Assembly: GCA_045576255.1 (NCBI GenBank)
Contig: JAZNGD010000003.1
Coordinates: 1 to 42,478, forward strand
DNA length: 42,478 nucleotides
DNA from: Candidatus Enterousia sp.
GTDB taxonomy: Bacteria > Pseudomonadota > Alphaproteobacteria > Rs-D84
Direction of reading: 5' to 3'
Part shown: piece by piece, positions 1 to 42,478 of the stretch
Position numbering within the stretch: position 1 is the first letter of the stretch
Layout of the letters: the number at the start of each line of letters is the position of its first letter
Made by a program: the position numbers and the translations under genes
The notes under the pieces: generated by a model
What the model saw: only the letters and a program-made list of their open reading frames with translations
Told to the model about the DNA's origin: nothing
Database searches by the model: none

Positions 1-444
1 TATTACGTTCGTTCCATCGTATGTCCAACCGCTTACCTGCATACGTCGCGTGCCAGCGTCAGTAGTATCTTGGTACAGTAATTCTGGAATCGCAGACAGG
101 TCTATGTCCCCTATGGTTGCGCCATATTCCAATGTAATATCTGTTGAAAATTCGGTATTAGCAGTGTTGTATGCGCCGCCAGTCAGAAATACCAGTTTAA
201 ATTTGTTTGGTATACAATCTTGGCCTGTCGTTGTTGTCACTGCGCCATCGGCATTAATACTGTGTCCAACATTACAAGTACATTCAGTTGCATTTTCGGT
301 ACTGCTGGAATTGGCAGGGCAGGTCACACAAGCGTCATCTTGTATAAAAGTACCGCTGTCGCACTGGACTGCGAACGCGCCAAAAGAAAAAAATACAGTA
401 AATAAAATCGACAAAAATCCTAGACGAACAGGTCTTTTATACAT
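1..444 (-). CDS. secreted cysteine-rich repeat protein, N-terminal part (gene runs off the left edge of the window)
   Basis: Absent from the ORF track because there is no stop inside the window. Hand translation of the minus strand from ATG 444..442 (AGAGGA about 7 nt upstream) gives MYKRPVRLGFLSILFTVFFSFGAFAVQCDSGTF..CVTCP..ECTC..GWTYDG and stays open to position 1. The N-terminus looks like a signal peptide. The + ORF 50..475 is its antisense shadow. Confidence 0.55.
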   Translation of the reverse strand, partial: MYKRPVRLGFLSILFTVFFSFGAFAVQCDSGTFIQDDACVTCPANSSSTENATECTCNVGHSINADGAVTTTTGQDCIPNKFKLVFLTGGAYNTANTEFSTDITLEYGATIGDIDLSAIPELLYQDTTDAGTRRMQVSGWTYDGTNVI

Positions 445-513
445 AGTTTTTCCTCTCTTTCAAAGAACAGTGTAGAAAAAAATAGCTTGTTTACGCAAGT
501 AAAAAAAATCAAA

Positions 514-544
514 TAAAAAACGCGCCACTGGCGCGAATCTTTTT
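514..544 (-). terminator. intrinsic terminator downstream of tRNA(CAU)
   Basis: GC hairpin cgcgcc-act-ggcgcg (521-535) flanked by an A-run and a T-run. Confidence 0.6.
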
Positions 545-620
545 GGTGGGTTAGGTAGGACTTGAACCCACGACCAAAGCGTTATGAGCGCTCCGCTCTA
601 ACCAACTGAGCTACTAACCC
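544..620 (-). tRNA. tRNA with CAU anticodon (Met or lysidine-modified Ile2; the body looks Ile-like)
   Basis: Hand-folded 77-nt cloverleaf: acceptor GGGTTAG/CTAACCC, anticodon loop CTCATAA, T-loop TTCAAGT, encoded CCA. The variable and T regions (TGGTCGTGGGTTCAAGTCC) resemble Ile tRNAs. Confidence 0.88.
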
Positions 621-710
621 ACAAAATGTATTATATAGTTTTAAGTTTTATATTGCAAGATAAAAATTATTTATTTTTAATTTTATTATATTTGTGTACA
701 ATAAGCACAA

Positions 711-1982
711 ATGAACACCATAAAACCAATTTTAAATGAATCTCAGATGGCGGCTTTTGACGCGATTGAACGGACTGGTTCCAATCTGTTAATATTGGGG
801 CCGGCCGGCACCGGTAAATCAACATTTGTAAACTTTTTAAAATCTGCTTCCAAGAAAAGAATTGTCTGCGCGTGTCCAACTGCGGTATCTGCGCTGAACG
901 TTGGGGGGCAAACAATACATTCGCTTTTTCAAATTCAACCGCGTGATTTTATTTTCCCAGAATTTTTAAAATTAAAGGCAAAACCAAGAAATATTTTGAC
1001 CGCAACAGATGTTTTGATTATTGATGAAATATCAATGGTGGCGCCAGATTTGTTGGACGCAATTGATGTTTTGGCGCGGTATGCGCGTCGTAATAATGAA
1101 CCTTTTGGCGGAATCCAAGTTGTTGCAATCGGCGATTTGTTTCAGTTACCACCGGTAATAACTGGTGACGCTGTACAGTATTATGAATCTGAATACGGCC
1201 ATTCAAACGCGTATTTTTTTGACAGCAATGTGTACAAACGCGCGAACTTTTTAAAATATAATTTTGATTTGGTCTATCGACAAAATGATTTGCCGTTGTT
1301 GGAAAACTTAATCAGATTAAGAAGTAATGACAAAACCGCCTTGGATTTTTTCAACAAATGCAGAATTGACGACGAAGTGCGACGCAAAAACGCTGTTTTA
1401 ATTACGCCTTTTCGTGCGGTCGCAGAACGTATAAATGCGACACGTTTGGAACAAATACCGGAAACGCCTGTTGTTTATAATGGCGTGCTGTCTGGCAATT
1501 TTTCTGATCGTGATGTTCCTGCGCCACTGGAATTGACTTTAAAAGTCGGTGCTTTGGTCGTTTTTGTAAAAAACGGTGACAAATGGCATAATGGTTCAAT
1601 GGGTGTTGTGCGCAATTTGTCTGCGCGCGAAATAGTCGTACAGTTGTTGTCAGATTCGCGCGAATTGGTCACTGTCAAGCCAGATAAATGGCAAAAAATT
1701 GAATATTCTCGCGATGAAAACGACAGGTTGGTTGAAAACGAAGTCGGGTCATATAAACAGTTTCCATTAAATTTAGGGTACGCAATGACAATACACAAAG
1801 CCCAAGGAAAAACTTTGGATGCGGTTGTGGTTGATGTGTCCAGGGGGTGTTTTGCGCATGGGCAAACATATGTTGCGCTGTCGCGCACGCGCAGTGCGTC
1901 TGATATGCACATTGCAGCCCCATTAAATGCGCGCGATGTTATTTTTGATAAACGCGTGTTGGAATTTGTAAATGATTTATAA
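711..1982 (+). CDS. PIF1/RecD-family SF1B DNA helicase
   Basis: Walker A LILGPAGTGKS, Walker B LIIDEISMV, GDLFQLPPV, MTIHKAQGKTLD and YVALSRTRS motifs. Confidence 0.85.
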   Translation: MNTIKPILNESQMAAFDAIERTGSNLLILGPAGTGKSTFVNFLKSASKKRIVCACPTAVSALNVGGQTIHSLFQIQPRDFIFPEFLKLKAKPRNILTATDVLIIDEISMVAPDLLDAIDVLARYARRNNEPFGGIQVVAIGDLFQLPPVITGDAVQYYESEYGHSNAYFFDSNVYKRANFLKYNFDLVYRQNDLPLLENLIRLRSNDKTALDFFNKCRIDDEVRRKNAVLITPFRAVAERINATRLEQIPETPVVYNGVLSGNFSDRDVPAPLELTLKVGALVVFVKNGDKWHNGSMGVVRNLSAREIVVQLLSDSRELVTVKPDKWQKIEYSRDENDRLVENEVGSYKQFPLNLGYAMTIHKAQGKTLDAVVVDVSRGCFAHGQTYVALSRTRSASDMHIAAPLNARDVIFDKRVLEFVNDL

Positions 1983-2363
1983 TTCTTTTTTCATCATAAT
2001 GGCATCAACGCCGTCATAGTATTTTGGGCGTACACCAATTTGATTATATCCATTAGATTCATATAATTTACGGGCAGGCAGATTATCTTTTGCGACTTCT
2101 AAAAAGATATTTTTTACACCGTTTTTTTTCAATTCTGTTTCCATAATCCCCAGCATTGCTGCCGCAATTCCGCTGCGTCGTGCATCGGGCGCAACCCCAA
2201 TTGTAATCAGTTCTGCTTCGTCAAGCGTGGTTCGCCAAACGATAAAGCCATTTTGACTGGCAATAATTTCGCAGCCCGATTTTTTTAAGTCGTTAAAATC
2301 GTCAGCCGTCCAAGGTTTGTGTGGAAAGCATTTTGCATGAAGATTTGCGAGTGTGTTTAGCAT
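1977..2363 (-). CDS. rimI: GNAT acetyltransferase, ribosomal-protein-alanine N-acetyltransferase RimI-like
   Basis: GNAT core motif (RRSGIAAAML..LEV...N..A..LYE..G) and the conserved position directly downstream of tsaB. Confidence 0.75.
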   Translation of the reverse strand: MLNTLANLHAKCFPHKPWTADDFNDLKKSGCEIIASQNGFIVWRTTLDEAELITIGVAPDARRSGIAAAMLGIMETELKKNGVKNIFLEVAKDNLPARKLYESNGYNQIGVRPKYYDGVDAIMMKKEL

Positions 2364-2366
2364 TTG

Positions 2367-2900
2367 TTATTTTTGTTCAGCATAACTTGGACGCAGATAC
2401 ATTGGTACCACAGGTTCAATATTTTTGTTTGCTATTTTCTGTTCGACGATTTTTGTCCCCAGTTTTAAGTCAAACGGTCTATGTCCGACTGTTCGTGGCC
2501 ATTCCATTTGTTTTGTTTCGATTTCTTCAATTTCCATTGTTTGTGGTGCCAGTCCGTCTGCGGCAACAAAAAAATCGCCACGCCCAGAATCGATTGCAAC
2601 AAACGCGTCTGGGGTTGCAGATAAATACAAATCAAACGCGCTGATACCAACGACAGGAATATTTAACCCTATTGCAACACCTTTGGCATAAGCGATACCA
2701 AGACGAATTCCTGTAAAACTGCCAGGACCGACCACAACACCAATCGCGGTTATATCGGACCATTTTGCGTCAGATTCGGCAATGAATTTTTCACATTCGA
2801 TTGGCAGTGCAACAGATTGCTTTTCGACGGCAACAGATTTATATTTGTTGTCTAAAACAAATTCTATGTCTTGTCCAGAAGTGTTTATGATTAAAATCAT
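2367..2900 (-). CDS. tsaB: tRNA t6A37 biosynthesis protein TsaB
   Basis: GPGSFTGIRLGIAYAKG motif, size of about 180 aa, tsaB-rimI synteny. Confidence 0.85.
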   Translation of the reverse strand: MILIINTSGQDIEFVLDNKYKSVAVEKQSVALPIECEKFIAESDAKWSDITAIGVVVGPGSFTGIRLGIAYAKGVAIGLNIPVVGISAFDLYLSATPDAFVAIDSGRGDFFVAADGLAPQTMEIEEIETKQMEWPRTVGHRPFDLKLGTKIVEQKIANKNIEPVVPMYLRPSYAEQK

Positions 2901-3220
2901 TTTTTATGTCCGTATTGTTTTTGATATTTTGTCATCATAATATCAAAGATTTTTTTTGCAAAAAGACCTTCTATGTATTCGGGGTTTTTCTTATATTCTT
3001 GTTCTGAAATATATACATAAAATTTTTCATATTCAGGACGGTCGGCCAGTAAAAATGTTTTAAGCGCACTTATATTTTTATTATTTATTTTACCTGTCAA
3101 TTTATATTGATAAGCGCCTTTTACCGGTTTGTCATAAGAATGTTTAAGTTTTAAACCTTGTATTTGGGATTGGTTGTCATTTAAAAAGCGATATGTTTGA
3201 ATTTTTTTAAAAATATTCAT
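2897..3220 (-). CDS. hypothetical protein
   Basis: The ORF-track entry 2897..3241 starts at TTG. The ATG at 3220 has AAGGA 8 nt upstream. No recognisable motifs. Confidence 0.5.
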   Translation of the reverse strand: MNIFKKIQTYRFLNDNQSQIQGLKLKHSYDKPVKGAYQYKLTGKINNKNISALKTFLLADRPEYEKFYVYISEQEYKKNPEYIEGLFAKKIFDIMMTKYQKQYGHKK

Positions 3221-3241
3221 TTGTTTTTCCTTTTTATACAA

Positions 3242-5005
3242 TTAAATTCGAACGCCGAAACCAATTTTCTTGGCAAAACCAGCAGATTTATGTGCCGATA
3301 ACAAGTCGTCAATTTTATCGATAGTAAATTCTGTTTTTATATCAGCACAATTGTTTTTTAACAGTTCGCGACGCAGCACAGCAGTTATTTCACGTTGTGC
3401 TTGGCGGACGCCTTGTTCAGAAGTATAATTTTGAATTATATGTCTGATTGCATCGTCGGACATAACGATATTTTCAGGTTGCCATCCTGTATCGCGTGCT
3501 GCGCGTTTAATCAAGTGTTCGCGTGCGATTTGTGTTTTTTCTTCCATAGAATAACCTGGAATTTCGATTATTTCCATACGGTCTTTCAAAGCGTTTGACA
3601 TATTCAAACTGTTTGCTGTTGCGATAAACAGAACATTAGACAAATCAAAATCAACTTCCAGATAATGATCGCGAAAAGTTTTGTTTTGTTCTGGGTCCAG
3701 TATTTCTAATAATGCAGATTCTGGATCGCCGCGCCAATCGCGTCCCATTTTATCGATTTCATCCAACACGATAACAGGATTGTTTGTTTTGCATCTTTTC
3801 AATGCATCCATTATACGACCGGTTTGTGCGCCGATGTATGTTTTACGATGTCCGCGAAAATGTGATTCATCGGAAATCCCACCCAACGAAATACGATGAT
3901 ATTTACGCCCAAGCGCATTCGCAACGGATTTTCCCAGTGATGTTTTTCCAACCCCAGGCGCACCAACCAAACACAGAATGCTGCCCTGATTAGTTCCTGT
4001 TTTTTTCATAACTGCGATATGTTCCAGTATTCTTTCTTTGACGTTTTCCATACCAGAATGTTCTGCGTCCAAAATTGCGCGCGCATATTCCAAATCGATT
4101 TCTTTTTTATCAGATTTCCCCCAAGGCATAGCTAACAATTCATCCAGATATGTTTTCAATAATCCGCCTTCGTTCGACATTGGCGACATAGAACGCATAC
4201 GTTTCCATTCGGACATTGCTTTTTCTTTTGCGTCATTTGACATCGCGGAATTTTGGATTTTTTTGCGCAAGTTTACGGTATCTGCTTCGCCATCGTCTTC
4301 GCCCATTTCGCGTTGGATTGCGCGCATTTTTTCTTGTAATATAGCTTCACGTCGACCGTTTTCCATTTGTTGATGGATTCGTTTGTTGATAGATTCTTCA
4401 ATTTTTGCGCTTTCAACAACCAATTTTACTTCTTCCAGTAATATAGTCAGTTTTTCATTCCAGCTGGGTGCGCATAAAATCTTGACAGCAACATCTGTGT
4501 CCAGGTCCAGCGTTTGTATAACAGAATCAACGAACGCCGACATAGGATAATTTTCAACAACGTTGCGAATTTTATCCATTTTAAATTTTCTTGTTGCGTT
4601 TGCCAAAGTTTGCATATTATCGGCGACAATATCGCGCAACATTAAAACAGATTCATCGTTTTCGTCGTTTGCGATTGCGATTTCATTTGTTTCCGCGGCA
4701 AATATACCATCTTTTAATTCAATGTTCTGCAAAGAAACCACGCCAGTTGTCTTGATAAGTGCGTGTATTGCACCGTCCGGCATTGTAAATATATGAATTA
4801 TATCGCCAATTGTACCAACGGAATATATATCGTCAATACTGGTTGGATACCCCCAAGTGTGTTGTGGAACCAGAATTAATTGTTGTTGTCCACTTTGGGC
4901 GGCGGTCTTTACACAATTGACAGACAATGGATTGTCTACTAATACTGGTACAGCGGTCCCCGGAGATACAACAAGATTTCTAAAAGGTAAAATAAATTTT
5001 TTCAT
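3242..5005 (-). CDS. Lon-like AAA+ ATPase (Lon N-domain plus AAA+ module, no S16 peptidase domain)
   Basis: ILPFRNLVVSPG Lon N-terminus, Walker A GAPGVGKTS, GHRKTYIGA, Walker B VIVLDEIDK and lid GVRQAQREI. The ORF stops at ..KKIGFGVRI, where canonical LonA continues into the protease domain. Confidence 0.85.
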   Translation of the reverse strand: MKKFILPFRNLVVSPGTAVPVLVDNPLSVNCVKTAAQSGQQQLILVPQHTWGYPTSIDDIYSVGTIGDIIHIFTMPDGAIHALIKTTGVVSLQNIELKDGIFAAETNEIAIANDENDESVLMLRDIVADNMQTLANATRKFKMDKIRNVVENYPMSAFVDSVIQTLDLDTDVAVKILCAPSWNEKLTILLEEVKLVVESAKIEESINKRIHQQMENGRREAILQEKMRAIQREMGEDDGEADTVNLRKKIQNSAMSNDAKEKAMSEWKRMRSMSPMSNEGGLLKTYLDELLAMPWGKSDKKEIDLEYARAILDAEHSGMENVKERILEHIAVMKKTGTNQGSILCLVGAPGVGKTSLGKSVANALGRKYHRISLGGISDESHFRGHRKTYIGAQTGRIMDALKRCKTNNPVIVLDEIDKMGRDWRGDPESALLEILDPEQNKTFRDHYLEVDFDLSNVLFIATANSLNMSNALKDRMEIIEIPGYSMEEKTQIAREHLIKRAARDTGWQPENIVMSDDAIRHIIQNYTSEQGVRQAQREITAVLRRELLKNNCADIKTEFTIDKIDDLLSAHKSAGFAKKIGFGVRI

Positions 5006-5086
5006 AGCTACATAAATATAAAGCTTTTTTATAAAATTTCAAGATATATAAAAATGTTAAATTGGAATGTTATCAAGGTTGTTTAT

Positions 5087-5113
5087 AAAAAAAACGCGCG
5101 GTTGCGCGTTTTC
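5087..5113. terminator. bidirectional intrinsic terminator
   Basis: aacgcgc-ggtt-gcgcgtt hairpin (5093-5110) flanked by A- and T-runs. Confidence 0.65.
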
Positions 5114-5131
5114 TTTGATTTGTGTCATTTT

Positions 5132-5356
5132 TTAACGACGACGAAATCCGTTGTGTTGTACAGAATTGCTGGAACGTTTTGATAAATAACGCGCTGCAAT
5201 CAATACCAACCATTCCAAAGATAAAACCGCCAACGCCAATAATTTTGTTTCAGTTCCAGACAGCCATCCTAATACATAAACCAACTGTGCAATAAAAGAT
5301 AAATACAAAATACCGAATACGCCTGTAAAGAATACTTTTTTAACTTTTCCGAACAT
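5132..5356 (-). CDS. small two-TM membrane protein, hypothetical
   Basis: AGGAAGG RBS 6 nt upstream of the ATG, two hydrophobic segments, terminator downstream. Confidence 0.55.
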   Translation of the reverse strand: MFGKVKKVFFTGVFGILYLSFIAQLVYVLGWLSGTETKLLALAVLSLEWLVLIAARYLSKRSSNSVQHNGFRRR

Positions 5357-5397
5357 TTTTTTGCCTTCCTATATTTTATAAAGATTTACTTTAAATT

Positions 5398-5743
5398 CAA
5401 AATGTCGGGTTTCTGGTGCCAGGTACCCGACCAACCCCGCAATAACTAAAACGAATACGGTCAACAATTGCCAACGGTATTCAAGCCATCATTAGGCAGC
5501 CATTGCAAGGCGAACGTTGTCGTTCGCAGCGATTCTATCGCCATTCAGTTTTTAGTCGGCTTTTAACGACGCCATGTCGGATTCAACCAGTTTGTCTTTC
5601 ATCATCTGTCGAAACTATGTCAGCCCCATAACCAAATATGACACAAAAATCATATCAGATAATGGTGGAGCTGTGGGGTACCGCCCCCCAGTCCAAAATG
5701 ACTATTGCACAACGGTTTCAGAATCATCACTGCGTTTGCAGCA
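5398..5743 (-). ncRNA. ssrA: two-piece (circularly permuted) tmRNA gene
   Basis: Minus strand. The acceptor piece ends ..GGGGCGGUACCCCACAGCUCCACCA (CCA at 5665-5663). After a 35-nt spacer the coding piece starts GGGGCUG (5627-5621), which pairs with CAGCUCC and includes the G3:U alanine identity pair. Tag ORF is GCG AAC GAC AAC GTT CGC CTT GCA ATG GCT GCC TAA = ANDNVRLAMAA (5527-5492). Terminal hairpin at 5404-5431 plus a U-run. Outer ends are approximate. Confidence 0.85.
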
Positions 5744-5748
5744 CGACA

Positions 5749-5777
5749 ATTATAGTCTTTTAGACTGGAAATTGCAA
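5749..5777 (-). promoter_or_regulatory. sigma70-type promoter of ssrA
   Basis: TTGCAA (5777-5772), a 17-nt spacer, then TATAAT (5754-5749) on the minus strand. Confidence 0.6.
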
Positions 5778-5795
5778 GTTTTTAAGTTATAATAA

Positions 5796-7363
<1,568 letters not shown>

Positions 7364-7432
7364 TTTTTTGATTTTTTGTTCTTTCTCTGCTATGATTTTG
7401 TTATGAACAAAAAATAAAGGAGAAAACAAAAC

Positions 7433-8056
7433 ATGGTATCATTAAAAGGCACACAGACAGAAAAAAATCTGTTAATTGCATTTGCTGGCGAATCCCAGGC
7501 GCGCAATCGTTATACAATGTATGCATCTGTCGCCAAGAAAGAAGGATTTCAAGCAATTTCTAAAATTTTCTTGGAAACAGCGGATCAAGAAAAAGAACAT
7601 GCATCACGCTTGTTTAAATTTATGGAAGGTGGCGAACTGGAAATTACGGCTTCTTTTCCTGCTGGTAAATTGGGTACAACGCTGGAAAATTTACAGACTG
7701 CTGCATACGGTGAACACGAAGAAAATACAGATATGTATCCAAAATTCGCACAGATTGCTGCCCAAGAAGGATTTCCTGCAATTGCAGAAATTTTAAAGAA
7801 TATTGGTTTGGCCGAACGTTATCATGAATCAAGATTTCGTGCGCTGGCCGAAGCAATCGAAGACGGTACATTGTTCAAACAAGATAAAATTGTTATGTGG
7901 CGTTGCACAAATTGTGGTATGTGGCATATCGGCACCGAAGCGCCAACTGTATGTCCAGCATGTTTGCATGAACAGGGCTATTTTATCAGCGAAGGCACAA
8001 CGGCGCGCTGTGACACAAACGAAGGTTTCTGTGAATATTCTTCGATTGATGAATAA
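7433..8056 (+). CDS. rbr: rubrerythrin
   Basis: Ferritin-like diiron motifs (E..ARNRY, EKEHA, EHEE, ERYHE) and a C-terminal rubredoxin-type CTNCG...CPAC. AAGGAG RBS. Confidence 0.9.
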   Translation: MVSLKGTQTEKNLLIAFAGESQARNRYTMYASVAKKEGFQAISKIFLETADQEKEHASRLFKFMEGGELEITASFPAGKLGTTLENLQTAAYGEHEENTDMYPKFAQIAAQEGFPAIAEILKNIGLAERYHESRFRALAEAIEDGTLFKQDKIVMWRCTNCGMWHIGTEAPTVCPACLHEQGYFISEGTTARCDTNEGFCEYSSIDE

Positions 8057-8085
8057 AAAAATCCCCCAATTGGGGGATTTTTATT
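8056..8085. terminator. bidirectional intrinsic terminator
   Basis: atccccc-aatt-gggggat hairpin (8061-8078) flanked by A- and T-runs, between rbr and the convergent small ORF. Confidence 0.75.
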
Positions 8086-8185
8086 TATCGCAATTGGCGG
8101 ATTTGCAACCGCATTTTTTTTCTTTGCCGTCACGTAATTCCGAGCAGTTTTTACATTTGCATTTTTTATTTTCTTTTTCTGACAT
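8081..8185 (-). CDS. candidate 34-aa cysteine-rich small protein (too short for the ORF track)
   Basis: Hand translation gives MSEKENKKCKCKNCSELRDGKEKKCGCKSANCDK. AAGGA lies 7 nt upstream of the ATG (8185-8183). The TAA stop abuts the 8061-8078 terminator. Confidence 0.4.
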   Translation of the reverse strand: MSEKENKKCKCKNCSELRDGKEKKCGCKSANCDK

Positions 8186-8329
8186 TTTTTATTCCTTTTT
8201 TTCTTTGTTAATATATTTTGTCCGGACATTTTTATTTTATCTGGCTAACATTTTTTTAACAATACGCACCTTTTCCCAAAAAAAGTGATTGTGTTTTATG
8301 AATAAGCATAATAATATATCAGTCATCGT

Positions 8330-8406
8330 CGGGGTGTAGCTCAGCCTGGTAGAGTACTTGCATGGGGTGCAAGGGGTCGCAGGTTCGATTCCTGTCACCC
8401 CGACCA
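8330..8406 (+). tRNA. tRNA-Pro(GGG)
   Basis: 77-nt cloverleaf: acceptor CGGGGTG/CACCCCG, anticodon loop ATGGGGT, T-loop TTCGATT, encoded CCA. Confidence 0.92.
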
Positions 8407-8613
8407 TATAAATTCAAATCGGCATTTATGCCGATTTTAATTTATATAGTGGGTATAACGGATTGAGCCTTTACATTGAGAATCAATGTACAGGTTCGAC
8501 TATGAGTAGACGTTCGCGCAAGTAGTGCAGCGAACGTCCAACGAATGCCCCGCAGTCCTGCATAGCAGGCGAGGGATTCCTGTCACCCCGACCATATAAA
8601 TTCAAATCGGCAT
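8387..8613 (+). repeat. 39-bp direct repeats (8387-8425 and 8575-8613) duplicating the tRNA-Pro 3' end and bracketing a 149-bp structured insert
   Basis: Exact repeat gattcctgtcaccccgaccatataaattcaaatcggcat. The insert has hairpins at 8472-8490, 8509-8538 and 8557-8569 and the motif AGGTTCGA..GAGTAGA shared with the insert at 26191-26326. Confidence 0.7.
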
Positions 8614-8701
8614 AAAAGGCATTTTTTGTGTTTTTGTTCTTGACAAACAATGTATTTGTATTACATTTTACTGTGTAAAGAATAAAAAAAGAGTGATTAG
8701 C

Positions 8702-9784
8702 ATGAAAAAAAAGACCGCGTTTACATTAAGTTTATTCGCATTGCTGGGTGCAGGAACAGGTTTGTCGATAAACAATAAACAAAAAAAAGATTTTGAAAAA
8801 AAACTGAAAACAGTTTTGATTCCTGACGCGGAAAAGAAATTTGACAGTTTGCAACACAAAAATAACGCATTAAATGACAGTATTGTCAAATACCAGGACG
8901 CGGTCGCTTTGCAGAATCAAAAATTGGATTCGGTTCGCAACGCAAACGCCCCAAGTTATGCGGCAAGACATCAATGCAGTGGTATAAGTGGTATATATGA
9001 ATTGCCTGATGATTTTGGTGAAATTTATTATTTGACGCTTGGGTTATATACTGATTGGTTTGTAAAAACTTATGATGTATTGCGTCAAGATTTGGGCAAT
9101 AACGAAACCGAAGCCAATGGAATTTGGGACAAGGAAGTGTATTCATATAACACAAACATATCAAAAGACACATTAAAAATGTACGAAGATTTGTATCATT
9201 TAGTAGGGAACAATTCCAATTTCTTCCCACGTGTTTTGGGCTATCAAGGGGACTTTGTTCTTAAACATCCTGTAAGTGTGCCAAATTTGGAATTGATATG
9301 TACTACGGAAGAAGAAATTCGTGAAAACAACAAATCTGTTTACAAAGATGTTACGACTTATGATACAAAAGACCTGGACGATTTTTTCTCTAAAACAATA
9401 TGTGGTATAAGAAACACTGTCTGCACATCTGATGTATCGTTTTTGGATTTTTATGAAGCGTTTGCCACCAAAAATACACACGTTGGATTGAAATTGGCTG
9501 TGTTAAAATCTTTGTTGTCGTTCACAGATGCCGTTGATAATTCGCAAGAAGTATTTTGCAATATGAAATTAAGGGCATTAGACGCACAAGTAAAGGCTTT
9601 GTTGCCAATCATAGAAACAGAATATGTTTTTGCACAGAAAAAGGACAGTTTGTCTGAAAAATTAAATGCGTTCAAATCAGAAAAAGATGAAACAGAAAAA
9701 CTTGTTTCTGAACAAGCACAAAAATTGCACGATTTGAAAACAAAAAATATAAGAAAGCTGAAGAAAGAAAATCGCAGCAGATAA
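8702..9784 (+). CDS. secreted or membrane-anchored coiled-coil protein, hypothetical
   Basis: The ATG at 8702 gives MKKKTAFTLSLFALLGAGTG, a signal-like N-terminus (the track start at 8693 is GTG). Both ends are K/E-rich and coiled-coil-like. Confidence 0.65.
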   Translation: MKKKTAFTLSLFALLGAGTGLSINNKQKKDFEKKLKTVLIPDAEKKFDSLQHKNNALNDSIVKYQDAVALQNQKLDSVRNANAPSYAARHQCSGISGIYELPDDFGEIYYLTLGLYTDWFVKTYDVLRQDLGNNETEANGIWDKEVYSYNTNISKDTLKMYEDLYHLVGNNSNFFPRVLGYQGDFVLKHPVSVPNLELICTTEEEIRENNKSVYKDVTTYDTKDLDDFFSKTICGIRNTVCTSDVSFLDFYEAFATKNTHVGLKLAVLKSLLSFTDAVDNSQEVFCNMKLRALDAQVKALLPIIETEYVFAQKKDSLSEKLNAFKSEKDETEKLVSEQAQKLHDLKTKNIRKLKKENRSR

Positions 9785-9804
9785 AAGACACGCTGTTAAC
9801 CGAC

Positions 9805-9832
9805 AAAACCGTCAATATATTGGCGGTTTTTT
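9805..9832. terminator. bidirectional intrinsic terminator between convergent genes
   Basis: ccgtcaa-tata-ttggcgg hairpin flanked by aaaa and tttttt. Confidence 0.6.
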
Positions 9833-10271
9833 ATTGCTTGTTGCAATTATTTTCTATTACGTCTGATATTTGTATGCTTTTTGCGTATGCGCGTGCGTTT
9901 GGTACTGCGCATGGGTCGCAATTTCGTCTAAGCTGTCCAGGATTACAAACAAAAGCTACATCTTGGCACAAGCCGTATGTTCGTACCGATATTGGTTCAT
10001 TAATATATTCAATCGCAATGTTCCAGTATTTTTCTGGTACAGATCTGGGGTCGTTTTCCCACATGTTTTCAACGGTTTTTATTGCGCGTTTTACGCATGG
10101 GGTTGCGCCTGTTGTGTGCAATATATTTTGTTGAACATTGTTTTGTGGTGCGGTCTGATTTCTGGCTATCATAACCCAAGCGATTATGCTGATGCATAAT
10201 ATGACAACTAAAAACAATAATATATAGTGTGCAATAGTAAAAGAATTTGTATTTGTTTTAAATTTTGCCAT
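9831..10271 (-). CDS. membrane-anchored hypothetical protein
   Basis: N-terminal TM segment (HYILLFLVVILCISIIAWVMI). No recognisable motifs. Confidence 0.55.
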   Translation of the reverse strand: MAKFKTNTNSFTIAHYILLFLVVILCISIIAWVMIARNQTAPQNNVQQNILHTTGATPCVKRAIKTVENMWENDPRSVPEKYWNIAIEYINEPISVRTYGLCQDVAFVCNPGQLRRNCDPCAVPNARAYAKSIQISDVIENNCNKQ

Positions 10272-10410
10272 TTTTAAACCTTTTTATCTTAATCTTATGT
10301 TATCATTTTGCGTGGCGTATAAACATAGTTTTATTTTCCTATAAAATATTGCATTTTGATTTTTTCTTGATTAAAATACGCAGTGAAAAAAATAAAGCAG
10401 GGGGAATGCG

Positions 10411-11295
10411 ATGTTTGTTACGGAAAAATTAAAGACATTCTCTTGGGTTAATGTTGGCAACCCAGATCACGAAGATTTTGAAAAATTACAAACGGAATAC
10501 AAAATTGATGAAGATACAATATCTGACATCTTAGACCCGGATGAACAGCCGCGCCTTGAACTGGAAGATGATTACAAGGTTATAATTGTTCGTTTCCCAA
10601 TTATCAATCGCGAAACAGATACGTTGTGGCACACAGAACCGCTGTCAATAATTGTTTCTGCCAATCGTGTTATAACTGTTTGTCGCAAGCGGTGCGATTT
10701 GTTGGATAAAATTAAAAAATCAGAAAAGACATCGCGCGAAGAATTTATATTAAATATAATCTATTATATCGCAGAATCTTATTTGCGTATGTTAAAAGAA
10801 TTAAACAAACGCGTATTGGCTTCTAAACGCGTATTACAAGAACGTATTCGTAAAAAGGAATTAATGGATTTATTAGAAGTCGAAAACAGTTATACATTGT
10901 ATATGGCAGGTATACGTGGAAACGTTGCGGTGTTGGACAAATTGGAAAAAGTTCGTGGCTTTGTTAAAACAGATGATGCTGCGGAACTGGCAGAAGATGC
11001 GCGCATCGAATTGGCCCAGGCAACCGAAGTCGTGACGTCGTACAGCAAAATGTTAAAATCAATAAAAGAAACATTCGAAAGTGTTATTAATATGGATTCT
11101 AACACCAACATTAATCGTTTAACAATGTGGAACATTATTTTGGTGGTACCGACTGTTATCGTGGGGTATTACGGAATGAATTTAAATTTACCTTTTGCAG
11201 AATATGAACAAACAGCGGTTGGTATCTTTTTGTTTATAATGATATTATTGTTGGGGTTTGCATTGTTTGGCATAATTCGTCGCAGAATATCATAA
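10411..11295 (+). CDS. corA: CorA-family magnesium/cobalt transporter
   Basis: YGMN signature (GYYGMNLNLPF) followed by a C-terminal TM segment. Size is about 294 aa. Confidence 0.85.
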   Translation: MFVTEKLKTFSWVNVGNPDHEDFEKLQTEYKIDEDTISDILDPDEQPRLELEDDYKVIIVRFPIINRETDTLWHTEPLSIIVSANRVITVCRKRCDLLDKIKKSEKTSREEFILNIIYYIAESYLRMLKELNKRVLASKRVLQERIRKKELMDLLEVENSYTLYMAGIRGNVAVLDKLEKVRGFVKTDDAAELAEDARIELAQATEVVTSYSKMLKSIKETFESVINMDSNTNINRLTMWNIILVVPTVIVGYYGMNLNLPFAEYEQTAVGIFLFIMILLLGFALFGIIRRRIS

Positions 11296-11297
11296 TA

Positions 11298-11322
11298 AAA
11301 CGCCCGATTGGGCGTTTATTTT
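11298..11322. terminator. bidirectional intrinsic terminator
   Basis: aaacgccc-gatt-gggcgttt hairpin. Confidence 0.7.
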
Positions 11323-11783
11323 ATTTCCATTTTATCTAATATTTGTTCAAGCTTCTTTACAGAACTGTTTATGCAACCACGCCCAGTCCAGTGAAGTAAT
11401 TCTTGACCTGTTTCATTGTCGGAAATAGATAAATTAAATTTTGACCACCAAAAACCATTCAGCGAACACCAAACGGGTCTGAACTTAGGGTTGGTCTCTT
11501 TCATAAAAACAATATAACGTGCTTTGGATAAATCTGTTGCAGCCAAAACAGACTCGGTCCCTTCGGCGGTGATGTATGTTGTTGAAATAGTGGCTTTGTG
11601 ATGTCCAATGGTTAATTTATATCCCATATCTTCCATAATTTCTTTTGTTTTAAGACGCATCAAATCGCCACCAGCGTCCGCATAAATTATTTCGTTTTTA
11701 TCTAACGAATTTGGTTTTACATAAATAGTGTTGCATGCGGACACAGAAAACAGAACTGAAAGATATAAAAATATTTTCCCCAT
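11316..11783 (-). CDS. lipoprotein, hypothetical
   Basis: Signal peptide with lipobox (LFSVSAC). Confidence 0.6.
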   Translation of the reverse strand: MGKIFLYLSVLFSVSACNTIYVKPNSLDKNEIIYADAGGDLMRLKTKEIMEDMGYKLTIGHHKATISTTYITAEGTESVLAATDLSKARYIVFMKETNPKFRPVWCSLNGFWWSKFNLSISDNETGQELLHWTGRGCINSSVKKLEQILDKMEIK

Positions 11784-11810
11784 AACAAAACCTGCGTTTA
11801 ATATAATTTT

Positions 11811-11855
11811 TGGTGTGCCCAGCGGGATTCGAACCCACAGTCTTCGCCTTCGGAG
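11811..11855 (-). pseudogene. 3' half of a disrupted host tRNA-Arg(CCG), the left island junction
   Basis: The reverse complement reads CTCCGAA-GGCGA-AGACT-GTGGGTTCGAATCCCGC-TGGGCAC-A-CCA. It ends exactly at the anticodon loop and its acceptor strand pairs with the 5' half at 18420-18458. Confidence 0.88.
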
Positions 11856-11940
11856 TTATATGCTTTGACTGATGTCAAATTCGCTATAATCCTTTGTTTG
11901 TAAGGCGTTGGGCGTGCCTGTATTTATGCTTAAAATTTTG

Positions 11941-11959
11941 TGGCTACCGTATGGCTACC
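11941..11959 (+). promoter_or_regulatory. putative integrase arm-type sites, left end (2 x TGGCTACC)
   Basis: TGGCTACC at 11941-11948 and 11952-11959, with an 11-bp period. The same motif occurs three times at 18269-18296. Confidence 0.45.
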
Positions 11960-11999
11960 TTTTGATATAAAATCAAAGCAAATTTCAAGCAAAATCTTC

Positions 12000-12076
12000 T
12001 GGCGTACCCAGCAGGATTCGAACCTGCAGTCTTCACCTTCGGAGGGTGACGTGTTATCCAGTTGCACCATGGGTAC
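12000..12076 (-). tRNA. island-borne intact tRNA-Arg(CCG)
   Basis: 77-nt cloverleaf: GTACCCA/TGGGTAC acceptor, anticodon loop CTCCGAA, T-arm GCAGG-TTCGAAT-CCTGC, encoded CCA. A TATAGT -10-like box lies about 9 nt upstream. Confidence 0.9.
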
Positions 12077-12240
12077 GTACCGTCAGTATACTATAATAAA
12101 ATTTAATAAAAATCAATCTGCAAGCACATAAATTTAATTGGTTGCTTCATACGACGTAAATATATTTGTTTCTACGGTTGAAAACAGTGAATTCATACCT
12201 ATATTAATAAAGCAATTTAACATAAAATAAAGGTGATAAA

Positions 12241-14271
12241 ATGAAATTAAGGAAAGTTGAAATTGAAAATTTTCGGTCTATAAAAAGTGCTGATATTGAT
12301 TTTGAAAAATACCCATGTCGTATTTTATGGGGAGTTAACGAAAGTGGAAAGAGCAACATAATCAAGGCATTAATGACACTTGATCCAAAATATGACATTC
12401 AACAACATTCTGCCCAGGATAAAAGAATGCCATCAGACGAAGAAACCGACTTTAGTCATCAATATTGGGTTGATTTTTGTTTTGCCTTGGATGATGCAGA
12501 ATTGTTAGGTGTTTATAACAAATTAAAAACTTTGTTCTTATCCAAGAATATTGAAACAGAAAAAATAATCAAAACCGCAAAAAAACAATTTACATTAAAC
12601 GAACTTGTCGCTGCATCAAAAAATATTGTAAAAAGGGTCAATTTGGACAGTGAAAATAACGACCGTCCCGTTTTGTGTTATACTGGTGATTTCACCGCTA
12701 CGCCCAAACCAGAAAAAGAAACATACGAATTGCTAGATGGTTGGTATCAAATACCTGTCAATGTAACAAGTATTAAAATTGAACCAAATAAAATAATTCA
12801 AAAAGGAAATTATAAATTTATAAAATTTGACGACTATGCAGAAAATTATACAGAAGCAGAAATCGCCCAAATGAAAGCCAAACCATTAACTATCTCTGAA
12901 TTGCGTAAATTGGTGCGTGCAGAAATTGAAAATATGGCAAATGCCAAAGTGCCAAATATAATTTCATGGGATGCACTGAAAGACCAAACATTTCATTCCG
13001 ATATACCAATGCAAACTTTTTTACAAAATCCAAGTGCTGAAGCATATTCACACTTCAAAAGTATGTGTTTGTTGGCATCCAAGTATTTTCCGCATAATAA
13101 TGATGCAGAAATTGTTAAAGTTTTTGAAGATGCAAAAAAGGCGAATAGACTGGAAAGTTTATACAGCCACATAGAAGCGGAATCTACCAGATATTTACAA
13201 TCTATTTGGAAAGGGTTTGAAAATGAAGAATTGGTTATAAACACCTCCAGAGGCAACGATTTGATTGGAATTAGTGTCAAACATGTTGGAAGATTCGCCA
13301 ATAAAATACCAACATCATATAGAAGCGACGGATTTAAAAAATTCTTAAAACTTATGTTAACCCTGTCGCTCAAGGTTAAGTATTGTGATATAAAAGATAC
13401 AATAATATTAATTGATGAAGCGGAAACGTTTTTGCATCCGTCTGCGGCAGAAAATTTCCGTGACGAACTAATCAAACTGTCGCAAATTAATAATAATCGC
13501 ATTGTTTTTTCAACACATTCACCGTTCATGATAGACGACAATAATATTGAACGCCATATCATAGTAGAAAAAGATGGCGAAACAACGTCCATTAAAGACG
13601 GACAAGAAGGTCGGTACTTCAAAGAAGAAGAACTTTGGCAAAAAATGGGTTGTCCAATATTGCGTGCCTTTGCACCTAAGAATTTGCTGTTTGAGGGTTG
13701 GGACGATAAAATTTTATACACTGTAGGGCTTAATAAACTTACAGAAGCAGAGCGCAAGATTTTAAAACCTGGACCGACGGCAAAATTAGGGGTTGCTTAT
13801 AGTGACGGTGCACAGAAAATGAGAATTTATGCCCCGACTTTTCAATGGGCGGATTCAAAGCTCATAATTTTGGCTGATTCTGATGATGCGGGAAAAGAAG
13901 AGAAAAAGCATTTTGTGGACAATAGGCTGTGGTGTAATGATACGTTCTTCACTTTTGCAGATTTGGGCGGTTTAGATAACGCCACAGCAGAAGATTATTT
14001 GGTGCAAGACAAGATTGACGAAGCTGTAGCGAAGTTAAAGGCGGAATTTCATATTGAAGATGCACCAGATTTCACAGTAAATGATATGCGCGTTATGCAA
14101 CAGGTTAAAACTTGGTTAAAAAAGAAGTTTACCAGTGAAGAAAAATTGAAGCCAGTGCTGAAAAAATTCAAGGATTTCTTATTTGACGGGTTAACAGAAG
14201 CGGATATCAAAGATGAATATAAAACTGTGCTCAGTGAATTGTCAAAGAAAATAAAAGCTATCAAAAAATAA
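12241..14271 (+). CDS. OLD-family nuclease (N-terminal ABC-type ATPase plus C-terminal TOPRIM)
   Basis: MKLRKVEIENFRSIK start, Walker A GVNESGKSN, Walker B IILIDEAETFLHP, H-loop FSTHSP, TOPRIM Glu (LLFEGWDDK) and DxD (ILADSDDAGKE). AGGTGA RBS. Confidence 0.85.
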   Translation: MKLRKVEIENFRSIKSADIDFEKYPCRILWGVNESGKSNIIKALMTLDPKYDIQQHSAQDKRMPSDEETDFSHQYWVDFCFALDDAELLGVYNKLKTLFLSKNIETEKIIKTAKKQFTLNELVAASKNIVKRVNLDSENNDRPVLCYTGDFTATPKPEKETYELLDGWYQIPVNVTSIKIEPNKIIQKGNYKFIKFDDYAENYTEAEIAQMKAKPLTISELRKLVRAEIENMANAKVPNIISWDALKDQTFHSDIPMQTFLQNPSAEAYSHFKSMCLLASKYFPHNNDAEIVKVFEDAKKANRLESLYSHIEAESTRYLQSIWKGFENEELVINTSRGNDLIGISVKHVGRFANKIPTSYRSDGFKKFLKLMLTLSLKVKYCDIKDTIILIDEAETFLHPSAAENFRDELIKLSQINNNRIVFSTHSPFMIDDNNIERHIIVEKDGETTSIKDGQEGRYFKEEELWQKMGCPILRAFAPKNLLFEGWDDKILYTVGLNKLTEAERKILKPGPTAKLGVAYSDGAQKMRIYAPTFQWADSKLIILADSDDAGKEEKKHFVDNRLWCNDTFFTFADLGGLDNATAEDYLVQDKIDEAVAKLKAEFHIEDAPDFTVNDMRVMQQVKTWLKKKFTSEEKLKPVLKKFKDFLFDGLTEADIKDEYKTVLSELSKKIKAIKK

Positions 14272-14287
14272 TTAAATTATGTGGCTT

Positions 14288-14713
14288 TTATAAATGCACG
14301 ATTTTGACTTCTGGGAAATGTTGTTGCAGGTATTCCGCAACAAGTCGCCTGTGGCAATTTTCAGCAGTCTTTTCTGCACATAAAAAACACACCTTATTTA
14401 TGGTGTCGGGCGTGAACAGGTTTTCTATCCGACGTTTTGTAAGTATGTCGTTGAAAATCTGTTCGTATTCCGCCCAATTTATCGTGCCGTTCTTGATTTT
14501 GGTTAACAAATCAAGCGTTGGTGCCAGTTCTGGCATATATTTATATCTGTCGCCAAGAATACGCTGTAAATTCGTGCCAGATGTCCAAGGCACAAATCGC
14601 GACTGTCGCCACAATCGAACATCAATCACGGTATTAACATCAACAGCATTTAGTATTTCTGCGAAAATTTCTTTGTTTTTTCCGTTTGTTCCGATTGTGT
14701 ATATTTTAAGCAT
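14288..14713 (-). CDS. DUF488-family protein (YeaO-like)
   Basis: IYTIG..., VIDVR, and the C-terminal FLCAEKTAENCHRRLVAEYL signature typical of DUF488. The start overlaps the upstream stop (TAATG). Confidence 0.75.
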   Translation of the reverse strand: MLKIYTIGTNGKNKEIFAEILNAVDVNTVIDVRLWRQSRFVPWTSGTNLQRILGDRYKYMPELAPTLDLLTKIKNGTINWAEYEQIFNDILTKRRIENLFTPDTINKVCFLCAEKTAENCHRRLVAEYLQQHFPEVKIVHL

Positions 14714-15117
14714 TATTTATTCCATTTAACCTTTTGGGCGATAGGGTAATGATGTCTGGTATTAATAAGACCAGTGTCAGCATAACAGTAATTTTCTGGG
14801 TCTTTTATGCTGTAAGTGCGTCCATGTGCATATCCATTGCCGGCATTTTTTATAATCCATGTTTTATGTCTTGTATAATGTCCTTTGTCTGCTCGGACAA
14901 CTGCATCTGTGTCGTTCAAATCTGTGATATAAACAAAGTCCGTTAATTCAAAAACACATTTCGCTTTGCCTTTTTTATATCTGTCAGAATCTGTGTCCAG
15001 ACTGCAATGGTTAACATACCAATAGCCACCTTTTTCTGTGCATTGTTTTTCATTTAAAAAAGTGGCACATCCGGCAAGTGTTGTTATTATTGCCATTGAT
15101 GTCAAAATGTGTTTCAT
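14713..15117 (-). CDS. lipoprotein, hypothetical
   Basis: Signal peptide with lipobox ITTLAGC. CAGGAG RBS. Translationally coupled to the DUF488 gene. Confidence 0.7.
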   Translation of the reverse strand: MKHILTSMAIITTLAGCATFLNEKQCTEKGGYWYVNHCSLDTDSDRYKKGKAKCVFELTDFVYITDLNDTDAVVRADKGHYTRHKTWIIKNAGNGYAHGRTYSIKDPENYCYADTGLINTRHHYPIAQKVKWNK

Positions 15118-15140
15118 TTAACAACTCCTGTGTTGGGTTA

Positions 15141-15335
15141 AACAAAAACCACCGAGAAAAATCTAGGTGGTTGGAGTTTTCTAACAATCATTAAGAATTG
15201 CGCGCCTTATTCAATATATTCAACGCACTCCAACCATAAGGTTGGAGAGAATGTTTCGCCATCTCGGGCGCTTAATGAAGGGTTAGAAAGCCCAATGCAA
15301 GAACACCTTGCATCAATTTCAATGTATCAATTTTT
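15141..15335 (-). promoter_or_regulatory. structured leader or ncRNA with an intrinsic terminator just upstream of the lipoprotein RBS (candidate attenuator or riboswitch-like element)
   Basis: Minus-strand RNA. Terminator is AACCACC-12 nt-GGUGGUU plus UUUGUUU (15172-15141). CUCCAACC occurs twice and its complement GGUUGGAG once, which allows mutually exclusive pairings. There is an 8-bp long-range helix UCAUUAAG/CUUAAUGA and further local hairpins. Confidence 0.45.
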
Positions 15336-15878
15336 TTAGGAAAAATCAACCGGTTTTATCTGGTTTTTGCTTTTTGGTGAAATTAAATCTATGTCTAAAA
15401 TAATTGTATCGTTTGTGATTCTTGTGCCGTCAATTTTTAATTCTTTGGTGATATACGAATAAACACCATCAGAATATATTTTTGTTATCATAATATCGTC
15501 ACCGTATTGTTTTGATGCGGTTTGTTTATCTGTTAAATCATACCATATATCCATTTTTAAGACCGTGGACAGCCCTTTAAGGGTTTCTTGGATGTTGGGT
15601 AGGGCAAAGTGTGCTAAACGTACTCCAAGGATGAAATGTGCGTGCATGTTTAATCGACTGCCTACTTCCTTGAATCCTATTAGCAGAAATTCTTTGTCGT
15701 ATCGTTTGTGCCAGTGGCGACCAAGTAATTTGCGAAACAATCTACAAAATACGGGCTTGCACCGTTTTTGTAGTTCGGCTTTTGTTTTGGGTGCGGTTTT
15801 GAAGCGAATAGATATAAAATATGCTTCGTTGCCACCCAGTTTTTTTAACCAATTTTGTATTTCTGTTTTACAGTGCAT
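15336..15878 (-). CDS. HUH-type Rep-like protein (putative replication or relaxase-type initiator)
   Basis: Three motifs in the canonical order: YFISIRFKT (motif 1-like), NMHAHFILG (HUH) and GVYSYITKE (YxxK). The assignment rests on these motifs only. Confidence 0.45.
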   Translation of the reverse strand: MHCKTEIQNWLKKLGGNEAYFISIRFKTAPKTKAELQKRCKPVFCRLFRKLLGRHWHKRYDKEFLLIGFKEVGSRLNMHAHFILGVRLAHFALPNIQETLKGLSTVLKMDIWYDLTDKQTASKQYGDDIMITKIYSDGVYSYITKELKIDGTRITNDTIILDIDLISPKSKNQIKPVDFS

Positions 15879-16178
15879 TGCGGTTCTCTGTGTGTAGCAA
15901 AAATTCGGTCTTTTTTGTGTTGAATTTGTTGGTTTTTATACTATGCAAAAAGTGTCAAATTTGTCAGATTTTAAACACCGGTAAAAGTGTAAGAATTGTA
16001 AGATTTCTACTATTAAAATTCTAACTGCAAAAATTTTTTTGCAACAGTTGAATTTTAATTTTAAAAGTCCAGAAAATAGCCATTTTTTAGCACATTTCAT
16101 AGAATTGTTGTTATTTGTATAACTGCCAACATTTACGACAAACAGACGCATGTTTTTTTGACGTTTTTGGGTGCGTTT

Positions 16179-16385
16179 TTAAGCGATTGTTGTGAACTGG
16201 TTTGTGCGGTCACATTTGTTGCCGTCTAAATATGCTTGAACATCGGTCATAGCGTATAAAACACGACGTCTGACCTTGGTCCATTTAATCGGGCATTCAC
16301 GATTTGTACGCCAGCGTTCAATAGTGTTCTTTTTTACCTGCAGTAAGTCTGCCAGTTGTTGTGTTGTGATGTATTCATTTTGCAT
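16179..16385 (-). CDS. AlpA-family helix-turn-helix regulator/excisionase
   Basis: 68 aa. TTQQLADLLQVKKNTIERWRTN..P is typical of AlpA/MerR-type HTH proteins in P4-like islands. GGGAG RBS. Confidence 0.8.
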   Translation of the reverse strand: MQNEYITTQQLADLLQVKKNTIERWRTNRECPIKWTKVRRRVLYAMTDVQAYLDGNKCDRTNQFTTIA

Positions 16386-16461
16386 ATCCTTGCTCCCTTT
16401 GTTTTGTTGTTTACAGGGGCAATATATGTCTAAAAATATCCAAATAAAAGTTTATAAAAAT

Positions 16462-16494
16462 TTAGCTAGCTAATGGTTCGTGTTAGCTAGCTAA
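16462..16494. promoter_or_regulatory. twin palindromic operator candidates
   Basis: The perfect 12-bp palindrome TTAGCTAGCTAA occurs at 16462-16473 and 16483-16494, 21 bp centre to centre, upstream of the AlpA-like gene. Confidence 0.5.
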
Positions 16495-16500
16495 TACGAA

Positions 16501-17052
16501 TTACCACATACAAATCCAATCGTAAATTGTTTTTGCACTGCGTTTGATTCCTTGTTTTAAAAGCTCTGCTTGCAAGCAAACAGCTTCGTCAAAACTACGT
16601 TTTTTGCCATTCGCAATCCAAATTTCTTTCGCTTTTTCTTTAATTTTGTTCTTTTTTATAGCAGTAATTTTTGCACCACGCTTTTTTGCGATATATTCCA
16701 GTCTATACAATAAGTGAATTGTATGTGCATATAGTAAACTTTTTAATTCTTCTTGTGCTGATGTCTGAGGGCTGGTTGAGAGTATGAAATAATATTTAAC
16801 AGCACTTTCAAAATACATTTGATCTACATACGATAAGTTTGTGTTATTTTGTAATGATTCATATATGGAGTCAAGCGGCACGTTAAACAGTGTCATATAT
16901 TTTTCGGTTATTAAAGCAATAGATGTATCATTTAATTTATCAAACAATCTGTAGTGATTGTTCTTTTTGGCTCGGTTTAATGCGTTCTTTATCTGTTGTG
17001 TAAACTGTTCTTTACTTAATTCACTGAGTGAAATAATGTTGTTCTGGGTCAT
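16501..17052 (-). CDS. island hypothetical protein
   Basis: Long ORF between the integrase and AlpA-like genes. No recognisable motifs. Confidence 0.6.
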   Translation of the reverse strand: MTQNNIISLSELSKEQFTQQIKNALNRAKKNNHYRLFDKLNDTSIALITEKYMTLFNVPLDSIYESLQNNTNLSYVDQMYFESAVKYYFILSTSPQTSAQEELKSLLYAHTIHLLYRLEYIAKKRGAKITAIKKNKIKEKAKEIWIANGKKRSFDEAVCLQAELLKQGIKRSAKTIYDWICMW

Positions 17053-17064
17053 ATCTGTCCCTTA

Positions 17065-18249
17065 TTATTTTTGTTGGTTGATTGCGGCAAACATTGCGTC
17101 TGTGCCTTTTTGAATACTCTCCAGAACCGCGTTGTTCCCGCGTCTTGCATAAACGGAAATTGCCGCAGGTGATTTATCGCCCAAAGCTTTCCCTATCATT
17201 TCATCTGTTGAGCCACTCATTGCTTGATAACTGGCAAATGTTCTGCGTAAATCGTGCATACGCAGGTTTTCTATTCCGGCACGTTTCAAGAAAGCACGCC
17301 AAGCGATTTGTGGGTTTGCCAAATGTCCGCTTTCTGAACGTTCGCTTGGGAATATCCATTCACTGGTTGCGCGTTCTTTCATGTTTGACAGGTAATCTAA
17401 TGCCTGTTGTGAAAGTGGCACCAGTTGCGGTTTTCCTGTTTTTGTTTTTGCGATACTTAAGGTTTTACGTTCAAAACTGATGTCAGACCAGCGAAGTGCT
17501 TGCATATTGCTACGTCGTTGCCCAACAAGCAGACATAGCATTACGAAATCACGAAACCACTTTTGTGGTTCTGCATTCAACGCTTCAATAAAATGTGGAA
17601 ATTCGTCTTCTTTGATATAGCGGTCTCTGGACACTTCTTTAAATAATTTTATACGTGCCGCAGGGTTGGTTGTTGGCAAATCCCAATCAATCGCCTTATA
17701 AAACATTTGTCGCATTAATTTTAACGCACGATTGGCAGAATATACACTGTTCAATTCCAGTTTCAACCTGTTGTGCATACGTTCCATGTCACCACGGGTA
17801 ATGTCAAGCATCTTTCGCCGTTTAATCTCGGACGGAATATACAACCGCATAATCATTTCGTCCATGTTTTGTGATTTTTTGTTTTTTCTTACCAATGAAT
17901 GAGCAGGGTAGTAAAAATCGTCAAAAAATTGTTGTACCGTTACATCTTGACGCAATTTCTTTTTCTCGTCATTTGGGTTTTTACCGTCATTGACGATTTT
18001 CATATTTTCAATCAACAAATCACGTGCGTCTTTAAGGGATGTGTTCTCAGAATCTGCCAAATTAACCCATATCTTGCGTCCATTTACGCGTTTAATCAGA
18101 TAATATATTTTTGTTGTTTCGCCGACACGCACAGCCAGATTTTTGGTTGTTGTATCATAAACGGTATATCTGTCACCTTTGTCGGCAAATGGTAATTCTG
18201 CGATTCTCGCTTCGGTAAAATTGAAATGGGTTTCTTTTGGTCTTGGCAT
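17065..18249 (-). CDS. int: tyrosine site-specific integrase, P4-type (DUF4102-like arm-binding N-domain)
   Basis: N-terminus FADKGDRYTVYDTTTKNLAVRVG. Catalytic residues: GQRRSN (Arg), HDLRRT (His-x-x-Arg) and ISVYARR (Tyr). Confidence 0.93.
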   Translation of the reverse strand: MPRPKETHFNFTEARIAELPFADKGDRYTVYDTTTKNLAVRVGETTKIYYLIKRVNGRKIWVNLADSENTSLKDARDLLIENMKIVNDGKNPNDEKKKLRQDVTVQQFFDDFYYPAHSLVRKNKKSQNMDEMIMRLYIPSEIKRRKMLDITRGDMERMHNRLKLELNSVYSANRALKLMRQMFYKAIDWDLPTTNPAARIKLFKEVSRDRYIKEDEFPHFIEALNAEPQKWFRDFVMLCLLVGQRRSNMQALRWSDISFERKTLSIAKTKTGKPQLVPLSQQALDYLSNMKERATSEWIFPSERSESGHLANPQIAWRAFLKRAGIENLRMHDLRRTFASYQAMSGSTDEMIGKALGDKSPAAISVYARRGNNAVLESIQKGTDAMFAAINQQK

Positions 18250-18268
18250 AACTTGTCCTTTTGTGTTG

Positions 18269-18296
18269 TGGCTACCACGGCTACTGTATGGCTACC
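18269..18296 (+). promoter_or_regulatory. putative integrase arm-type sites, right end (3 x GGCTAC) in the int upstream region
   Basis: TGGCTACC at 18269-18276, GGCTAC at 18279-18284 and TGGCTACC at 18289-18296, with a period of about 10 bp, 20-47 bp upstream of the int start codon. Confidence 0.45.
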
Positions 18297-18419
18297 ATTT
18301 AAGATAAAACTAGACGGTTATGATATAAAACATTATAAAGCTATAAAGCCCAGAAATCAAGGGAAAATATAAAAATAAGTAAAATTTGATAAAACCCAAG
18401 AAAAGTGTAGAGCATAAAA

Positions 18420-18458
18420 TTCGGAGGGCGACGCATTATCCAGTTGTGCTATGGGCAC
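18420..18458 (-). pseudogene. 5' half of the disrupted host tRNA-Arg(CCG), the right island junction
   Basis: The reverse complement reads GTGCCCA-TA-GCAC-AACTGGATA-ATGC-G-TCGCC-CTCCGAA. No 3' half follows it. Its acceptor strand pairs with 11815-11821. Confidence 0.88.
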
Positions 18459-18513
18459 TACGCGATGAATTATAAATAAACGCAAATAAAAAGCAAGAAC
18501 TCTGTTCCAAGAC

Positions 18514-19299
18514 TTATCTTTGTATTGCGTGTTTACATTTGCGTAATTGTTGTAATATCCCCAGCCCAGTCAATATGGCGCGCTGATTTAATTTGTGTTT
18601 TGTAATATCTTGATAGCATTCGATATATTCGACATAGTTATCAGATGGATACGCATACAACGTTTGCAAAACAGAAAAATTTTCATTGCACAACGCGACA
18701 GAATCCAAATCAATCAAAGCGGTTAATTGCATATCATTATTTACCAACAAATTTTTTGGTTGAATATCGTTGTGTGACAATACTTGCTGTCCTTTTGTAG
18801 AAAACATTCGGTATAAGCAACCCTTTATTTTGGTGGTAATCTTTGGCGCAATCTGCATTTTATTATAAGTAAAGATTTCGTATGCGTATTTGCCCCATCC
18901 AAGATCAAGTTTTTTGTGCGGTATTTCAGATATTTCTTTTTGGGCATACATAGTTTGTTTGTATATATCGAAAATTTGTTTCTTTGATATTCCTTGTTGG
19001 ATAAATTCATGTAATGTTTTGTCTGGACAGTATTTATATGTTTCAAAAAAAGCATCACAAAACATATGTGTTTTTATTTTTGGCACTGAAACATCAAGTT
19101 GTCGTAACAATTGGCTGATTTTATAGTTGTGCTGGATAATGTTCATATCGTTAAATTTGCACACAGTTGTACCTTCGTCTGTTTCGGCCAGTAAAACGGT
19201 CCCGACGCGACCGATTACATCGGGCTGTCTGATGTTTTTTGCTTGTGGGTATACACTGCGAATTGCGTCGATATAAAATGTTTGTGGATATTTCTGCAT
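18514..19299 (-). CDS. aminoglycoside/choline-kinase-family phosphotransferase (APH-like)
   Basis: Catalytic loop LSHNDIQPKNLLV and IDLD motif. Confidence 0.7.
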   Translation of the reverse strand: MQKYPQTFYIDAIRSVYPQAKNIRQPDVIGRVGTVLLAETDEGTTVCKFNDMNIIQHNYKISQLLRQLDVSVPKIKTHMFCDAFFETYKYCPDKTLHEFIQQGISKKQIFDIYKQTMYAQKEISEIPHKKLDLGWGKYAYEIFTYNKMQIAPKITTKIKGCLYRMFSTKGQQVLSHNDIQPKNLLVNNDMQLTALIDLDSVALCNENFSVLQTLYAYPSDNYVEYIECYQDITKHKLNQRAILTGLGILQQLRKCKHAIQR

Positions 19300-19305
19300 G
19301 TTAAT

Positions 19306-20377
19306 TTAATTTTGTTGTAAAGACGCCAACATAAAATCGTCCAAATCCCCATCCAATACGGCATCAGAATCTGTTCTTTCGACATTTGTTCGAACATCTT
19401 TTACCAGCTGATACGGGTACAGTACATAATTTCTGATTTGGCTGCCCCATTCGATTTTTTTCTGGGCGGCTTTTGCGGCATTTTCAGCTTCTGCCCGTTT
19501 TTGCAGTTCTAATTCATACAGTTTGCTGCGCAACATTTTCATTGCGGTTTCGCGATTTTGAATTTGGCTGCGTTCGTTTTGGCAAGTGACAACAGTGTTT
19601 GTCGGCAAATGAGTTATACGAACTGCGCTGTCTGTTTTATTGACGTGTTGTCCACCTGCGCCAGACGACCGATAAGTATCAATACGTAAATCCTTTTCAT
19701 TTATTTCTATTTCAATAGTATCATCAATATCTGGCCATACATCAACAGAAGCAAAACTGGTTTGTCTTTTCCCGTTTGCGTTAAAAGGCGAAATTCTGAC
19801 CAATCTGTGTACGCCGATTTCGTTTTTCATCCATCCGTACACCCGTTCACCGGAAATGCGATATGTGACATTTTTAACACCTGCAACATCGCCTTCGTGT
19901 TCTTCGATTACTTCCACAGAAAAATTATGTCGTTCTGCCCACCGCGTATACATACGCGACAGCATTTGCGCCCAATCTTGCGCTTCTGTGCCACCGGCGC
20001 CAGCCTGAATAAACAAGAAAGCGCCATTGTTGTCTGCTGGTTCGCGAAACAGGGTAATAAATTTTGCGCGATGGGCATTTTCTGCCAAGCTTTCAATAGC
20101 AGAAATAATTTCAGGGTCATCCGGCGCAATTTCATATAATTCTGTTAAGTTTTTGTAATCAGATTCTAATTTCAGCAATTCATTCAAGTTTTTTTCAAGA
20201 TTGGATTTTTTTTGCAATACCGTACGTGCGTTTTCTGGGTTGTCCCATAAATCGGGGGCGTTTACTTGGGTATCAAGCTCTAAAATCTGGGATTTCAGTT
20301 TTTCGGGGTCAAAGAAACCCCCTGACGGCGCAAATGTCGTCAAAGATTTGTTGAAAAAATTCGTTTGTTATAGCCAT
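19306..20377 (-). CDS. prfB: peptide chain release factor 2, with programmed +1 frameshift
   Basis: The short frame-0 ORF MAITNEFFQQIFDDICAVRGFL ends at AGGGGG TTT CTT TGA C (20323-20308). The +1 frame continues DPEKLKSQ... and carries the SPF and GGQ motifs. Confidence 0.93.
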
Positions 20378-20476
20378 TTCGATAACAAGAATAACAGTTT
20401 ATTTTATGAAATCAAATGAATGTTTGCGTTTTTTTTTAATATGTGATAATATCTTTTTTAAAGAGAGGGATTTAAT

Positions 20477-21718
20477 ATGAATAAAATTCTGTCATTATTC
20501 AGTTTTATAGGCATTCTTTTCGTTGGAAATCTGGCAACTGTTGCGCCTGCAACTGCGGTTGAAAGTGTGCGTGGTGCGCTTATTCAAACGCCGACTGCAT
20601 CCAATGGTGCGCGTGGAAAGGCCGGCTTGGCAAACGCATACAAAAACAATCAAAGAAACACGTATTTTATGGTGACCCAGCCTGATGTTGATACGGCGTG
20701 TCGGACAAAAATTTATAATTGCTTGGCAAAATATTGTGGTGATGTGACGGTTGTCCCAGGCCAGGTTGATTCCAAGTGTAAATATGCAACAGAAACAGAA
20801 TTATATAATTATGCATTATTGTGTCTGCAAACCGACAACGAAATTTTGTTGCCACAATATGGTGTAAACACAAAGAACGGTTTGAACGGTATGAATACTG
20901 CCGCACGTTTGTGTCCATCTTATGTACAACAGGAATTATTGTCATATTTGTCGATGGCGAATTTGGCAACGCAATTATCAAAGTCTAATTCTGCATTGTG
21001 CTTGCAACGTCGCCAAGAATTAGAAGCTGCCATGGCTTGTCATTCTGTTGCGATGACTTACGGCAACGAAACAGACAGTAAATTAAACGCATATTTGACC
21101 GATTTTTGTGGGGCAGGTGTACCTGGCGGCAGCGCGGAAATGGTCGCCAGATTTGCTAACGCTGGCAATGTTGGGGCAAATATCTGGGGCTGGGCTGAAA
21201 ACATCATTAATTTGAAAATGAACAGCAAAGGCGAAGATTGGCAGGCTGCGGTTGACGCTGTATTGGCGCACTATACGAATCGTATGAATTTGGCTTGTGG
21301 TGATAATCTTCAACTTAACACAACTTCGTCAAACACAACACCTTCTGGAACATCTGCGGTACAAACTGTCATTGGTATGGCAGTTGGTGCATCTTTGCAG
21401 AATGGCAAAACCAACACTAATACAGAAAATCCATATGAAAAACAATCTTTATGGATGGAAGTAATGTCGCGAATAGACGTTTATACATCGGATGAAGCTT
21501 ATCAAGTCGTAAATGCGGCGATTGTAAATCCTGCGACGGTGCAAAACGCTTATTTGACACCTGTTCAAATGGATAATATGCGTAATGCATATATTAATGG
21601 AACAAAAGTTTTTATTTTGCGTGACGGCGCACGTTGTCACATAGTTCCAGTGACGACATTAACAGCCCAGGAAACAACGGCTGTTGCCAATTCTTTTGCA
21701 AGTTGTGTAAGCAAATAA
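20477..21718 (+). CDS. secreted hypothetical protein
   Basis: Signal peptide (..VAPATAVES), multiple Cys residues, GAGGGA RBS region. Confidence 0.6.
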   Translation: MNKILSLFSFIGILFVGNLATVAPATAVESVRGALIQTPTASNGARGKAGLANAYKNNQRNTYFMVTQPDVDTACRTKIYNCLAKYCGDVTVVPGQVDSKCKYATETELYNYALLCLQTDNEILLPQYGVNTKNGLNGMNTAARLCPSYVQQELLSYLSMANLATQLSKSNSALCLQRRQELEAAMACHSVAMTYGNETDSKLNAYLTDFCGAGVPGGSAEMVARFANAGNVGANIWGWAENIINLKMNSKGEDWQAAVDAVLAHYTNRMNLACGDNLQLNTTSSNTTPSGTSAVQTVIGMAVGASLQNGKTNTNTENPYEKQSLWMEVMSRIDVYTSDEAYQVVNAAIVNPATVQNAYLTPVQMDNMRNAYINGTKVFILRDGARCHIVPVTTLTAQETTAVANSFASCVSK

Positions 21719-21787
21719 AATCGCAGCGATTTATTTTTTTATTTGAATCACTTGAATAAAAACCTGATTTTTGATAAAATCTATTTT

Positions 21788-22984
21788 ATGAAATTTAACA
21801 GACGCGAAGTTTTAAAAATATCTGGCTTTTCGGCATTGGCGATGACTTTTTTGCCACGTGTTGCATTTGCTGCGCGCAATTCTTTGCGTTCTTTGCGCAC
21901 AGGGGTTCAGCCTGGGGATAAAACACGTTTGGTTATTGAAACTGCGGCGCGTCCGTCATATACCTTGTCATACCCGACAAATCAGTTGGTTATTCGTTTG
22001 TCGAACACTGGTGCAAATACCGCCATTGTACCCAAGTTGGCGTCTGGGACACTGGTCAAGAACATTACTCAATCGCAAAGCGGTGATTCTTTAACAATAA
22101 TTGCTGATTTAAACAAACCTATATCTGAATTAAAAAAGAATCAAATTATGATATTGGAACCGAATGGCGATAATGATTATCGTCTGGTTCTGGATTTTGT
22201 TCAAGGTACACCGCCATCGGCGGCCAAGACATCTGCTGATAAATATGGCACAACACCGTCATACACAACATCGTCCGCGTCTGCGACGACCGCGATAACC
22301 GCAGCGCGCAAGTATGTTATCGTTATTGATGCAGGACATGGTGGCAAAGACCCTGGGTGTATAGGTAAGGGCGGTACCCGTGAAAAAGATATTGTGTTGT
22401 CTGTCGCTAAAAAGTTAAAGTCTAAACTGGATACAAACGGATTTAAAACTTATTTGACGCGCAACGATGACAAGTATCTTAAATTGGCAGAACGTGCATC
22501 AATTGCCGAAAAACGCAAGGCTGATTTATTTATATCATTACACGCCAACGCGAACCCCAGCCGTAAAATGAAAGGTTTTTCTATTTATACATTATCAGAA
22601 AAAGCATCTGACGAAGAAGCAAAAAAATTGGCCGAAGCTGAACACGCCGCCGATAAAATCGGGGTCGAAGGATTTACCGAATTTGAAGAAAATATTCGTA
22701 TCGCATTATCCGCGTTGCAACAGCATGCCGTCGCGGAAATGAGTGAAGAATACGCCGCCGGCTGTGCAAAATCATTCAAGAAAGCATCTATTGAGCAACA
22801 GCCCGGTCCCGATGTGCGTCATGCGCCATTTGCGGTATTGCGGTCGACGGTGCCTGGGGCATTGTTGGAATTAGGGCATCTGTCTAATGCGGCCGAAGAA
22901 AAACTGTTAAAAACATCATCGCACCAAGATAAATTGGTAAACGCAATTGTTCGTTCTGTGAAAAATTATAATTTTGAAATTTAA
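21788..22984 (+). CDS. amiC: N-acetylmuramoyl-L-alanine amidase with a Tat-like signal and an AMIN-like domain
   Basis: MKFNRREVLKISGFSALAM is Tat-like. Amidase_3 core: VIVIDAGHGGKDPG, LFISLHAN and VLLELGHLSN. The track start at 21743 is TTG, so the ATG at 21788 is preferred. Confidence 0.82.
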   Translation: MKFNRREVLKISGFSALAMTFLPRVAFAARNSLRSLRTGVQPGDKTRLVIETAARPSYTLSYPTNQLVIRLSNTGANTAIVPKLASGTLVKNITQSQSGDSLTIIADLNKPISELKKNQIMILEPNGDNDYRLVLDFVQGTPPSAAKTSADKYGTTPSYTTSSASATTAITAARKYVIVIDAGHGGKDPGCIGKGGTREKDIVLSVAKKLKSKLDTNGFKTYLTRNDDKYLKLAERASIAEKRKADLFISLHANANPSRKMKGFSIYTLSEKASDEEAKKLAEAEHAADKIGVEGFTEFEENIRIALSALQQHAVAEMSEEYAAGCAKSFKKASIEQQPGPDVRHAPFAVLRSTVPGALLELGHLSNAAEEKLLKTSSHQDKLVNAIVRSVKNYNFEI

Positions 22985-23031
22985 AAACACAAAACAATAG
23001 GATGATTTGCCGTAGTTTTTTATAAGATTTC

Positions 23032-23122
23032 TGGCGGAGACGAAGGGATTTGAACCCTTGATACGGGGTTGCCGTATACACGATTTCGAGTCGCGCGCAT
23101 TCAACCGCTCTGCCACGTCTCC
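23032..23122 (-). tRNA. tRNA-Ser(CGA)
   Basis: 91-nt class II tRNA: acceptor GGAGACG/CGTCTCC, anticodon loop CTCGAAA, long variable arm ATACGG-CAACC-CCGTAT, encoded CCA. Confidence 0.9.
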
Positions 23123-23204
23123 GTGTCGGGTATTATAAATGTGTTGGGATTATTTTGCAAGGGTTAATATTTGACTTTTTCTGTGCCTGCGATAAAATTT
23201 ATTT

Positions 23205-23549
23205 ATGCAAAAAACTTTTAATGAACAGGTTTATGATGTTGTCGCGCGTATCCCATATGGACGGGTCGCAACGTTCGGGCAAATCGCACAAATGATTGGG
23301 CGACCGCGTTGCGCACGATTTGTCGGATATGCGTCTAATAATCGCGATTATTGGCATTTGCCTTGGCATCGCGTCGTCTTTAAAGACGGTGTTTTAAATC
23401 CAGGCAACCCAAATGCGCAATATCGTGCACTGCGCGCCGAGGGGGTAAAGTTTAATCCTGATAAAACTGTTGTTATGTCTGATTTTCAGTGGAATCCCCA
23501 GAATGACGGTACGCCGATGGACATACGCGACTTTCCGCTGGTATTTTAA
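23205..23549 (+). CDS. alkyltransferase-like (ATL) protein, an MGMT-fold DNA-binding domain without the catalytic Cys
   Basis: IPYGRVATFGQIA and LPWHRVV, where MGMT has PCHRV. Confidence 0.8.
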   Translation: MQKTFNEQVYDVVARIPYGRVATFGQIAQMIGRPRCARFVGYASNNRDYWHLPWHRVVFKDGVLNPGNPNAQYRALRAEGVKFNPDKTVVMSDFQWNPQNDGTPMDIRDFPLVF

Positions 23550-23748
23550 ACCAGAAAAATACAGGTTTATTGCTGCCCGGTAATTTTTTGATGTCAAAAT
23601 CTGTTTTAAATCGTATCATCTGCACACCAAACATATCAAAAGAATTAAAATTTTGTCACAGGAAGCTTTTCTTGAAAAATAAAACTTTATTCTTGATAAA
23701 ATCTGTTAAGATATGAATAATATAGTGCAAATACATAAGGATATAAAA

Positions 23749-24027
23749 ATGACACGTTCAGATATTGTAAGATCAATACAAGTAAAATTTAAAAATATGC
23801 GCACAAATGATGCCGCCGCGATTCTGGATACTGTGTCAGACCATATTATTGAATCTGTGGCTAACGGCGACAGAATCGAAGTTCGTGGATTTGGTACTTT
23901 TCAACCACGCGCACGTGCAACAAAAATTGGGTACAATCCTTGTACTGGTCAGCCGATGGAATTACCTGCGAACACGACTATTTTATTCAAGCCAAGTCGT
24001 GAATTAACTAAAAAGATGAATGGATAA
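23749..24027 (+). CDS. ihfB: integration host factor beta subunit-like (HU/IHF family)
   Basis: MTRSDIV..., RIEVRGFGTF, YNPCTG..., FKPSRELTKK. AAGGA RBS 7 nt upstream of the ATG at 23749. Confidence 0.78.
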   Translation: MTRSDIVRSIQVKFKNMRTNDAAAILDTVSDHIIESVANGDRIEVRGFGTFQPRARATKIGYNPCTGQPMELPANTTILFKPSRELTKKMNG

Positions 24028-24032
24028 TAATT

Positions 24033-25778
24033 ATGTTGTTTGGTAAAAAATCCGGCATAAAAAACCGTAATCGCGAAAGATATGAACGCGTGCGCAGATT
24101 AATGTGGATTAAATGCGAATCTTGTGGCCGTCTGGTTTATTACAAGGATTACAAAGAAAACAAATATATTTGCCCCAGCTGTGGCCGCGCTTTTATTATG
24201 AGTCCTAAACAGCGATTCGATTTGTTGTTTGACGACAATTCGTGGGTGCGCTTGACGCCACCTGTTGTTTCAGACGACCCATTAAACTTTGAAGACAGAT
24301 TGTCATACAAAGACAGATTGCAAGACGCACGTTCAGAATCTGGTTGTTACGATGCGGTCACGTCGGCTGATGGTACAATTGGTGGTGTGCCTGCGACGAT
24401 ATGTGTTTTAAATGGGTATTTTATGATGGGGTCCATGGGGCGCGCGGCTGGCGATGCAATTATTGCTGCAATAGAACATGCGATTTCAGAAAAACGTGCA
24501 TTTATTATGGTGACTTCCAGTGGCGGCGCACGTATGCAAGAAAATATTTTGTCGCTGATGCAGATGGCGCGTACAACTGCGGCGGTTAATAAACTGCATG
24601 CCAACAAGATACCATATATTGTTTTGTTAACAGACCCAACTTTTGGGGGTGTGACTGCATCTTTTGCGATGTTAGGCGACATTCACATTGCAGAACAAGG
24701 TGCGCGTATTGGTTTTGCAGGCCGTCGTGTTATTGAACAAAATATTCGCGAAAAGTTGCCATCTAATTTTCAAACCGCCGACTACTTATACGAACATGGT
24801 ATGGTTGATATGGTTGTTGCGCGTGCGGATTTACACGATACGATTGCCAAGATTTTGGCTGTTTTGACCAAACAACCTTGTGAACCGAAACAAATTAATG
24901 TTGCAACACCTGTACACGATGCGTCTAAAAAGATACGCGGTATGGGCGAAAACGAAGCATATGACAAGGTTTTATTGGCACGTCATGAAAACAGACCGCA
25001 CTTTTTGGACTATATCAACGGAATTGTTGACAAGTGGACATATCTTGCTGGCGACAGATTATACGCCGAAGATTCTGCAATGGGGTCTGGTATTGGTTTT
25101 TGGCGTGGAATACCGTCTGTCATCATCGGGCAAGAGCAGGGACGTACAATCGAAACACGCCAAAAACATCGTTTCGGTATGCCAAATCCAGACGGCTATC
25201 GCAAGGCCCAGCGTATGATGAAGTTGGCTGAAAAGTTTGAATTGCCATTAATATCATTGTTTGATACTGCGGGTGCGTTTGCTGGTCGCGAAGGCGAAGA
25301 ACGTGGACAATCCCAAGCTGTTGCATCATCAATTGCGATGGGGTTGTCGGTTGCGACACCGTATGTTGCGGTTAATGTCGGTCAAGGTGGTTCTGGTGGG
25401 GCAATTGCGATTGGAACTGGGGACAGGGTACTGATGATGGAAAACGCAATTTATTCTGTTATTGCGCCTGAATCTTGTGCCAGCATTTTATGGCGCGACA
25501 ATAAATTCAAGGCAACCGCAGCGGCAGCTATGAAATTAACTGCGCGCGATATGGCGAACTTGAATGTTATTGACGAAGTCATTCCAGAACCGGCTGGTGG
25601 CGCACATACAGATTGGCAAACATCAATGGAATTGCTGGCAACTGCTGTTGCAAAGCATATTACTGAATTGCAAGAATTGCCAAAATCTGAATTACCATCA
25701 CGTCGTGCGGACAAATTCTTGGCGATGACGCGTGATGTCGAAATATATCAGCCTGAACACGTCGTCGAAGAACACTAA
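24033..25778 (+). CDS. accD/accA: acetyl-CoA carboxylase carboxyltransferase, beta (AccD) and alpha (AccA) fused in one polypeptide
   Basis: N-terminal Zn ribbon CESCG..CPSCG and SGGARMQE/LTDPTFGGVTASFA (AccD). C-terminal half has ARHENRP, FGMPNPDGYRKA, EERGQSQA, GQGGSGGA and EPAGGAH (AccA). Confidence 0.9.
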   Translation: MLFGKKSGIKNRNRERYERVRRLMWIKCESCGRLVYYKDYKENKYICPSCGRAFIMSPKQRFDLLFDDNSWVRLTPPVVSDDPLNFEDRLSYKDRLQDARSESGCYDAVTSADGTIGGVPATICVLNGYFMMGSMGRAAGDAIIAAIEHAISEKRAFIMVTSSGGARMQENILSLMQMARTTAAVNKLHANKIPYIVLLTDPTFGGVTASFAMLGDIHIAEQGARIGFAGRRVIEQNIREKLPSNFQTADYLYEHGMVDMVVARADLHDTIAKILAVLTKQPCEPKQINVATPVHDASKKIRGMGENEAYDKVLLARHENRPHFLDYINGIVDKWTYLAGDRLYAEDSAMGSGIGFWRGIPSVIIGQEQGRTIETRQKHRFGMPNPDGYRKAQRMMKLAEKFELPLISLFDTAGAFAGREGEERGQSQAVASSIAMGLSVATPYVAVNVGQGGSGGAIAIGTGDRVLMMENAIYSVIAPESCASILWRDNKFKATAAAAMKLTARDMANLNVIDEVIPEPAGGAHTDWQTSMELLATAVAKHITELQELPKSELPSRRADKFLAMTRDVEIYQPEHVVEEH

Positions 25779-25800
25779 AATCCCCAATTGGGGATTTTCT
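25778..25800 (+). terminator. intrinsic terminator
   Basis: aaatcccc-aatt-ggggattt hairpin plus a T-run. Confidence 0.75.
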
Positions 25801-26028
25801 TATAGACACAAATTCCGGTTTTTTATATACTGAAATCAGTCAGAGGGATTATTATGAGGCGCAATTGGATGGCGTGGACATAACCGAAGTGCGAACAATT
25901 GCGGACGGGTGTGACGATTATGCGACTGTTGATACGGAGACGGTTGGTTTAGGACTGAGACATTTGGCAGAAAATCTAATAGAACAATTAAAGATGGCAA
26001 TGTGGTGAAAATTTTATAATTTCCCCAC

Positions 26029-26057
26029 TTGCTTTTAATCAGACGATTCTATATAAT
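26029..26057 (+). promoter_or_regulatory. sigma70-type promoter of tRNA-Ser(GCU)
   Basis: TTGCTT, a 17-nt spacer, then TATAAT, ending 11 nt upstream of the tRNA 5' end. Confidence 0.55.
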
Positions 26058-26068
26058 ACCCCCCATAC

Positions 26069-26156
26069 GGAGCGTTGGCAGAGTGGTAATGCAGCAGATT
26101 GCTAATCTGTGACCGAAATTTTTGGTCCATAGGTTCGAGTCCTATACGCTCCGCCA
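26069..26156 (+). tRNA. tRNA-Ser(GCU)
   Basis: 88-nt class II tRNA: acceptor GGAGCGT/ACGCTCC, anticodon loop TTGCTAA, long variable arm GACC..GGTC, T-loop TTCGAGT, encoded CCA. Confidence 0.92.
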
Positions 26157-26366
26157 TAAAGATTTAACCCACCGTCAGGTGGGTTTAATTATGTGCGGAC
26201 GTTGGACGAGAACCGTCAAGGTTCGATACGGAGTAGATTTGGGAAGTGCAACGCACCCAAATCGTCACGAGTGGAGAGGGGTATCCCCGCCCACTGTGTG
26301 GGCAGGGGAGTCCAGTCCTTTTGCGCCCGCCATAAAGATTTAACCCACCGTCAGGTGGGTTTAATT
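26151..26366 (+). repeat. 40-bp direct repeats (26151-26190 and 26327-26366) covering the tRNA-Ser 3' end plus its terminator hairpin, bracketing a 136-bp structured insert
   Basis: Exact repeat ccgccataaagatttaacccaccgtcaggtgggtttaatt. The insert shares the AGGTTCGA..GAGTAGA motif and a hairpin at the same position (26236-26263) with the tRNA-Pro-linked insert. Confidence 0.7.
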
Positions 26367-26532
26367 TTTGCTTCTTGACTTCTTGGCTTGAAGCGTGTAA
26401 TAATCAGCATATGACAGTCAGATTTATTAATTTTTATTGTTGTCGTTAATTTGCATTTTTTTGTAAACTGTTGTGTTTGCATTTTTACTACATAATTATT
26501 AAAATCAAATAAACTCATAAAAGGAACGCATT

Positions 26533-27951
26533 ATGACAATAAAACTTTATAATACATTAACAAGAAAACTGGAAGAATTTAAGCCTTTGGAACCCGGTAA
26601 AATGGGCTTTTATACATGCGGTCCGACTGTTTATTGGGATGCGCATATTGGAAATATGCGGACTATTGTTAACAGCGATATTATCAAACGCGTGTTTATT
26701 GAAAACGGATACGATGTCACACACGTGATGAACTTTACAGACGTTGGGCACTTGACCAGCGATGGCGATACTGGCGACGATAAAATGGAAAAGGGTGCAG
26801 CACGCGAAAATCTGACTGTGTGGCAGGTTGCACAAAAATACATAGACGCATTTATTTATGATTCTGATTTGTTAAATATTATTCGCCCAACTTATACGCC
26901 ACGTGCAACAGACCATATTGCCGAACAAATAGAACAAGTGCAAAAGCTGGAAGCGTTGGGTTATACATACGAAATCCCAGGGGACGGAATTTATTATGAT
27001 ACGTCCAAATTTGCCAATTATGGCGCGTTGGGCGGTCAGAATTTGTCAGAATTGCGTGGCGGTGCGCGCATTGATGACACCGGTAAAAGACAGTCAACGG
27101 ACTTTGCTTTGTGGAAATTTTCGCCAACAAATGAAAAACGCCAGATGGAATGGGACAGCCCATGGGGTGTTGGTTTCCCAGGTTGGCATATCGAATGCAG
27201 CGCAATGAGTATGAAATACCTGGGCGCGCATTTTGATTTGCACGTCGGCGGCCAAGAACATGCAAAAGTACACCATTCTAATGAAATCGCACAAAGCGAA
27301 CCGATTGTTGGTGCGCCTTGGGTGACTTATTGGGTGCATTTTGAGTGGTTGTTGTTAAAAGACGGCAAAATGTCCAAGTCGGCAGGCACCGCATATACTG
27401 TGCGTACGTTGGCAGAACGGGGATACGACCCGATGGCGTACAGATATTTATTGCTGCAAAGCCATTATCGTCAACCTTTGGAATTTTCATTTGAATCGCT
27501 GGATGCGGCGGCAACAGGGTACAAAAACATTGTTCGCAAGATTGCTGATTTGTTGCAATCTGAAAACAACGCCGGTATTGATTCAGAACTTTACGACGTA
27601 TGGCATAACAAAATTCTGGAACCTGCGTCAAACAACTTTAAAACCGCAGAATCTTTGGTTGCTGTTCAAGAATTGTTAAAAGACACAACGGTAAACCCAA
27701 TGACGAAATTGGCGGTGTTTGAATTTGTTGACAGATTGCTGGGGCTGCAATTTATTGATCGTGCAAAAAAGCTGGTCGAATTGGAACGCGAATCTGCACC
27801 AGATGAAATTATTGCACTGGCACAAAAACGCGCAGAAGCCAAAGCAAATAAAGATTGGGCAACAGCAGACGCTTTGCGCGCCCAGATTGACGCAGCAGGT
27901 TGGATTGTGTCAGATGCCAAAGACGGATATAAAATCGTCAAAAAAGCATAA
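26533..27951 (+). CDS. cysS: cysteinyl-tRNA synthetase
   Basis: HIGN (DAHIGNMRT) and KMSKS motifs, plus CGPTVY and WHIECSAM. Confidence 0.95.
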   Translation: MTIKLYNTLTRKLEEFKPLEPGKMGFYTCGPTVYWDAHIGNMRTIVNSDIIKRVFIENGYDVTHVMNFTDVGHLTSDGDTGDDKMEKGAARENLTVWQVAQKYIDAFIYDSDLLNIIRPTYTPRATDHIAEQIEQVQKLEALGYTYEIPGDGIYYDTSKFANYGALGGQNLSELRGGARIDDTGKRQSTDFALWKFSPTNEKRQMEWDSPWGVGFPGWHIECSAMSMKYLGAHFDLHVGGQEHAKVHHSNEIAQSEPIVGAPWVTYWVHFEWLLLKDGKMSKSAGTAYTVRTLAERGYDPMAYRYLLLQSHYRQPLEFSFESLDAAATGYKNIVRKIADLLQSENNAGIDSELYDVWHNKILEPASNNFKTAESLVAVQELLKDTTVNPMTKLAVFEFVDRLLGLQFIDRAKKLVELERESAPDEIIALAQKRAEAKANKDWATADALRAQIDAAGWIVSDAKDGYKIVKKA

Positions 27952-28025
27952 TTTTTATAAAAATCGGTTGAAATTGGGGCGATATTAGTGTATATTGCCC
28001 CCTGTAATTACAAAGGGAATTCCAA

Positions 28026-28568
28026 ATGAACTATCCATATATGCCAAAATCTACTGCACTGTGGTTAATCGAAAATACCGCATTGACATTTGAACAAATC
28101 GCTGATTTCTGTGGGCTGCACGAATTAGAAGTAAAAAATATCGCAGATGCAGAAACGTATAAAATTCAACCGTTAAACCCGGTTTTAAGTGGTCAATTGA
28201 CACGCGAAGATATTGCAGCATGCGAAGCTGATGCGTCTGCTCGTTTGACTTTGCGCGAAGAAATTGTCAAAGCGCAGCAAAAGCAAAACAAGCGTGGCGT
28301 TGGTTATACACCAAAATTACATCGCCAGAATCGCTTGGGGGGCGTTCTGTGGATTATAAAAAATTATCCAGAATTAACAGACGGCCAAATTGCTCGCCTG
28401 ATGCGCAGTACAAATCCGACCGTTGCATCGGTTCGCAATAAAACTCACAAGTCTTATTCGATTATTCAAATTCAAAGCCCAATTGTTTTGGGATTGGTTT
28501 CTGAGTCTGCAATCCACGAAGCCGTCGCCAAAGCCCAAAGACAGGCAGAAAAAAAGAATAAAAAATAA
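28026..28568 (+). CDS. DUF1013-family protein (alphaproteobacteria-typical)
   Basis: MPKSTALWLIENTALTFEQIADFCGLHELEV is typical of DUF1013. Confidence 0.75.
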   Translation: MNYPYMPKSTALWLIENTALTFEQIADFCGLHELEVKNIADAETYKIQPLNPVLSGQLTREDIAACEADASARLTLREEIVKAQQKQNKRGVGYTPKLHRQNRLGGVLWIIKNYPELTDGQIARLMRSTNPTVASVRNKTHKSYSIIQIQSPIVLGLVSESAIHEAVAKAQRQAEKKNKK

Positions 28569-28597
28569 TAGTTTTATAACACTTCAAAAGGTTGATA

Positions 28598-30676
28598 ATG
28601 GTCAAAAAACTGGACGAAGCAACAAGACTTTTGATAGAGTCTTTGCCAGAAAACTTGCAGAAACTTGCATTCAATGCAATGGATGTCGGATATATGTCGC
28701 ATATGGATTTTACTGTGGCAACCGAAGCTGATGAAGTTCCCGAAGATGAACACGAAGAAGTGTTGGACTTTTTTCAACAGGATTTGGGGTTGGAAATCCT
28801 TGAAACCGACAGCTATCCGCAAGATATGGGGCGTTATTATGAAATGGATGATGACGAACCACGCGATAAAACACGCAATTTGTTGAATGCCGACGCAGAA
28901 CAAGTCGATGTCAATGATGATGATTATGAACATTATGCAAAACAGCTGGAACGCAGTCAAACCGGCTCGCTGGTGTTGGGGGTCCAGGATTCTGTTCAGT
29001 CTTATTTAAAACAAATCGGCACTGTCCAGTTGTTAACCGCAGCTGGTGAAGTTGCAATCGCCCAAAGAATAGAAGCCGCATCCAGATTAATGGTATACGG
29101 CCTGTGCGAAAGCCCAATGACAATCCAGGCGATGTTGGATTGGTATCAACAATTGTTAAACGAAGATATTCGTTTGCGATATATCGTGAATTTAGAAGTT
29201 ATGTATTCCAGCGATGCTGAACAAAAATCATTGGCTGCATTATCAGAAACACTGAAATCCAAAGGTGTCGAACACGTTGATGATTTAGATGATGACGATT
29301 TAGACGATTTGGAAGTCGCAACCAGTTCAGAAGAAGACGAAGAAGAAGACGAAGAAGACGAAGAAGGTATCAAAAAAGAAGACACTCCACGTGGAACGTC
29401 TGGGGTGCCAATCCCTGTTATGGAAGAAGCTTTGATGCCAATGGTTTTGGATTTATTTGCAAAAATCAAACGCATTTTCAACAGTATGCAAAAATTACAA
29501 GCCAAACGTTTGGAAAATTTGTTAACATCGGACACGCCAGACGCAGCATTGGAAAAGAAATACACAAAAATGCGTTTGGAACTGTTCGAAAATGTCAGCA
29601 AAATCCGTCTTAATGACGACCGTATATCTGAAATATTGGAACAATTAACCAAGCGCGACCAGTTGTTAATGGGGCTAGAAGGCAAATTATTACGCTTGGC
29701 ATTGGCGAACAAAGTCAAGCGCGAAGATTTCTTGGCGGAATACGCTGGGAACGAATTAAATCGCAATTGGGTAAAAAAACTGACAAAACACAAGAATCCT
29801 GCTTTGGCTAACTTTGCAAAAAAACACGGTGAAGACATCTTGAAAATCCAAGAAGATATTACCGCAATCGCAAATGAAACCGGTCAACCAACCGCAGAAT
29901 ACAAAAAAGTCGTCGAATTGGTTCGTCGTGGTCAAACCGAAGCTGCGCGCGCAAAACGCGAAATGATAGAAGCGAATTTGCGTCTTGTAATTAAATTTGC
30001 AAAGAAATCCAGCAATCGCGGTCTTGGACTTGATTTTTCCGATTTGGTTCAAGATGGCAATATTGGATTAATGAAGGCGGTTGATAAATTTGACTATCGC
30101 TTAGGAAACAAATTTTCAACATACGCAACGAACTGGATTCAACAAGGTATTTCTCGCAGTATTGCTGACCAGGCACGCACAATTCGTATCCCTGTGCATA
30201 TGATTGACAATATTCACAAAATACAACGTGCTTCACGTCAGTTTATGCATAAATACGGTCGTCAGCCAACCGCAGAAGAATTGTCCAGAATAATATATTT
30301 GCCGGTCGACAAAATCCACAAGGCAATGAAGGTCAACTTGAAACCAATTTCATTAGAAGCGCCAGTTGGAACCGAAGACGACAGTTCTCGTATTGAAATT
30401 ATTGCAGATGAAACGGCGAAAAATCCGTTTACATCCGCTGCACAACAAAATCTGCGCAAGATTGTCACCCAGATTTTGTCTGAATTAGATCCAAAAGAAG
30501 AAACGGTTTTGCGTCAACGCTTTGGTATGAGTACCAATAAAACCAGCACCTTGGAAGAAGTTGGTGAATACATCGGGGTCACACGCGAACGTATTCGTCA
30601 AATTGAACAAAAGGCGTTAAACAAATTAAAACACCCAACGCGTGCGCGCAAATTACGTAGCTTTTTGGAAGATTAA
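28598..30676 (+). CDS. rpoD: RNA polymerase primary sigma factor RpoD
   Basis: Region 1.2 ([12 protein letters not shown]), an acidic insert, region 2 ([38 protein letters not shown]) and region 4 ([20 protein letters not shown]). The ATG at 28598 is preferred over the TTG at 28592. Confidence 0.95.
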
Positions 30677-30685
30677 TTTTTATCA

Positions 30686-30710
30686 CCCCCGCGCACAGCG
30701 GGGTTTATTT
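30686..30710 (+). terminator. intrinsic terminator after rpoD
   Basis: ccccgc-gcaca-gcgggg hairpin followed by tttattt. Confidence 0.65.
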
Positions 30711-30722
30711 GGAGTTTTTTAA

Positions 30723-31316
30723 ATGAAAAATACGTTGTTGTTTTGTACAGGCGCATCTGGCAGTGGTAAAACATATTTTATTCAAAATACTTTGCCGCCG
30801 GGCTTGTTTTACTGTCTGCGATCTGCAACCACGCGTCCTATGCGTCCAGGGGAACGCGATGGCGAAGCGTATTTCTTTCGTAATGAAGATTATTTTAACA
30901 CTACGCCTTTGGCTACGTATTTATGGGTTAATCAGGCAATATGGAAACCAGAAACGCCAAAATGGCTGTACGGTGTGCCTGAAACAGAAATTTTTAATAA
31001 TCTGGGGCGGAATTTGATATACGATGTCATAGAACCAAAATATGTGCGTCAGATGATAGACTGGTTCAAGCAAAAAGGGCTTGATGCGCAATACGCTTTT
31101 AAAATCGCATACTTTGTTCCGTCGCAAAACAATACGCAAATTGTTGCCCGGCGCGCCAATATGCCAGACGATTCAATTGTTCGCACGCAAAACAAATGTG
31201 ACATCCAGGCTTTTAATAATGTAGGACTGGTGCCAGATTATACAATGTGTCCAATCAATGACATATACGATAAAAAATTATTCACGCATATCAAGCGTCT
31301 GCAAAAACAACGATAA
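30723..31316 (+). CDS. guanylate-kinase-like P-loop NMP kinase (divergent)
   Basis: P-loop GASGSGKT and SATTRPMRPGERDGEAYFF match the GMP-kinase signature. The remainder diverges from canonical Gmk. Confidence 0.55.
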   Translation: MKNTLLFCTGASGSGKTYFIQNTLPPGLFYCLRSATTRPMRPGERDGEAYFFRNEDYFNTTPLATYLWVNQAIWKPETPKWLYGVPETEIFNNLGRNLIYDVIEPKYVRQMIDWFKQKGLDAQYAFKIAYFVPSQNNTQIVARRANMPDDSIVRTQNKCDIQAFNNVGLVPDYTMCPINDIYDKKLFTHIKRLQKQR

Positions 31317-31338
31317 AGCCCCAAAGATGGGGCTTTTT
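31315..31338. terminator. bidirectional intrinsic terminator
   Basis: aaagcccc-aaagat-ggggcttt hairpin. Confidence 0.7.
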
Positions 31339-33263
31339 TAAACATAACTTTTCAATGCGATATATATATGTCCGACATCTGTTTTTATTAACGTTGCAGA
31401 AACCGTATCTGGATTATCGGTTTGTTGCGCATTAGATAATATTTTATCAAAACTGTGTACGAACTGGGTTGCTTGACGGCGGAATACTGCGTCTGCTTTT
31501 ATCATGTCGCGAATTTGTTTTTTATCGGCTGCCCCCAACATTTTTGCCAACCATTTTGAAAATATAGTCTTGTCCCCAGCGTGATATTTTGTCCACACTA
31601 CATCTGGTATTTCGGCGCCCGCAACACGTGTTAAATCCATCGATTGTTCGTGCAATGTGGCCAACATTTGTTCAGTTTGGTTTAAAAAGTCCTGAGAGCT
31701 TATATGGCCAAATGTTTTTGCAGGCGTTGTCTTGATTGCGTCCATCGGCGCAGAAGCGCGTGCGACCATCATTTGTTTATTTAATGTCTGCATTGTATCA
31801 ACGGCCTTGGCATAATCTGCCATTAAATCAATCATTTGTTGACGCGATTGTCCGGCTAATTCTTCTAATTTTATTGCAGAACCGGATACGGCTTCAGTTG
31901 ATTCTGCAACAGTAGAATTCATCAATGCAATTTTTTCGTTCAAGCTGGCCACTATTTTTTCCAGTGTTTCACTGGCTTCGACCGAACCGCGCGACAAATC
32001 GGGCAGGGCGGCATAATATCTTTCTATCAATGCAGACAATGGTTCCAGTTGCGCTGTTGTATCGCTGGACATTTTTATCAGGTTTTCAGATTGTGTCGAC
32101 AATTGCGTGTGTGCGGTATTCATTTCAATCAGCGTCTCGCGAACGCCGGTTGCCATTGTTTTTACAGATTCAGAAAATGCGTTTGCGGCGGTTTTTGTGT
32201 TTTCAAGTGTTGCATTTGCAACGCCAGATACAGTTTTAAGTTCTGATACAACACCGGTTGCATATTCTTTGATTTCTGTGTCAAATTTATTGGTCAGCCC
32301 AACCATTTCATTTGAAATGCCGCGAATTGCACTTTCTGTCGCGGTTGCGGACGCCATCAGTGTTTCTACTATGTCGGTCAGCTTTGCAGATTGTTTTTCG
32401 ATTGATGTTTCGACCAATTGGCTTTGACCTGCGACAACATTTGCTGTGCTGGTCAATGTATTCATCTGACTGGTTAATTGTTTCTTTGACTGTTTTCCAA
32501 AATTATCTAACTTTTCCAAAAACGCGTCTAATTGCTTGTTATTTCCTTTTAATACATCTTCATAGTTTGCAGCTGTTTCCTTGACCAAGTCAAATCCGCC
32601 TGCGGTTGACTTTGTTAATTCCGTTAACTTTGATTGCAAGACTTCTGATTCTGCGGTTAAATTTTTCATTTGGTCGGCATTAAAATTAAATTCATTTTGC
32701 AGATTTTCTGACAAAGTTTTGCCGCTTTCCAACCAGGCATCAATTTGTTCTTGGATTTGTGCAGTTTGTTGAGTCGTGTTTTGAGAAGTTGCATTAATAT
32801 TTGACAATAATTCGTTGACAGTACTGCTGAAACGGTCAGTCGAGTCTTCTACATCTTTCCATGAATCAGAAGCCACAATTTCGCCCAATCCGCTGACAGT
32901 ATTGTCTAAACGGCCAGACATATTTGCGATTTTTTTTGTTGCTTCGTCAGCAGTCATAACCAATTGTTCATTTTGACGCGTCAGCATATCGTTTAAATTA
33001 TTCACAGAATCAATTTGCGAATTTAATGTATCGCGCATTGTTTGAAAACTTTGTTCAATTTTGGCAATTTCGTCTGATAAAATAGTCGCCAACACGCGTG
33101 ACGCATCAGATATTTTTACGCGTTCAGGTTCAGTCATAATGGTTAACAAAGACTTCATAACCTTTTGCGATTTTCTGGATATGACGAACAATCCGATTAA
33201 AACAGCCACCAGCATACCGCCCAGTATTCCATTACCAATAATTAAGATTTGTGAAATATTCAT
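31338..33263 (-). CDS. membrane-anchored long coiled-coil protein, hypothetical
   Basis: N-terminal TM segment (ILIIGNGILGGMLVAVLIGLFVI) followed by an extended heptad-like T/S/E/Q-rich sequence. Confidence 0.65.
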   Translation of the reverse strand: MNISQILIIGNGILGGMLVAVLIGLFVISRKSQKVMKSLLTIMTEPERVKISDASRVLATILSDEIAKIEQSFQTMRDTLNSQIDSVNNLNDMLTRQNEQLVMTADEATKKIANMSGRLDNTVSGLGEIVASDSWKDVEDSTDRFSSTVNELLSNINATSQNTTQQTAQIQEQIDAWLESGKTLSENLQNEFNFNADQMKNLTAESEVLQSKLTELTKSTAGGFDLVKETAANYEDVLKGNNKQLDAFLEKLDNFGKQSKKQLTSQMNTLTSTANVVAGQSQLVETSIEKQSAKLTDIVETLMASATATESAIRGISNEMVGLTNKFDTEIKEYATGVVSELKTVSGVANATLENTKTAANAFSESVKTMATGVRETLIEMNTAHTQLSTQSENLIKMSSDTTAQLEPLSALIERYYAALPDLSRGSVEASETLEKIVASLNEKIALMNSTVAESTEAVSGSAIKLEELAGQSRQQMIDLMADYAKAVDTMQTLNKQMMVARASAPMDAIKTTPAKTFGHISSQDFLNQTEQMLATLHEQSMDLTRVAGAEIPDVVWTKYHAGDKTIFSKWLAKMLGAADKKQIRDMIKADAVFRRQATQFVHSFDKILSNAQQTDNPDTVSATLIKTDVGHIYIALKSYV

Positions 33264-33351
33264 CGCTTTTCCCCCTAAGAAACCGTCTTTTATATCTCTT
33301 GCAGTTCTTTTGAATTTATACTAAACTTTAAACAATAAAGCAAGGGCAGAA

Positions 33352-35964
33352 ATGGCAAAAAGTCATAAACTTTCACCAGAACAAGATATTGCCGCGAACC
33401 CATTAGAAAACATATGGGTCCAAGCAAACGCAGGCACAGGAAAAACAAGTGTGCTGGTTCAACGTTTGCTGCGAATATTGTTTCGTTCGCACGATTGTTT
33501 GTCTGGCGGTATTTTATGTCTTACATATACCAAAGCCGGGGCCAGCGAAATGCGTAATCGAATTTTAAAGGCTTTGCGTAATTGGGCGATGGCTTCTGAT
33601 GAAGAATTGTGCGAAATGTTAAACGGGGTTTCGTATAACCGACCTGCAACATCCCAAGACATTGCGCATGCTCGACAGATATTTTTTACATTTATCGACA
33701 ATCCAGATATATTAAAAATCAAAACCATTCATGGCTTTTGTGAAGAAATATTGCATCGCTTTCCATTAGAAGCTGGAATATCTCCGGCTTGGTCTTTGGT
33801 ATCTGGTGCGCCACAACGCGTTCTGTTGCAAGATGTTTTTAATTCTGTCATAAATTCGAATAATAACGACAAGGCTTTCAGTGCTTTTGAACATATTGTT
33901 GGCCGAATATCGGAAACGTACCTGGATAAATTGCTTGAATTACTTAGTGGTTTATACAAGCACTTTTTCCAAGTTAAAGACATTGTAAAATATCGCGAAT
34001 ATTTTATTGATACGATTCAAGATTTTTTAAAATTGTCATATCAAAAAAAATACGAATTTAATGAAAAAAAATTATTATCTATCCTGGAATTTGCCGACGC
34101 CGAACAAAAAAGCAAAAAAACACCGGCCAAGAACCTTGAAAAAATAATCAATTTAACAAAACAGTTTATTGATAAAACGATAGATTTTGAAGAATATAAA
34201 TATGCGTATTTGAATTCCGATGGAACAATAAATAAACCGCTTTCAAAAAAAGAATATCTAATCGACGAACAATTGCAGGTTTTTGAAATCGACCAACAGA
34301 AAACCAATAAAATTATTTTTGATGATACTGTGGCTTTGTTTGACTTGGCGGCTGCATTTGCAACAGAATACAAAAACATCAAACGCGCAAAAAGCTTGCT
34401 GGACTTTGAAGATTTGATTCTTTATACGCGTAAATTATTTTCTGACGCAGAAACAATGGGTTGGGTTTTATCCCAGCTTGATTTGTCTTTGTCGCAAATA
34501 CTGGTTGACGAAGCCCAAGACACGTCTCCGTTGCAGTGGGATATATTAAATATGCTTTCTGGCGATTTTTTTGCGGACGGCGACACAAATCAACTGCCGC
34601 ACTCGATGTTCGTTGTTGGTGACACAAAGCAATCCATATACGGCTTTCAGGGTGCGGACCCTCGCGCTTTTGCTGCCAGTCGCGAAACAATATCTCAACA
34701 GATTCAAAATAACGCGCGCGCGATACGCGAAGTGCCATTACAACAAAGTTTTCGTTCGACAGCGCCTGTGTTAAAAACAGTCGATGATTTTTTTGCCGAC
34801 AGTGAAGTTATAAATATCAGTGGTTTTAAAAATAATACACACAAATGTTTTAGAATAAACGATGCAGGCTTGGTAGAAATGCATCGTTTGGTTGCAAAAA
34901 AAGAAGACGGAACCGAACGTTCTGATTACATAAAACAGATTGCAGACAAAGTAAAAACGGTTCTGTCTGATGGCAAATACAAGCCCCAAGATGTTATGAT
35001 ATTGGTTCAGCAGCGCGATCAATTTGTAATGCCGTTAGTGTCGGAATTAAAACGTATGGGTATTGAAGTTGCAGGGAACGACCGTATTGTTTTACCTGAA
35101 TTTCCTGCTGTACGCGACTTGCTTAATTTAACCAGATGGTGTATAAAATCCGACGACGATTACAGTTTATGCTGTGCTTTAAAAAGTCCTGTTTTCAGAT
35201 TGAAAGAAGAAGATATTTTTGAATTATGCACGACACGAAACGACATAAATTTCGCAAGAAAACAATCTGACAAAGAAGCTGTGCCAATAACAATTTTTGA
35301 TGTTTTAAAAGACAAATATTCGCATGTGTATGACACATTGTGCAAAATAAAAAACGCGTCTGATTTTATGTCGCCATACACATTTTTTACATATATTTTG
35401 AATGATTATCAGGCACGTCAGAATTTTATTTCTGCAACTGGCGAACAAGTAATTGACCCATTAGAAGAATTTTTAACAATATGTTTATCTTATGAACGTA
35501 CACAACCTGGCACATTGCGTCACTTTATAAAATGGTTTATTACCGGCGGCAGCGAAGTCACACGCGATATGGACGCAGCAACCGGGGTTCGTATCGTGAC
35601 TGTTCATGGCAGCAAAGGATTAGAAGCGCCAGTCGTGTTTTTAATTGATACTATTCATACGCCAAAAACAGAAAAAATAATTCCAATAACCGAAGACAAA
35701 GAACCTGTATGGCTGTGGTTGCCACGCAACAGTAACAGCTGTCTGTGCGATGCTGCACAAAAGGCGCACGAAAAAAAACAAATCGCAGAATATTACAGGC
35801 TGTTATATGTTGCTATGACTCGCGCACGTGACGAATTGTATATATACGGATTTACAACAGACAAAAACCCTCCTGCGAATGCGTGGCACACACAATTATG
35901 GCGGGTCTTGGCAGGTGATACGGACACACAGTTTATCAGGATTACAAATGAAGACGTTGCATAA
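33352..35964 (+). CDS. addA: AddA-like UvrD/Rep-family helicase (helicase portion only)
   Basis: NIWVQANAGTGKTSVL (motif I), ILVDEAQDTSPLQW (motif II), VGDTKQSIYGFQGA, VTVHGSKGLEAPVVFL and LLYVAMTRARDELY. Confidence 0.85.
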   Translation: MAKSHKLSPEQDIAANPLENIWVQANAGTGKTSVLVQRLLRILFRSHDCLSGGILCLTYTKAGASEMRNRILKALRNWAMASDEELCEMLNGVSYNRPATSQDIAHARQIFFTFIDNPDILKIKTIHGFCEEILHRFPLEAGISPAWSLVSGAPQRVLLQDVFNSVINSNNNDKAFSAFEHIVGRISETYLDKLLELLSGLYKHFFQVKDIVKYREYFIDTIQDFLKLSYQKKYEFNEKKLLSILEFADAEQKSKKTPAKNLEKIINLTKQFIDKTIDFEEYKYAYLNSDGTINKPLSKKEYLIDEQLQVFEIDQQKTNKIIFDDTVALFDLAAAFATEYKNIKRAKSLLDFEDLILYTRKLFSDAETMGWVLSQLDLSLSQILVDEAQDTSPLQWDILNMLSGDFFADGDTNQLPHSMFVVGDTKQSIYGFQGADPRAFAASRETISQQIQNNARAIREVPLQQSFRSTAPVLKTVDDFFADSEVINISGFKNNTHKCFRINDAGLVEMHRLVAKKEDGTERSDYIKQIADKVKTVLSDGKYKPQDVMILVQQRDQFVMPLVSELKRMGIEVAGNDRIVLPEFPAVRDLLNLTRWCIKSDDDYSLCCALKSPVFRLKEEDIFELCTTRNDINFARKQSDKEAVPITIFDVLKDKYSHVYDTLCKIKNASDFMSPYTFFTYILNDYQARQNFISATGEQVIDPLEEFLTICLSYERTQPGTLRHFIKWFITGGSEVTRDMDAATGVRIVTVHGSKGLEAPVVFLIDTIHTPKTEKIIPITEDKEPVWLWLPRNSNSCLCDAAQKAHEKKQIAEYYRLLYVAMTRARDELYIYGFTTDKNPPANAWHTQLWRVLAGDTDTQFIRITNEDVA

Positions 35965-36403
35965 TATTATATCGGAACAAGCAAGCACAAAACACGCAAA
36001 AAATTATGGTACAAAAATCCATAATATGTTGCGACATACGGTTATAGACGCAACCAAAACGTCCGGCGACGCAGAAGTATTAAGAAAAATACAAAGCACG
36101 CCTGGCTTAAGTCGTTTCTTTTGCGCGCAATCAAAAACCGAAGTTCCGATTGCTGGAACAATCAATGGGCGTTTTATAAGCCGCAGAATTGACCGTATGC
36201 ACGTTGACAAGAACAATCGTCATATTGATGTCATAGATTATAAAACAGATATTAATCCTGATGCAAATCGCACAAAGTATATCGCCCAGATAAACGAATA
36301 TGTGAATTTACTGGCTGCAATTTATCTTGATTTTAGTATTGATGGTTATATACTGTGGACACACGATTTTTCATTAGAACAAGTTGTAAACAAACGGACT
36401 TAA
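35948..36403 (+). CDS. PD-(D/E)xK (RecB/AddA-type) nuclease domain, as a separate ORF overlapping the addA stop by 17 nt
   Basis: In the +1 frame relative to addA: GTKIHNMLRH, GRFISRRIDRMHV, IDVIDYKT and YIAQINEYV. The upstream part of track ORF 35828..36403 overlaps addA and is probably not coding. Confidence 0.65.
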   Translation: MKTLHNIISEQASTKHAKNYGTKIHNMLRHTVIDATKTSGDAEVLRKIQSTPGLSRFFCAQSKTEVPIAGTINGRFISRRIDRMHVDKNNRHIDVIDYKTDINPDANRTKYIAQINEYVNLLAAIYLDFSIDGYILWTHDFSLEQVVNKRT

Positions 36404-36409
36404 TTCATT

Positions 36410-38062
36410 ATGTTGGTTAATTTGAATATTTCAAACATTGTACTGATAGAAAAGCTGAATATCGAATTTGGCAAAGGGCTGAACATATTAACCGGCGAAA
36501 CGGGTGCTGGGAAAAGCATCTTGTTAGATGCGTTGTCTTTGGCGTTGGGCGCACGTTCGGACACTGGATTAATACGTCATGGTTGTGACGTTGCGTCTGT
36601 TGTTGCAGAATTTGATACTGTTCCAGAACCAGTAAAAACTGTTTTAGACGAATTTGAAATAGGTTGTACTGACGGTTTGATTTTACGCCGAACATTAAAC
36701 ACAGACGGTAAAAGCAGGGCGTGGGCAAATGATACACCAATATCTGTAAAGACACTGAAACAAATTGGCGACGAACTGATTGAAATACATGGGCAATTTG
36801 CAAATCATACATTGCTTAACCAATCAACACACCGTCCGACTTTGGATATGTTTGCACAGAATTATATCAGTAATTTTAACACAATGTTAACAGATGTTAA
36901 AGTTGCATACAAAGATTATTCTGACGCAAAAAAACGCTTAAACGAATTGCAGGAAATGTTGGCGCAAAGCGAATCCGAACGCGACTTTTTGGAACATAAT
37001 GTCGCCGAATTGCAAAAACTGAATCCGCAAATTGGCGAAGAAGAGATGTTATCTGCAAAACGTGCCAATATGATGAACGCAGAAAAAAATACAGCGATTC
37101 TGAACGATGCCATAAACGCAATGTCGCCGCACGGCCATTCATTAGACGCGATGATTTTTTCGGTTGCGCACATTTTAGAACGCATCAAAGGCGACGAAAA
37201 TCCATACCAAACGCAAATTGACAAGTTGTACAATATCGCAGAAGACATTGCGCAAATAACTAAAAGTATCGAACCAGAAAACATAGACGACGAAGACCTG
37301 GATTCAATAGAAGAGCGTTTATTCGCAATTCGTGCTGCCGCACGCAAGCACCGCATTTCCGCCGACGAATTACCAGATAAACTTGAAAAGATGGCGGAAC
37401 AACTGAACGCCATAGATAATTCAGATGCAGAACTTAAAAAAGCATCTGCATTACTGGAAAAAAATTATAACATTTTTGTTGCGGCCGCAAAAAACATTTG
37501 CCAAGCCCGTCATAATGCCGCAGAAATGTTGCGCGATAAATTATTGGCAGAATTACCTGAACTGAAACTTGGTTCTGCTGATTTTAAAATTGAATTTACA
37601 GATTGTAACCCGTCATCGGCTGGTACAGACGATGTCACTTTTATGATAAAAACCAACCCAGGTTCGCCTTTTGCGCCACTGCACAAATCTGCATCTGGTG
37701 GCGAATTGGCGCGTTTAATGCTGGCGATGCGTGTTGTGTTGGCTGGCACGAACGACGCGCACTCGTTTGTGTTCGACGAAATCGACACTGGCATCAGTGG
37801 GGCAACTGCATCTGCTGTAGGCAGTCGGTTGAACCGATTAGCAAGCGAAAATCAGGCTTTGGTTATAACTCATTCTGCCCAGGTTGCAGGATTTGCAGAC
37901 AGGCATTTTAAAATTTCTAAATCTGTTATTAACGACAAAACCATTACCAGCGTTCATCAAATTACAAACGATGAACGACTTAATGAAATTGCGCGTATAA
38001 TCAGCGGTGCAGAAATAACACCTGAATCTATAACAATGGCAAAAACATTAATAAAGGAATAA
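36410..38062 (+). CDS. recN: DNA repair protein RecN
   Basis: Walker A GETGAGKSIL, coiled-coil middle, signature SGGELARLMLA and Walker B FVFDEIDTGISG. Confidence 0.93.
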   Translation: MLVNLNISNIVLIEKLNIEFGKGLNILTGETGAGKSILLDALSLALGARSDTGLIRHGCDVASVVAEFDTVPEPVKTVLDEFEIGCTDGLILRRTLNTDGKSRAWANDTPISVKTLKQIGDELIEIHGQFANHTLLNQSTHRPTLDMFAQNYISNFNTMLTDVKVAYKDYSDAKKRLNELQEMLAQSESERDFLEHNVAELQKLNPQIGEEEMLSAKRANMMNAEKNTAILNDAINAMSPHGHSLDAMIFSVAHILERIKGDENPYQTQIDKLYNIAEDIAQITKSIEPENIDDEDLDSIEERLFAIRAAARKHRISADELPDKLEKMAEQLNAIDNSDAELKKASALLEKNYNIFVAAAKNICQARHNAAEMLRDKLLAELPELKLGSADFKIEFTDCNPSSAGTDDVTFMIKTNPGSPFAPLHKSASGGELARLMLAMRVVLAGTNDAHSFVFDEIDTGISGATASAVGSRLNRLASENQALVITHSAQVAGFADRHFKISKSVINDKTITSVHQITNDERLNEIARIISGAEITPESITMAKTLIKE

Positions 38063-38065
38063 ATT

Positions 38066-38476
38066 ATGCAAAAATATTATGTACAAAGCACAGACAATTC
38101 TGGATTGTGCCAAGAAGTAAAGGTCACAGCAGGAAAATCACCAATCGCAATCAAAAAAACGTTTTTACTTAACCAAAGCAACCCGCTAAGCGTTGGAACG
38201 AAAATCAAGGCGTATTCACACAACAAAGGACGTGAAGCTGGAATAGATATTATTTTGGCCAGAACGTATAAAATACAAGGCAAAAGATACATAGATTTAA
38301 TGCAAAACAACCCCAGCGATTATTTCGTCGATGACTTTTTTGACAATTTAAGCTTTTATGACAGCGTACGATTAAATTGGGATTTTATACAATACTTGTG
38401 TCAACGCAAAGTTGTCCCAGCGTTAAGCAAACGCAGTAATATGCGTCTGTTCTTGCAGTACACAAAAACACGATAA
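38066..38476 (+). CDS. hypothetical protein
   Basis: ORF immediately after recN, with a terminator downstream. No recognisable motifs. Confidence 0.55.
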   Translation: MQKYYVQSTDNSGLCQEVKVTAGKSPIAIKKTFLLNQSNPLSVGTKIKAYSHNKGREAGIDIILARTYKIQGKRYIDLMQNNPSDYFVDDFFDNLSFYDSVRLNWDFIQYLCQRKVVPALSKRSNMRLFLQYTKTR

Positions 38477-38478
38477 AA

Positions 38479-38502
38479 AAACGCCCGAAAATGGGCGTTT
38501 TA
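38479..38502. terminator. bidirectional intrinsic terminator
   Basis: aaacgccc-gaaaat-gggcgttt hairpin. Confidence 0.7.
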
Positions 38503-39732
38503 AATTTTTAACACACCATCTGCAAATTCGATTGTTACAGGGGAATTACCATCGACACTGCTGATAATATTATTTTTTTCATCACGCACAATCGCATATC
38601 CACGCGATAAAACGCTTTTATAGCTAAGCGAATTTAACATTTGTTCCATATGAGCCAACGCTTGATTCAGTGTTGTCATACGATTTTGCAAGATGTCTGG
38701 GAAATTTGTAATATTATCCATTTTTTGGCGCGCAGAAACAACTTTGGCAGAAACAATCAGATTCAACGTACGTCCCAAATCATCCAAACGTTGTGCTTGT
38801 TCCATCAGCATTTGTTTCGGGCTTTTTATATTAATTGCTTCGATGCGTTGTTTCGCATTAGATAAACGAGTTATAAAATTACCAGAAAGCCTTATCCACA
38901 TATTGTCTAAATCTTGAATCAAAGACAGCTTTGTTGGCACAACCGCTTCTGCTGCACCCGTTGGTGTTGGCGCACGAAAATCCGCGGCAAAATCAATCAG
39001 CATCCAATCAGGTTCGTGTCCGACCCCTGAAATCAAAGGTATTTTACTGGCTGCTGCTGCACGCACAACAATTTCTTCGGAAAAAGGCAATAAATCTTCC
39101 AGCGCCCCACCACCACGCGCGACAATAATAACATCAACATTTTGCATTTTATTAAAGTATTCAATGCCAGCAGCGACTTCTGTTGCTGCGGTTGTGCCTT
39201 GAACTGTGGCAGGATACAGCAACACACGTACAGGAAAGCGTTCGCGCAATCTGTTTTGTATGTCTTGGAACGCGGCGCCAGTCGGACTGGTGACAATACC
39301 GATTGTTTGTGGTAATTTTGGCAAAGGTTTCTTGCGCGACGTGTCAAACAAGCCTTCGGCTGCCAATCGTTGCTTTCTTTCTTCCAACATTTTTAATATG
39401 GCACCGACACCTGCCATTTCTATTTCGCTGACAACAACCTGATAATTACTGCGAGCAGGGTATGTTGTAAAGCGTCCTGTGATGATGACTTCCAATCCGT
39501 CTTCTAATTTAAAATTTATCGGTGTGCCGCGCCAAACGATGACGGATATAGCCGCCCCCGAATCTTTCAAGGTCATATAAATATGTCCAGAAGTCGCGCG
39601 CGTAATTTGCGATAATTCACCACGAATTTTAATGCGTGGGAAAGCCGTTTCTACAACATTTTTCAGCAACGCAGAAGCGTCTGTCACGCTAAACACAACA
39701 TCATCTTTTACAAAAGGTTCTGGTTTTTGCAT
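38500..39732 (-). CDS. xseA: exodeoxyribonuclease VII large subunit
   Basis: The OB-fold N-terminus (IKIRGELSQITRATSGHIYMTLKD), PQTIGIVTSPTGAA and VIIVARGGGALEDL are typical XseA motifs. Confidence 0.92.
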   Translation of the reverse strand: MQKPEPFVKDDVVFSVTDASALLKNVVETAFPRIKIRGELSQITRATSGHIYMTLKDSGAAISVIVWRGTPINFKLEDGLEVIITGRFTTYPARSNYQVVVSEIEMAGVGAILKMLEERKQRLAAEGLFDTSRKKPLPKLPQTIGIVTSPTGAAFQDIQNRLRERFPVRVLLYPATVQGTTAATEVAAGIEYFNKMQNVDVIIVARGGGALEDLLPFSEEIVVRAAAASKIPLISGVGHEPDWMLIDFAADFRAPTPTGAAEAVVPTKLSLIQDLDNMWIRLSGNFITRLSNAKQRIEAINIKSPKQMLMEQAQRLDDLGRTLNLIVSAKVVSARQKMDNITNFPDILQNRMTTLNQALAHMEQMLNSLSYKSVLSRGYAIVRDEKNNIISSVDGNSPVTIEFADGVLKI

Positions 39733-39736
39733 ATTT

Positions 39737-40228
39737 TTATCTTTTTTCTAATTCTGCTTTTACGCGTTTAATAAACTCTGCCTTGTTTGGCGTTTTCATA
39801 TCTTTCATTCTTTTGTTAATCGGCCCACCTATATTATACGGCACTGTCAAAGGCGCAAACTGATCGCCAGTTGTATCAAACGCTTCGTCAGTAAAACGAT
39901 TGCGCAAAAATACCACAGGCGCATATTCCCATGTCCCTAATTTTATTGCTGATGGTTCCCACATCTCGTCCCCACCATACAGTTCATAAATACATATACT
40001 GGACAAAGCACAAAAACCCTTGGGCCAAGGAGTAAAACCATTAAATTGCTGATGCCCGACAAACTTGTCGCGGAATAAATGGTCTGCGTATAAATTGCGC
40101 AAGACACGTGTTATATCGTACAAAGAGTATTGCGTTTCGAAAAATGCAGACACTGCGTTATCAATCGCTGCGGCCTGTTTAAGCACTTTCTGCGTTGCGG
40201 CATCATAAAGTTTTTTATATTCTTTCAT
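39737..40228 (-). CDS. hypothetical protein
   Basis: Track ORF 39737..40348 overlaps the tsaD 3' end. The internal ATG at 40228 (MKEYKKLYD..) removes the overlap. No obvious RBS. Confidence 0.5.
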   Translation of the reverse strand: MKEYKKLYDAATQKVLKQAAAIDNAVSAFFETQYSLYDITRVLRNLYADHLFRDKFVGHQQFNGFTPWPKGFCALSSICIYELYGGDEMWEPSAIKLGTWEYAPVVFLRNRFTDEAFDTTGDQFAPLTVPYNIGGPINKRMKDMKTPNKAEFIKRVKAELEKR

Positions 40229-40260
40229 AACAAACGAATTATAGCATATATTCTTGCAGT

Positions 40261-41382
40261 TTACAAATCTGTCAACGGCCAACGTGGACGGGGCGCAATT
40301 GGTTCGCAAACAATATTGCCAACGCGATAGTTTTCTAATCCTGCCCAAGCAATCATTGCAGCATTATCTGTACACAAATTCAGCGGCGGTGCAGCAAACG
40401 TCATTTTATTTTGTTTGGCCAAAACTTCCATTGCGCTGCGAATTGCTGTATTTTTTGCAACACCGCCCGCAACAACCAATGTCTTTGGCGCAGCCGAAAC
40501 CACACGGCTGTCAGACAGCGCATGTTTTAAACGATTGGTTATACAATCAACAACAGATGCCTGGAAAGAAGCACAAAAATCGTTTATATATTCATCTGTC
40601 AGTGGCTGTTGCGCTTTGTCCAAGAATGTACGTGCCGCTGTTTTTATACCACTGAATGAAAAATCGCAGTTTGGCTTGTCGCACAGGGGTCTTGGAAAAG
40701 CAAATGCACGCGGATTTCCCATTTGTGCACGCGTATCAACGATTGGCCCACCCGGATAGCCTAATCCCAACATTTTTGATACTTTATCAAATGCTTCACC
40801 TGCGCTGTCATCCAACGTTTGACCAATTAATTCGTATTTTCCGACACCGCGAACCAATAAAATTTGACAATGTCCACCAGACGCCAACATCAACAAATAC
40901 GGAAATTCTATGTCCAAATTTTCATTGGTGCCATCCGCAGCAGTTGCGCACAAACGCGGAACCAATGCGTGACCTTCCAAGTGATTGACCGCGACCAACG
41001 GTTTACTTGTTGCCTGGGCGATACCAGTTGCGGCCATCCACCCAACCAAAACGCCACCAATCAGTCCAGGACCAGCAGTTGCGGCGACAACATCTATTTC
41101 TTTGATTGTTTTTCCGGCTTTTGCCAGTGCTTGGTTTACGACATCGTCAATTGCCAAGATATGTGCGCGCGCAGCCAGTTCCGGCACAACCCCACCATAT
41201 TTCTGATGTTCTGGGATTTGTGAATAAATTATATGCGACAAGATATTTTTATCGCTGTCTACAACCGCCGCAGACGTTTCATCGCACGAAGATTCGATTC
41301 CCAAACACAATGTTGGACGACCGCTATGAACATTACTGTCTAATGTCCCCATATCTAAACGCATTAATTTTTCATCACTCAT
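40261..41382 (-). CDS. tsaD: tRNA N6-adenosine threonylcarbamoyltransferase TsaD
   Basis: LGIESSCDETSAAV, VNHLEGH, SGGHCQIL, GYPGGP and VVAGGVAKN motifs. Confidence 0.93.
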   Translation of the reverse strand: MSDEKLMRLDMGTLDSNVHSGRPTLCLGIESSCDETSAAVVDSDKNILSHIIYSQIPEHQKYGGVVPELAARAHILAIDDVVNQALAKAGKTIKEIDVVAATAGPGLIGGVLVGWMAATGIAQATSKPLVAVNHLEGHALVPRLCATAADGTNENLDIEFPYLLMLASGGHCQILLVRGVGKYELIGQTLDDSAGEAFDKVSKMLGLGYPGGPIVDTRAQMGNPRAFAFPRPLCDKPNCDFSFSGIKTAARTFLDKAQQPLTDEYINDFCASFQASVVDCITNRLKHALSDSRVVSAAPKTLVVAGGVAKNTAIRSAMEVLAKQNKMTFAAPPLNLCTDNAAMIAWAGLENYRVGNIVCEPIAPRPRWPLTDL

Positions 41383-42065
41383 TTTTTTATATCCAATAAT
41401 ACGATTCCAAGATTTGTCTGTGTTTGCTGTCGTTGTTTAATATATTCATAAAAATCGACATCGACAACCATATTTTTTTCACTGGACGCGTGCCTAAGTT
41501 TTCCATCTGGCAACAAAAAACCCATATGCACAACACCAATATCAGTACCAATTTTATCACGAATTTTTTGATTGTCAGCAACAAACAGCACAACAACAGG
41601 TCGTCGCAAGTCCAATCTATTTATATTTTGATATGGTATATATTCCAACATAACCATTTCGGTTTCGAAATCAGCATCTATTTTATGAACTGTTTTGAAC
41701 CAATTTTGCTTATCGATTTGGATGGTTTTTATTACGGTATTTCCGTAATTTTTACTGACATTTTCAACCAAATTTTTATTGTTGTGAACCCAATCAGTTT
41801 CAATAAAATGGTTACGATTCAAGAAATCAACTTTACCGTCTTTGTATCTGATTTTATTCAGTTTTTTTACATCCCCATTTGCCAAAACGGTTTCTACAAA
41901 AGTCGTACAATCAAACGCATCAAAACGTATTAATGGGTCCGTATCTGGCAACATCCCTTCGCCCAACGGAGAATTTAAATATTTTGTTCCTAAAAAAGAA
42001 TGTCCAAAATAATCTGTTTTGCTGACACAACCGCACAATAAAAGAAACAACACCCAGAAACGCAT
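41379..42065 (-). CDS. DUF1460-like lipoprotein (amidase-like fold family)
   Basis: The ATG at 42065 gives MRFWVLFLLLCGC (lipobox) and overlaps the upstream stop as TAATG. YLNSPLGEG..FDCTTFVETVLA resembles DUF1460. Confidence 0.6.
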   Translation of the reverse strand: MRFWVLFLLLCGCVSKTDYFGHSFLGTKYLNSPLGEGMLPDTDPLIRFDAFDCTTFVETVLANGDVKKLNKIRYKDGKVDFLNRNHFIETDWVHNNKNLVENVSKNYGNTVIKTIQIDKQNWFKTVHKIDADFETEMVMLEYIPYQNINRLDLRRPVVVLFVADNQKIRDKIGTDIGVVHMGFLLPDGKLRHASSEKNMVVDVDFYEYIKQRQQTQTNLGIVLLDIKK

Positions 42066-42370
42066 TACAGGTTTTCTTTTAATTTGATACCTGTTTGACA
42101 CAGTGAAGCAGCATCACGCACAGCCATTTCACCAGATTCTGGCAAAGTTGCCATTTTATCGATACACGCAACCAGCAAATCAATATCAGAATCCACGCCT
42201 GTTAAAATTTTTGTCGCGGCAACACGTCGTTCAAAAGATGCACTGCGCCAATTGTGCAAATTGGCTGTTTCTAATGTATTTGCACGTTGTGCGAAAAAGA
42301 ACACAACCAACGCCAATATCAATGCGGCGATGCCGATGAATATTTTTAAATATTTTTTTATAAAAATCAC
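42065..42370 (-). CDS. membrane-anchored hypothetical protein
   Basis: N-terminal TM segment (IFIGIAALILALVVFFF). GTG start. Confidence 0.5.
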   Translation of the reverse strand: MIFIKKYLKIFIGIAALILALVVFFFAQRANTLETANLHNWRSASFERRVAATKILTGVDSDIDLLVACIDKMATLPESGEMAVRDAASLCQTGIKLKENL

Positions 42371-42371
42371 T

Positions 42372-42478
42372 TTATCTTCTCCTACGCTTCCAAGTTCTTA
42401 GGCGCGAAAAAAACATATCGCCGTATACAGACGCATTTGCCAACAAAACTTCTTCGTTAACCTGATTCATTGTTTTTG
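42372..42478 (-). CDS. 3' end of an ORF entering from beyond the right edge, or a 32-aa ORF from the ATG at 42470
   Basis: The frame is open from the window edge: ..KTMNQVNEEVLLANASVYGDMFFSRLRTWKRRRR then stop. This cannot be resolved inside the window. Confidence 0.25.
   Translation of the reverse strand, partial: KTMNQVNEEVLLANASVYGDMFFSRLRTWKRRRR

Follow-up and report, generated by a model that had tools for sequence, protein, structure and literature searches.

A small integrative island splits a host tRNA-Arg(CCG) gene in its anticodon loop and probably carries the replacement tRNA

The window, by which we mean the whole 42,478-nt stretch of DNA that was analyzed, contains an island of 6,564 bp (11856-18419) that lies between two copies of a 7-bp core and is bordered at each end by one half of a tRNA-Arg(CCG) gene. 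The features of the island and its borders are compiled in Table 1. A tyrosine integrase gene is located near one end, a complete second tRNA-Arg(CCG) gene near the other, and the space between them is occupied by genes for an OLD-like ATPase, a DUF488 protein, an excisionase-like protein and three further open reading frames of unassigned function, of which the 134-aa frame has no family match in Pfam, PADLOC or PHROGs. Neither PHROGs nor Pfam returned a match to phage structural, lysis or repressor genes within the island; the element is thus an island rather than a temperate phage. The best identity of its integrase in a collection of phages is no higher than 27%, and exact look-ups of the integrase and of the flanking kinase-like (APH-family) protein matched no record.

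Table 1. Features of the island and of the divided host tRNA gene, in positions of the window.
Feature	Position	Strand	Remarks
Host tRNA-Arg(CCG), displaced 3' half (anticodon loop to CCA)	11811-11855	-	core copy 11849-11855; with 18420-18458 identical (77/77) to the tRNA of L092/L093
Int-distal attachment arm (P' arm), 144 nt between core and island tRNA	11856-11999	-	direct repeats GGCTACC 11942-11948 and 11953-11959
Complete island-borne tRNA-Arg(CCG)	12000-12076	-	77 nt; ARAGORN and Rfam; identical in L001, L002 and L004 (different host)
Promoter-like boxes of the island tRNA	12090-12116	-	TTGATT 12111-12116, 15-nt spacer, TATAGT 12090-12095
OLD-family-like ABC ATPase, cargo, 676 aa	12241-14271	+	adjoins the island tRNA
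DUF488 protein, cargo, 141 aa	14288-14713	-	Pfam DUF488 1.5e-18; PADLOC PDC-M45C 1.2e-36
ORF, 134 aa	14713-15117	-	lipoprotein-type signal peptide by sequence reading alone; 98% identical in L001
ORF, 180 aa	15336-15878	-	94% identical in L001
Helix-turn-helix protein, excisionase/AlpA-like, 68 aa	16179-16385	-	PHROG 66 (excisionase and transcriptional regulator) 8.6e-9; L001 homologue HTH_17
ORF, 183 aa, directly downstream of int	16501-17052	-	similar-sized gene at the same position in all relatives
Tyrosine integrase, 394 aa, N-terminal arm-binding domain	17065-18249	-	Pfam Phage_integrase 8.5e-24, Arm-DNA-bind_3 3.5e-7
Int-proximal attachment arm (P arm)	18250-18419	-	GGCTACC 18270-18276, GGCTACT 18279-18285, GGCTACC 18290-18296
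Promoter-like site in the P arm	18360-18332	-	
Host tRNA-Arg(CCG), displaced 5' half (positions 1-39)	18420-18458	-	second core copy 18420-18426
Host tRNA promoter	18459-18500		just 5' of the host 5' half

Two observations concern the background against which this island is seen. The 183-aa reading frame downstream of int is only 45% identical to its counterpart in the related island L001 (L001 11198-11773), compared with 94-98% for the other island proteins, so that the island is locally mosaic. Elsewhere in the window (5401-5781, minus strand) a permuted two-piece alphaproteobacterial tmRNA with the tag AANDNVRLAMAA is found, which fits the Rs-D84 or Candidatus Enterousia-like affiliation given by the names of related metagenome-assembled genomes.

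The 676-aa product of the gene next to the island tRNA contains an N-terminal ABC-type ATPase of the OLD/AAA_15 type. It matches Pfam AAA_15 (1e-25; residues 1-431) and AAA_21, and the PADLOC profiles Old (1.2e-28) and AriA (1e-25); one GajA profile aligns as far as residue 557, and the comparison with the OLD structure deposited as PDB 6P74 (5.9e-7) covers the ATPase motifs only. In the C-terminal 223 amino acids no TOPRIM profile from Pfam or PADLOC was detected. The protein sequence does contain the motifs FEGWDD and DSDDAG, from which the C-terminus may be read as a TOPRIM domain; a single-sequence AlphaFold model was unusable (pLDDT 47). An AriB protein (TOPRIM, DUF4435), either separate or fused, is absent from the OLD-like protein and its neighbors, where only AriA-type ATPase profiles match. 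The initial annotation, made from the letters of the sequence, had placed the tRNA beside an OLD-family TOPRIM nuclease; of this, the adjacency and the OLD/AriA/GajA-like ATPase stand, while the TOPRIM part finds no profile match.

The nature of the target becomes apparent from the two junctions. The 45-nt stretch at the left junction is 85% identical to the 3' half of the island tRNA, and the 39-nt stretch at the right junction is 82% identical to its 5' half. Both are bounded by the 7-bp core TTCGGAG (plus strand), which represents the anticodon loop CUCCGAA, and when they are joined at this core they yield a 77-nt tRNA-Arg(CCG). The host attachment site hence overlaps a tRNA gene that is cut in its anticodon loop. 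On the island side, the core is embedded, in the direction of the tRNA strand, in the order AGCATATAA, core, TTTTATGCT; these flanks, which bear no resemblance to a tRNA, make up an imperfect inverted repeat. The identity shared by the attachment site of the island and its target amounts to 7 bp only, and therefore no tRNA is rebuilt at either junction; indeed, neither ARAGORN nor Rfam called a tRNA at these positions. GGCTACC repeats are present on both arms and are read as putative arm-type integrase sites. Related islands possess equivalent GTTAGCCATAGGTTAGCC repeats about 30 nt past their island tRNA, and the distance between the island tRNA and the int-distal arm repeats is about 30-35 nt in all cases.

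The complete tRNA-Arg(CCG) inside the island was called by ARAGORN and by the Rfam tRNA model at the same coordinates, and it is the sole intact CCG tRNA within the window. The initial annotation had reported such an intact 77-nt tRNA about 145 bp inside the left junction, preceded by a TATAGT box, and this description is borne out: its 3' end is 144 nt from the junction, and the TATAGT box is accompanied by a TTGATT box. A sigma-70 consensus scan made no call at this promoter because the spacer measures only 15 nt, and a promoter-like TTGaTT...TATAAT pair precedes the island tRNA in all relatives examined. Between the island tRNA and the rejoined host tRNA there are exactly 13 differences in 77 positions, the same number that had been counted by hand in the initial annotation. 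Six compensatory stem pairs and the discriminator base had been held responsible for nearly all of these differences; five of the pairs are indeed fully compensatory (linear positions 3:71, 11:25, 12:24, 30:42 and 52:64) and the discriminator base is changed as well (G in the island, A in the host), but the sixth pair (51:65, C-G to U-G) is changed on one side only, and the unpaired position 9 had been overlooked. Most hosts share the discriminator G of the island tRNA, the host represented by the window has an A, and both bases are natural in this clade. The anticodon stems of the island and host tRNAs read UCGCC/GGCGA or UCACC/GGUGA and differ by one pair, and the stem of the island tRNA is the natural stem of the host of another related island, L017.

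Both the island tRNA and the rejoined host tRNA can be folded into a cloverleaf. Alignment of 12 distinct tRNA-Arg(CCG) sequences from islands and hosts shows 100% pairing in the acceptor, anticodon and T stems, with two-sided changes in 11 pairs; when the partners are slid by one to three columns as a control, pairing falls to 36-51%. The 12 tRNAs do not vary in the anticodon loop or at G18, G19 and A20, the last of which is a known identity element of the arginyl-tRNA synthetase in E. coli. This covariation, by which the cloverleaf is kept, and the occurrence of the same island tRNA next to a different split host tRNA support the earlier view that the island tRNA would be a diverged, functional-looking homologue, and they speak against a copy of the host gene. 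It is presumably expressed and charged.

Unoccupied versions of the locus were reached via homologues of the genes that flank the island in the window. In a close relative (L092, L093), in which the 155-aa flanking protein is 93% identical and the flanking DNA about 87%, an intact tRNA-Arg(CCG) is present that is identical over 77/77 nucleotides to the joined halves; it is located 28 bp from the gene for the 155-aa protein, the same spacing as that of the 3' half in the window. A blastn comparison of L092 with the window breaks into two pieces, to 18497-18420 and 11855-10581, which overlap by the 7-nt core. A more distant empty site (L090) carries a tRNA that is identical to the rejoined host gene at 76 of 77 positions, in a gene order that is that of the window: prfB is followed by the APH-family kinase-like gene, the tRNA and the 155-aa gene, and a further gene takes the place of the CorA-like gene of the window. 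Further unoccupied loci (L102-L108) come from another species. The split gene is thus a genuine host tRNA-Arg(CCG), and the claim of the initial annotation that the island disrupts a host tRNA and supplies a replacement is upheld by empty sites that hold the intact host gene. Exact scans of metagenome contigs gave zero matches both for the rejoined host tRNA, for which the nearest distant empty site is one base off, and for the circular attP junction (GTAGAGCATAAAATTCGGAGTTATATGCTTTGACTG). Judged by the occupied and empty alleles only, the island may be mobile at present.

The surroundings of the tRNA-Arg locus are variable in their own right. In L094 (4789-10000) and in L091, from another species, about 5 kb of glycosyltransferase genes without an integrase are inserted between an intact tRNA-Arg(CCG) and the 155-aa gene; this spot is therefore a hotspot for other insertions as well. 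In L001 (9200-17850, compared with 11300-20350 of the window), the tRNA-Arg locus and its island are inverted relative to prfB and the 155-aa gene, and the kinase-like (APH-family) gene is absent at the locus.

Related islands were sought by scanning one genome per species by integrase alignment, followed by ARAGORN and local alignments. Four contigs, L001-L004, contain the same island as the window (integrase 96%, OLD-like protein 97% and DUF488 protein 97% identical). The genes around the L001 island are arranged unlike those of the window, and while the island tRNA of L001 is identical to that of the window, the split host tRNAs share only 58/77 positions (19 differences). The same independence of the two tRNAs can be seen in further pairs: L011 and L017 agree fully in their island tRNAs and at 60/77 positions in their host tRNAs, while L001 and L012 have identical host tRNAs and island tRNAs that share 63/77.

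A common layout is found in every relative checked with an integrase identity of at least 52% and enough flanking sequence (L001, L007, L008, L010-L013, L016 and L017). The 5' half of the host tRNA, ending at the anticodon loop, is located 171-444 bp upstream of int; a complete tRNA with the same anticodon is positioned 5.5-9.6 kb downstream; and the 3' half of the host tRNA follows 130-144 bp past the island tRNA wherever the sequence reaches that far. The layout is incomplete at two of these loci, as the L007 contig stops inside the island tRNA and the L008 contig is without the 5' half. Seven of the nine loci have tRNA-Arg(CCG) as their target and two have tRNA-Arg(UCU), of which a further 5' half is present in L015. 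A mirrored version occurs in L021 (integrase 46%; 19760-20300 and 9714-9775), where a tRNA-Leu(UAA) is split, the complete island tRNA-Leu adjoins the 5'-half junction and int adjoins the 3' half. In L018 (integrase 61%), the 5' half of a tRNA-Gly(UCC) was found at the junction (7470-7520) and no island tRNA within 10 kb. In L019 (integrase 50%), the 3' half of a tRNA-Thr(UGU) adjoins int at about 1050-1100.

The integrases of the relatives are 46-63% identical to that of the window, their targets are tRNA-Arg(CCG), tRNA-Arg(UCU) and tRNA-Leu(UAA), and their cargo is different. It comprises replication-type genes of the Toprim-AAA_25, DUF3631 or DUF3987 kind, a Slam homologue, UvrD-like helicases with a zinc ribbon, KAP NTPases, an ankyrin protein and genes without an assigned function. 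The combination of OLD and DUF488 genes is confined to the window-type island (L001-L004 among the relatives compared), and in seven other island lineages the tRNA is preserved next to cargo of an unrelated kind. Since the tRNA is kept while the cargo varies, it belongs to the integration module and is not tied to the OLD-like gene.

The split target, its 7-bp core, the empty site, the tRNA that travels with the island and the layout common to the whole family together make it highly probable, in our view, that the island tRNA is the replacement-tRNA component of an integration module. The lambda-type tyrosine integrase would use the 7-nt anticodon loop of tRNA-Arg(CCG) as its crossover segment, and the attachment site of the island shares only these 7 bp with the target and brings no tRNA half along. 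Lacking such a half, integration would leave two dead host-gene halves at the junctions, and the decoding of CGG would pass to the complete, separately promoted tRNA-Arg(CCG) of the island, which lies about 30 nt beyond the int-distal arm-type sites. Together with the small excisionase-like protein, Int would excise the island, and the two halves, once reunited, would make up an intact host gene again. The genes for the OLD-like ATPase and the DUF488 protein lie in a slot for variable cargo, which adjoins the tRNA by chance.

The advantage of carrying a whole tRNA likely lies in the fact that only the universally conserved anticodon loop is needed in the target, so that a mismatched hybrid tRNA is avoided in a diverged host; this strategy would likely allow the island to move between species. 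With a canonical attachment site and a crossover in the anticodon loop, the acceptor and anticodon stems of the resulting tRNA would be hybrids assembled from two lineages. When the 5' half of the host and the 3' half of the island tRNA are combined, 1-3 non-standard stem pairs arise in five of six host-island combinations. It should be noted that the hybrid of the window's own tRNAs contains G-U wobbles only, and this host-range rationale is hence not forced by the host represented in the window. The island tRNA may be essential, and it is plausible that it is the only CGG decoder in the genome, since genomes of this group are smaller than 1 Mb, CGG codons are used and all relatives checked have kept the tRNA. 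Genome sizes below 1 Mb are reported for the order Rs-D84 (PMC12306168), and CGG is rare but present in host genes, for instance four times in prfB.

Other readings of this locus need to be weighed against that of a replacement tRNA. Fragments of tRNA genes in the neighborhood of tRNA genes are common scars, and before any comparison was made it was formally possible to see the host's resident gene in the intact tRNA, and in the two halves a pseudogene or what is left of an older, decayed element. This proposal is refuted by L092, L093 and L090, which hold the joined-halves sequence between the same flanking genes and are devoid of the island tRNA, and the intact tRNA accompanies the island into other hosts; we see practically no chance that it is correct. 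Most islands that integrate into tRNA genes rebuild their target (PMC4383910), and the additional tRNA might then be mere cargo that boosts the decoding of CGG. Yet both junctions carry half genes at which no tRNA is called, the sequence adjoining the host 5' half is not tRNA-like, attachment site and target share just 7 bp, and the full gene, 144 bp inside the island, differs from the host gene in both halves. As the genes of the island contain few CGG codons (two each in the OLD-like gene and int), such a benefit to decoding is not apparent either, and we regard a canonical island of this kind as exceedingly improbable.

A functional coupling between the variant tRNA and the OLD-like protein was raised as a speculation in the initial annotation by analogy to AriB of PARIS. 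The island tRNA might, for example, resist a nuclease that has the host-type tRNA-Arg as its substrate, and OLD of phage P2 offers a further analogy. OLD-type TOPRIM nucleases do cut tRNAs: OLD of P2 severs anticodon stems at paired CNG motifs, and tRNAs of phages rescue the cell (PMC12445682); AriB is likewise described as cleaving tRNA (PMC11464382). The genes are adjacent in the window, and the island and host tRNAs differ by one pair of the anticodon stem. However, this stem in the island tRNA matches the natural stem of the L017 host, and a paired CNG motif is missing from both stems when they are read according to the rule given in PMC12445682. The C-terminus of the OLD-like protein matches no TOPRIM profile. 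Moreover, the host-type tRNA is split and hence not produced in an island-bearing cell, which leaves nothing for a nuclease to discriminate, and OLD together with DUF488 occurs only in the island type of L001-L004, while the seven other lineages keep the tRNA beside Slam, UvrD-like, KAP NTPase, ankyrin or unassigned genes. The proposed link is not supported, and we reject it as very unlikely. An addiction-like arrangement, in which the island is indispensable because its loss would remove the only CGG decoder, is a somewhat less remote but still unlikely idea. Deletion of the island tRNA from an integrated island should be deleterious if no other copy exists; the clade has genomes below 1 Mb (PMC12306168), and its host genes use CGG, as the four codons of prfB illustrate. 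On the other hand, occupied and empty alleles coexist in close relatives, and dependence of this type would be a side effect of the integration design and not the work of a dedicated module. Because the intact allele corresponds to the halves joined at the core, precise Int-mediated excision should make the host gene whole again and leave the cured cell unharmed; the idea would hold true only where the halves decay. Such a case is L013, in which the displaced host 3' half (17022-17066) is truncated after the T-loop, so that excision could no longer restore the host tRNA.

Islands of this type might also serve as vehicles by which essential tRNA alleles are replaced horizontally where genomes are reduced, with a resident island tRNA eventually becoming the chromosomal gene; we put this forward as a tentative possibility that we would not yet favor. 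Two loci point in this direction. In L013, where the host 3' half is already truncated, the island tRNA can no longer be replaced through excision. The other is L109 (1-230, compared with L102 9780-10020), an unoccupied native locus with host flanks on both sides, whose tRNA-Arg(CCG) is identical over 77/77 nucleotides to the island tRNA of L011 and L017. The 153-aa protein encoded next to it is identical to that of L102-L108, which carry the ordinary host allele, and the flanks that belong to the island tRNA are absent. This constellation suggests gene conversion between an island and a chromosomal tRNA, which may have proceeded in either direction. If it ran from the island to the chromosome, integrative elements would drive the turnover of a core translation gene. 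In genomes of less than 1 Mb, a horizontally acquired gene may be the only decoder of a codon, with effects of such acquired tRNAs on tRNA-based phylogenies and on estimates of genome completeness.

A different kind of insertion was encountered in the vicinity of other tRNA genes. Inserts of about 120-190 bp are present directly after the terminators of tRNA-Pro(GGG), of tRNA-Ser(GCU) and of the displaced tRNA-Arg 3' half of L001, where two tandem copies are found (window 8387-8626 and 26135-26366; L001 16470-16800; L017 1-140). Behind each insert, the tRNA 3' end and the terminator are repeated (88% identity in the window), and a hairpin GAACN..NGTTC with GA-N3-4-GAGTAG after it is common to the inserts. 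The GGCTACC arm repeats are absent from them. The 3' ends of group II introns or a known RNA were considered, and Rfam yielded nothing at or near the gathering scores. A structured RNA or miniature elements flanked by att sites are possible explanations.

When the island is set beside known systems, its cargo protein resembles the OLD family (OLD of P2; Thermus scotoductus OLD, PDB 6P74) and AriA of the PARIS AriA/AriB system in its N-terminal ABC ATPase. It departs from these systems in that its putative TOPRIM domain is without profile support, the AriB partner is absent and targeting of a tRNA is not indicated; furthermore, the gene is missing from related islands that retain the tRNA. With the canonical islands that integrate into tRNA and tmRNA genes, as defined by Islander (PMC4383910), the island has a tyrosine integrase, a crossover centered on the anticodon loop (Williams 2002, as cited in PMC4383910) and tRNA fragments at the island ends in common. 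In the canonical islands, however, the attachment site bears a fragment of the tRNA gene and the full gene is regenerated at one junction, whereas half genes are found at both junctions here. Judging from the rules laid out in PMC4383910, detection schemes that look for one full tRNA gene and one fragment could reject the island or confine it wrongly to a 189-bp stretch reaching from the tRNA to the 3' half, and island finders may thus misplace or miss such elements in genome annotations.

In Sinorhizobium meliloti, phage-related sequences are described in which a foreign tRNA gene takes the place of that of the host (PMC11476347; also PMC12429752). Going by this description, these elements resemble the island in their alphaproteobacterial host and in the substitution of the tRNA, and differ from it in being prophage-like and in residing in a large, free-living genome. 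For the island studied here, the layout of the family, the empty sites and the host-to-host transfer of one island tRNA are documented.

The closest counterpart is the tRNA-dependent lysogeny that has been demonstrated experimentally for actinobacteriophages such as Fionnbharth, LeBron and Gaia (Guerrero-Bustamante and Hatfull, mBio 2024, PMC10865867); Lactobacillus prophage Lj965 is cited there as an earlier candidate. In these phages, the common core is short and no tRNA is rebuilt, the tRNA of the phage complements the loss of the host gene, and its deletion makes integration lethal (PMC10865867). The likeness to the island extends to the tyrosine integrase and its arm-binding domain, to the overlap of the target with a host tRNA gene, to a short common core (about 8-17 bp in the phages, 7 bp here) from which no tRNA is rebuilt, to a tRNA carried by the element in place of the disrupted one (CCG, UCU and Leu-UAA among the relatives here) and to integrases of the same family that differ in their tRNA target. 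There are differences as well. The element described here is a 6.6-kb island devoid of phage structural, lysis and repressor genes, and its relatives have P4-like primase modules; the host is a gut alphaproteobacterium with a reduced genome; the targets are tRNA-Arg(CCG), tRNA-Arg(UCU) and tRNA-Leu(UAA); and the position of the tRNA, immediately past the int-distal arm sites, is constant. The requirement for the tRNA, proven by experiment in the phages, would presumably hold for the islands as well, which by all appearances integrate in the same tRNA-dependent manner in a non-phage setting. A design that combines a split tRNA gene with its replacement has so far been proven only for actinobacteriophages; it would thus also be used by small non-phage islands with varied, partly defense-like cargo in uncultured gut Alphaproteobacteria (Rs-D84), in which a conserved integration module spans at least three tRNA specificities.

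Follow-up and report, generated by a model that had tools for sequence, protein, structure and literature searches.

The window, the whole stretch of 42,478 nucleotides analysed here, comes from an alphaproteobacterium and contains an island of 6.6 kb that encodes an integrase and interrupts the host tRNA-Arg(CCG) gene in its anticodon loop (Table 1). The two orphaned halves of this gene, when joined, give a perfect 77-nt tRNA-Arg(CCG), and the intact copy carried by the island lies at the same place in sister islands. The GGCTACC repeats at the left end are conserved in one of these, the sister island L095, at island-level identity. A model in which the left end is a tandem remnant was rejected, since the segment comprising the tRNA and the arm displays island-level identity (94.5%), not flank-level identity (69-78%).

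A previous reading of the same DNA, made from the sequence alone, described a minimal P4-like backbone. The P4-type integrase and the AlpA-like HTH_17 protein agree with this description, whereas the 'Rep-like' protein is a sub-threshold match, and we found no P4 primase, sid, psu, delta or capsid-related gene in the island. No close relative of the island was found in our GTDB scan, and nothing close in phage and plasmid collections.

Table 1. Features of the island and of its junctions, in window coordinates
Feature	Position	Strand	Basis
Orphaned 3' half of host tRNA-Arg(CCG), left junction; 7-bp crossover core TTCGGAG at 11849-11855	11808-11855	-	
GGCTACC arm-type repeats, P' arm of reconstructed attP	11942-11972	no strand	87% repeat of 18279-18309
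Island-borne intact tRNA-Arg(CCG), replaces split host gene	12000-12076	-	ARAGORN; Rfam tRNA, 62.6 bits
Variable cargo slot, sole island segment without homology to L095	12121-14285	no strand	blastn breakpoints 14286 and 12120
Promoter-like site of OLD676, TTGAAA-16-TATATT	12178-12205	+	10/12 positions in consensus scan; consensus match only
OLD676, predicted stand-alone nuclease of 676 aa with OLD-family ABC ATPase and TOPRIM domains (Class 1 by context)	12241-14271	+	domain and structure matches
141-aa DUF488-N3a protein, PADLOC PDC-M45C homologue, conserved backbone	14288-14713	-	
Predicted lineage-restricted lipoprotein of 134 aa with lipobox LAGC and four additional invariant Cys; gene translationally coupled to DUF488	14713-15117	-	
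218-nt structured leader, terminator-like hairpin and U-run ~30 nt before lipoprotein ribosome-binding site	15118-15335	-	
180-aa backbone protein, weak sub-threshold Rep-like match	15336-15878	-	PF23343, E = 0.013
68-aa HTH_17 protein, AlpA/excisionase-like	16179-16385	-	Pfam 2.9e-10; phrog_66
183-aa backbone protein	16501-17052	-	no family match
Tyrosine integrase, Arm-DNA-bind_3 N-terminal domain	17065-18249	-	Pfam; phrog_1 at 6e-56
GGCTACC arm-type repeats beside int, P arm	18279-18309	no strand	
Orphaned 5' half of host tRNA-Arg(CCG), right junction; core TTCGGAG at 18420-18426	18420-18458	-	

A single exchangeable slot

The sister island is 96.9% identical to ours as far as one base beyond the DUF488 stop codon, and homology resumes 44 nt before the tRNA-Arg. 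Between these points it holds a different gene, encoding a 565-aa OLD-family protein (OLD565) unrelated to OLD676 (31% identity over 134 aa). The two slot alleles seen, both OLD-family, thus occupy a near-identical backbone. They are oppositely oriented relative to DUF488 (convergent in the window, co-directional in the sister island), with the site of recombination lying precisely between the OLD and DUF488 genes. Since the slot swaps its OLD gene while the lipoprotein-DUF488 pair stays in place, OLD alone counts as exchanged cargo, whereas the pair is a conserved backbone module of the island, separate from OLD; the sequence-only reading had counted the pair as cargo. A homologue 72% identical to OLD676 likewise shares only the OLD ORF with the window (blastn). 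Such cassette exchange in nature implies that OLD676 functions as a self-contained unit. In IMG/VR, OLD676 has relatives at 23-29% identity only, and OLD565 has none.

An OLD-family nuclease with a complete catalytic set

All ORF coordinates and motifs quoted previously, together with the TAATG overlap and the 16-bp gap described below, are present in the sequence. In OLD676 the motifs lie at residues 30-38 (GVNESGKSN), 390-400 (LIDEAETFLHP), 425-428 (THSP), 484-489 (FEGWDD) and 543-551 (LADSDDAGK). The key residues are K37 for Walker A, D392/E393 for Walker B and H426 for the H-loop, and, in the TOPRIM domain, E485, D489, D546, D548, T582, E584 and K591. Pfam recognised the ATPase as AAA_15 (1e-25) and AAA_21 (1.9e-16), and the N-terminus scored above the cut-off for DUF2813/YbjD. 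The Pfam OLD-like_TOPRIM model (PF20469) did not match the protein; the TOPRIM domain was seen instead in a family-profile alignment to the Thermus scotoductus enzyme (Ts OLD) and GajA, and in Foldseek. Among PADLOC models the best match was 'Old' (1.2e-28). Ts OLD (6P74) was the sole match in a sequence search of the PDB and also the top Foldseek match (1.3e-16), ahead of GajA in second place; the heads of Rad50, SMC and PtuA were matched as well. The OLD architecture proposed from the motifs is therefore borne out.

The family profile places E485/D489 (EGWxD) on E377/D381 of Ts OLD and D546/D548 (DSD) on D431/D433. T582-x-E584 is invariant and is followed at +7 by K591, like R487 in Ts OLD and K550 in P2 Old, so that the residues for metal A and metal B and the basic residue are all present. 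Across 29 homologues the invariant positions include K37, D392, E393, H426, E485, D489, D546, D548, T582 and E584, corresponding to the catalytic residue set defined for OLD enzymes (PMC7049728). The gene is under purifying selection (dN/dS 0.06-0.08). Taken at the sequence level, OLD676 is thus a nuclease of the OLD family, composed of ABC-ATPase and TOPRIM domains, in which every catalytic residue is conserved.

Beyond the TOPRIM core, the AF2 model displays helices at residues 589-603, 618-626, 633-648 and 658-673. OLD676 is not close to any characterised Class 1 enzyme, because it is longer than typical and carries this C-terminal helical region of about 90 aa, and this counts against the reading that we favour below. 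The uncharacterised subfamily to which it belongs is large and phylogenetically widespread, with 546 matches at E <= 1e-5 among 8,000 candidates scored, distributed over many bacterial and some archaeal phyla.

Absence of a conserved partner

Known OLD-containing systems other than Class 1 pair the nuclease with a second protein. As the sequence-only reading had noted, such partners are missing from the island: Pfam and PADLOC-type model searches found no helicase, reverse transcriptase or DUF4435 gene in it. The neighbourhoods of homologues lead to the same picture. Those at 72%, 48% and 40% identity adjoin type I restriction-modification (R-M) and DarTG genes, with no DUF488, helicase or reverse transcriptase adjoining. 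The neighbourhood check on the wider family proposed earlier was run on 80 GTDB loci: DUF488 occurs within 8 kb in only one, and the commonest neighbour families (resolvase, methyltransferases, type I R-M subunits) reach at most eight loci each, with no recurrent partner and no UvrD-like family among them. Altogether, a UvrD-like GajB downstream of the OLD gene is absent from the window and from the ~90 homologous loci examined.

Three other classes were considered and rejected. For Gabija (Class 2), the gene downstream of OLD676 is the convergent DUF488, and no helicase is present in the island or recurrent beside homologues. For retrons (Class 3), no island ORF has a reverse-transcriptase domain, the Rfam search returned only the tRNA, and the retron_eff_Eco8 model scored 48 bits on OLD676 against a cut-off of 250. 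For PARIS (Class 4), the AriA model covers only the ATPase part of OLD676 and DUF4435 did not match; AriA from the PDB gives only a weak match (E = 1.7e-4), in the region of Walker B.

Since no partner is conserved beside it and its cassette moves alone, OLD676 is a single-gene OLD of Class 1, from a long subfamily (~630-676 aa) without a characterised member. Class 1 proteins tend to be shorter than those of Class 2 and to lack a C-terminal helical domain, from which OLD676 departs; this is a tendency, not part of the class definition.

The lipoprotein-DUF488 operon and its leader

The 141-aa backbone protein beside the slot matches Pfam DUF488 and DUF488-N3a, with a signature (C..C......CHRR) that confirms the C..CHR noticed earlier. 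Read directly in the sequence, 16 bp (14272-14287) separate its stop codon from that of OLD676, and at the other end the gene shares one base (14713) with the lipoprotein gene in a TAATG stop/start overlap. Its dN/dS is 0.23-0.33. The AF2 model is of high confidence (pLDDT 96); compared with the PDB, it has no significant fold match and the protein no sequence match. The DUF488-N3a protein would be a cytoplasmic enzyme.

The upstream gene encodes a protein with a predicted signal peptide, MKHILTSMAIITTLAGC, closed by the lipobox LAGC in keeping with the rule [LVI][ASTVI][GAS]C, so the previous identification of a 134-aa lipoprotein stands. A word-indexed search gave four clusters of homologues and an exhaustive HMM search three representatives; residues G16, C17, C26, C38, C54 and C111 do not vary in any of the four clusters. 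Pfam, PADLOC, sub-threshold and HMM searches gave no family match, and the lipoprotein is, as far as its sequence tells, a lineage-restricted orphan. Its probable destination is the outer membrane, where it may have a role in exclusion.

The structured leader seen before the pair was also recovered, with a folding energy of -67.1 kcal/mol versus -46.4 +/- 4.0 for shuffled sequences (z = -5.2). It has no Rfam match and is conserved at 97-100% among islands, which is too little variation for covariation analysis.

Is this operon a defence or exclusion module of the island in its own right, independent of OLD? It could be a PDC-M45-like system in reduced or variant form, or could combine a lipoprotein for superinfection exclusion with an enzyme; either would be compatible with a stand-alone role for OLD676. 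The DUF488 protein matches PDC-M45C over its full length (1.2e-36). However, the PDC-M45 rule calls for three genes, A (DuOB), B (a DUF488 paralogue of ~210 aa) and C (a DUF488-N3a of ~145 aa), and only C is present in the window, A and B being absent from the island; moreover, PDC systems are unvalidated candidates. The canonical operon occurs in 39-42 of 80 metagenome DUF488-N3a loci and in locus L114, where DuOB-DUF488-DUF488-N3a lies between a type I R-M system, a PIN toxin-antitoxin pair and KwaA. Yet the DUF488 homologues at 62% identity reside in housekeeping contexts, such as SerRS-215aa-DUF488-BipA, and BFVD shows that DUF488-like proteins are carried by phages also. All islands have kept the pair, which evolves under purifying selection. 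The lipoprotein alleles have diverged much further (dS 0.8-1.1) than the genes around them (0.16-0.22), and in another mobile element a remote homologue of the lipoprotein lies just after a gene for an Mrr-like nuclease. On the other side, no fold match points to a chemistry for DUF488 and the lipoprotein matches no family; we hold this reading to be unlikely.

There is a slim chance that the operon, gated by its terminator-containing leader, forms an undescribed exclusion or defence module that acts alone or modulates the OLD nuclease of the slot. Modulation of whichever OLD-family nuclease occupies the slot would account for both known alleles being OLD genes. Either form would amount to the first functional assignment for DUF488-N3a, and the island offers a defined setting for testing this PADLOC candidate component.

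The sequence-only reading had also raised a two-component system of OLD and DUF488. In such an undescribed system, possibly including the lipoprotein, DUF488 would serve as regulator, sensor or immunity factor for the slot OLD. All island copies seen do have DUF488 directly beside an OLD-family gene, even though the two alleles are unrelated, the gap here is only 16 bp, and one of the PADLOC candidate systems includes DUF488-N3a. However, co-occurrence was rejected from both sides outside the island: DUF488 is missing from the 72%, 48% and 40% homologues and from 79 of the 80 wider-family loci, and no OLD-like ORF occurs in any of the 80 metagenome loci with DUF488-N3a. The opposite orientations of the alleles and a breakpoint placed exactly between the genes also argue against a single system. 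Related OLD genes have neither DUF488 nor the lipoprotein as conserved neighbours, which is one of the refuting conditions named in the sequence-only reading, and related DUF488 genes do not adjoin OLD; we abandon the two-component hypothesis as highly improbable.

Proposed role of OLD676

The other hypothesis of the sequence-only reading, in which a single-gene OLD similar to Class 1 stands apart from the lipoprotein operon, agrees with everything observed. Most likely, OLD676 is a stand-alone Class 1 OLD by genomic context, the sole exchangeable cargo of the island, and acts alone in defence against phages or other mobile elements. That both slot alleles beside DUF488 are OLD-family counts against this, since the two might be functionally linked; the failure of the Pfam TOPRIM model to match OLD676 and the existence of at least one OLD clade that is not defensive (Cran1, below) also weigh against it. 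If OLD676 works like P2 Old, Ts OLD and the Vibrio cholerae enzyme (Vc OLD), the ABC-type ATPase head and the inserted oligomerisation domain would license a two-metal TOPRIM nuclease, which would nick or degrade DNA upon an infection-linked trigger.

Alternatively, OLD676 may serve the island itself, by post-segregational addiction, by a part in replication or partition, or by interfering with islands that compete for the same tRNA site. The archaeal OLD clade Cran1 has a non-defensive, cell-cycle role (PMC12796447), the island has no other obvious stability functions, and OLD is intact even in island copies with a split integrase. However, homologues lie beside R-M and DarTG genes and in chromosomal contexts without this island, the content of the slot can be exchanged like that of P2/P4 defence hotspots, and anti-phage activity has been demonstrated for stand-alone ABC-TOPRIM genes (PMC13261556, PMC10568477). 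We regard island service as very unlikely and retain stand-alone defence.

Single-gene defence by Class 1 OLD is already established experimentally (PMC12392090, PMC13261556, PMC10568477), with P2 Old, Vc OLD and YbjD forming a known class of stand-alone genes. Our interpretation of OLD676 is what a specialist would expect and leaves current concepts unchanged. Class 1 is nonetheless the least understood OLD class, with a phenotype reported for three members only, and two unrelated OLD genes in an identical backbone provide a compact natural system to compare OLD specificities.

Comparison with known systems

Like the Class 1 enzymes P2 Old, Ts OLD, Vc OLD and E. coli YbjD, OLD676 is encoded by a single gene without helicase, reverse transcriptase or AriB, and it shares carriage on a mobile element with P2 old. 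Ts OLD is its best match of solved structure, by sequence and by fold, but is only ~14% identical, has a chain of 528 aa against 676, and lacks both the C-terminal four-helix region (589-673) and the invariant Lys644. GajA, of Class 2, has the same two-domain architecture with helices following TOPRIM and is the second-best match by structure and profile; OLD676 differs from Gabija in having no GajB.

The DUF488 protein resembles component C of PDC-M45, itself only a candidate system, also in its translational coupling to the upstream gene, but A and B are missing, and the gene upstream encodes a secreted lipoprotein related to neither. Prophages encode exclusion lipoproteins, such as Llp of T5 and Cor of phi80 and N15. 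These too are small lipobox proteins on mobile elements with fast allelic turnover, although we detected no sequence or family similarity to the lipoprotein of the window.

The island as a whole differs from the P2/P4-like hotspots of prophages and satellites in its lack of P4 genes, and in splitting its tRNA target while carrying a replacement. It resembles them as a small integrase-bearing element with one slot, in which alternative defence genes are swapped between near-identical backbones; the P2 old locus is such a swappable slot (PMC10568477).

OLD676 is an intact OLD-family nuclease

We recovered the three open reading frames (ORFs) described in the sequence-only reading at exactly the same coordinates: OLD676, a 676-aa OLD-family ATPase-TOPRIM protein, a 141-aa DUF488-N3a protein (hereafter DUF488) and a 134-aa lipoprotein. 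All the motifs quoted for them are found in the translations. The one-base stop/start overlap (TAATG) between the lipoprotein and DUF488 genes and the 16 bp that separate the convergent OLD676 and DUF488 stops are likewise visible in the sequence.

Features of the OLD676 locus and of its tRNA-Arg(CCG) island
Feature	Position	Strand
Orphaned host tRNA-Arg(CCG) half, with the 7-bp core TTCGGAG at the junction	11808-11855	
Complete replacement tRNA-Arg(CCG) carried by the island	12000-12076	
OLD676 ORF (676 aa)	12241-14271	+
DUF488 ORF (141 aa)	14288-14713	-
Lipoprotein ORF (134 aa)	14713-15117	-
Structured spacer (leader, 218 nt) upstream of the lipoprotein	15118-15335	-
Orphaned host tRNA-Arg(CCG) half, with the 7-bp core TTCGGAG at the junction	18420-18458	

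Pfam models match only the ATPase part of OLD676 (AAA_15, 1e-25; AAA_21, 1.9e-16; DUF2813, over its cut-off), with no match to a Pfam TOPRIM model. Among PADLOC models, 'Old' scores best (1.2e-28), ahead of the AriA, AbiLi, GajA and PtuA ATPase models, and the sole PDB sequence match is 6P74, the Class 1 OLD from Thermus scotoductus (Ts). An alignment of 29 homologues (A2) has invariant residues in the N-terminal part (G31, N33, E34, G36, K37), in the central part (R361-S-D-G-F365, D392, E393, H426) and from the TOPRIM region onward (E485, G486, D489, D546, D548, T582, E584, D585, K644). The family profile derived from it spans the TOPRIM region in matches to Ts OLD (1.4e-15) and GajA (1.7e-13), and aligns Ts E377/D381 with E485/D489 and Ts D431/D433 with D546/D548. 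T582-x-E584 is followed by a basic K591 at +7, a spacing identical to that of Ts R487 and P2 K550 (Schiltz et al.). The best PDB fold match of the AF2 model (pLDDT 86.5) is again 6P74 (1.3e-16), the second being GajA. Together, these matches and residues confirm the proposed OLD architecture, with its catalytic set intact. Unlike Ts OLD, which has no such domain, OLD676 carries four helices (589-673) after the TOPRIM core, with the invariant K644 among them. The gene is under purifying selection (dN/dS 0.06-0.08).

OLD676 has no recurrent partner

A homologue with 72% identity, P0002, lies between a type I restriction-modification (R-M) system and DarT/DarG and adjoins an integrase, with no DUF488 nearby; DNA similarity between its locus and the window is restricted to the ORF (12225-14263). 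The defence island around it (L081 2436-12182) comprises type I R-M genes (HsdM/S/R), two small ORFs, the OLD and convergent DarG (Macro) and DarT, with a split integrase and then serine recombinases beyond. A 48% homologue directly adjoins type I R-M, and a 40% homologue has unrelated neighbours.

The wider family was sampled as the best 80 loci from a scan of GTDB species representatives (24-31% identity, many phyla). After clustering of neighbours within 2.5 kb, no family was present in more than 8 of these 80 loci; the commonest were resolvase, N6_N4 MTase, HsdS, HsdR and HsdM, plus a syntenic RNR in Campylobacter. The absence of GajB-like (UvrD-like), reverse-transcriptase and DUF4435 partners noted from the sequence was borne out for OLD676 and for the homologous loci examined. 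With no such partner, OLD676 is a Class 1 OLD by the published definition (PMC12392090, PMC10568477).

The OLD gene occupies an exchangeable slot

Many contigs carry a close DUF488 homologue (87-98%), and its backbone is the same every time: int, a small variable ORF, HTH_17, a 180-aa (or 174/202-aa) protein, the 134-aa lipoprotein and DUF488. What comes next differs: one set of contigs has the convergent 676-aa OLD, the other a co-directional 565-aa OLD (OLD565; AAA_21 + OLD-like_TOPRIM). The two proteins share 31% identity over 134 aa only, around the signature and Walker B region. In blastn of the window against a sister island, identity is 96.9% between the right junction and the first base past the DUF488 stop (18499-14286); 14285-12121 has no similarity, and 12120-11829 is 94.5% identical. 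Given these breakpoints and the backbone common to all copies, the OLD is the sole exchanged cargo; the lipoprotein-DUF488 pair, initially taken for cargo, is backbone conserved across island copies.

The island is 92-97% identical between genomes (11856-18419 versus L095 3213-9597 and L103 3168-9908), against only 69-78% for the flanking genes, and in the same comparison it is inverted relative to the host flanks (rubrerythrin ... APH-like/RF2). Both observations indicate a recent horizontal move between hosts and an inverted target tRNA gene. The sister contigs are metagenomic, from the gut and elsewhere; phage, plasmid and IMG/VR collections yielded no close relatives. Elsewhere in the window, a permuted two-piece alpha-proteobacterial tmRNA (5401-5781, minus strand; RF01849, 161.6 bits; tag AANDNVRLAMAA) indicates that the host is an alphaproteobacterium.

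Elements that target tRNA genes mostly use attP to restore the 3' part of the gene. Here the host tRNA is split in the anticodon loop and not rebuilt, the island bringing a complete tRNA-Arg(CCG) instead. The halves in the two flanks overlap only in TTCGGAG, the anticodon loop, and yield a perfect 77-nt tRNA-Arg(CCG) when joined in silico. Arm-type GGCTACC repeats flank the reconstructed attP on either side. In one sister genome, a ~90-nt insertion lies within the T-arm region of the orphaned 3' half (L095 9560-9700). In some copies (L126-L129; for example, L126 1466-2651) the integrase is broken into ORFs of 109 aa and 261/266 aa, with OLD, DUF488 and lipoprotein all intact; these copies look like decaying, immobilised islands that retain their cargo.

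The lipoprotein-DUF488 operon

Along its entire length, DUF488 matches PADLOC PDC-M45C (1.2e-36); it also matches Pfam DUF488-N3a. Its 40% homologue P0239 belongs to a canonical operon of DuOB (224 aa), DUF488 (212 aa) and DUF488-N3a (145 aa), surrounded by type I R-M, a PIN toxin-antitoxin pair and KwaA. Across 80 metagenome DUF488-N3a loci, DuOB is found in 39, the upstream neighbour is a DUF488 paralogue in 42 of 56, and it overlaps the DUF488-N3a start by 4 nt in 26 of 56. In the 62% homologues, the coupled gene encodes either a 215-aa protein, in a locus flanked by SerRS and BipA, or DUF5131 (PDC-M41B/M30B). With this match, canonical operons elsewhere and another upstream gene here, the window gene is an orphan 'C' component of the candidate system PDC-M45. 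Nearly all DUF488-N3a genes overlap the gene before them by 1 or 4 nt, which couples their translation; this upstream gene varies, and is mostly a ~210-aa DUF488 paralogue after DuOB, otherwise the 215-aa family or DUF5131 (L111 6354-7426; L113 6306-7426; L114 4692-6438; L136-L215).

The DUF488 AF2 model (pLDDT 96.3) has no significant PDB neighbour; the fold also occurs in phage proteins such as PhiPA3 gp174. Its invariant residues (D31, R33, Y57, P61-E62-L63, P65-T66, W80, Y83, C109, C112, E114, C120-H121-R122) suggest an enzyme or metal site, with no particular chemistry indicated, and selection is purifying (dN/dS 0.23-0.33). The coupling of DUF488-N3a genes to varying upstream genes suggests an enzymatic module that stays constant while its partners change.

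A two-component OLD-DUF488 system had been proposed, and the fact that both slot alleles, OLD676 and OLD565, are OLD-family genes, its only remaining support, leaves it a small probability. It fails a co-occurrence test run from both sides, however: a DUF488 ORF lies within 8 kb in 1 of the best 80 GTDB loci of the OLD676 family, and an OLD-like ORF in none of the 80 metagenome DUF488-N3a loci.

The lipoprotein, which begins MKHILTSMAIITTLAGC, has a lipobox-bearing signal peptide plus four further invariant cysteines. Its homologues form four 90% clusters, and at 50% a set of 1.8 billion proteins contains three representatives; one remote relative, in a serine-recombinase element that lacks DUF488, lies downstream of an Mrr-like nuclease gene. 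Alleles share 71-80% aa identity (14713-15117; L124 4597-5001; L126 4597-5001) and evolve under purifying selection (dN/dS about 0.2-0.3), yet they diverge much further than DUF488 beside them (dS 0.8-1.1 versus 0.16-0.22), which looks like allelic replacement inside the backbone. The lipoprotein could conceivably act in exclusion.

The structured leader suspected before this gene is real: the spacer folds at -67.1 kcal/mol versus -46.4 +/- 4.0 in shuffled controls (z = -5.2). A terminator-like hairpin and U-run end it, ~30 nt ahead of the lipoprotein ribosome-binding site. Rfam has no matching family; island copies of the spacer are 97-100% conserved, more so than the genes on either side. 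The spacer may serve as an attenuator or encode a small RNA of the island.

Relation to known OLD systems

The best-supported reading is that OLD676 is a self-contained Class 1 OLD nuclease in the exchangeable slot of a small tRNA-Arg island, separate from the conserved lipoprotein-DUF488 operon. Since single-gene OLD defence is already documented for P2 Old, Vc OLD (PMC12392090) and YbjD (PMC13261556), OLD676, from a long OLD subfamily uncharacterised so far, is an addition to the known single-gene OLDs.

What the first reader, a model, noticed from the sequence alone, without database searches (positions are those of the whole stretch)
26151..26366. Second miniature tRNA-linked insert, homologous to the tRNA-Pro one and with a covarying hairpin: candidate new small element or ncRNA family
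The last 6 nt of tRNA-Ser(GCU) plus its terminator hairpin (26151-26190) are repeated exactly at 26327-26366, around a 136-bp ORF-less insert. The insert has the same order of parts as the tRNA-Pro-linked insert at 8426-8574. First comes a small hairpin. Next comes a conserved block (aAGGTTCGAtacgGAGTAGA at 26218-26237 versus cAGGTTCGActatGAGTAGA at 8491-8510, 15 of 20 identical). A long hairpin follows that starts on the final GA of that block and closes with TC. The inner stems differ but remain complementary (GAtttggg/cccaaaTC versus GAcgttcgc/gcgaacgTC), and both loops contain AAGT..GCA. Then come ACGArTG, further GC hairpins, and a degenerate tRNA 3'-half-like end just before the repeat. 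Two copies at different tRNAs, similar sizes (periods of 176 and 188 bp) and compensatory stem changes argue for a conserved structured RNA or DNA element and against random debris. I cannot match it to any family I know.
Basis: seen in the sequence. Interest (0 to 1): 0.62.

Follow-up and report, generated by a model that had tools for sequence, protein, structure and literature searches.

The report
New tRNA-linked structured mini-element family
The 136-bp insert behind tRNA-Ser is one of more than 100 copies of a previously undescribed, gene-less, hairpin-rich module that sits behind tRNA genes in tiny-genome gut Alphaproteobacteria, is nearly always followed by a second copy of the tRNA's 3' end, is conserved and probably transcribed, and has moved between tRNA genes by an unknown mechanism.

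Summary
A pattern taken from the two window copies found about 57 more copies in about 50 species-level genomes of Ca. Enterousia and allied gut Alphaproteobacteria (order Rs-D84, genomes under 1 Mb). A second, less constrained pattern found 42 more in metagenomes. Most copies lie 65-110 nt downstream of a tRNA on the same strand. At least 15 isoacceptors are hosts: Ser, Pro, Arg, Lys, Gln and Val.

The anatomy is tRNA, trailer and terminator, left arm, GGTTCGA, a long irregular hairpin (P3), a second hairpin (P5), then a copy of the tRNA's T-loop-to-CCA end and usually its terminator. P3 shows strong compensatory change, with G-U but almost no A-C on the tRNA-sense strand. Unpaired junctions are as conserved as the tRNA itself.

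No ORF, promoter, Rfam family, phage or plasmid match, or recurrent neighbouring protein was found. A metatranscriptome holds the module at high depth.

Evidence for movement is empty orthologous sites, tandem arrays, one module subtype at two different tRNAs, inverted copies, and one subtype inside a protein gene flanked by a 30-nt repeat.

Best reading: a new structured-RNA mini-element coupled to tRNA genes. Its function and the enzyme that moves it are unknown.

The parts
26069..26156 (+). Host tRNA-Ser(GCU). Its promoter is the only promoter-like signal upstream of the module.
   Evidence: ARAGORN; Rfam tRNA 60.1 bits; promoter scan
26135..26190 (+). Direct repeat copy 1: the tRNA 3' end from T-loop A58 to CCA, plus the trailer and hairpin T1 (stem 26166-26185). 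The exact part is 26151-26190. The T tract after T1 is weak (TTTAATTATG).
   Evidence: on the + strand T1 does not pass the terminator scan, whereas T2 does
26191..26219 (+). Left arm of the module, with the family-wide motif (TT)GGACGAGAACC. It shows weak, partial complementarity to the right arm (a tentative closing helix, P1).
   Evidence: alignments; one compensatory change in L018 seen directly in the alignment; per-type complementarity test positive for 10 of 11 types, p=0.007; cruder tests not significant
26220..26272 (+). Stem I, a long irregular hairpin. GUUCG (26221-26225) pairs with CGAGU (26268-26272). G26231-C26266 and A26232-U26265 pair. P3 is 26236-26243 paired with 26256-26263, with the apical loop AAGUGCAACGCA. 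It includes the conserved blocks GGTTCGATACGGAGTAGA and TCGTCACGAGTG.
   Evidence: RNAalifold; pair counts (P3: 3 distal pairs with 17-25 double changes each; 0 of 500 shuffles); covariance model R1 scores 78.6 bits here
26273..26310 (+). Stem II (P5). CCCCGCCCAC (26285-26294) pairs with GTGGGCAGGGG (26298-26308), with a bulged A. It is preceded by GGAGAGGGGUAU, which could form an alternative small hairpin with the CCCC.
   Evidence: a tip hairpin is present in nearly all copies, with unrelated sequences
26311..26366 (+). Direct repeat copy 2. The right arm TCCAGTCCTTTTGCGCCCGCCA (26311-26332) is a tRNA 3'-end-like sequence that differs from the tRNA at a 5-nt block. It is followed by the trailer and terminator T2 (stem 26342-26361, tail TAATTTTTGC).
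8330..8406 (+). Host tRNA-Pro(GGG) of the second window copy.
8387..8437 (+). Direct repeat copy 1 of the Pro locus (exact part 8387-8425) and hairpin T1 (8416-8437).
8447..8574 (+). Pro-linked module. Left arm with variable hairpin 8472-8490. GGTTCGA at 8493-8499. GUUCG (8494-8498) pairs with CGAAU (8542-8546). P3 is 8509-8517 paired with 8530-8538. Stem II has CCCC 8548-8551, tip hairpin 8557-8561 paired with 8565-8569, and GGG 8573-8575. This is the most divergent copy in the genome-derived set.
   Evidence: R1 scores 48.6 bits, E=8.6e-10
8575..8613 (+). Direct repeat copy 2 of the Pro locus: the right arm GATTCCTGTCACCCCGACCA, identical to the tRNA 3' end, plus 19 nt of trailer. The terminator hairpin is not preserved after it.

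Best explanation
The insert is a member of a previously undescribed family of ORF-less modules about 115-150 nt long. They work as a folded single strand, most probably RNA, and are physically coupled to tRNA genes.

Shown:
- The module has two conserved hairpin domains. Stem I carries the covarying P3 helix. Stem II has a variable tip. The unpaired junctions between them are highly conserved.
- In most copies the module lies on the tRNA strand, directly behind the tRNA's terminator-like hairpin. It is followed by a second copy of the tRNA's T-loop-to-CCA end and usually of the terminator.
- It has no promoter of its own.

Inferred:
- It is transcribed by read-through from the tRNA promoter and ends at the second terminator. 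This would give a stable RNA whose 3' part copies the neighbouring tRNA's 3' end.
- It spreads occasionally by duplicative recombination at tRNA 3' ends. The new copy is joined at short homologies: the T-loop CGA/AAT, the terminator T tract, or 2-5-nt microhomologies elsewhere. The target segment between the two joints ends up duplicated. The resulting direct repeats then allow tandem expansion, precise loss and homogenisation.

Not established: what the RNA does, and which enzyme, if any, moves it.
For: Family and tRNA linkage:
- 61 genome loci, about 57 real, against about 11 expected by chance by my own estimate; 3 hits fall in unrelated phyla.
- 50 copies lie 40-130 nt downstream of a same-strand tRNA of 11 isoacceptors.
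- A metagenome sample whose pattern did not fix GGTTCGA or ACGARTG adds 42 copies. Of these, 22 are same-strand and downstream of a tRNA. New hosts are Ser(GGA), Val(CAC), Arg(CCU) and Pro(UGG).

Single-strand structure:
- P3 is 92.8% paired, with 72 double-change cells; 0 of 500 shuffles reach this, and slid controls give 27-43% paired.
- In the well-supported helices the substitutions are U-A to U-G (19), G-C to G-U (12), and UG/GU in P3 (8), with about 6 or fewer non-pairs. This fits the tRNA-sense strand only.
- The P5 tip and the left-arm hairpins are kept while their sequences are unrelated between copies.

Selection: among 8 orthologous Ser(GCU) loci, the junctions show 0.98-1.00 pairwise identity, the tRNA 0.97, the stems 0.82-0.85, and the neutral spacer 0.72. 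Part of the junction figure is forced by the search pattern.

Not coding: there is no conserved ORF and no protein family recurs across tRNA types.

Transcription:
- No promoter-like site lies in T1 or the module.
- Metatranscriptome X23 holds 73-127-nt contigs over T1, module and right arm at word depth 31-90. The tRNA body is at about 16 and the flanking genes at 0-2. One contig runs from the tRNA's CCA through T1 into the module.

Mobility:
- Empty orthologous sites L063 and L064.
- The same left arm and core sit at tRNA-Arg(UCU) in L024 and L040 and at tRNA-Ser(GCU) in L065, with local right arms and terminators.
- Tandem arrays in L002, L014, L050 and L105.
- Inverted copies behind tRNA-Pro(UGG), joined at a TGTCG microhomology that I read from the sequences.
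- A core inside a protein gene's 5' end with a 30-nt direct repeat.

Not known elsewhere.

Host genomes are only 0.75-1.0 Mb (PMC12306168), so retaining several such modules per genome is notable.
Against: - The RNA evidence rests on Logan contigs of one metatranscriptome from a close relative, not on raw stranded reads. Strand, ends and DNA carry-over cannot be judged. Flank depth may be low partly because of species mismatch.
- No RNA run was found for the Pro copy, and a second attempt was uninformative.
- T1 looks like a good terminator in many copies, so read-through is assumed, not shown.
- Three copies are inverted relative to the tRNA and about 10 have no tRNA within 400 nt. These cannot use a tRNA promoter.
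- G-T wobbles are also tolerated in folded single-stranded DNA.
- The helix GUUCG/CGARU and much of the junction conservation were fixed by my first search pattern. In the unbiased sample GGTTCGA is replaced in about 12 of 42 copies.
- The closing helix P1 and a T-stem-like pairing have weak or no support.
- Several species carry truncated modules (L004, L010, L032, L037), so the module is dispensable.
- No joint showing excision or an empty allele was seen within populations.
Confidence: 0.5

Rival explanations
1. It is a DNA-level, non-autonomous integrative mini-element. On this view a circle of about 170-190 bp, made of the module plus one copy of the tRNA 3' end, is integrated and excised by a tyrosine integrase supplied in trans. 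The crossover lies in the T-loop or 3' end. The hairpins would act in folded single-stranded DNA or as protein-binding sites, and any RNA would be incidental.
For: - The direct repeats start in the T-loop (A58) and run to CCA and beyond, like the attL/attR of tRNA-integrating islands.
- Tandem accretion, nested insertions exactly at GGGAAT|CC, and truncations at GGTTCG| are seen.
- Empty sites exist.
- All 51 module-bearing tRNAs in the genome loci have TTCGA T-loops, against 0 of 7 tRNAs with TTCAA.
- The same genome holds an active-looking integrase island in a tRNA.
- The host tRNAs (Ser, Arg, Lys, Pro, Gln) are classic island targets, from general knowledge.
Against: - No integrase is linked to the module. 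Only 2 of about 60 loci have one within 8 kb, and there it is separated from the module by a housekeeping gene.
- The junctions differ between lineages: T-loop, acceptor strand, and a protein gene. They share only 2-5 nt of microhomology, unlike a fixed core site.
- Switching to a new tRNA by a T-loop crossover would create a hybrid, dead tRNA in genomes that probably carry single-copy tRNAs.
- Sequence-variable but structure-conserved hairpins are not expected of double-stranded protein-binding arms.
- Orthologous copies persist across many species.
Confidence: 0.2
2. It is a passive by-product of replication template switching. Hairpin-rich DNA such as tRNA genes, terminators and the module itself stalls forks. 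Microhomology-mediated switching then copies the module behind tRNAs and duplicates the target. On this view the module has no function of its own.
For: - Long, variable target duplications of 13-60 nt, bounded by a terminator T tract and a T-loop, or by 2-5-nt microhomologies.
- A 1.78-kb unrelated insert in L004 is flanked by a 22-bp repeat of the P5 hairpin.
- Chimeric and inverted arrangements occur.
Against: - Unpaired junction sequences are as conserved as the tRNA across species, while neutral spacers are at 0.72 identity.
- Compensatory changes keep three hairpins intact.
- The same 70-nt core recurs more than 100 times in more than 50 species, and no random hairpin DNA does so.
- Streamlined genomes would purge neutral DNA.
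Confidence: 0.12
3. They are deletion remnants of larger prophages or genomic islands, and the conserved block is simply the attP arm of one island family.
For: The layout of tRNA, then about 140 bp, then a tRNA 3' fragment resembles the right end of the real 6.6-kb island in this window at tRNA-Arg.
Against: - No full-length element carrying this core was found among more than 100 loci.
- There is no match in the phage or plasmid collections or in one pattern scan of IMG/VR.
- The Arg island's arm shares no sequence with the module.
- The size is uniform, with periods of 160-200 bp in most loci. Independent deletions would not give that.
Confidence: 0.05
4. It is a cis-regulatory leader or attenuator that controls the gene downstream of the tRNA, for example cysS behind tRNA-Ser(GCU).
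For: The module sits between a tRNA and the next gene and ends in a terminator. The left and right arms could in principle form alternative pairings.
Against: - The downstream genes differ for each tRNA type and have their own promoters.
- The tRNA-module unit is inverted relative to cysS in four species.
- Empty sites keep the same cysS upstream region.
Confidence: 0.05

Closest known systems
tRNA-gene-targeting integrative elements (genomic islands, prophages) and their ORF-less derivatives such as cis-mobilisable elements (CIMEs)
   Same: Both have direct repeats made of the tRNA 3' portion, starting in the T-loop. Both show tandem accretion at the same tRNA, presence/absence between relatives, and a preference for Ser, Arg, Lys, Pro and Gln tRNAs.
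   Different: The module is only 115-150 bp. It has no integrase and no arm-type repeats. Its hairpins covary like an RNA. Its junctions vary and use microhomology. It also occurs inverted and in a protein gene, and it is conserved at orthologous sites across many species.
Small structured RNAs encoded next to att sites or processed like tRNAs (P1/P7 C4 and P4 CI antisense RNAs, Rfam c4; Acido-Lenti-1 motif). This comparison is from memory and is a lead only.
   Same: Both are short structured non-coding RNAs associated with integration hot spots or tRNA neighbourhoods.
   Different: There is no sequence or structure match. Rfam 15 scans at the gathering threshold and at E up to 10 return nothing on any copy.
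tRNA-like RNAs (tmRNA tRNA-like domain, bacterial Y-RNA-like YrlA, viral TLS)
   Same: Both reuse T-arm and acceptor 3' strand sequence and end in NCCA. The module also lies beside tRNA genes.
   Different: There is no cloverleaf. Neither ARAGORN nor the Rfam tRNA model scores the module. GGTTCGA most likely pairs with ACGAATG rather than forming a T-loop. The CCA end is predicted to be partly paired with the left arm.
Rickettsia palindromic elements (RPE) and other bacterial MITE-like repeats
   Same: Both are 100-150-bp, ORF-less, multi-copy, hairpin-forming repeats in reduced alphaproteobacterial genomes.
   Different: RPEs and MITEs have terminal inverted repeats and short or no target duplications, and they do not favour tRNA 3' ends. 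This module has 13-60-nt target duplications, no clear terminal inverted repeats, and strong tRNA linkage.
tRNA 3' external transcribed spacer RNAs (e.g. 3'ETS-leuZ)
   Same: Both are RNAs made from the transcript downstream of a tRNA.
   Different: The 3'ETS RNAs are short, weakly structured, locus-specific sponges. This is a multi-copy, highly structured module with a duplicated tRNA end.

Membership tests
Tyrosine-integrase integrative element (attL/attR at a tRNA gene) | The element encodes, or is adjacent to, its integrase | tested here: not met
   tblastn with the window's integrase finds homologues only in L014 and L029, about 2.3 kb away and beyond a fabF-like gene. No protein family recurs across tRNA types.
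Tyrosine-integrase integrative element (attL/attR at a tRNA gene) | Flanking direct repeats made of the tRNA 3' portion | tested here: met
   Exact repeats of 14-60 nt in most loci, starting at T-loop A58.
Tyrosine-integrase integrative element (attL/attR at a tRNA gene) | One fixed crossover core shared by all insertions | tested here: not met
   The junctions lie in the T-loop, in the acceptor strand (inverted Pro(UGG) copies) or in a protein gene. They share only 2-5 nt.
Tyrosine-integrase integrative element (attL/attR at a tRNA gene) | Excision to a circle and regeneration of an empty site | tested here: inconclusive
   Empty orthologous sites exist between species. No excision joints were seen in four metagenomes, but those are assembled contigs that break at the repeats. 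Circles are not testable here.
Any Rfam 15 RNA family (including tRNA, tmRNA, c4, ribozymes) | Covariance-model score at or near the gathering threshold | tested here: not met
   No hit overlaps any module at the gathering threshold, at E up to 10 in the window, or at E up to 1 in 8 further loci.
MITE / RPE-type repeat | Terminal inverted repeats and a short fixed target-site duplication | tested here: not met
   Left-arm to right-arm complementarity is weak. The duplications are 13-60 nt and variable.
Structured non-coding RNA (generic) | Compensatory base changes that preserve helices, with strand-specific G-U usage | tested here: met
   P3 gives 0 of 500 shuffles and 72 double-change cells. 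Wobble substitutions fit only the tRNA-sense strand. The P5 tip and left-arm hairpins are conserved in structure only.
Structured non-coding RNA (generic) | The RNA is made in vivo, with defined ends | tested here: inconclusive
   High-depth short contigs are present in one metatranscriptome. No raw or stranded reads were available, and other runs gave nothing.
Protein-coding small ORF | A conserved reading frame | tested here: not met
   The 50-codon ORF of the window copy is not conserved. Twelve copies have no ATG ORF, and indels break the frame.

The most novel reading that the evidence does not exclude
The module encodes a new class of stable RNA that borrows a tRNA gene's promoter and 3'-end processing signals. 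It carries an isoacceptor-specific copy of that tRNA's acceptor/CCA end and acts in trans on machinery that reads tRNA 3' ends, for example as a decoy or regulator for nucleases, CCA-adding or repair enzymes, or toxins. It copies itself behind new tRNA genes through a folded-strand, T-loop-directed duplicative mechanism that needs no element-encoded protein. This would make it a self-propagating RNA gene in genomes under 1 Mb.
Probability: 0.15. Interest if true: 0.85.

Novelty: new variant of a known kind. Interest (0 to 1): 0.68.

Why it matters
Genomes of 0.75-1.0 Mb normally shed non-coding DNA, yet these keep several copies of a roughly 180-bp unit whose unpaired nucleotides are as conserved as a tRNA.

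If the module is a functional RNA, it is a new family with an unusual design. It is fused to a copy of its neighbour tRNA's 3' end, and it sits in an uncultured but widespread clade of animal and human gut bacteria.

If it is a mobile element, it shows a way of spreading with long target duplications at tRNA 3' ends and without any encoded recombinase. That bears on how tRNA genes become hot spots for genome rearrangement.

In practice these units break metagenome assemblies at tRNA loci. They also create repeats that drive inversions, chimeras and gene insertions in these genomes.

Tried and rejected
1. A left arm that is the antisense (primer-binding-site-like) copy of the cognate tRNA 3' end. 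Duplex-energy and Smith-Waterman tests showed no clear preference for the cognate tRNA. Only a small per-type signal remains. A perfect 13-nt antisense tRNA-Pro end does occur, but it is explained by inverted insertion next to a minus-strand tRNA-Pro(UGG).

2. GGTTCGA plus the right arm forming a real T-arm with a domain inserted in the T-loop. The complementarity of the three variable stem positions is no better than shuffled (p about 0.2; the Ser class was partly mis-parsed). RNAalifold instead pairs GUUCG with CGAAU.

3. Linkage to an integrase or any other protein: none found.

4. Rfam, phage and plasmid BLAST, and one IMG/VR pattern scan: nothing. The single viral hit is a tandem tRNA-Gly by chance.

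5. A coding small ORF: rejected.

6. A whole-element comparison of plus-strand and minus-strand folding energy: no difference. The strand was assigned from wobble substitutions instead.

7. Population-level empty alleles or excision joints in four gut metagenomes: none for the modules, because the contigs break at the repeats.

8. RNA runs for the Pro copy and for a rumen Arg(UCU) copy: none, or uninformative.

9. Whether the odd right arm TTTTGCGCCCGCCA comes from another tRNA: no such tRNA is present in the loci held.

10. Literature searches for a described equivalent: none found. One further search failed on syntax.
Full report
**Check of the observation**

ARAGORN and Rfam place tRNA-Ser(GCU) at 26069-26156 and tRNA-Pro(GGG) at 8330-8406, both on the + strand.
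- The 40 nt at 26151-26190 (CCGCCA plus trailer plus hairpin) recur exactly at 26327-26366.
- The repeat extends upstream to 56 nt at 88% identity, so the insert ends in a degenerate tRNA 3' end.
- At tRNA-Pro an exact 39-nt repeat (8387-8425 and 8575-8613) flanks a 149-bp insert.
- AGGTTCGAnnnnGAGTAGA occurs only at these two places in 42 kb, where 0.02 matches are expected.

The window comes from an AT-rich alphaproteobacterium with a permuted tmRNA.

**Is it a family?**

The pattern GGTTCGA-N4-GAGTAGA-N20-40-ACGARTG was scanned over one genome for each of 185,579 species. It gave 61 loci.
- I estimate about 11 chance hits. Three hits are in unrelated phyla and look random.
- The other roughly 57 are all in Ca. 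Enterousia or unnamed gut Alphaproteobacteria or 'Rickettsiales' MAGs. Sources include chicken, horse, human, ruminant and termite gut samples.
- The clade is the uncultured order Rs-D84, with genomes of 0.75-1.0 Mb (PMC12306168).
- The one IMG/VR hit is a chance match in tandem tRNA-Gly genes.

In 50 copies a tRNA lies 40-130 nt upstream on the same strand. The hosts are Ser(GCU, UGA, CGA), Pro(GGG, CGG), Arg(ACG, UCU, CCG), Lys(CUU, UUU) and Gln(CUG). A covariance model of the core finds 67 real hits in 505 kb of held sequence, and only the two known ones in the window.

My first pattern fixed GGTTCGA, GAGTAGA and ACGARTG. I therefore scanned JGI metagenomes with a pattern anchored only on GAGTAGATTT...AAATCGTNAC. 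Of 47 loci, 42 are real.
- 22 are same-strand and downstream of a tRNA.
- 3 are on the opposite strand but still on the tRNA's 3' side.
- 17 have no tRNA within 400 nt, and 6 of those lie at contig ends.
- New hosts are Ser(GGA), Val(CAC), Arg(CCU) and Pro(UGG).

**Anatomy**

The parts run 5' to 3' on the tRNA strand:
1. The tRNA.
2. The trailer and a terminator-like hairpin, T1.
3. A left arm carrying the family-wide motif GGAYGAGAACC. In many lineages it also holds a hairpin whose sequence differs from lineage to lineage.
4. GGTTCGA.
5. A 4-nt block (CAAT, TACG or CAAG), then GAGTAGA.
6. The P3 hairpin.
7. TCGTYACGA(A/G/T)TG.
8. Stem II (P5): a CCCC...(A)GGG(G) base with a variable tip hairpin.
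9. A right arm that copies the local tRNA from T-loop A58 to CCA.
10. Usually a second copy of the terminator, T2.

Exact repeats are 14-60 nt, and periods are mostly 160-200 nt.

**Structure**

On 53 distinct sequences, P3 is 92.8% paired. Its three distal pairs change on both sides in 17-25 sequences each. None of 500 shuffles reaches the observed covariation, and slid controls fall to 27-43% paired.

RNAalifold extends this hairpin outward. G-Y and A-U pairs follow, then GUUCG pairs with CGA(A/G)U. The extended helix is 93% paired.

Two cautions apply.
- The outermost helix rests on positions that my first pattern fixed, so it has little independent support.
- In the unbiased sample GGTTCGA is replaced in about 12 of 42 copies.

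The substitutions seen in the well-supported helices are U-A to U-G (19), G-C to G-U (12), and UG/GU in P3 (8), with very few non-pairs. These would be A-C mismatches on the other strand, so the folded strand is the tRNA-sense strand. The P5 tip hairpin is present in almost every copy with unrelated sequences.

A closing helix between the left and right arms is only tentative.
- One clear compensatory change is visible in L018 in the alignment.
- A per-type complementarity test is positive for 10 of 11 tRNA types (p=0.007).
- Cruder tests fail, and a T-stem-like pairing is not supported.

**Selection**

Among eight orthologous Ser(GCU) loci, mean pairwise identities are as follows:

| Segment | Identity |
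|---|---|
| GGTTCGA..GAGTAGA | 1.00 |
| Junction after P3 | 0.98 |
| tRNA | 0.97 |
| Stems | 0.82-0.85 |
| T1 and T2 | 0.73-0.77 |
| Spacer to cysS | 0.72 |

Part of the junction figure is forced by the search pattern. However, the unspecified positions next to the pattern (the 4-nt block, TCGTC, GGAGA) are also nearly invariant within the class. There is no conserved ORF.

**Transcription**

No sigma-70-like promoter lies in T1 or the module. The next promoters belong to the downstream genes. In the Ser copy T2 passes the terminator scan on the + strand and T1 does not.

Metatranscriptome X23 contains short contigs (73-127 nt) at word depth 31-90. They cover T1, the left arm, the core, P5 and the right arm of a close relative's Ser(GCU) module. 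One contig is continuous from the tRNA's CCA through T1 into the module.
- The tRNA body is at a depth of about 16.
- The flanking genes are at 0-2.

This supports an abundant short RNA made by read-through. The data are assembled contigs without strand information, so I treat the point as suggestive. Other attempts gave nothing.

**Evidence of movement**

1. Empty orthologous sites. L063 (CysS 81% identical) has tRNA-Ser(GCU), a single terminator identical to L010's T1, and then the cysS promoter. L064 (75%) is also empty. Because the unit is flanked by repeats, loss and never-gained cannot be told apart.
2. A shared subtype at two tRNAs. L065 has a Ser(GCU)-linked module whose left arm and core are nearly identical to the Arg(UCU)-linked modules of L024 and L040. 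The tRNA-end copy and the terminators are local. In Enterousia itself the same tRNA-Ser carries a different subtype.
3. Tandem arrays of two units, and partial third units.
4. Inverted copies. Behind tRNA-Pro(UGG) the module is inverted, and the repeat is the acceptor strand plus CCA plus terminator. The joint lies at TGTCG, which RC(GGTTCGACAAT) and the tRNA share (read from the sequence).
5. A non-tRNA target. In L081, L089 and L101 the core plus a palindrome lies in the 5' end of a surface-protein gene next to dnaA. It is flanked by a 30-nt repeat of the gene's start.
6. Nested insertions at GGGAAT|CC, truncations at GGTTCG|, a chimeric locus (L007), and an inversion of the tRNA-module unit relative to cysS and accD in four species.
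7. T-loop type. All 51 module-bearing tRNAs in the genome loci have TTCGA T-loops, and none of 7 TTCAA tRNAs has a module. This sample is biased.

**What it is not**

- There is no Rfam family at any threshold.
- There is no phage or plasmid match.
- No integrase or other protein recurs across tRNA types.
- Nothing equivalent turned up in the literature searches.

**Interpretation**

These findings point to a real, selected, folded-strand element:
- uniform size
- structure-preserving change
- strand-specific wobbles
- tRNA-level conservation of unpaired nucleotides
- persistence at orthologous sites in streamlined genomes

The other set of findings points to occasional duplicative spread:
- direct repeats and tandem arrays
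- presence/absence between relatives
- both orientations
- transfers between tRNAs

I commit to a structured RNA module that usually rides on a tRNA transcription unit and occasionally copies itself behind other tRNA genes. The copying would be by recombination at short homologies, and it duplicates the target's 3' segment.

The steps shown are the family, its anatomy, P3 and P5 structure, conservation, tRNA linkage, and variability between loci. The steps inferred are read-through transcription, RNA rather than single-stranded DNA as the active form, and the duplicative mechanism. The function is unknown.

The main rival is a DNA-level mini integrative element moved by an integrase in trans. 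It explains the repeats and the T-loop preference. It does not explain the variable microhomology junctions, the absence of any linked integrase, or the RNA-like evolution of the hairpins.

Noticed in passing
window 11808-18458 (- strand): A 6,571-bp integrated island (11849-18419) splits a tRNA-Arg(CCG) in its anticodon loop. The 5' half is at 18458-18420 and the 3' part at 11855-11808, and their acceptor strands are complementary to each other. The island carries its own complete tRNA-Arg(CCG) (12076-12000) 146 nt from its end. It also holds a tyrosine integrase with an Arm-DNA-binding domain (18249-17065), an AAA_15/OLD-like ATPase (12241-14271) and a DUF488 protein (14288-14713). GGTAGCC arm-type repeats lie near both ends (18309-18279 and 11972-11942). 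Metagenomes X2 and X5 contain the island-free allele, joined with a 7-nt overlap (CTCCGAA). An island that replaces the whole tRNA rather than restoring its 3' half is unusual.
   Followed up: partly
window 5401-5781 (-): A permuted (two-piece) alphaproteobacterial tmRNA gene with tag peptide AANDNVRLAMAA. No module lies behind it.
   Followed up: no
L004 (reverse-complement coordinates 4600-6420): A 1.78-kb insert carrying two genes, a lipoprotein-like ORF of 175 aa and an outer-membrane-like ORF of 367 aa. It sits inside the module's P5 hairpin and is flanked by a 22-bp direct repeat of that hairpin (CCCCGCCCGTCCCCACGGGCAG). This is another insertion with a long hairpin-containing duplication.
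   Followed up: partly
L006, L007, L033, L036; L071, L075, L103: A palindromic sequence of about 70-85 nt (ACGAGAATACACAATTAGAAAAATCATAAAAA ... TTTTATAGATTTTTCTTATTGTGTATCGAGG) is inserted exactly between GGGAAT and the CC of the right arm. In L071 and L075 the loop of this palindrome itself contains a complete module core, so the two sequence types are nested in each other.
   Followed up: partly
L011, L012, L019, L045, L048 (just after the right arm's CCA): In place of terminator T2, a different GC-rich and probably structured sequence follows the CCA, for example TCCGTCTTTGCCGCAGGCAAAGCCGCGATCAGCGGA. L048 also holds a second, shorter core variant between GGGTTCGA and AATCCCTGTGGCGCCACCA. 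This may be a second family of tRNA-end-linked elements.
   Followed up: no
L032, L034, L037, L049: The tRNA-Ser(GCU)-module unit is inverted relative to its conserved neighbours accD and cysS in these four species. Two of them also carry internally deleted modules.
   Followed up: no
L081, L089, L101 (L089 about 1950-2200, - strand): The module core plus the palindrome lies in the 5' end of a surface-protein gene next to dnaA. It creates a duplicated RBS and start region (30-nt exact repeat) and a short upstream ORF. The gene itself carries a (CA)n tract that suggests phase variation.
   Followed up: partly
window 26311-26332 and L018, L023, L025-L027, L030, L042: In one subclade the right arm reads ..CCTTTTGCGCCCGCCA instead of the tRNA's ..CCTATACGCTCCGCCA, a 5-nt block difference shared by many species. 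In other species the right arm is identical to the tRNA. This may be a foreign tRNA end kept from an earlier host locus. No matching tRNA was found in the sequence held.
   Followed up: partly
L007: A chimeric locus. The upstream repeat, T1 and the left arm are of the tRNA-Gln type, while the right arm is of the tRNA-Ser(UGA) type. This suggests recombination between modules at different tRNA loci.
   Followed up: no
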